In this document: positions 1 through 1,846 of the stretch, one piece after another
Position numbering within the stretch: the first letter of the stretch is position 1
How the letters are laid out: each line of letters starts with the position of its first letter
Assembly: GCF_003334255.1 (NCBI RefSeq)
Contig: NZ_QOWU01000145.1
Length of the DNA stretch: 1,846 bases
Strand: one strand, 5' to 3'
Source of the DNA: Escherichia coli
GTDB taxonomy: Bacteria > Pseudomonadota > Gammaproteobacteria > Enterobacterales > Enterobacteriaceae
The notes under the pieces: generated by a model
Told to the model about the DNA's origin: nothing
Seen by the model: the letters and a program-made list of their open reading frames with translations, nothing else
Databases searched by the model: none
Made by a program: the position numbers and the translations under genes

Positions 1-22
1 AGCTGATAGAAACAGAAGCCAC
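1..22 (-). CDS. insA: insA (IS1 transposition regulator) N-terminal fragment, 7 codons from a GTG start, truncated by window edge
   Basis: Minus strand from 22 reads GTG GCT TCT GTT TCT ATC AGC T, i.e. (M/V)ASVSIS, matching the known InsA N-terminus MASVSISCPSC. Preceded by GAGG. Only 22 nt are visible. Confidence 0.6.
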
Positions 23-42
23 TGGAGCACCTCAAAAACACC

Positions 43-48
43 ATCATA
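43..48 (-). promoter_or_regulatory. -10-like hexamer TATGAT in the IS1 insA promoter region, directing transcription leftward out of the window
   Basis: TATGAT on the minus strand lies 20 nt upstream of the insA GTG, with GAGG as a Shine-Dalgarno 7 nt before the GTG. The insA promoter is known to lie in the IS1 left end; the exact hexamer assignment is my inference. Confidence 0.5.
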
Positions 49-54
49 CACTAA

Positions 55-77
55 ATCAGTAAGTTGGCAGCATCACC
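55..77 (-). repeat. IS1 terminal inverted repeat IRL (about 23 bp), terminus at position 77 facing glcA
   Basis: Minus strand 77..55 reads GGTGATGCTGCCAACTTACTGAT, the known IS1 IRL. Exact extent of the IR is from established descriptions of IS1. Confidence 0.85.
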
Positions 78-1752
78 CTGGACCCAAATGTATATGCCGA
101 TGGGAGGACTGGGGCTATCCGCTCTGGTCGCCCTGATCCCGATAATATTCTTCTTCGTTGCACTCGCGGTATTACGTCTGAAAGGACATGTCGCTGGAGC
201 AATAACCCTTATATTATCTATCCTGATTGCAATATTCGCCTTTAAAATGCCGATTGATATGGCATTTGCTGCTGCGGGCTATGGCTTTATTTATGGATTA
301 TGGCCAATAGCGTGGATTATTGTCGCGGCGGTGTTCCTGTATAAATTAACCGTTGCCAGCGGGCAGTTCGATATTATCCGCAGCTCGGTTATCTCCATCA
401 CCGACGATCAGCGTTTGCAGGTGTTACTGATTGGTTTCTCCTTTGGTGCGTTGCTGGAAGGAGCGGCTGGCTTTGGTGCGCCGGTGGCGATTACCGGTGC
501 GCTGCTGGTGGGCCTGGGCTTCAAACCGTTATACGCGGCGGGGCTGTGTCTGATTGCCAATACTGCGCCGGTGGCGTTTGGTGCGTTGGGCGTGCCGATT
601 CTGGTCGCCGGTCAGGTAACGGGAATCGATCCGTTCCACATTGGCGCAATGGCGGGACGTCAGTTACCGTTCCTGTCGGTTCTTGTGCCGTTCTGGCTGG
701 TAGCAATGATGGACGGCTGGAAAGGGGTGAAAGAGACGTGGCCAGCGGCGCTGGTTGCTGGGGGAAGCTTCGCTGTCACTCAGTTCTTTACCTCTAACTA
801 TATTGGTCCGGAACTGCCGGATATTACTTCGGCGCTGGTGAGTATCGTCTCACTCGCTTTATTCCTTAAAGTCTGGCGGCCGAAAAATACCGAAACGGCA
901 ATCAGCATGGGACAATCCGCAGGTGCGATGGTGGTAAATAAGCCATCTTCTGGCGGTCCCGTGCCTTCAGAATATAGTCTGGGGCAAATCATTCGAGCGT
1001 GGTCACCGTTTTTAATCTTAACGGTGCTGGTCACCATCTGGACCATGAAGCCGTTTAAAGCGTTATTTGCTCCGGGCGGCGCGTTTTATTCACTGGTGAT
1101 TAATTTCCAGATCCCTCATTTGCATCAACAAGTGTTGAAAGCGGCACCCATTGTCGCCCAACCAACGCCAATGGATGCGGTGTTTAAATTCGACCCCCTC
1201 TCGGCTGGCGGCACCGCTATTTTTATTGCGGCGATTATCTCTATCTTCATCCTCGGTGTGGGGATCAAGAAAGGTATTGGCGTCTTTGCCGAAACGCTAA
1301 TTAGCTTGAAGTGGCCGATACTGTCGATTGGCATGGTGCTGGCGTTCGCCTTCGTCACCAACTATTCTGGCATGTCCACCACGCTGGCGCTGGTACTGGC
1401 AGGTACAGGCGTGATGTTCCCGTTCTTCTCACCGTTTCTCGGCTGGCTGGGCGTATTCCTTACCGGCTCGGACACCTCCTCTAACGCCCTGTTTGGTTCA
1501 CTGCAATCGACCACGGCGCAGCAAATCAACGTCTCTGACACCCTGCTGGTGGCAGCAAACACCAGCGGCGGCGTAACTGGCAAGATGATCTCCCCGCAAT
1601 CTATCGCCGTGGCCTGCGCCGCGACGGGCATGGTGGGCCGAGAATCTGAACTGTTCCGCTACACCGTGAAGCACAGTCTGATTTTTGCCAGCGTTATCGG
1701 CATTATCACCCTGCTGCAGGCGTATGTGTTTACCGGGATGTTAGTCTCGTAA
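64..1752 (+). CDS. glcA: Glycolate / L-lactate / D-lactate permease GlcA (LctP family, TC 2.A.14); 5' end abuts IS1 terminus and native start codon is absent
   Basis: Single long ORF ending at TAA 1750..1752. From [40 protein letters not shown] onward the translation matches my recollection of E. coli GlcA (about 560 aa, native N-terminus MVTWTQMYMP; homolog LldP starts MNLWQQNYDP). It is highly hydrophobic with a central hydrophilic loop, as expected for LctP permeases. The 64 coordinate is the ORF-track TTG, which lies inside IS1 sequence. The first in-frame ATGs are at 88, 94 and 100 (native Met7, Met9, Met11), so the true initiation site is uncertain. Confidence 0.93.
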
Positions 1753-1769
1753 ATCAATAAAGCCGGATG

Positions 1770-1792
1770 GGTGATGCTGCCAACTTACTGAT
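1770..1792 (+). repeat. IS1 terminal inverted repeat IRL (about 23 bp), terminus at 1770 facing glcA
   Basis: GGTGATGCTGCCAACTTACTGAT at 1770..1792. Confidence 0.85.
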
Positions 1793-1798
1793 TTAGTG

Positions 1799-1804
1799 TA
1801 TGAT
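1799..1804 (+). promoter_or_regulatory. -10-like hexamer TATGAT in the IS1 insA promoter region, directing transcription rightward out of the window
   Basis: TATGAT at 1799..1804, GAGG Shine-Dalgarno at 1814..1817, insA GTG at 1825. The spacing fits a promoter, leader and start arrangement. Hexamer assignment is inference. Confidence 0.5.
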
Positions 1805-1824
1805 GGTGTTTTTGAGGTGCTCCA

Positions 1825-1846
1825 GTGGCTTCTGTTTCTATCAGCT
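1825..1846 (+). CDS. insA: insA (IS1 transposition regulator) N-terminal fragment, 7 codons from a GTG start, truncated by window edge
   Basis: GTG GCT TCT GTT TCT ATC AGC T at 1825..1846 encodes (M/V)ASVSIS, matching the InsA N-terminus, and is preceded by GAGG. Confidence 0.6.

Follow-up and report, generated by a model that had tools for sequence, protein, structure and literature searches.

Two inverted IS1 ends around a 5'-truncated glcA segment on a short Escherichia coli contig

The window analyzed in this study, the whole stretch of DNA of 1,846 nt, is very likely a complete contig of a short-read de Bruijn assembly with a final k of 77 from an isolate of E. coli (or one resembling Shigella/EIEC), and it probably derives from a glc locus in which two inverted IS1 copies bracket glcA in situ. 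The 78-nt "terminal inverted repeat" is almost certainly the result, we infer, of the assembler having stopped inside the repeated IS1. The junctions between IS1 and glcA are real and the truncation of IS1 is probably an assembly artefact. The element, the gene and the type of event are all known, and so is the kind of assembly artefact through which they are viewed.

According to this explanation the window would consist of the unique DNA that separates two inverted IS1 copies of the chromosome, plus a 77-nt overlap with the collapsed IS1 at each end. The gene would have been bracketed in place, with or without inversion. One IS1, located in codon 3, would have separated glcA from its start codon, from its ribosome-binding site and from the promoter of glcDEFGB. 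The second IS1 would be placed 17 nt beyond the stop codon, in the terminator hairpin.

Composition of the window

A repeat search of the 1,846-nt window identified two arms, 1-78 and 1769-1846, which are 100% complementary over 78 nt with a spacing of 1690 nt. A scripted check showed that the complementarity holds to 78 nt and breaks at 79. The perfect terminal inverted repeat of 78 positions described in an earlier note on this DNA was hereby confirmed. The note had also assigned both 78-nt arms to the left end of IS1. This assignment stands with regard to the element, as the IRL is identical to that of IS1A, and has to be corrected in its length, as the IS1 part comprises 77 nt and not 78. 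Over their first 77 nt, the annotated 768-bp IS1A of E. coli HS (77/77 identity) and the two IS1 copies of K71-77 are identical to positions 1770-1846. Native bases of the glc locus form the 78th pair: base 78 (C) closes glcA codon 3 (ACC), and base 1769 (G) precedes ATCG in the native sequence. That these two bases are complementary is due to chance, with a probability of about 1/4. The perfect inverted repeat exists because both arms belong to the same mobile element. A chance origin of the 78-nt repeat was rejected, since the arms are identical to IS1 and too long for a sequence of 1.8 kb.

The left arm (1..77, minus strand) represents the first 77 nt of IS1 in reversed orientation, identical to HS L001 6491-6567, the IRL end of the 768-bp IS1A. 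Within this arm the IRL runs from 77 to 55, the promoter-like PIRL site (CTGCCA-16-TATGAT) from 70 to 43 and the GTG start of insA from 22 to 20, all on the minus strand. The right arm (1770..1846, plus strand) holds the same 77 nt of IS1 in forward orientation and is identical to K71-77 L002 3001-3077 as well as to the reverse complement of HS L001 6491-6567. Here, the IRL is located at 1770-1792 and the promoter-like PIRL site with the same motif (CTGCCA-16-TATGAT) at 1777-1804; insA starts with a GTG that is visible in the sequence at 1825-1827, and all three lie on the plus strand. Both promoter-like sites are directed outward, and the insA reading runs off the left and the right end of the window, respectively. 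The terminal inverted repeat GGTGATGCTGCCAACTTACTGAT (IRL), the embedded insA promoter-like site and the insA start, by which IS1 membership was assessed, are all present. The promoter-like sites and the GTG starts agree with the order IS1 (reversed)-glcA-IS1 (forward) proposed previously, with IRL facing the cargo and insA reading outward. On both sides the sequence breaks off after IS1 nt 77 because the contig ends there, which does not imply a truncation in the genome.

Between the IS1 ends lies a native glc-locus segment of 1,692 nt (78..1769, plus strand) that matches the E. coli HS chromosome exactly (L001 4002-5693) and is 100% identical to many RefSeq genomes with the gene annotated as glcA. 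It spans from nt 9 of the glcA CDS to 17 nt beyond the stop codon. The coding remnant, taken from the ORF list, covers 78..1752 on the plus strand with the stop codon TAA at 1750-1752. Its product was assigned to GlcA by the NCBIfam equivalog NF007249 with 1260.8 bits (cut-off 1121) over profile positions 7-560 of 560.

In HS the native glcA start reads ATG GTT ACC TGG ACC CAA ATG, and the unique part of the window starts at the last C of codon 3. A complete glcA frame of 560 codons with the native start is therefore absent, as the segment starts at CDS nt 9. Missing from the remnant are the first 8 nt (ATGGTTAC) with the ATG, as well as the ribosome-binding site and the connection to glcB. 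In-frame ATGs are left at 88, 94 and 100; a TTG at 64 lies within IS1. It had been stated that the cargo is trimmed to the gene boundaries, which does not hold, since the left IS1 takes away the first 8 nt of the CDS together with the ATG.

Downstream of the stop codon the window retains a native 3' flank of 17 nt (1753..1769, plus strand). In the native locus this region reads AAAGCCGGATGatcgttaatatCATCCGGCTT, and the stop with its context TAA-atcaataaAGCCGGATGatcgttaatatCATCCGGCTT. In comparison with HS (L001 5677-5710) the retained flank reaches only into the left arm of the terminator hairpin of glcA. The right IS1 comes directly after ...GCCGGATG, 17 nt beyond the stop, and splits the hairpin, whose loop and right arm are displaced by it. 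The two junctions are clean, with IS1 beginning at its very first base in each case.

Contig ends inside IS1

A unique edge of a de Bruijn graph that meets a multicopy repeat keeps k bases of that repeat at its end, and the default largest k of SPAdes is 77 for reads of about 150 nt. Arbitrary cuts at equal depth in both IS1 copies are expected in only ~1/768 of cases. Short-read de Bruijn contigs ending at a fixed k-mer length inside a multicopy IS are described in PMC5481147. The window resembles these repeat-bounded contigs in that it also ends at a fixed k-mer length inside a multicopy IS. We found no difference between them and the window, which is conspicuous by having the same IS end at both ends in opposite orientation.

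Similar contig ends were found in other data. Among the matches of the metagenome scan that are whole contigs, 12 of 13 stop inside IS1. Eight of these 12 contig ends are located 43-55 nt and four 117-126 nt from the IS1 end. Furthermore, the NCBI contig JASYTQ010000036.1 starts with exactly 55 nt of IS150 directly adjoining glcA.

The 77-nt arms are most likely a k-mer overlap and would therefore be uninformative on the completeness of IS1 or on the DNA beyond. The best reading is that each IRL end belongs to a full IS1 copy and that the DNA beyond is glcB-side and sslE-side, respectively. The symmetric repeat at the termini had earlier been regarded as the architecture of a composite transposon or, equally, as the outcome of two independent IS1 insertions. 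The repeat as such is present, and its simplest cause, the k-mer overlap at a collapsed repeat, had been overlooked.

IS1 insertions and other lesions at the glc locus

The unit was searched for in 5,426 complete E. coli genomes, in 72,556 plasmids (PLSDB), in the GTDB species representatives and in metagenome and viral contigs. The whole window gave many near-full matches among the 5,426 genomes, which were joined pieces with IS1 at other distances. In the whole-window search of complete E. coli genomes and plasmids, IS1 on both sides of glcA was present in K71-77 only, at different sites. Queries of 80 nt across each inner junction had no contiguous match in the 5,426 complete genomes; the exact insertion points of the window were not seen among them. 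The arrangement IS1-glcA-IS1 was not found in any of the 72,556 PLSDB plasmids either. In the same database, NZ_CP141089.1 (4.9 Mb) and NZ_OL790696.1 (4.8 Mb) are of chromosome size and filed as plasmids, and NZ_MG591698.1 (354 kb) carries glcA at its very start.

The outer junctions were predicted for a simple insertion with 9-bp duplications. They would read ...ATGGTTAC-CTGGACCCA-IRR on the glcB side and IRR-AGCCGGATG-ATCGTTAA... on the sslE side, or, in other extents, ...ATGGTTACCTGGACCCA-IS1(IRR) and IS1(IRR)-AGCCGGATGATCGTTAA.... With their flanks they would be ...CAATATGGTTAC and CTGGACCCA followed by the IRR end of IS1, and IRR followed by AGCCGGATG and ATCGTTAATATCATCCGGC.... One degenerate pattern combined both inner and both predicted outer junctions. 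It had 0 matches in the GTDB representative genomes, and its matches in the viral and metagenome contigs were chance matches only, with agreement in no more than 10 of the 16 flank bases. The predicted outer junctions had no match in the GTDB representative genomes, the viral contigs and the metagenome contigs, collections which evidently do not contain the source genome. The missing outer junctions are therefore no contradiction to a bracketing in situ.

On the protein level, a 562-aa form of GlcA with TTG start was absent from a collection of 15 billion proteins. Forms of 552 aa and 550 aa trace to contig-edge truncations, the end of IS150 or another element, adapter fusions, a frameshift and a nonsense allele. 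The literature search retrieved no paper dealing with glcA, IS1 and glycolate together.

K71-77 (NZ_CP040886.1; L002 3001-6850) carries an intact glcA flanked by two inverted, identical IS1 copies of 768 bp. Compared with glcB and sslE, a segment of 2.3 kb including glcA has been inverted. The 9-bp duplications have changed places reciprocally: the outer left CTGGGAGAA and the inner right TTCTCCCAG are reverse complements of each other, as are the inner left CTCTGCGCC and the outer right GGCGCAGAG. What K71-77 has in common with the window is a glcA in the glc locus with IS1 copies in inverted orientation on its two sides. In contrast to the window, where the IRL ends face a truncated gene, the IRR ends face glcA in K71-77, the insertion sites are the glcB-glcA intergenic region and a position upstream of sslE, glcA is complete and has kept its own start, and the swapped duplications prove the inversion. 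This genome shows that IS1-glcA-IS1 arises in place, by two insertions and recombination or by intramolecular replicative transposition. Both pathways are documented for IS1/Tn9 in PMC9330008. Beside the inverted segment of K71-77, the annotations of sslE (AcfD) and gspJ are both partial and the two genes lie in direct contact, suggestive of a further deletion.

Single IS1 insertions near glcA are more widespread. E. coli HS carries an IS1A (L001 5800-6567) 107 nt downstream of glcA and its hairpin, and an IRL is located within a few hundred nt of glcA in 36 further genomes, with 11 spacings among the matches listed. These simple insertions of the HS type are identical to the window in the terminal 77 nt and lie in the same glcA-sslE intergenic neighbourhood. 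They differ from the window, which has two copies, one of them interrupting codon 3 of glcA. Additionally, the glcA-sslE intergenic region of dozens of finished genomes harbours IS1 at many positions, ~100-600 nt downstream of glcA and in both orientations. This suggests a local hot region for IS1 ahead of the sslE/gsp island.

Further lesions were noticed in public data. In JASYTQ010000036.1 (GCA_030469895.1; L013/L051 1-55) the 55-nt IS150 end is fused to glcA at the ATG of codon 11, so that a different IS disrupts the same few glcA codons; here as well the contig ends k nt inside the IS. Foreign sequence adjoins glcA at codons 8-10 in L005/L043 1-30 (Logan ERR4024209_26) and in L014/L053 1-22 (Logan SRR28485202_49503). 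One of these two foreign ends reads ...GGGGTCAGTACA and resembles the end of an IS3-family element. It appears that the 5' end of glcA is a recurrent target in different strains.

The sequence AGATGTGTATAAGAGACAG, which we take to be the Nextera/Tn5 mosaic-end adapter, is fused to glcA in L044 1-19 (Logan SRR20301957_2156) and in L052 ~33-51 (ERZ23877847 NODE_44167). These fusions are untrimmed adapter contamination and not biology. In L003 (GCA_900449615.1) a deletion of 1 nt affects glcA codons 4-5 (~2985-3005; CTGGACCAAATG vs CTGGACCCAAATG), and glcB is split into three ORFs (458-2558). L004 (ERZ18534441 NODE_883) has a TAT to TAA change at glcA codon 8 (~2995). The lesions of L003 and L004 are either decay alleles of the glc operon or sequencing errors.

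Origin and consequences of the bracketed glcA

That IS1 insertions might bracket glcA in an IS1-rich genome had been offered in the earlier note as an alternative to a transposon. This is now the favoured explanation on the basis of the exact HS match of the segment, the arms of exactly 77 nt and the precedent of K71-77. Moreover, IS1 close to glcA is common in finished genomes.

An inversion of the glcA segment in situ, either by a single IS1 insertion and intramolecular replicative transposition or by two insertions and homologous recombination, is possible, though we regard it as rather unlikely. IS1/Tn9 are documented to cause intramolecular deletions and inversions (section 5.2.1 of PMC9330008), and K71-77 is a worked example at glcA itself, with inverted IS1 copies, swapped target duplications and the inverted 2.3-kb segment. 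Inverted IS1 copies with the same end (IRL) inward would also be the geometry of the replicative pathway. However, the four local junction sequences are identical with or without inversion, and two independent insertions look alike.

Less likely still, IS1-mediated adjacent deletions may have extended beyond one or both copies and left glcA as an orphan remnant of the glc locus. Adjacent deletions are a known effect of IS1 (PMC9330008), and other decay of the glc locus was observed in other genomes. The outer junctions of simple insertions were not recovered in the searched collections, but they may be missing since the source genome is absent from these, and no feature of the window requires a deletion.

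A third explanation is an IS1 composite transposon, similar to Tn1681 with its inverted IS1 arms, that carries glcA and has moved or is movable to new sites. We consider this highly improbable. The formal architecture fits, as two inverted IS1 copies surround a single gene, and composites flanked by IS1 exist, with Tn9 being named together with IS1 in PMC9330008. A composite transposon with glcA as its only cargo was also the main proposal of the earlier note, together with the suggestion to look for the unit at more than one locus. Neither inner junction was found in the 5,426 E. coli genomes, the 72,556 plasmids, the GTDB representatives or the metagenome and viral contigs, so that neither a second locus nor any sign of mobility emerged from these collections. 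In addition, the cargo is truncated at its 5' end and nothing selectable would be carried, as glcA is without start codon, ribosome-binding site and promoter. An intact and expressible cargo, by which a composite transposon was judged, is not present, the ATG, the RBS and the upstream operon being separated from glcA. The analysis gave no support to the proposal. The composite transposon is also strictly less likely than the double insertion in situ, because it first needs that state. That the unit has departed from the glc locus as a mobile composite transposon, or as an invertible cassette bounded by IS1, is likewise highly improbable. If true, IS1 would have captured a housekeeping gene for a transporter from the chromosome.

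Two known transposons are suited for comparison. Tn1681 reportedly consists of IS1 inverted repeats around the gene of a heat-stable enterotoxin and shares with the window a single gene between two inverted IS1 copies. Tn9 also has a single gene (cat) between two IS1 copies, but its IS1 repeats are direct whereas those of the window are inverted. Both reside on plasmids with an expressed gene that is selectable or contributes to virulence, and transposition has been demonstrated for both. In contrast, the window contains a 5'-truncated housekeeping gene with no second locus and no visible outer target duplication. Tn1681 is represented in the reference list of PMC3153297 (So & McCarthy 1980).

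An assembly chimera or a mixed population, in which the junctions come from different cells or mis-joined reads and no molecule has both, is very improbable as well. Adapter-fused and odd glcA contigs are indeed present in public assemblies (L044, L052), but a second path at either junction, leading into the native flank, would be expected to branch the de Bruijn graph within the unique segment and to cut the contig before the IS1 77-mer, whereas the contig is unbranched from IS1 end to IS1 end and its junctions are clean at the first IS1 base.

As to the expression of a glcA bracketed in situ, no promoter-like site leading from the left IS1 into the gene was found on the plus strand at positions 1-100. 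A hybrid promoter at the IS1 end driving glcA was rejected for this reason. Judged from the sequence, both IS1 copies are predicted to be transcribed away from glcA. The gene is probably silent and effectively a pseudogene, orphaned in transcription as well as in translation, because the start codon, the RBS and the glcDEFGB promoter are cut off and the IS1 copies would be transcribed away from it. The 554-aa form of GlcA with the Met7 start is present on at least 1,000 contigs and many annotations use this start. As the Met7 start is so widely annotated, a shortened GlcA starting at Met7 could work if it were transcribed and translated.

For the analysis of assemblies the window calls for caution: a short contig with perfect terminal inverted repeats mimics a transposon, or a "complete" element to tools that score terminal repeats. 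With regard to the organism, LldP is also able to import glycolate; glcA encodes a dispensable permease, and the IS1 allele probably knocks it out. Such IS1 insertion alleles are routine in IS1-rich lineages of E. coli and Shigella, and the window is one more of them.

Follow-up and report, generated by a model that had tools for sequence, protein, structure and literature searches.

The stretch of DNA analysed here (1,846 nt from Escherichia coli, referred to as the window) is very probably a complete contig of a short-read de Bruijn assembly, which carries the glcA gene and stops 77 bases into collapsed IS1 at each of its ends. The tidy inverted ends of 77 or 78 bases are almost certainly an artefact of assembly without biological meaning, whereas the two junctions that join glcA to the left end (IRL) of IS1 are real and were present in the sequenced DNA. 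That the window represents the whole contig, the value of k used by the assembler and the presence of full-length IS1 copies past both ends are what we infer. According to the mechanism proposed, a single-copy glcA piece of 1,692 bp would be joined at each end to the IRL end of IS1, in inverted orientation. Because IS1 is multi-copy, the assembler would collapse all its copies into one repeat node, and extension of the unique glcA edge would end at the first k-mer made up entirely of IS1 sequence; the contig would therefore keep IS1 positions 1-77 at each end and then halt, with k most likely being 77. A probe consisting half of IS1 and half of glcA found matches in 5,412 of the 5,426 complete E. 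coli genomes, the median number of places per genome being 10 and the maximum 68. The portion of a repeat kept by a contig of this kind should equal k, or k minus the shared flank bases, and 77 bases are kept at both ends of the window.

The repeat search on the window reported a single feature, a perfect inverted repeat of 78 nt with its arms at 1-78 and 1769-1846. Its chance origin can be ruled out, since 200 shuffles yielded 0 matches to the junction pattern. As reference we used the 768-bp IS1 of E. coli TST3 (L003, positions 2578-3345), annotated as IS1B with a frameshifted transposase. The left arm (1..77, minus strand) corresponds to IS1 positions 77 down to 1, its reverse complement being identical to the reference at 77/77 bases, and the right arm (1770..1846, plus strand) corresponds to IS1 positions 1-77, again with 77/77 identity. 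The exact identity of both arms bears out the initial annotation, made from the letters of the window, according to which each end is precisely IS1 1..77. The same annotation had taken the 78th matching base for a coincidence on the host side, and rightly so: native TST3 DNA carries C and G at the places of the pair C78 / G1769, a match that two host flanks would show by chance in 1 case out of 4. The native glcA base preceding position 78 at the left junction is also a C and equals the terminal base of IS1, and for this reason BLAST extends its alignments with glcA to position 77.

Both arms represent the IRL, that is the insA-proximal, end of IS1 and are inverted relative to each other; the IRR end differs from the IRL end in 5 of the first 23 and in 42 of the first 77 bases. 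Each arm contains the terminal inverted repeat of IS1, GGTGATGCTGCCAACTTACTGAT, followed by further IS1 sequence; this repeat of 23 bp occupies positions 55-77 in the left arm and 1770-1792 in the right one. The promoter scan found an inward promoter-like site of IS1 in either arm, CTGCCA-16-TATGAT at 70-43 (minus strand) on the left and its counterpart at 1777-1804 on the right. The insA coding sequence begins at IS1 position 56 (RefSeq annotation of the TST3 record: CDS at 2633, IS1 start at 2578), and its GTG lies at 22-20 (minus strand) in the left arm, where the first 22 nt of insA are retained, and at 1825-1827 in the right arm, the gene being cut by the window end in both cases. A complete IS1 of 768 bp comprises insA and insB' together with a programmed frameshift, and of such an element the window carries 77 bp on either side. 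After position 77, real IS1 reads on as GTCCCTCC, and the window stops short of GTCCCTCC on both sides.

Between the arms, positions 78..1769 (plus strand) hold a host segment, which reaches from nt 9 of the E. coli glcA coding sequence to 17 nt past the stop codon and shows 0 mismatches in 1692 nt to native TST3 DNA. This core is 100% identical to many complete E. coli genomes, in which it is annotated as glcA, glycolate permease GlcA, and the allele is that of strain HS and its relatives. Its identity as a GlcA / LctP permease gene is given by 100% DNA identity to RefSeq glcA (WP_000259302.1 locus) over CDS nt 9-1683, and PF02652 (Lactate_perm) is the Pfam entry on record for the 554-aa product. 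The coding sequence in the window (78..1752, plus strand, stop codon at 1750-1752) lacks the 8 nt at its beginning, ATGGTTAC, and with them the annotated start codon: upstream of the junction the native sequence reads ...CAATATGGTTAC followed by CTGGACCC, whereas the window reads ...GCATCACC followed by CTGGACCC. As the sequence shows, the left IS1 removes the annotated start codon of glcA and cuts the gene off from glcB and the glc operon. In-frame ATG codons are left in glcA at 88, 94 and 100, and in the ORF list a TTG at 64, located within IS1, opens an IS1-glcA fusion ORF of 562 aa. GlcA of 554 aa, starting from the ATG at 88 (Met7), is the product most often called in intact loci (9,942 blocks); this form was considered as a pointer to the junctions of the window and dropped, because an ordinary call in intact loci is uninformative in this respect. 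An outward IS1 promoter driving glcA was also considered and rejected, as the scan shows only the inward promoter-like sites of IS1 in the arms. On the downstream side, the native glcA terminator hairpin is AAGCCGGATGAT-CGTTAAT-ATCATCCGGCTT, as can be read in the DNA downstream of glcA in TST3, in K71-77 and in many public contigs. Ten nt of its 5' arm are present at 1760..1769 (plus strand), the remainder being replaced by IS1; the right junction is located inside this arm, where the native sequence reads AAGCCGGATG followed by ATCGTTAATATCATCCGGCTT. The right IS1 thus interrupts the terminator hairpin, and the scan found no terminator-like site after the glcA stop codon in the window.

How public assemblies end inside IS1 was investigated by scanning GTDB representative genomes and metagenome contigs for IS1 positions 1-30 and measuring the IS1 bases left at each cut. 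About 150 contig ends were found to be cut inside IS1, and the kept lengths form ladders topping at 55, 77, 99 and 127. Among the metagenome contigs, 60 ends keep 50-55 bases, 9 ends keep 76-77 and 11 ends keep 124-127, while among the representative genomes 99 bases are kept by 6 ends, 77 by 4 ends and 127 by 3 ends. Exactly 77 IS1 bases are found at four ends of SPAdes-style NODE contigs in the genome set (L046, L113-L115) and at six more ends in the metagenome set. In several assemblies the IS1 bases kept and the host flank bases shared add up to a constant: 63 in 9/9 ends of Citrobacter NCU1, 74 in 10/10 ends of Franconibacter and 99 in Pantoea piersonii; a constant sum of this kind is the behaviour of strict unitigs. 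Position 77 is not a natural boundary of IS1, because all 57 of the 57 copies uncut by contig ends continue as IS1 beyond it (identity of 90% or more across positions 78-177). Public assemblies also include contigs that have IS1-IRL at each of their ends (L093, L168, L204, L215/L216). It has been described that contig ends produced by the SPAdes process overlap in sequence and that contigs of repeats are multiply connected (Unicycler paper, PMC5481147). The ladders, the continuation of the uncut copies and the absence of the junctions elsewhere, to which we return below, all support the proposal of the initial annotation that the window is a de Bruijn contig bounded by collapsed IS1. Its further suggestion, that the gene-sized island is partly a product of assembly, gains support from unrelated SPAdes contigs, which end in the same 77-base stubs.

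Closest to the window in this respect are three contigs of Serratia marcescens 1001295B_180824_A7, NODE_15, NODE_39 and NODE_8 (L113-L115), which bear SPAdes-type names and each keep precisely IS1 positions 1-77 at a true contig end. The window differs from them in that both ends of one short contig lie in the same repeat end, which results in a terminal inverted repeat. NODE_15 and NODE_8 share the adjacent host base and hence have an identical suffix of 78 nt, the pattern seen in the window.

A value of 77 for k and an assembler of the SPAdes type are likely, and 77 is the default largest k given in the SPAdes manual for reads of roughly 150 nt. It should be noted that both host flanks of the window show the same base, G, adjoining the IRL. 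For a toy genome that contains several copies of IS1, the strict unitig built from 77-mer nodes covers window positions 2..1845, one base less per end because the flanks share the base next to IS1, and a node size of 78 gives 1..1846. With this shared edge of one base, k = 77 therefore rests on path extension of the SPAdes type. The value named by the initial annotation stands in so far as 77 is a ladder top in public assemblies, but the strict unitig model needs a node size of 78. The largest k allowed by SPAdes is 127 (PMC5481147). In the SPAdes-named OQIG01 contigs (L168/L231), kept and shared bases sum up to 128-129, and since this exceeds 127, SPAdes paths must be able to run through short shared edges. 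Two independent precedents are at hand for such path extension, the Serratia contigs (L113/L115) and those of OQIG01 (L168/L231). A general rule that SPAdes always keeps exactly k was tried and rejected, given that the 53/54/55 and 76/77 ladders of NODE contigs show many ends obeying the strict unitig rule.

The same artefact could also have arisen with another k, in a strict unitig that has a 78-nt overlap with the contigs next to it (k = 79 with an overlap of k-1, in the style of Velvet or ABySS) or, as a variant, one of 79 nt, in which case either flank would have two bases in common with another IS1 flank. Its attraction is that a node size of 78 reproduces the window exactly, whereas 77 falls short by the base at either end; strict ladders with a constant sum are common, an even constant does exist (the 74 of Franconibacter), and the ends of PPYF01, which keep 79, 77, 77, 76 and 76 IS1 bases, fit a k = 79 ladder that yields 77. 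We nevertheless consider another k rather unlikely: 77 itself is the ladder top in several assemblies and 79 is rare as final k, the SPAdes precedents keep k bases despite a shared base, and the strict rule lets the number of kept bases differ from end to end, which would make an equal 77 at both an extra coincidence.

Either junction was also sought in sequences determined elsewhere. Probes of 101 bp centred on each junction did not match contiguously anywhere in the 5,426 complete E. coli genomes and at best gave two separate pieces, and the whole window found only bare glcA or bare IS1 among the PLSDB plasmids. A single degenerate pattern, designed for both junctions and validated on the window itself, gave 0 matches in 100,044 GTDB representative genomes, 0 in metagenome contigs and 0 in IMG/VR. 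An exact-protein look-up of the junction-specific ORF of 562 aa (TTG at 64) returned nothing on record. The 552-aa and 550-aa forms lead to contigs starting inside the 5' end of glcA, all of which have the native 3' flank; the IS1 junctions of the window are absent from these contigs. A unit of the type IS1-glcA-IS1 at other loci or replicons, as expected of a Tn9-like element, was not found in the genomes, plasmids and contigs searched. A longer finished sequence running through the junctions, named in the initial annotation as the finding that would speak against its proposal, was likewise looked for and is absent from the genome, plasmid and contig collections.

These searches bear on the idea that the window was taken arbitrarily from a longer resolved sequence with complete IS1 copies on both sides of glcA, the cuts being due to the windowing. 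Finished genomes with IS1 on both sides of glcA do exist, K71-77 being an example, and nothing more specific speaks for an excerpt. Given one cut, however, the same IS1 coordinate at the other is a coincidence of about 1 in 768; the coordinate is moreover 77, a standard k, the length of 1,846 is no round number, and neither junction occurs in the 5,426 complete E. coli genomes or the other collections. An excerpt is accordingly highly improbable. Another way to account for the ends would be to take the arms of 77 bp as genuine remnants, either solo IS1-IRL fragments or a MITE-like pair bounding a glcA island, and the perfect terminal inverted repeat of 78 nt does resemble a transposon-like unit. 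Yet position 77 lies 22 nt into insA, at a point which all 57 uncut IS1 copies pass; two independent truncations at one base are implausible, such a unit is missing from the genomes, plasmids and contig collections searched, and stubs of 77 bases end unrelated SPAdes contigs too. Genuine remnants are hence scarcely credible.

It may also be asked whether both junctions belong together. In a mixed population, or through chimerism, junctions from different subpopulations could have been joined, and no single molecule need then carry both; IS1 is active, and the region between glcA and sslE is variable between strains. By de Bruijn logic and in the toy graph, an uninterrupted glcA at comparable depth would be expected to branch the graph on the host side of each junction and to keep the contig from reaching 77 nt into IS1, whereas the 1,692 bp between the junctions form one unbranched path, which leaves very little probability for a mixed origin. 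We thus retain a whole contig halted in collapsed IS1 as the preferred reading.

For such a contig, a segment with the same IS end on both sides could, from the mechanics of transposition, stem from two independent insertions or from an intramolecular replicative inversion. Both routes predict identical sequences at the glcA / IS1 junctions. In the case of simple insertion, the partner end on the glcB side should read ...CAATATGGTTACCTGGACCCA followed by GGTAATGACTCCAACTTATTGAT, with CTGGACCCA as 9-bp duplication, and that on the sslE side ...ATCAATAAGTTGGAGTCATTACC followed by AGCCGGATGATCGTTAATATCATCCGGCTT, with AGCCGGATG as duplication. That the glcA segment between full-length inverted IS1 copies is a functional unit, either an invertible on/off cassette or a mobile composite transposon, appears improbable. 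If it were a cassette, recombination between the IS1 copies would flip the segment and switch glcA on or off, and as a composite transposon the IS1 pair would be able to move glcA. Composite transposons of the Tn9 type resemble the window in having a gene-sized segment flanked by two IS1 ends. Tn9 itself has directly repeated IS1 copies and carries cat. In the window, by contrast, the cargo is a chromosomal gene truncated at its 5' end, the unit was found nowhere else, and the full IS1 copies past the contig ends are putative.

The significance of the window therefore lies mainly in quality control: a terminal repeat of 78 nt around a gene-sized island should here not be mistaken for a MITE, a hairpin element or a mobile cassette. 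A k-mer assembler leaves such stubs wherever a short unique segment sits between copies of a collapsed repeat. The rule that IS bases kept and flank bases shared are to be added makes the k of the assembler readable from contig ends and the stubs recognisable as such. Caution is also required with automated annotation, as gene callers would give a seemingly intact GlcA of 554 aa from Met7 and thereby mask the loss of the start codon, of the operon link and of the terminator.

The interval between glcA and sslE is rich in IS1 in finished genomes, and the IS1 junctions at glcA described here are new sites of an ordinary kind in this known IS1-rich region. Strain HS (NC_009800, L116) has the same glcA allele as the window (100% identity) and likewise an IS1 just downstream of glcA, which is a simple insertion between glcA and sslE with the direct 9-bp target duplication CAGATAACC. 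In contrast to the window, this insertion has the opposite orientation (IRR proximal) and sits further downstream by about 107 bp, and the 5' end of glcA in HS is without IS1. In K71-77 (NZ_CP040886, L001), glcA lies between two inverted IS1 copies, as we suppose for the window. These copies have reciprocal 9-bp flanks (CTGGGAGAA / TTCTCCCAG and CTCTGCGCC / GGCGCAGAG), from which a completed IS1-mediated inversion can be deduced, and glcA is inverted relative to glcB. K71-77 may therefore be a real example of the context the window comes from, although its glcA is intact, with the junctions 186 bp away on the upstream and about 445 bp away on the downstream side, IRR ends face the gene and its glcA allele differs at 37 positions. 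In 35 genomes, IS1-IRL is found roughly 25-530 bp downstream of the site in the window, at many different positions. The far-side partners of IS1 copies in the glcA-sslE interval are a gspK remnant in TST3, inverted pppA/sslE in A23 and a restriction-modification gene in LR-50; the IS1 copies of these three strains have no target duplication, which indicates IS1-mediated rearrangements in all of them.

The interval between glcA and sslE is a recurrent IS1 site among complete Escherichia coli genomes (L003, L116, L117, L118 and the matches H76-H100): in 35 of them an IS1-IRL, the insA-proximal end of the element, lies about 25-530 bp past the window's right junction, that is, downstream of position 1769, and the spacings take 16 distinct values among the 25 matches listed. 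On the far side these copies adjoin a gspK remnant, inverted pppA/sslE or an R-M gene. Because the far-side partners differ and the copies concerned lack a target duplication, the sequences suggest repeated IS1-mediated deletions and inversions in this interval. The copy in E. coli HS is a simple insertion with a 9-bp duplication, CAGATAACC.

An analogue of the window in a finished genome is found in E. coli K71-77 (L001, NZ_CP040886; 2501-6350), where two IS1 copies in inverted orientation flank glcA, which is in turn inverted relative to glcB. Since the 9-bp IS1 flanks are reciprocal (CTGGGAGAA/TTCTCCCAG and CTCTGCGCC/GGCGCAGAG), this arrangement is, by its signature, an IS1-mediated inversion. 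There glcA is faced by the IRR ends of IS1, and in the window by the IRL ends.

Contig ends inside IS1 were compared in L078-L087, L097-L106, L091-L094 and L139-L258. The sum of the IS1 bases kept at the end and the host bases shared with another IS1 flank is constant within each strict-unitig assembly (63, 74 or 99), and the assembler's overlap length can be read from it. The sum can exceed k in SPAdes-named contigs, reaching 78 for k=77 and 128-129 for k of at most 127. Exact IS1 ends, often on short contigs, also occur in assemblies labelled as Streptomyces (L013, L107), Bacillus sanguinis (L065), Scytonema (L077) and as MAGs of Sporosarcina (L035), Paenochrobactrum (L046) and Firmicutes (L014, L088, L095), far from Enterobacteriaceae; contamination, enterobacterial or from a cloning host, or mis-binning is the most likely source.

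In the window, an ORF that starts from TTG 64, within the IS1 end, continues in frame into glcA and encodes a 562-aa IS1-glcA fusion (64-1752; MAASP|WTQ...), of which an exact-protein look-up returned no record anywhere. The 554-aa form (88-1752, from ATG 88) is the commonest glcA call even at intact loci (9,942 blocks), and automated annotation of the window would therefore mask that the annotated start codon is missing. Foreign IS-like terminal sequence is joined to glcA in three unrelated public contigs (L121 1-31, L129 1-55, L130 1-26; window coordinates about 91-99), at slightly different positions, all within the first ~25 nt of the gene; the L129 head appears to resemble an IS150 end. 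Judging from these joins, the glcA 5' end may be a repeated target of insertion sequences.

Follow-up and report, generated by a model that had tools for sequence, protein, structure and literature searches.

We analyzed a stretch of Escherichia coli DNA of 1846 nucleotides (referred to as the window), which is one complete contig and comprises the entire source record. In our judgment the likely explanation for this record is that two IS1 elements bracket glcA, the gene for glycolate permease, that the contig ends were set by an assembly at k = 77, that glcA is probably silenced and that the bracketed segment forms a passive substrate for inversion. The window is thus probably an ordinary case of an IS1-bracketed and inactivated glcA, not a dedicated switch.

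Architecture of the window and its IS1 ends

Both ends of the record are formed by a perfect inverted repeat with an exact length of 78 nt (positions 1–78 versus 1769–1846), which cannot be attributed to chance. The IS1 share of this repeat is exactly 77 nt per side (1–77 and 1770–1846). The 78th pair (c78/g1769) consists of chromosomal bases that match by chance, as judged by comparison with the native flanks. Both arms agree in 77 out of 77 positions with the IRL end of IS1A as annotated in E. coli HS and, again over 77 out of 77 positions, with the IRL ends of both IS1 copies of strain K71-77. The arm termini carry the IS1 IRL sequence GGTGATGCTGCCAACTTACTGAT..., the terminal inverted repeat characteristic of the IS1 family, and the IRL ends of both arms face glcA. 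Apart from the arms, the window contains no repeated k-mer for k from 21 to 77. The features of the window are listed below in order of position.

1–77, minus strand: left IS1 end, first 77 nt (IRL), assigned by identity to IS1A of HS and to the K71-77 copies
70–43 and 22–20, minus strand: content of the left arm, a promoter-like site (70–43) and the insA GTG (22–20) with its first seven codons, running toward position 1
78–1769, plus strand: 1692 bp of chromosomal DNA carrying glcA, in the same linear order as E. coli HS (L001, 3002–4693) and without a mismatch to it (100% identity)
78–86, plus strand: predicted left 9-bp target CTGGACCCA, from the junction compared with the native sequence
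88–1752, plus strand: 5'-truncated glcA, glycolate permease, from NCBIfam NF007249 and the list of open reading frames
1760–1769, plus strand: partial 5' stem arm AAGCCGGATG, 10 of the 12 nt of the native hairpin, from the junction and the fold
1761–1769, plus strand: predicted right 9-bp target AGCCGGATG, from the junction compared with the native sequence
1770–1846, plus strand: right IS1 end, first 77 nt (IRL), assigned on the same basis as the left arm
1777–1804 and 1825 onward, plus strand: content of the right arm, a promoter-like site (1777–1804) and the insA GTG at 1825 with its first seven codons

The insA start codon is located at nucleotide 56 of IS1 according to the HS annotation, which corresponds to a GTG at 1825 (plus strand) and at 22 (minus strand) of the window. 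With promoter-like sites at 1777–1804 (plus) and 70–43 (minus), both insA genes read outward from glcA, in agreement with a preliminary description of this DNA. That description also spoke of inverted IS1 copies. The IRL ends are indeed in perfect inversion, but the window reaches only 77 nt into each 768-nt copy, and the mutual inverted identity of the arms is perfect across these visible 77 nt per side only. Both arms break off where the record ends.

We explain the equal length of the arms by the way in which the contig was assembled. It would represent unique DNA from a short-read assembly, located between two oppositely oriented IS1 elements whose IRL ends point inward. An assembler working at k = 77 would have halted 77 nt into each IS1, unable to cross the multi-copy repeat. 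Because such an assembler stops a unique contig once it has run k bases into the edge of a repeat, the arm lengths are most simply regarded as technical and not as biological. Two biological remnants of equal length, each starting exactly at an IS1 terminus, are implausible. The break at nucleotide 77 of IS1, and not at the chance-matching base, suggests that the genome contains more IS1 copies with other flanks. In general, contigs ending in equal, perfect inverted repeats that match the terminus of an insertion sequence are to be read as assembly boundaries and not as short biological repeats.

Insertion sites and state of glcA

The exact match to HS covers positions 79–1768 of the window as one string in L001, and positions 78 and 1769 are the native flanking bases. 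A megablast search with the whole window found the inner segment to be 100% identical in many HS-like strains as well, which points to E. coli sensu stricto. The lack of any further change in this segment fits recent insertions. The same search returned K71-77 as a match to the whole window with 100% coverage; this candidate was rejected, because separate pieces had been joined and the junctions in K71-77 differ.

The open reading frame of the segment belongs to GlcA at the equivalog level, with a score of 1271.7 bits for NF007249 (cut-off 1121) and a match to profile positions 4–560 of 560. The first in-frame ATG is at position 88, which yields a protein of 554 residues; further in-frame ATG codons are located at 94 and 100, position 64, within the IS1 part, holds an in-frame TTG, and the stop codon occupies positions 1750–1752. 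No Shine-Dalgarno-like motif was found within 20 nt upstream of any of these candidate starts (TTG 64, ATG 88, 94 and 100). In the protein collection searched, GlcA forms of 554, 552 and 550 residues are present, the 554-residue form on more than 1000 contigs, and the form starting at the TTG has no exact match.

The left IS1 interrupts the native glcA reading frame behind base 8, between ATGGTTAC and CTGG... (in the wider native context, between ...gaacaatATGGTTAC and CTGGACC...). IS1 stands in place of the native start codon, of codon 2 and of the entire upstream region. According to the annotated gene order, glcA is the last gene of glcDEFGBA. Because IS1 lies between glcB and glcA and the gene's own start codon is gone, glcA is most likely unexpressed; cut off from the glcDEFGBA promoter as well as from its own start, it is probably silent or a pseudogene. 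Comparable IS1-split glcA genes in 23CRST047 and 2273-PO3 are annotated as pseudogenes by PGAP. Some residual expression is possible, since the 554-residue form starting at ATG 88 is widely annotated as GlcA and hybrid promoters have been reported for IS1. Such hybrid promoters, created by IS1 insertions, are said to have been described by Prentki et al. in 1986.

The right IS1 is located 17 nt past the glcA stop codon, within the 5' arm of a hairpin stem. In the native sequence this hairpin downstream of glcA has a 12-bp stem (AAGCCGGATGAT-loop-ATCATCCGGCTT; L001, 4684–4714) and folds with −20.6 kcal/mol (z = −6.85). It is listed as terminator-like and is interrupted by the right IS1. The preliminary description mentioned neither the truncation of glcA by the left IS1 nor that the equal 77-nt arms are most simply understood as contig ends.

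The target length of 9 bp was inferred from the 8–9 bp duplications of simple IS1 insertions at the glcA locus. On this basis a second copy of each predicted target (CTGGACCCA and AGCCGGATG) would be expected on the outer side of the respective IS1. The predicted outer junctions would read ...AACAATATGGTTACCTGGACCCA followed by GGTAATGACTCC... on the glcB side and ...GGAGTCATTACC followed by AGCCGGATGATCGTTAATATC... on the sslE side.

A promoter scan of the window yielded the two outward sites in the IRL ends together with three overlapping minus-strand matches inside glcA (345–297). The latter are within chance, the shuffled expectation being 1.6 ± 1.3. No outward promoter-like site was found in the inner segment by this consensus scan, which is not a proof of absence. 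Inversion would bring no known promoter into play, in line with the earlier expectation that it creates no obvious promoter switch. It had further been proposed that inversion changes which external promoter could read into glcA. This is formally right, but the polarity of IS1 makes external promoters reading into glcA of doubtful relevance.

IS1 at glcA in other genomes

For comparison we used 14 complete genomes with IS1 in or beside glcA, which were the best matches of a query containing the IRL. This set is biased toward the IRL of IS1, and the counts derived from it are descriptive and do not amount to a statistical hot-spot test. It contains 16 IS1 copies at 15 different sites, all of them (16/16) full length with positions 1–768. 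On this precedent both IS1 copies of the window are very probably complete 768-bp elements as well; a complete IS1 comprises insA and, by programmed frameshifting, insAB', together with an IRR end. Thirteen copies are located within approximately 510 bp downstream of glcA, two inside glcA and one upstream. A direct target duplication of 8–9 bp is kept in six of the 16 copies and missing in the other ten. IS1 prefers AT-rich targets, and the 3' spacer of glcA with a GC content of 30% (compared to 53.5% for glcA) fits this preference.

Among the ten copies without a duplication, those of PSS-12, ET650 and MLI110 connect the 3' spacer of glcA on one side to gspC on the other, and each of the three ends at a different point in gspC. 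They represent deletions next to IS1 that arose independently in the three strains and took away sslE, pppA and gspS2. Adjacent deletion, which the preliminary description had named as a possible outcome, is accordingly seen at the glcA locus itself. Four more of the ten, in S163-2, PigCaeca_1, A65EC and 2012EL-2448, adjoin DNA that is absent from the 40-kb HS region. The IS1 of 2012EL-2448 is found approximately 4 nt from the right site of the window, in the same hairpin and in the opposite orientation. Within approximately 25 nt of the glcA 5' end there are an IS1, an IS150 and one further junction. IS junctions appear to cluster at the two ends of glcA, and sslE and gsp genes are lost in association with them. 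The boundary between glcA and the sslE-gsp region seems to be a recurrent IS1 breakpoint, which may help to explain the patchy occurrence of SslE and type II secretion among strains.

K71-77 (NZ_CP040886.1) has, in this order, the glcB side (HS ...2814), IS1, HS 5897 to 2808 in reverse, IS1 and the sslE side (HS 5889 onward). The inverted segment (HS 5897 to 2808) contains an intact glcA that is reversed relative to glcB. The two IS1 copies are inverted, full length and without a single difference in 768 nt. The flanking 9-mers have the order ta, forward IS1, tb at one end and rc(ta), reverse IS1, rc(tb) at the other, i.e. the target duplications are exchanged between inner and outer positions. 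Read in this way, the sequence of K71-77 records an inversion of the glcA segment that has gone to completion between two bounding IS1 copies. The inversion between inverted IS1 copies that had been put forward for the window thus does occur at the glcA locus, though at other insertion sites. The window itself has no sign of a regulated switch.

The junctions of the window were searched for in several collections. Both of them, as 70-mers, are absent from 5,426 complete RefSeq E. coli genomes; the matches with at least 80% coverage in these genomes were chance extensions only, with identities of 85–93%. The left junction was likewise not found among 72,556 PLSDB plasmids, and the exact junction strings (36- and 39-mers) are absent from the GTDB species-representative genomes, IMG/VR and the JGI metagenomes. 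Twenty contigs that encode the exact 552- or 550-residue form of GlcA contain neither junction. Since the junctions are missing from all genome, plasmid, viral and metagenome collections searched, the two insertions are confined to a lineage that has not been sampled. A literature search for an IS1-linked glcA inversion gave irrelevant matches only, in which GlcA stands for glucuronic acid. A paper on RR1/HB101 was considered as a precedent and discarded, its subject being the e14 P-segment and not IS1.

Origin of the arrangement and related systems

Two routes could have led to the arrangement in the window. Two independent IS1 insertions in opposite orientation may have occurred, after which a RecA-dependent crossover between the 768-bp repeats may invert the 1.7-kb segment. 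Alternatively, a single ancestral IS1 may have undergone intramolecular replicative transposition in trans, which would copy the element and invert the DNA in one step. IS1-family elements have been reported to transpose replicatively (PMC4471558, citing Turlan & Chandler 1995 for intramolecular events), and the trans pathway of intramolecular replicative transposition leaves a segment turned around between two IS copies in inverted orientation (PMC4471558). Whatever their origin, two inverted repeats of 768 bp at a distance of 1.7 kb would constitute a passive substrate for RecA-dependent inversion, and either IS1 may also trigger adjacent deletions. A derivation from the model yields that homologous inversion leaves all four flank-IS junctions unaltered. 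For this reason the way in which a segment faces between two inverted IS copies does not show in short-read contigs; its history is hidden as well, since the two routes leave identical target duplications.

The one-step origin is a sub-case of the main explanation, in which a single IS1 at one of the two sites transposed in trans into the other and glcA already faces away from glcB; it is set apart by history and current orientation alone. We regard it as possible, but rather doubtful. The trans product has the geometry of the window, with the same IS end pointing inward on both sides (pathway from PMC4471558, geometry derived). Neither insertion occurs alone in the 5,426 complete genomes, so that the two events may be linked, and a pair of identical IS1 copies forms the same pattern in K71-77. 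On the other hand, the glcA 3' spacer has been targeted repeatedly and independently (13 sites in approximately 510 bp), which makes a second insertion nearby not unlikely. Nor do target duplications separate this origin from two insertions followed by homologous inversion. We had considered them as a discriminator between homologous and duplicative inversion and dropped them, since both models, when worked through, result in the identical pattern.

If at least one arm were a truncated IS1 remnant, or if the contig were an assembly artefact, there would be no realistic substrate for inversion. With 77 nt visible per side, and given that IS remnants occur in E. coli genomes, this reading deserves mention, but it is unlikely. 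Each of the 16 IS1 copies whose IRL lies near glcA in complete genomes spans the full length of the element, equal arms starting exactly at the IS1 terminus are the picture of two real junctions in a de Bruijn graph, and a chimera would not join the native sequence at two separate positions to exact IS1 ends. A composite element of the Tn1681 type, in which IS1-glcA-IS1 was transposed as a whole to another location, e.g. a plasmid, would have the matching geometry of two inverted IS1 around a short cargo, and two IRL ends (77 nt visible each) do flank glcA. We consider such a transposon very improbable. The same IS1-cargo junctions were found nowhere else in the 72,556 plasmids, the 5,426 E. 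coli genomes and the genome, viral and metagenome contigs searched, the cargo is a gene fragment without its start, and the ends are plain insertion points in native chromosomal sequence. A programmed switch that controls glcA by DNA inversion, comparable to fimS or hin, has in its favor that inverted repeats flank a gene, and nothing more. The repeats are transposon ends and not recombinase sites, and the arrangement is found in none of the 5,426 complete genomes and is thus not conserved. No open reading frame for a site-specific recombinase is present in the segment, GlcA being the sole substantial reading frame of the window. Without a recombinase, an inner outward promoter or conservation of the arrangement, we reject a programmed switch as next to inconceivable.

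We thus return to two IS1 elements bracketing a probably silenced glcA. In this respect the window adds one more case of IS1 disrupting and bracketing a gene, with inverted repeats as the textbook source of inversions and deletions. There is a slim chance that the glcA segment flips in the source population, as an inversion polymorphism bounded by IS1, and that the glcA ends are true hot spots of IS insertion and rearrangement. If so, IS elements acting there time and again would eliminate glycolate uptake and the neighboring sslE and type II secretion genes or disconnect them, possibly under selection.

The closest relative of the arrangement is found in K71-77, with the same gene, the same element and two inverted IS1 copies around glcA. 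The insertion sites differ: in K71-77 they are located 180 bp upstream and approximately 445 bp downstream of an intact glcA, whereas glcA is truncated in the window. The IRR ends point inward in K71-77 and the IRL ends in the window, and the IS1 variant of K71-77 is 96.2% identical to IS1A. In K71-77 glcA is inverted with respect to glcB, whereas the window, which ends before the outer flanks, does not display the orientation of glcA. The IS1-adjacent deletions in PSS-12, ET650 and MLI110 involve the same element and the same locus, but the inner segment of the window is collinear and has no deletion.

Among known mobile systems, trans duplicative inversion has been described for IS26 and Tn4401 and is attributed also to the IS1 family (PMC4471558). 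Its geometry fits the window, and two independent insertions would yield the identical structure. A further counterpart are transposons of the Tn1681 and Tn9 type. Tn1681 is a compound transposon with inverted IS1 copies; the element is cited to So & McCarthy 1980. Elements of this type consist of two IS1 copies around a short non-IS segment, and in the window two IS1 ends flank such a segment. The cargo in the window, however, is part of a housekeeping gene that lacks its start and has apparently native boundaries.

IS1 sites in the spacer 3' of glcA

Judged by the site counts in 14 sampled complete E. coli genomes, the spacer 3' of glcA looks like a candidate hot spot for IS1. Full-length IS1 occupies 13 distinct sites there, in both orientations (loci L001, L002 and L023–L034); the sample consists of the top matches to a query containing the IS1 left end and is thus biased. 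The reference for the native spacer is E. coli HS (L001):

L001 4677–5205, its IS1 removed: glcA 3' spacer, AT-rich (30% GC)

One of the 13, the IS1 site of strain 2012EL-2448, lies ~4 nt from the right-hand site of the window, in the same hairpin.

Deletions and rearrangements next to glcA

In PSS-12 (L023), ET650 (L024) and MLI110 (L032), IS1-adjacent deletions extend from the glcA 3' spacer into gspC. Their endpoints on the gspC side differ, and the deletions are three independent events. Each has removed sslE, pppA and gspS2, so that the strain loses the metalloprotease SslE together with some of the type II secretion system that serves it.

Two further strains, S163-2 and A65EC, appear to lack the entire sslE-gsp block between glcA and tRNA-Phe.

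L025 4233–5864: two IS1 variants 3' of glcA, E. coli S163-2

The S163-2 copies are different variants in tandem orientation, located 96 bp apart downstream of glcA; beyond them come a tyrosine integrase gene and tRNA-Phe. In A65EC (L028) there is one IS1, and an integrase of this type and tRNA-Phe again come after it.

An inversion was observed in E. coli K71-77:

L002 3001–6850 (NZ_CP040886.1): inverted glcA segment, 2.3 kb

Here an intact glcA is carried on a 2.3-kb segment whose orientation is reversed with respect to glcB. The segment is bracketed by two mutually identical, inverted IS1 copies, between which the 9-bp target sequences are swapped. The adjacent sslE and gspJ are annotated as fragments.

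IS1 insertions within glcA and foreign sequence at its 5' end

Two strains carry simple IS1 insertions in the coding sequence, at different sites and with intact 9-bp duplications:

L029 2649–3416: IS1 in the glcA coding sequence, strain 23CRST047
L030 2812–3579: IS1 in the glcA coding sequence, strain 2273-PO3

Both strains have their glcA annotated as a pseudogene; independent knock-outs of the gene by IS1 thus recur.

The 5' end of glcA may likewise be a recurrent insertion sequence target. In three draft or metagenome contigs it is adjoined by foreign DNA, at most ~25 nt from the IS1 junction of the window:

L005 1–31, L013 1–55 and L014 1–22: foreign sequence at the glcA 5' end, corresponding to window ~92–100

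The foreign sequence of L013 is an IS150 end, as matches to annotated IS150 confirm; that of L005 is presumably the other IS150 end.

Follow-up and report, generated by a model that had tools for sequence, protein, structure and literature searches.

The window, by which we mean the whole stretch of 1,846 bases of Escherichia coli DNA that was analysed, carries a copy of the permease gene glcA whose start has been replaced by a terminus of the insertion sequence IS1. It consists of three parts, with a glcA segment (positions 78..1769) lying between two IS1 ends (Table 1). The beheaded gene had been recognised in an earlier note on this DNA, and comparison with reference sequences confirms every coordinate that was claimed for it. 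We judge it probable, at about 0.8, that glcA is silenced here both transcriptionally and translationally. In the proposed mechanism, the left IS1 cuts glcA off from its ATG, from the ribosome-binding region and from the upstream promoter of the glc operon; the transposase promoter of this IS1 copy faces away from glcA, and its outward -35 element finds no -10 partner. The gene would thereby be left as a silent pseudogene, the result of an ordinary IS1 knockout specific to this strain.

The two IS1 ends, 1..77 and 1770..1846, form a perfect inverted repeat with 100% identity. A repeat finder gives arms of 78 nt, the 78th pair (c78/g1769) being due to chance. When compared with the curated 768-bp IS1A of K-12 (NC_000913.3, 19796-20563), each arm agrees at 77 of 77 positions with the beginning of the element, counted from the first base of its IRL terminus (GGTGATGCTGCC), whereas just 36 of 77 positions are identical to the IRR end. 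The IS1 terminal inverted repeat, GGTGATGCTGCCAACTTACTGAT..., is present at the element boundary in both arms. The two copies are mutually inverted, with their IRL ends facing inward and their bodies pointing out of the window, and both are probably full-length, this status of the whole element being read from the 77 nt that are visible of each copy.

Table 1. Positions of features in the window, numbered from its first base.
Feature	Position	Strand	Basis or remark
IS1 IRL end, left copy	1..77	-	77/77 identical to IS1A; body to the left of the window; abuts glcA codon 3
IS1 inward promoter-like site	43..70	-	CTGCCA, 16 nt, TATGAT; directed into IS1, away from glcA
Outward -35-like TTGGCA in the IS1 inverted repeat	64..69	+	5/6 match to TTGACA
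Predicted target-site duplication of left IS1	78..86	+	CTGGACCCA; holds if simple insertion; derived from terminus at 77
glcA, codon 4 (Trp) to stop	79..1752	+	557 of 560 codons; without native start, ribosome-binding site and promoter
In-frame ATGs (native Met7, Met9 and Met11)	88, 94, 100	+	Candidate alternative starts, unsupported
Left-arm remnant of native hairpin, 10 nt	1760..1769	+	Fold comparison of native and window sequences
Predicted target duplication of right IS1	1761..1769	+	AGCCGGATG
IS1 IRL end, right copy	1770..1846	+	77/77 identical to IS1A; body to the right of the window

Insertion of IS1 makes a 9-bp duplication of its target, and the duplications predicted for the two copies are included in Table 1. 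In K-12, the curated IS1A is not flanked by a 9-bp direct duplication (GTAATTGCT compared with TACCTCAAT; L022:188-196 and 965-973), and to judge from these flanks not every resident IS1 retains its duplication. Because the K-12 copy has none, the expectation of a duplication rests on the literature. A 48-aa open reading frame with a TTG start on the minus strand (56-202), which crosses IS1 and runs antisense into glcA, has no support as a gene.

The glcA segment is an exact copy of the chromosomal sequence (L001:2502-4193 in strain PSS-12, and also exact in K-12 MG1655, b2975). Its 1,692 bp take in glcA without its first 8 bases, together with 17 nt of 3' flank; the segment thus opens with the final base of codon 3 and ends 17 nt beyond the stop. 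Identification of the gene as a permease holds at the level of the domain, with PF02652 (Lactate_perm) on record for the identical GlcA protein. At the left junction the window reads ...GTTGGCAGCATCACC to position 77, followed by C (78), TGG (79-81), ACC, CAA and ATG (88-90); written in another form, ...GCATCACC is joined to C TGG ACC CAA ATG. The native locus reads caatATGGTTACCTGGACCCAAATG, that is, caat ATG GTT ACC TGG ACC CAA ATG, encoding MVTWTQM.

Alignment with the reference locus bears out the placing of the Trp codon at 79..81 and of IS1 sequence at 70..75, where the native ATG and Val codons were expected. Positions 70..77 as a whole are IS1, in place of the native ATGGTTAC, and the native ATG, ribosome-binding site and promoter are indeed missing from the window. 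The IS1 terminus at 77 falls within codon 3 (76..78), and it is there that the identity with IS1A ends. Base 77 (C) fits IS1 and the native sequence alike, however, and the reference alignment that had been proposed for placing the breakpoint locates it at 76/77 or 77/78. The upstream frame is closed by TAA at 52..54, and the sole canonical in-frame start (ATG, GTG or TTG) inside IS1 is TTG64, as had been noted. The three ATGs of glcA listed in Table 1 are also present and in frame as described; all of them precede the first hydrophobic, presumed membrane-spanning stretch, which follows G12. A search by sequence for a PDB homologue that could inform on the N-terminal topology of GlcA found none.

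That native GlcA starts with MVTW, as the earlier note has it, agrees with the length of 560 aa in RefSeq (WP_000259302.1) and in K-12 (NP_417449.1), and with the conservation of the N-terminus. Matches found by tblastn in Azospirillum, Klebsiella, Acinetobacter, Deinococcus, Ralstonia and Paraburkholderia begin at GlcA residue 1 or 4. When the N-termini of five annotated LctP-family proteins are aligned with those of the native and the window sequence, Q6, Y8, P10 and G12 do not vary, and six of the seven have W4. Homology reaches upstream of Met7, from which we conclude that the coding sequence does so too, and that the true start is the ATG of MVTW. At least 1000 contigs, whole chromosomes among them, carry the annotation of a 554-aa GlcA starting at Met7 (window position 88; MYMPMGG). 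A reference start at or downstream of 88, which the earlier note regarded as contradicting its reading, thus formally exists, yet the N-termini of the homologues lead us to judge it wrong; they indicate that the 554-aa annotations are systematic start-codon miscalls.

Shine-Dalgarno strength was considered as a discriminator between starts and dropped, with the native and the alternative starts both close to -3 kcal/mol and so at background. Pairing with the anti-Shine-Dalgarno sequence gives -2.9 kcal/mol for the native ATG and -3.0 kcal/mol for ATG88, ATG94 and ATG100, against a mean of -2.75 kcal/mol for the background of the window. For TTG64 it is only -0.2 kcal/mol. The earlier statement that none of these starts has a convincing Shine-Dalgarno sequence therefore stands for TTG64, but as an argument against the three ATGs it falls away, the native start being equally weak.

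A promoter scan of positions 1..300 on both strands picked out a single sigma-70-like site, the inward one within IS1, which we take to be P_IRL for insA; on the plus strand the same scan found no promoter. The outward TTGGCA element is poorly placed for a partner. At spacers of 16-18 nt the candidate -10 hexamers are AAATGT, AATGTA and ATGTAT, each with 2/6 matches, while the sole 4/6 hexamer, TATATG, requires a spacer of 21 nt and is missing the final T (T6). The outward -35 element of IS1 activates neighbouring genes only where a suitably spaced -10 box is present (PMC8764528; PMC9330008). On sequence evidence, these results show the absence of a consensus outward promoter. A hybrid promoter formed with IS1 and driving glcA was considered and rejected on account of the spacing, the quality of the -10 hexamers and the lack of a match in the plus-strand scan.

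The reading frame is open from 64 to 1752, and a start at TTG64 would give a protein of 562 aa beginning MAASPWTQ.... An exact look-up of this product in a collection of 15 billion proteins found it absent, and the 552- and 550-aa forms of GlcA that were looked up in the same way belong to other truncated or contig-edge copies, none of them with IS1. TTG64 overlaps the -35 box, so that it would be present on a messenger only if transcription starts further upstream and passes antisense through IS1.

The alternatives to a silenced gene turn on these same features. It could be supposed that glcA is still expressed, from TTG64 or from Met7, Met9 or Met11, by read-through or from a weak hybrid promoter, and yields a working permease whose N-terminus is slightly changed. 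The frame is open, IS1 carries an outward -35 box, and the N-terminal extensions of homologues vary in length; the frame still encodes every conserved N-terminal residue from W4 on, and the first hydrophobic stretch begins after residue 13, so that any product that was translated could work. Because the native Shine-Dalgarno sequence is as weak as those of the alternatives, weak translation from TTG64 or from Met7, Met9 or Met11 may, on sequence grounds, take place. We nevertheless consider an expressed permease unlikely, given -10 hexamers that are poor at functional spacing and better only at 21 nt, an empty plus strand in the promoter scan, a TTG64 that hardly pairs with the anti-Shine-Dalgarno sequence and lies across the -35 box, and the polarity for which IS1 is classically known. 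Very improbable, in our estimation, is the bolder idea that the IS1 end acts as a portable translation start and that the inverted IS1 pair makes a mobile, expressed glcA cassette; if true, TTG64 would rebuild a complete N-terminus, with MAASPWTQ... replacing MVTWTQ..., for a captured transporter gene. A third possibility would have Met7 as the native start, leaving the coding sequence complete and IS1 in the 5' untranslated region. Many GenBank records do carry the 554-aa form and ATG1 and ATG88 are equal in their pairing, but we find this scarcely credible when distant genera align upstream of Met7, Q6 is invariant and W4 nearly so, and the RefSeq and curated K-12 records both have 560 aa; even with a Met7 start, IS1 would lie 10 nt before it and the leader and promoter would be removed. 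Silencing of glcA thus remains our preferred reading. The outcomes listed in the earlier note (a silent gene, inefficient translation from a downstream Met, or a gene left intact if the IS1 copy is a simple insertion) are rightly named as possibilities, except that in the last case the gene would be interrupted, not intact.

The other side of the segment is also altered. The right IS1 starts 17 nt past the glcA TAA (1750..1752), at a point where the native locus has a terminator-like hairpin, AAGCCGGATGAT-cgttaat-ATCATCCGGCTT, with a 12-bp stem and a predicted energy of -18.7 kcal/mol (z = -6.3). The corresponding sequence in the window folds at -7.1 kcal/mol (z = +0.48), which is no better than shuffled sequence. 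By this comparison of predicted folds, the terminator hairpin of glcA is destroyed by the right IS1. An Rfam scan of the window found no family.

Neither junction was found contiguous in 5,426 complete E. coli genomes when megablast was run with junction-spanning queries, which gave only two-piece joins. No match among PLSDB plasmids covered more than 69% of the left-junction query, the GTDB representative genomes gave 0 matches to the exact junction 40- and 42-mers, and the JGI metagenomes gave 0 matches to the left-junction 40-mer. To judge from these searches, the glcA allele with IS1 in codon 3 is most likely strain-specific. Two of the three E. coli matches to glcA in PLSDB are chromosome-sized records of 4.8-4.9 Mb and in the third, of 354 kb, glcA stands right at the beginning of the record; none has the junction. 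Genuine plasmids thus appear not to carry glcA, and we see no sign of an IS1-glcA-IS1 unit in circulation.

The pair of IS1 copies could have arisen by two independent insertions at a distance of 1.7 kb, or by a single insertion with a subsequent local intramolecular replicative transposition, producing an inversion. Intramolecular replicative transposition of IS1, with adjacent inversion or deletion, is documented according to a passage in PMC9330008 that cites Turlan and Chandler (1995). As in the product of such an inversion, the segment here lies between inverted IS1 copies that have the same end inward, and its junction sequences are the same as those left by two independent insertions. 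By our own derivation all four junction sequences are the same for both routes, with an IRL end turned towards the segment on either side, so that the window cannot separate the two; whichever route was taken, the consequence for glcA is the same. The far-side junctions predicted at the native locus are GAGACTGAACAATATGGTTACCTGGACCCA joined to GGTAATGACTCC... and ...GGAGTCATTACC joined to AGCCGGATGATCGTTAATATC, or in another form GAGACTGAACAATATGGTTACCTGGACCCA joined to GGTAATGACTCCAACTTATTG and CAATAAGTTGGAGTCATTACC joined to AGCCGGATGATCGTTAATATCATCC.

The arms of exactly 77 nt correspond to a standard assembler k-mer, and the window most likely represents an entire contig, or assembly-graph edge, from short reads. 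For a de Bruijn edge with k = 77 that lies beside a collapsed repeat, the missing 5' end of glcA would be outside the window, and its deletion is not implied. The same length could prompt the suspicion that the structure is an assembly artefact, for example a chimeric edge of the graph or a variant from a minority subpopulation, the edge stopping where a repeat is collapsed. For a unique segment with repeat copies on either side, however, an assembler normally and correctly gives an edge that stops in the first k bases of the repeat, and both breakpoints fall exactly at the terminal base of IS1, like real transposition junctions; we give an artefact almost no weight. Inverted IS1 ends that bracket a short 1.7-kb segment also recall a composite transposon with inverted arms, an architecture shared by known IS1 composites, and in that event the truncated glcA between its IS1 copies would have moved or be mobile, with the window lying off the native glc locus. 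This we regard as quite unlikely, since the gene carried has lost its start and offers no evident selective advantage, genuine plasmids lack glcA, none of the three E. coli PLSDB matches has the junction, and the junctions occur nowhere else in the collections searched, leaving no sign of spread.

Among known systems, the arrangement resembles the classical polar inactivation of genes by IS1 that is known from E. coli and Shigella: the interrupted gene is directly preceded by a complete IS1 terminus (GGTGATGCTGCC...), and the coding sequence is parted from its start and promoter. The event type is textbook IS1 insertional inactivation; the codon-3 allele itself is absent from the databases searched, and only the near ends of IS1 are visible here. 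Tn1681, the heat-stable enterotoxin transposon with inverted IS1 arms, likewise has two inverted IS1 copies around approximately 1.7 kb with one gene, although only the ends are seen in our case. It differs in that what is carried here is a housekeeping permease gene, truncated but otherwise identical to its chromosomal counterpart, and in that the plasmid searches gave no sign of the unit having transposed or residing on a plasmid. IS1 hybrid (fusion) promoters, reportedly described by Prentki et al. in 1986, resemble the left junction in that an outward TTGGCA faces the downstream gene; they differ in that no -10 better than 2/6 stands at 16-18 nt here and in that the insertion is inside the coding sequence, not upstream of it. 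A further hybrid promoter of this kind is that of afaA in ST131 (PMC8764528).

According to a passage in PMC7419537 that cites Nunez et al. (2001, 2002), GlcA and LldP each transport glycolate, L-lactate and D-lactate. Since LldP has the same substrates, a mild phenotype is expected, and growth of this strain on glycolate or lactate should rest on LldP. The glcA of the strain should be annotated as an IS1-disrupted pseudogene and not as a permease of 550-554 aa, and the widespread Met7 annotation of GlcA is exposed as a start miscall. Short contigs with 77-nt inverted IS ends are to be read as assembly edges whose context needs long reads. Beyond annotation the importance is small, and the biology routine.

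Several observations were made alongside. Three PLSDB "plasmids" of 4.8-5.4 Mb (NZ_CP141089.1, NZ_OL790696.1 and CP125156.1) are evidently chromosomes, and such chromosome-sized records supply most of the high-identity plasmid matches to glcA or lldP. In two other public contigs (L004:1-37 and L012:1-55) the first codons of glcA adjoin the end of a different mobile element; the joins correspond to window positions 93 and 100 and read ...GGGGTCAGTACA/TATGCCG and ...GGGTGCAGTACA/ATGGGAGG; their TGTACTG... termini resemble an IS3-family element, presumably IS150-like, and the L012 junction is not common in complete genomes. Many more contigs begin at 92-94 or 98-100, in part through ascertainment bias, as proteins starting at Met9 or Met11 were sought. 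The 5' end of glcA also carries a 1-bp deletion (ACCCAA to ACCAA) in the chromosome GCA_900449615.1 (L002:~2995-3000) and a change of TAT to TAA at codon 8 in a metagenome contig (L003:~2995-3003). These two lesions are independent, lie within native codons 5-8, and are accompanied by recorded gene calls that start at Met9.

IS1 is found near the other end of the gene as well. In strain PSS-12 (NZ_AP027697.1), an IS1B lies 213 nt downstream of glcA (L001:4389-5152), with gspC immediately after it; in K-12 the gene next after glcA is yghJ, a difference in gene order that suggests an IS1-associated deletion. An IS1 end lies within a few hundred bases of the 3' end of glcA, at varying distances, in 36 complete genomes, from which it appears that this neighbourhood is often struck by IS1.

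Follow-up and report, generated by a model that had tools for sequence, protein, structure and literature searches.

The outward-facing −35-like hexamer in the IS1 end that adjoins glcA is half a promoter, and the glcA flank does not provide the other half. In the DNA analysed, a stretch of 1846 nt from Escherichia coli that is referred to here as the window, the tip of an IS1 element lies directly next to codon 3 of glcA, and a second IS1 tip replaces part of the terminator at the other end of the gene. We assign a probability of roughly 80% to the reading that this is an ordinary IS1-glcA junction with a generic half promoter that lacks a partner, and that glcA was recently truncated and is transcriptionally isolated. 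A working promoter at this site is unlikely on the basis of its nucleotide sequence. An earlier note on the same DNA had proposed a weak hybrid promoter and had itself graded the idea as weak and speculative, which was the right level of caution. The features on which the argument is built are the following.

1..77, minus strand: tip of the IS1 left end (IRL), with the transposase genes leftward, away from glcA
43..70, minus strand: weak promoter of IS1 itself (PIS1/PIRL), CTGCCA-16-TATGAT, directed leftward into insA (consensus scan, 7.7 bits)
64..69, plus strand: TTGGCA, outward −35-like hexamer (IS1 half promoter), 8 bp from the IS1 tip
78..86, no strand assigned: CTGGACCCA, first 9 bp of native sequence past the IS1 tip, presumed 9-bp target site
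78..1752, plus strand: glcA (glycolate permease, LctP family) with the coding sequence shortened by its initial 8 nt (ATGGTTAC), stop codon at 1750..1752
86..93, plus strand: zone in which a −10 would be required for a spacing of 16-18 bp, with AAATGT (86..91), AATGTA (87..92) and ATGTAT (88..93)
1756..1783, minus strand: mirror outward half promoter of the right IS1, TTGGCA (1783..1778)-16-TTTATT (1761..1756), antisense into the 3' end of glcA
1760..1769, plus strand: remnant of the 5' arm of the native glcA terminator hairpin (AAGCCGGATG), the 3' arm being replaced by IS1
1770..1846, plus strand: second IS1 IRL tip, pointing rightward, away from glcA
1777..1782 and 1799..1804, plus strand: −35 and −10 of PIS1 in the right tip, with the insA GTG at 1825 (consensus scan, weight matrix)

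The flank had been named IS1 and the gene glcA, and sequence identity bears out both names; the positions given for TTGGCA, for AATGTA, for TGTATATG (89..96) and for the ATG triplets at 88, 94 and 100 are also correct. The window carries a perfect 78-nt terminal inverted repeat, in which 1..77 is the exact reverse complement of 1770..1846. The left tip matches, base for base, the end of an IS1A copy annotated in E. coli MB53 (L002 2474..2550), and the published IS1 primers GGTGATGCTGCCAACTTACTG and TAAATCAGTAAGTTGGCAGCATCACC are identical to the IS1 tip of the window. The elements follow in the order of an IS1 IRL, namely GGTGATGCTGCCAACTTACTGAT and the sequence that continues it, then the PIS1 promoter, then the insA start; in the left tip the annotated start (GTG) of insA/insAB' is at 22 on the minus strand. 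The left IS1 tip ends at 77 (CATCACC, 71..77), and native glcA restarts at 78, or at 77, as base 77 fits IS1 and glcA alike. Both IRL tips face inward, so that both PIS1 promoters and both insA starts are directed away from the centre. Of IS1, which is 768 bp long when complete and is flanked by target duplications of 8-9 bp, only 77-nt tips are visible at either end of the window. The fact that both ends comprise exactly 77 nt of one repeat suggests that the window is an entire contig from a short-read assembly, cut off on either side where a repeat was collapsed (k = 77).

The −35 of PIS1 overlaps the outward TTGGCA on the opposite strand. PIS1, an extremely weak promoter under InsA repression, lies partly within IRL, and InsA and the transposase bind the terminal repeat of IS1 of about 30 bp that contains TTGGCA (PMC12428005). 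Occupancy of the tip by InsA may occlude the outward hexamer.

At the native locus, as in E. coli ER1709 (L001 2494 onward), glcA starts with ATGGTTAC followed directly by CTGGACCCAAATG; the window picks up at CTGGACCCA. All native DNA 5' of glcA and the first 8 nt of the gene are replaced by IS1. If IS1 entered by simple insertion, CTGGACCCA is presumably the 9-bp target site, the second copy of which would fall outside the window. The remaining native sequence, 78..1769, has no mismatch to that of ER1709 and is 100% identical to that of K-12 MG1655, C600, J53, ATCC 8739 and many wild strains. The source is accordingly an E. coli with a K-12-type allele and probably belongs to phylogroup A. 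No decay of the glcA reading frame was observed.

Three ATG codons lie in the glcA frame near the junction: Met7 at 88, Met9 at 94 and Met11 at 100. No further one occurs before 247. In the other direction the frame is open into IS1 as far as TTG 64 and is closed by a TAA stop at 52..54. A product that starts at Met11 matches the NCBIfam model of GlcA (NF007249) with 1248.7 bits, above the curated cut-off of 1121, over profile positions 11-560; the gene thus belongs to the GlcA family (NF007249; LctP TIGR00795), and it lacks its native start codon and upstream region. The LctP family model begins at native residue 6, so that a start at Met11 drops conserved N-terminal positions. Gene callers take Met7 (ATG 88) as the start of GlcA in about 9,942 blocks of native contigs, and the resulting 554-residue product is on record, whereas no record was found of a 562-residue IS1-glcA fusion product. 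The calculated Shine-Dalgarno pairing amounts to −2.9 kcal/mol at the native start, −3.0 kcal/mol at ATG 88, 94 and 100, and +0.7 kcal/mol at TTG 64. As the three internal ATG codons pair just as well as the native start, loss of the Shine-Dalgarno sequence was set aside as an argument against expression.

The downstream end of the gene is altered as well. The native terminator hairpin, AAGCCGGATGAT-cgttaat-ATCATCCGGCTT, folds at −20.6 kcal/mol (z −6.7), and its counterpart in the window at −7.1 kcal/mol (z +0.8). A promoter scan of the native spacer between glcB and glcA found none, so that the native promoter lost from the window cannot be named beyond the operon promoter.

The hexamer TTGGCA matches the consensus TTGACA in five of six positions and recurs as a mirrored copy at 1778..1783 on the minus strand. 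Matches of this quality are not enriched in the window (14, versus 16.1 +/- 4.4 in shuffled sequences). Its occurrence here follows from the make-up of IS1: TTGGCA belongs to the invariant sequence of the inverted repeat and constitutes the outward −35 of the IRL tip. That IS1 forms hybrid promoters in some contexts, as stated in the earlier note, is documented. According to a review (PMC9330008) and a study of E. coli ST131 (PMC8764528), the outward −35 of IS1 activates a neighbouring gene only when a correctly spaced −10 is present.

The role of TTGGCA is best supported by an experimental system with the same tip. Steinrueck and Guet (eLife 2017; PMC5526668) recovered an IS1 that lay, in reverse orientation, 101 bp upstream of tetA-yfp, a reporter without a promoter of its own, and rebuilt the junction with the outermost 50 bp at the 5' end of IS1. 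The primer that they named IS1R50_f consists of TAAATCAGTAAGTTGGCAGCATCACC followed by CAGATGTGCGACTATATC, and its IS1 part is identical to positions 52..77 of the window. The rebuilt junction, IS1-p0, yielded 1.59 RFU, as compared with 1.00 RFU for the promoterless p0 control and an autofluorescence of 0.97; expression fell to 0.98 RFU when the 20 bp past the insertion point were shuffled, and 0.97 RFU was measured for the IS1 5' end by itself (600 bp; PMC5526668). The active flank contains GACTAT at a spacing of exactly 17 bp from TTGGCA, with TGc immediately before it (TTGGCA-17-TGcGACTAT). An independent G-to-T mutation in the first base of GACTAT, which converts it to TACTAT, also increased expression (PMC5526668). 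Identification of GACTAT as the −10 of this hybrid makes TTGGCA its −35, and the flank-dependent reporter expression obtained with an identical 26-nt tip sustains the claim that TTGGCA in the window is an outward-facing −35.

The window agrees with IS1-p0 in all 26 nt of the tip, in the orientation of IS1 to the gene and in the distance of TTGGCA from the tip (8 bp). It differs in the flank, which in IS1-p0 provides TGcGACTAT at 17 bp and here, without any TGn, either AAATGT (16 bp) or AATGTA (17 bp). Even the published IS1-p0 hybrid is weak (1.59 versus 1.00 RFU).

The −10 that is missing here was sought in several ways; by the geometry it would have to begin 8-10 bp past the IS1 tip, at 86..88. 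AAATGT, AATGTA and ATGTAT, at spacings of 16, 17 and 18 bp from TTGGCA, each match TATAAT in two of six positions, and none is preceded by TGn. When the spacing was widened to 15-19 bp, no candidate exceeded three matches of six. A consensus scan of the plus strand from 1 to 120 detected no promoter-like site. The earlier note was thus right in finding no good −10 within the spacing of 16-18 bp. Its description of TGTATATG as extended −10-like did not hold: the TG at 89-90 puts the hexamer at 92..97 (ATATGC), which is the wrong register. The overlapping TATATG (91..96) was likewise rejected, as its critical final base is G and it is 21 bp distant from TTGGCA.

Other signals in this region were considered and discarded. 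A sigma-54 reading, TGGCAG-N5-CCCTG, lacks GC at −12 by eye. A complete outward promoter within IS1, TGGAGC-18-TACACT (23..52, 6.1 bits), was rejected on the grounds that 600 bp of the IS1 end are silent in the reporter (PMC5526668). No structured RNA was found among Rfam families, and RNA from 60 to 130 folds no better than shuffled sequences (z +0.24).

The candidates were ranked with a weight matrix. It gave totals of 4.98 bits for the junction with AAATGT, 1.11 with AATGTA and 0.74 with ATGTAT, and these values are crude, since the matrix consists of Hawley-McClure consensus frequencies with non-consensus bases spread evenly and arbitrary spacer penalties. On the same scale bla P3 scores 7.0, PIS1 7.7 and lac 8.9 bits. 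The published active flank scores 7.6 bits plus TGn and the inactive shuffled flank 7.86, which means that the matrix ranks an inactive control above an active one and is unable to resolve weak promoters. The shuffled flank owes its score to TTGGCA-18-AATCAT, which it still offers. The proposal of an active promoter at this junction is not supported: the −10 partner is missing, and the best total, 5.0 bits, lies below that of a published flank that is inactive at 7.9 bits. In the window 17 positions on the plus strand and 13 on the minus strand, mostly within the coding sequence, score at least 4.98 bits.

For a broader comparison, IS1 IRL insertions were simulated base by base along both strands of E. 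coli DNA totalling about 22 kb. This produced 44,226 hypothetical sites, 27% of which score at least 4.98 bits, so that the junction takes about the 73rd percentile and is an average site for an IS1 insertion. Only about 2% of the sites reach 10 bits or more (99th percentile, 10.86). A real junction of that rank exists in E. coli MB53 (NZ_CP073939.1, L002), which has the same IS1 tip in the same orientation upstream of glcA and has also lost the upstream genes of the glc operon; there, in contrast to the window, glcA is intact, IS1 is located about 310 bp upstream of it, and the hybrid formed is TTGGCA-18-TACATT with 10.7 bits.

Other published cases lead to the same assessment. In E. coli ST131, IS1 increased transcription at afaA, where a −10 is well placed, and did not do so at osmB and ugd (PMC8764528). 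The glcA junction shares with afaA, and with the other IS1 fusion promoters named below, a host gene that borders on the outward −35 of an IS1 end, but it resembles the osmB and ugd negatives, which lack a −10, and not afaA. The presence of a suitably spaced −10, with raised expression that was selected for or demonstrated, distinguishes all the activated genes, bla, blaTEM-6, acrEF and afaA, from glcA at this junction. IS1 fusion promoters are reported to have activated bla (Prentki and colleagues, 1986), blaTEM-6 (Goussard and colleagues, 1991) and acrEF (Olliver and colleagues, 2005).

The mirror half promoter of the right IS1, which would read antisense into the 3' end of glcA, scores 6.2 bits, above the sense junction. 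It is probably inactive too, as the critical A is absent at the second position of its −10.

The preferred reading of an ordinary junction can be put as a sequence of events. IS1 would have inserted, or have been rearranged, such that its tip came to abut codon 3 of glcA; the event would be recent, to judge by the undecayed glcA frame. TTGGCA can act as the −35 half only where the −10 of the flank begins about 9-10 bp past the tip. The flank CTGGACCCAAATGTAT supplies no such −10, and without one no transcription or only a trace is to be expected. The gene is bracketed by IS1 ends whose own promoters read outward, with its start codon, upstream DNA and terminator lost. Several points speak against this reading. 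AAATGT retains the two most critical bases of a −10 (A in second and T in sixth place) and is combined with a −35 of five matches in six; judged by sequence alone, very low-level initiation is possible. An intact glcA frame identical to that of K-12 would also be expected if the gene were still used. Loss of the native ribosome-binding site is no strong argument, given the nearly equal values of −2.9 (native) and −3.0 kcal/mol. The weight matrix, finally, is too crude to resolve weak promoters.

The first of these points leads to the alternative that survives best, a weak but real hybrid promoter composed of TTGGCA and AAATGT or AATGTA. Initiation from a −10 at 86..92 would fall at about 97..100, near G99 or A100, and only ATG 100 would be contained in the mRNA. 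Translation would have to be leaderless and would yield GlcA without its first 10 residues. The earlier note had named ATG 88, 94 and 100 as leaderless or near-leaderless starts; the first two lie upstream of any such transcript, and only ATG 100 fits the geometry. A start at A100 would place AUG at the very 5' end of the mRNA. Leaderless mRNAs with a 5'-terminal AUG are translated in E. coli at low efficiency, an example being lambda cI transcribed from PRM. This alternative draws on the experimental proof that the IS1 IRL tip is half a promoter (PMC5526668), on the A and T that AAATGT retains, and on the Met11 product, which is still recognized as GlcA at 1248.7 bits against the cut-off of 1121. 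It is nevertheless improbable: the −10 has two matches in six and no TGn, the score is below that of the inactive published flank, more than a quarter of random insertion sites (27%) are as good or better, the Met11 start loses conserved N-terminal LctP positions, and binding of InsA and transposase together with the overlapping PIS1 would compete with outward use of the hexamer.

Still less probable is read-through from outside, in which a transcript would traverse the left IS1 antisense to insAB' and enter glcA, with translation from TTG 64 (MAASPWTQ...) or ATG 88. In its favour, an open frame runs from TTG 64 with the conserved W-T-Q retained, Met7 is already the GlcA start chosen by gene callers (the approximately 9,942 blocks mentioned above), and read-through into IS1 from flanking genes has been documented, in the sense direction (PMC12428005). 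A reporter placed after 600 bp of the IS1 5' end gave no signal (PMC5526668), and TTG 64 has no Shine-Dalgarno pairing (+0.7 kcal/mol). Read-through is also difficult to reconcile with the classical behaviour of the element. IS1 is known to be polar in both orientations.

The arrangement of the two IS1 ends raises a question of structure rather than of expression. IS insertions around glcA are recurrent. IS1 is found inside glcA in E. coli 23CRST047 and 23CRST049 and IS903B in GD33, in alleles otherwise 100% identical to that of the window, and RefSeq calls the IS1-split glcA pieces of 23CRST047 pseudogenes. These insertions lie about 165 nt or more inside glcA, whereas in the window 8 nt are lost and a second IS1 is located in the terminator. 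Neither the left nor the right junction of the window occurs in 5,426 complete E. coli genomes. Complete-genome matches that cover at least 80% of the query have their IS1 copies at other positions and are joined pieces, except for two single gapped matches at 86% identity. The left junction is also missing from species-representative genomes and from metagenome contigs; the right junction, for which the search covered only the species-representative genomes in addition to the complete E. coli genomes, is missing there too. PLSDB contains three E. coli matches, none of which has either IS1 junction; two of them are chromosome-sized records (4.8-4.9 Mb) filed as plasmids.

Against this background it is hardly likely that the structure represents a composite transposon of the Tn1681 type, with inverted IS1 copies, or the result of a duplicative inversion by IS1, in which case the junction would matter for mobility or rearrangement and not for transcription. 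This explanation concerns structure and is compatible with the other readings. IS1 composite transposons are known with direct copies (Tn9) and with inverted copies (Tn1681). A pair of inward-facing IRL ends is expected after intramolecular replicative transposition and also fits a composite element whose outer ends are IRR, and both flanks of the window are indeed IRL tips facing inward. The likeness to Tn9 and Tn1681 consists in a single passenger gene bracketed by two IS1 ends; the difference is that IS1-glcA-IS1 gives no sign of movement in the genomes, PLSDB and metagenome contigs searched. The module was not found at more than one location, it is on no PLSDB plasmid, and its junctions are absent from the 5,426 complete genomes. 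Two independent insertions explain the structure equally well. If two simple insertions took place, ATGGTTAC-CTGGACCCA should be encountered at the IRR of the left IS1 and AGCCGGATG-ATCGTTAAT at the IRR of the right IS1. The boldest combination, a mobile inverted-IS1 composite that carries a glycolate/lactate permease expressed constitutively at a low level through the half promoter and a leaderless Met11 start, is barely credible; if true, IS1 would have both captured and rewired a metabolic transporter.

Under the preferred reading, that of an ordinary IS1-glcA junction, nothing new is added to the biology of IS1: the half promoter, its dependence on context and the disruption of glcA by IS elements are all known. 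The outward half promoter and its strict dependence on a −10 in the flank have been known since the 1980s and were measured again in 2017 and 2022. The junction exemplifies the common negative case and has little significance of its own. For the annotation of such sites, a −35 with five of six matches in an IS end does not warrant a promoter call unless the flank has a −10 that begins 9-10 bp past the end of IS1. Gene-calling programs will probably present this glcA as an intact gene that starts at Met7, despite the loss of its native start and regulation.

The perfect 78-nt inverted repeat formed by the two ends of the window (1..78 and 1769..1846) consists of the left-end (IRL) tip of IS1, 77 nt per side, plus one base that matches by coincidence. 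The window looks like an entire short-read contig with a collapsed repeat (k = 77) at its borders, such that only 77 nt of each IS1 copy are visible. The right-hand IS1 interrupts the hairpin of the intrinsic glcA terminator, the 3' arm of which is gone (window 1760..1769 versus 4184..4214 in L001, the native glcA locus of E. coli ER1709). Folding of the native hairpin yielded -20.6 kcal/mol (z -6.7) and folding of its counterpart in the window -7.1 kcal/mol (z +0.8).

Insertion sequences near glcA were repeatedly observed among natural E. coli, including loci L007 (1493..3952) and L008 (1590..1600). The gene is interrupted internally by IS1 in 23CRST047, where it is annotated as a pseudogene, and in 23CRST049, and by IS903B in GD33. 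In approximately 31 complete genomes, IS1 variants lie about 20-500 bp 3' of the glcA stop codon, and in Res13-Lact-EB12-05 one IS1 variant is situated directly 3' of the terminator hairpin. All of these positions differ from those in the window.

The RefSeq GlcA protein starts at Met1 (560 residues). In approximately 9,942 native-contig blocks gene callers took the ATG of Met7, which corresponds to position 88 of the window, as the start (554 residues; L003-L006, 5001..6665); automatic annotation would therefore probably present an intact-looking glcA in the window although the gene is truncated. The open frame of glcA reaches back to TTG 64 within the IS1 tip; a TAA stop codon precedes it at 52..54 (window 52..90). 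Translation from TTG 64 could possibly yield a fusion protein with the N-terminus MAASPWTQM..., in which W-T-Q of the native MVTWTQM would be retained. Shine-Dalgarno pairing is absent at TTG 64 (+0.7 kcal/mol).

The earlier note had proposed a weak hybrid promoter at the left junction, where TTGGCA of the IS1 tip (64..69) faces glcA. A second half promoter is found at the opposite end:

1756..1783, minus strand: outward TTGGCA of the right-hand IS1, directed at the glcA 3' end in antisense orientation; TTTATT follows after a spacer of 16 bp

In a crude sigma-70 weight matrix, TTGGCA-16-TTTATT scored 6.2 bits, above the sense junction. Judged by its sequence, the antisense element is probably inactive, like the sense junction, because it lacks the A at position 2 of the -10 hexamer. 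In E. coli MB53 (NZ_CP073939.1; L002, 2535..2570), the same IS1 tip occurs in the same orientation as in the window, but glcA is intact and lies about 310 bp downstream of the tip; the position of glcB is occupied by unrelated genes. There the junction reads TTGGCA-18-TACATT and scored 10.7 bits in the same matrix, in which at least 10 bits were reached by about 2% of hypothetical insertion sites. By this measure, the MB53 junction is a far better candidate for a genuine IS1-glcA hybrid promoter.

Follow-up and report, generated by a model that had tools for sequence, protein, structure and literature searches.

Composite transposons of the Tn9 and Tn1681 type display two IS1 copies around a short DNA segment, and the IS1 copies of Tn1681 are inverted. 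According to the Shapiro model, a resident IS1 that attacks a nearby site intramolecularly inverts the intervening DNA and leaves like ends facing inward. Insertions of IS1 typically yield target duplications of 8-9 bp (PMC12065110). During laboratory evolution, simple insertions accounted for 366 out of 902 IS1 insertions, the remainder being typically accompanied by deletions or inversions, and IS1 composite transposons were mobile (25 out of 40 duplications; PMC12065110).

The window, i.e. the whole stretch of 1,846 nt analysed here, was composed of an IS1 IRL end in reverse complement (1-77), glcA sequence (78-1769) and an IS1 IRL end in forward orientation (1770-1846). Like Tn9 and Tn1681, it displayed two IS1 copies around a short segment; in contrast to them, the cargo was a 5'-truncated chromosomal gene, apparently at its native locus, and no evidence of mobility was encountered. 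With intramolecular IS1 deletions and inversions it shared the geometry of like ends facing inward, and many such junctions were found 3' of glcA in other genomes, although linkage across IS1 is invisible in the window. Simple insertions of IS1A or IS1B were matched in termini (identical to those of annotated 768-bp copies), in AT-rich surroundings and, via strain TUM9812, in a 9-bp target, AGCCGGATG; the difference was that of each copy, which when complete comprises 768 bp with insA and insB', 77 nt are visible here and that the duplication is deduced across genomes. The window was best explained as a chromosomal glcA segment probably bracketed by two ordinary, inverted IS1 insertions, with no selected cassette. 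This kind of event is already known, being a textbook IS1 insertion in a terminator hairpin together with a second, gene-disrupting IS1. The features of the window were as follows.

1..77, minus strand: IS1 IRL end in reverse orientation, reverse complement of 1770-1846, with its terminus ...GGCAGCATCACC ending at 77
70 to 43, minus strand: promoter-like site of the left IS1 (promoter scan)
22 to 1, minus strand: first seven codons of insA of the left IS1, placed by the 55-nt start offset of the annotated A23 IS1
64..1752, plus strand: chimeric ORF (MAASPWTQ...) opening at a TTG in the IS1 end, in frame with glcA (mechanical ORF call)
78..1752, plus strand: glcA (glycolate permease), its CDS shortened by 8 nt at the start (KE47 match; glcA annotated elsewhere)
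78..86, no strand: CTGGACCCA, 9 bp predicted to have been the target of the left IS1, based on the 8-9 bp duplications of IS1
1753..1769, plus strand: native 17-nt spacer 3' of the glcA stop, the same in KE47 and A23
1760..1769, plus strand: AAGCCGGATG, first 10 of the 12 nt of the native terminator 5' arm (comparison with the native hairpin)
1761..1769, no strand: AGCCGGATG, left copy of the putative 9-bp target-site duplication made by the right IS1, based on the complementary junction in TUM9812
1770..1846, plus strand: IS1 IRL end in forward orientation, identical to the IS1 ends of A23 and TUM9812
1777-1804, plus strand: promoter-like site of the right IS1 (promoter scan)
1825, plus strand: GTG start of insA of the right IS1 (55-nt offset from the annotated A23 IS1)

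The stop codon of the glcA frame was a TAA at 1750-1752, followed by the 17-nt spacer 1753-1769 (ATCAATAAAGCCGGATG) and, from 1770, by the IS1 left end opening with GGTGATGCTGCC...; the IS1 terminal inverted repeat GGTGATGCTGCCAACTTACTGAT... was present at this junction. Positions 1770-1846 reproduced, without differences, the initial 77 nt of the annotated 768-bp IS1 copies of A23 and TUM9812, and were the exact reverse complement of 1-77. The perfect terminal inverted repeat of the window was 78 nt long (1-78 / 1769-1846); 77 nt of it belonged to the IS1 IRL and one base matched by chance. The stretch between both ends (78-1769) matched the KE47 chromosome exactly, where its native flanks were CAATATGGTTAC on the 5' side and ATCGTTAATATCATCCGGCTTCATTTAC... 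on the 3' side; the 4.94-Mb KE47 record (NZ_CP141089.1), evidently a chromosome, is filed in PLSDB as 'plasmid unnamed1'. No RNA family of Rfam was matched in the window.

The perfect symmetry of the 77-nt IS1 ends suggests that the window is an entire short-read de Bruijn contig (k = 77), which stopped in collapsed IS1 copies. Such symmetrical ends are typical of de Bruijn contigs of this sort, and could as such point to an assembly artefact, in which IS1 ends were mis-joined and no IS1 lies beside glcA in the real genome. This was scarcely credible: contig ends of this type are normally true, read-supported junctions, both junctions fell exactly at the canonical IS1 terminus, and a finished genome (TUM9812, see below) contains the junction complementary to that of the right site.

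The spacer behind glcA contained no terminator. The terminator scan of the window returned no terminator-like site at 1740-1846, and folding of the junction regions was no better than that of shuffled sequence (z +2.2 and +0.4). As 17 nt are too short for any terminator, this absence was informative only beside the native sequence. There, the glcA terminator began 8 nt after the stop and read AAGCCGGATGAT-CGTTAAT-ATCATCCGGCTT, followed by the tail CATTTACATT; it displayed a 12-pair stem and a 7-nt loop (-18.7 kcal/mol, z -5.6) and was the sole terminator-like site that the scan detected within 600 nt of native sequence. A G+C-rich stem-loop with a T-rich tract directly 3' of the gene, as expected of an intrinsic terminator, was thus displayed by the native DNA and lacking in the window. 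IS1 had entered the 5' arm of this hairpin, its insertion point separating G(+17) from A(+18); 1760-1769 was a 10-nt orphan of the 12-nt arm, and the partner arm was absent from the window. The spacer was therefore without terminator because IS1 had inserted into the hairpin and split its 5' arm.

In these respects, the preliminary description was borne out. It had correctly placed the TAA at 1750-1752, the 17-nt spacer devoid of hairpin and U-tract, and the start of IS1 at 1770; it had proposed that a native terminator was interrupted by IS1, which the native sequence confirmed by locating IS1 inside the 5' stem arm of the glcA hairpin; and the comparison with a reference that it had recommended placed the breakpoint in this arm, with the rest of the hairpin natively lying directly beyond the insertion point. 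A replacement hairpin formed by the retained arm and IS1 was considered as well and rejected as a terminator, since the only pairing obtained was a weak, long-range one between 1700-1711 and IRL, without T-tract. No relevant literature was found on glcA with IS1 or on the glcA/yghK terminator.

As for the origin of this arrangement, the source would be an IS1-rich E. coli (or Shigella) genome carrying two inverted IS1 copies with both IRL ends inward. The right IS1 would have entered target AGCCGGATG by canonical transposition, within the 5' arm of the Rho-independent terminator of glcA, and the hairpin can no longer form behind the gene. The far side, if intact, would regenerate an 11-bp-stem terminator just past IS1; a constructed far side (IS1 followed by the remaining terminator) indeed re-formed an 11-bp stem of -18.6 kcal/mol. 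The left IS1 would have entered codon 3 of glcA and taken away the start codon, the ribosome-binding site and the operon promoter. If both were simple insertions, the far sides should read IRR followed by AGCCGGATGATCGTTAAT and IRR followed by TGGGTCCAGGTAACCAT, and the expected IRR-junction strings would be GAGTCATTACC+AGCCGGATGATCGTTAAT and GAGTCATTACC+TGGGTCCAGGTAACCATATTG.

A complementary junction for the right site was found in one finished genome, that of TUM9812 (NZ_CP128926.1), in the order IS1 IRR, AGCCGGATG, ATCGTTAATATCATCCGGCTT... It matched a synthetic far-side query (IRR end, AGCCGGATG and the remaining terminator) over 160 of 160 contiguous nt with one mismatch. The right end of this IS1 was joined to AGCCGGATG+ATCGTTAAT..., the junction being read as ...GGAGTCATTACC / AGCCGGATGATCGTTAATATCATCCGGCTT... 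The element was 768 bp long, was inserted in the same orientation as in the window and had its first 77 nt identical to those of the IS1 of the window. Taken together, the IRL half of the window and the IRR half of TUM9812 agree with a single canonical IS1 insertion that duplicated the 9 bp AGCCGGATG, and by extension from this other strain's junction the same duplication is predicted in the window's own genome; the TUM9812 junction could also represent an independent reuse of the same site. Both genomes thus shared an IS1 at the glcA terminator with the same site, orientation and, over the first 77 nt, isoform. Unlike the window, TUM9812 had its IRL side joined to a truncated dTMP-kinase-like gene beside pitB, and the glc operon, glcA included, was gone; in segment 4747-6160 of this locus, the deletion started from the IS1 and had taken everything from the truncated dTMP-kinase-like gene to +8 past the glcA stop. 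The preliminary description had counted two features against its own reading, namely a native terminator lying beyond the IS1 and a simple insertion with a 9-bp target duplication. Both were largely recovered across genomes (the terminator beyond IS1, the 9-bp-duplication junction in TUM9812), the far sides of both IS1 copies lying outside the window.

On the left side, alignment with KE47 confirmed the earlier placement of the junction at codon 3. IS1 had deprived the glcA CDS of 8 nt at its start (the codons ATG and GTT plus two bases of the third codon), and the gene was also severed from its Shine-Dalgarno region and from the glc operon promoter. Around the junctions, no promoter-like sites were detected other than those of IS1 itself (70 to 43 and 1777-1804), both directed away from glcA. 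The chimeric ORF 64..1752 lacked a Shine-Dalgarno sequence and had no promoter reading into it; its 562-aa product found no exact match in a collection of 15 billion proteins, in which exact-protein look-up showed glcA forms of 554, 552 and 550 aa (alternative starts) to be common. A hybrid outward promoter at the left junction was considered and dismissed, as TTGGCA at 64-69 had no acceptable -10 at 16-18 nt and the scan found no promoter into glcA. With the start codon, the ribosome-binding site and the promoter link lost, glcA is here most likely an IS1-disrupted pseudogene of which expression would be abolished, rather than a neatly retained gene. The significance of the locus beyond annotation was little: glcA in the source genome should be called an IS1-disrupted pseudogene, and its missing terminator is accounted for by IS1.

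The state of glcA also bears on whether the two IS1 copies form a composite transposon in the style of Tn9 or Tn1681, with glcA as selected, mobilisable cargo. Two inverted IS1 ends do tightly flank a single gene, and composite transposons of IS1 were readily mobile during laboratory evolution (PMC12065110). Such an element should carry functional cargo and move as a unit, whereas the cargo was 5'-truncated, devoid of start codon and promoter, and the inner sequence showed 100% identity to the chromosomal glcA of the native locus. The near-side junctions, right and left, were both absent from the 5,426 complete E. coli genomes that formed the survey set, so that no second copy of either junction of the unit was found there; the left far-side junction had no contiguous match in complete genomes. 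The right junction, both near side and predicted far side, gave no exact matches in GTDB representative contigs and JGI metagenomes, and its near side gave none in IMG/VR. No IS1-joined glcA was encountered among PLSDB plasmids or phage records. A composite transposon was consequently judged very improbable. The earlier proposal of a trimmed cargo kept by selection was not supported, since glcA lacked start, Shine-Dalgarno sequence and promoter and since both of its ends were recurrent IS1 targets.

This recurrence was uncovered by the survey of complete genomes, in which positions were counted from the glcA stop. On the 3' side, an IS1 end with IRL facing glcA was present in 36 genomes at 16 positions from -11 to +543, and one with IRR facing glcA in 29 genomes at 14 positions at least, including +21 (inside the terminator loop), +40, +52 and +123. 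These IS1 ends (36 and 29 genomes) lay within ~550 nt past the stop, while the rough expectation for a random 580-nt interval was ~six genomes, given ~10 IS1 per genome (survey median) and ignoring clonality. The GC content of the glcA-sslE spacer was 25-33%. Simple insertions with their duplications were distributed as follows.

COL60J: 9-bp duplication GGTTACCTG, in glcA codons 1-4
E300010: 9-bp duplication TAAGAGACT, 8-16 nt before the ATG
EC24: 9-bp duplication ACCGGGATG, in the last codons of glcA
HS: 9-bp duplication CAGATAACC, at +123
Six other strains: duplications at +310, +338, +391, about +494, +501 and +543

The insertions of COL60J and E300010 were both within 25 nt of the left junction of the window. 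A further IS1 located in glcA, ~70 nt inward of this junction, was present in 32 complete genomes, including O25:H4 (a strain among the ten listed of these 32), and appears to be a lineage-wide disruption. As indicated by these cases, glcA is frequently sacrificed and not protected. The best-matching genomes with an identical glcA, among the matches listed, contained at least 20-39 IS1-containing places each, mostly at least 39. The bracketing observed in the window would result from a preference of IS1 for the AT-rich glcA leader and start and for the terminator and glcA-sslE spacer, in a lineage rich in IS1; such a local target preference, combined with a high IS1 load, would place two IS1 copies closely around glcA. 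The preliminary description had regarded tight breakpoints on both sides of one gene as unusual for random insertions, a view against which the many independent IS1 junctions at both glcA ends in other genomes spoke. As a by-product, the survey documents recurrent targeting by IS1 of the glcA-sslE spacer and of either end of glcA.

It was also considered whether the terminator hairpin with its flanks, and the glcA leader with its first codons, are true hot spots for IS1 strand transfer, directed by structure or by a host factor; this was regarded as doubtful. If it held, glcA would be a recurrently IS1-bracketed segment, repeatedly inverted, deleted or potentially mobilised, and the piling up of sslE/T2SS/pheV rearrangement junctions less than ~60 nt from the glcA stop would be explained. 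Reuse of single sites was encountered twice: at +41 by two IS1 isoforms (GGTAATG... and GGTGATG...) with different far sides, and at +123 by the simple insertion of HS (CAGATAACC) and by an IS1 of MLI104K1 in opposite orientation, joined to gspC.

Simple insertions were not the only junctions near glcA. Those from -11 to +230 mostly lacked duplications and led to gspC/gspL, to inverted sslE/pppA or to DNA unmapped to the glcA-gsp region; judging from the sequences joined, they are deletion or inversion junctions. They removed or flipped sslE, pppA and type II secretion genes, and the simple insertions clustered at +310 to +543. Where E. coli has lost or inverted sslE and the neighbouring type II secretion genes, IS1 repeatedly marks the event. 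The right IS1 of the window, the left one or both could border a deletion or distant rearrangement, in which case the remaining terminator, or the beginning of glcA together with glcB, would have been displaced; this corresponds to the nested deletions invoked in the preliminary description. This was considered rather unlikely. All nine IRL-facing junction classes from -11 to +228 were without duplication; six of them mapped to the glcA-gsp reference region (four resuming 6.7-16 kb away in gspC/gspL, one in inverted sslE/pppA, one being a nearby plus distant composite) and three ran into DNA unmapped there. The IRR-facing junctions at +21 and +52 entered unrelated DNA, again without duplication, and the one at +40 was followed by truncated gspK. 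TUM9812 displayed a deletion from an IS1 at this very site through the whole glc operon, and in MB53 glcA was isolated between an IS1 and a Wadjet island. On the other hand, the TUM9812 junction indicated that the +17 site arose by a standard insertion with a 9-bp stagger, and the nearest 5' precedents (COL60J and E300010), as well as EC24, were simple insertions. No far-side flank was common to any two of the surveyed IS1 copies, so that nearby junctions were independent events and not a nested series derived from one ancestral IS1. Trimming of the segment by nested deletions was thus not supported, even though deletion and inversion junctions were common 3' of glcA in other genomes.

Another alternative to two ordinary insertions is that the 1.69-kb glcA segment was flipped with respect to glcB and sslE, either by intramolecular replicative transposition, in which a resident IS1 attacks a second site and yields a second inverted copy, or by recombination between inverted IS1 copies. 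Both inward ends were IRL, as demanded by the intramolecular transposition model, but any two inverted IS1 copies display like ends inward and half of independent double hits are expected to do so. Non-simple IS1 insertions, moreover, were in the majority in laboratory evolution (366 of 902 being simple; PMC12065110), which favours an inversion. A fully resolved precedent was encountered in K71-77 (NZ_CP040886.1), where glcA was flipped between a pair of inverted IS1 copies and the two duplications, ctgggagaa and ctctgcgcc, had exchanged places as reverse complements. Like the window, this locus displayed glcA between two inverted IS1 copies; unlike it, the IRR ends were inward, the IS1 copies lay ~186 nt upstream and ~445 nt downstream, and both the gene and its terminator were intact. 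As the junction sequences are the same under two insertions and under an inversion, only linkage through IS1 separates the two, and nothing in the window reports on this linkage. An inversion was deemed unlikely, to about the same degree as a deletion endpoint, and two separate, ordinary insertions were retained as the probable origin of the window.

Several minor observations were made on the loci compared. In K71-77, the inverted glcA stretch and its IS1 pair corresponded to segment 3001-6850, and the site ctctgcgcc (KE47 segment 1308-1316) was located in the glcB-glcA spacer, inside the C0719 sRNA gene (RF00117, 299 bits; 1194-1415). In MB53, glcA stood alone, with an IS1 313 nt upstream, then LPS-biosynthesis genes and a truncated ytfJ-family gene, and a Wadjet (JetD) island replaced sslE after glcA. 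Three other draft contigs opened with foreign DNA (1-56, 1-31 and 1-26) fused to glcA codons 8-11. The foreign stretch 1-56 of one of these was an IS150 end, so that the 5' end of glcA was hit by other insertion sequences too. Finally, GGCATTATCACC, on the minus strand of the glcA 3' coding region (1699-1710), agreed with the terminus of the IS1 IRL in 10 out of 12 positions. It was inverted relative to the right IS1, from which it was ~60 nt away, and it paired with IRL in an RNA fold of -29.9 kcal/mol (z -2.5); this likeness could be due to chance or to a resemblance of target sites to IS1 ends.
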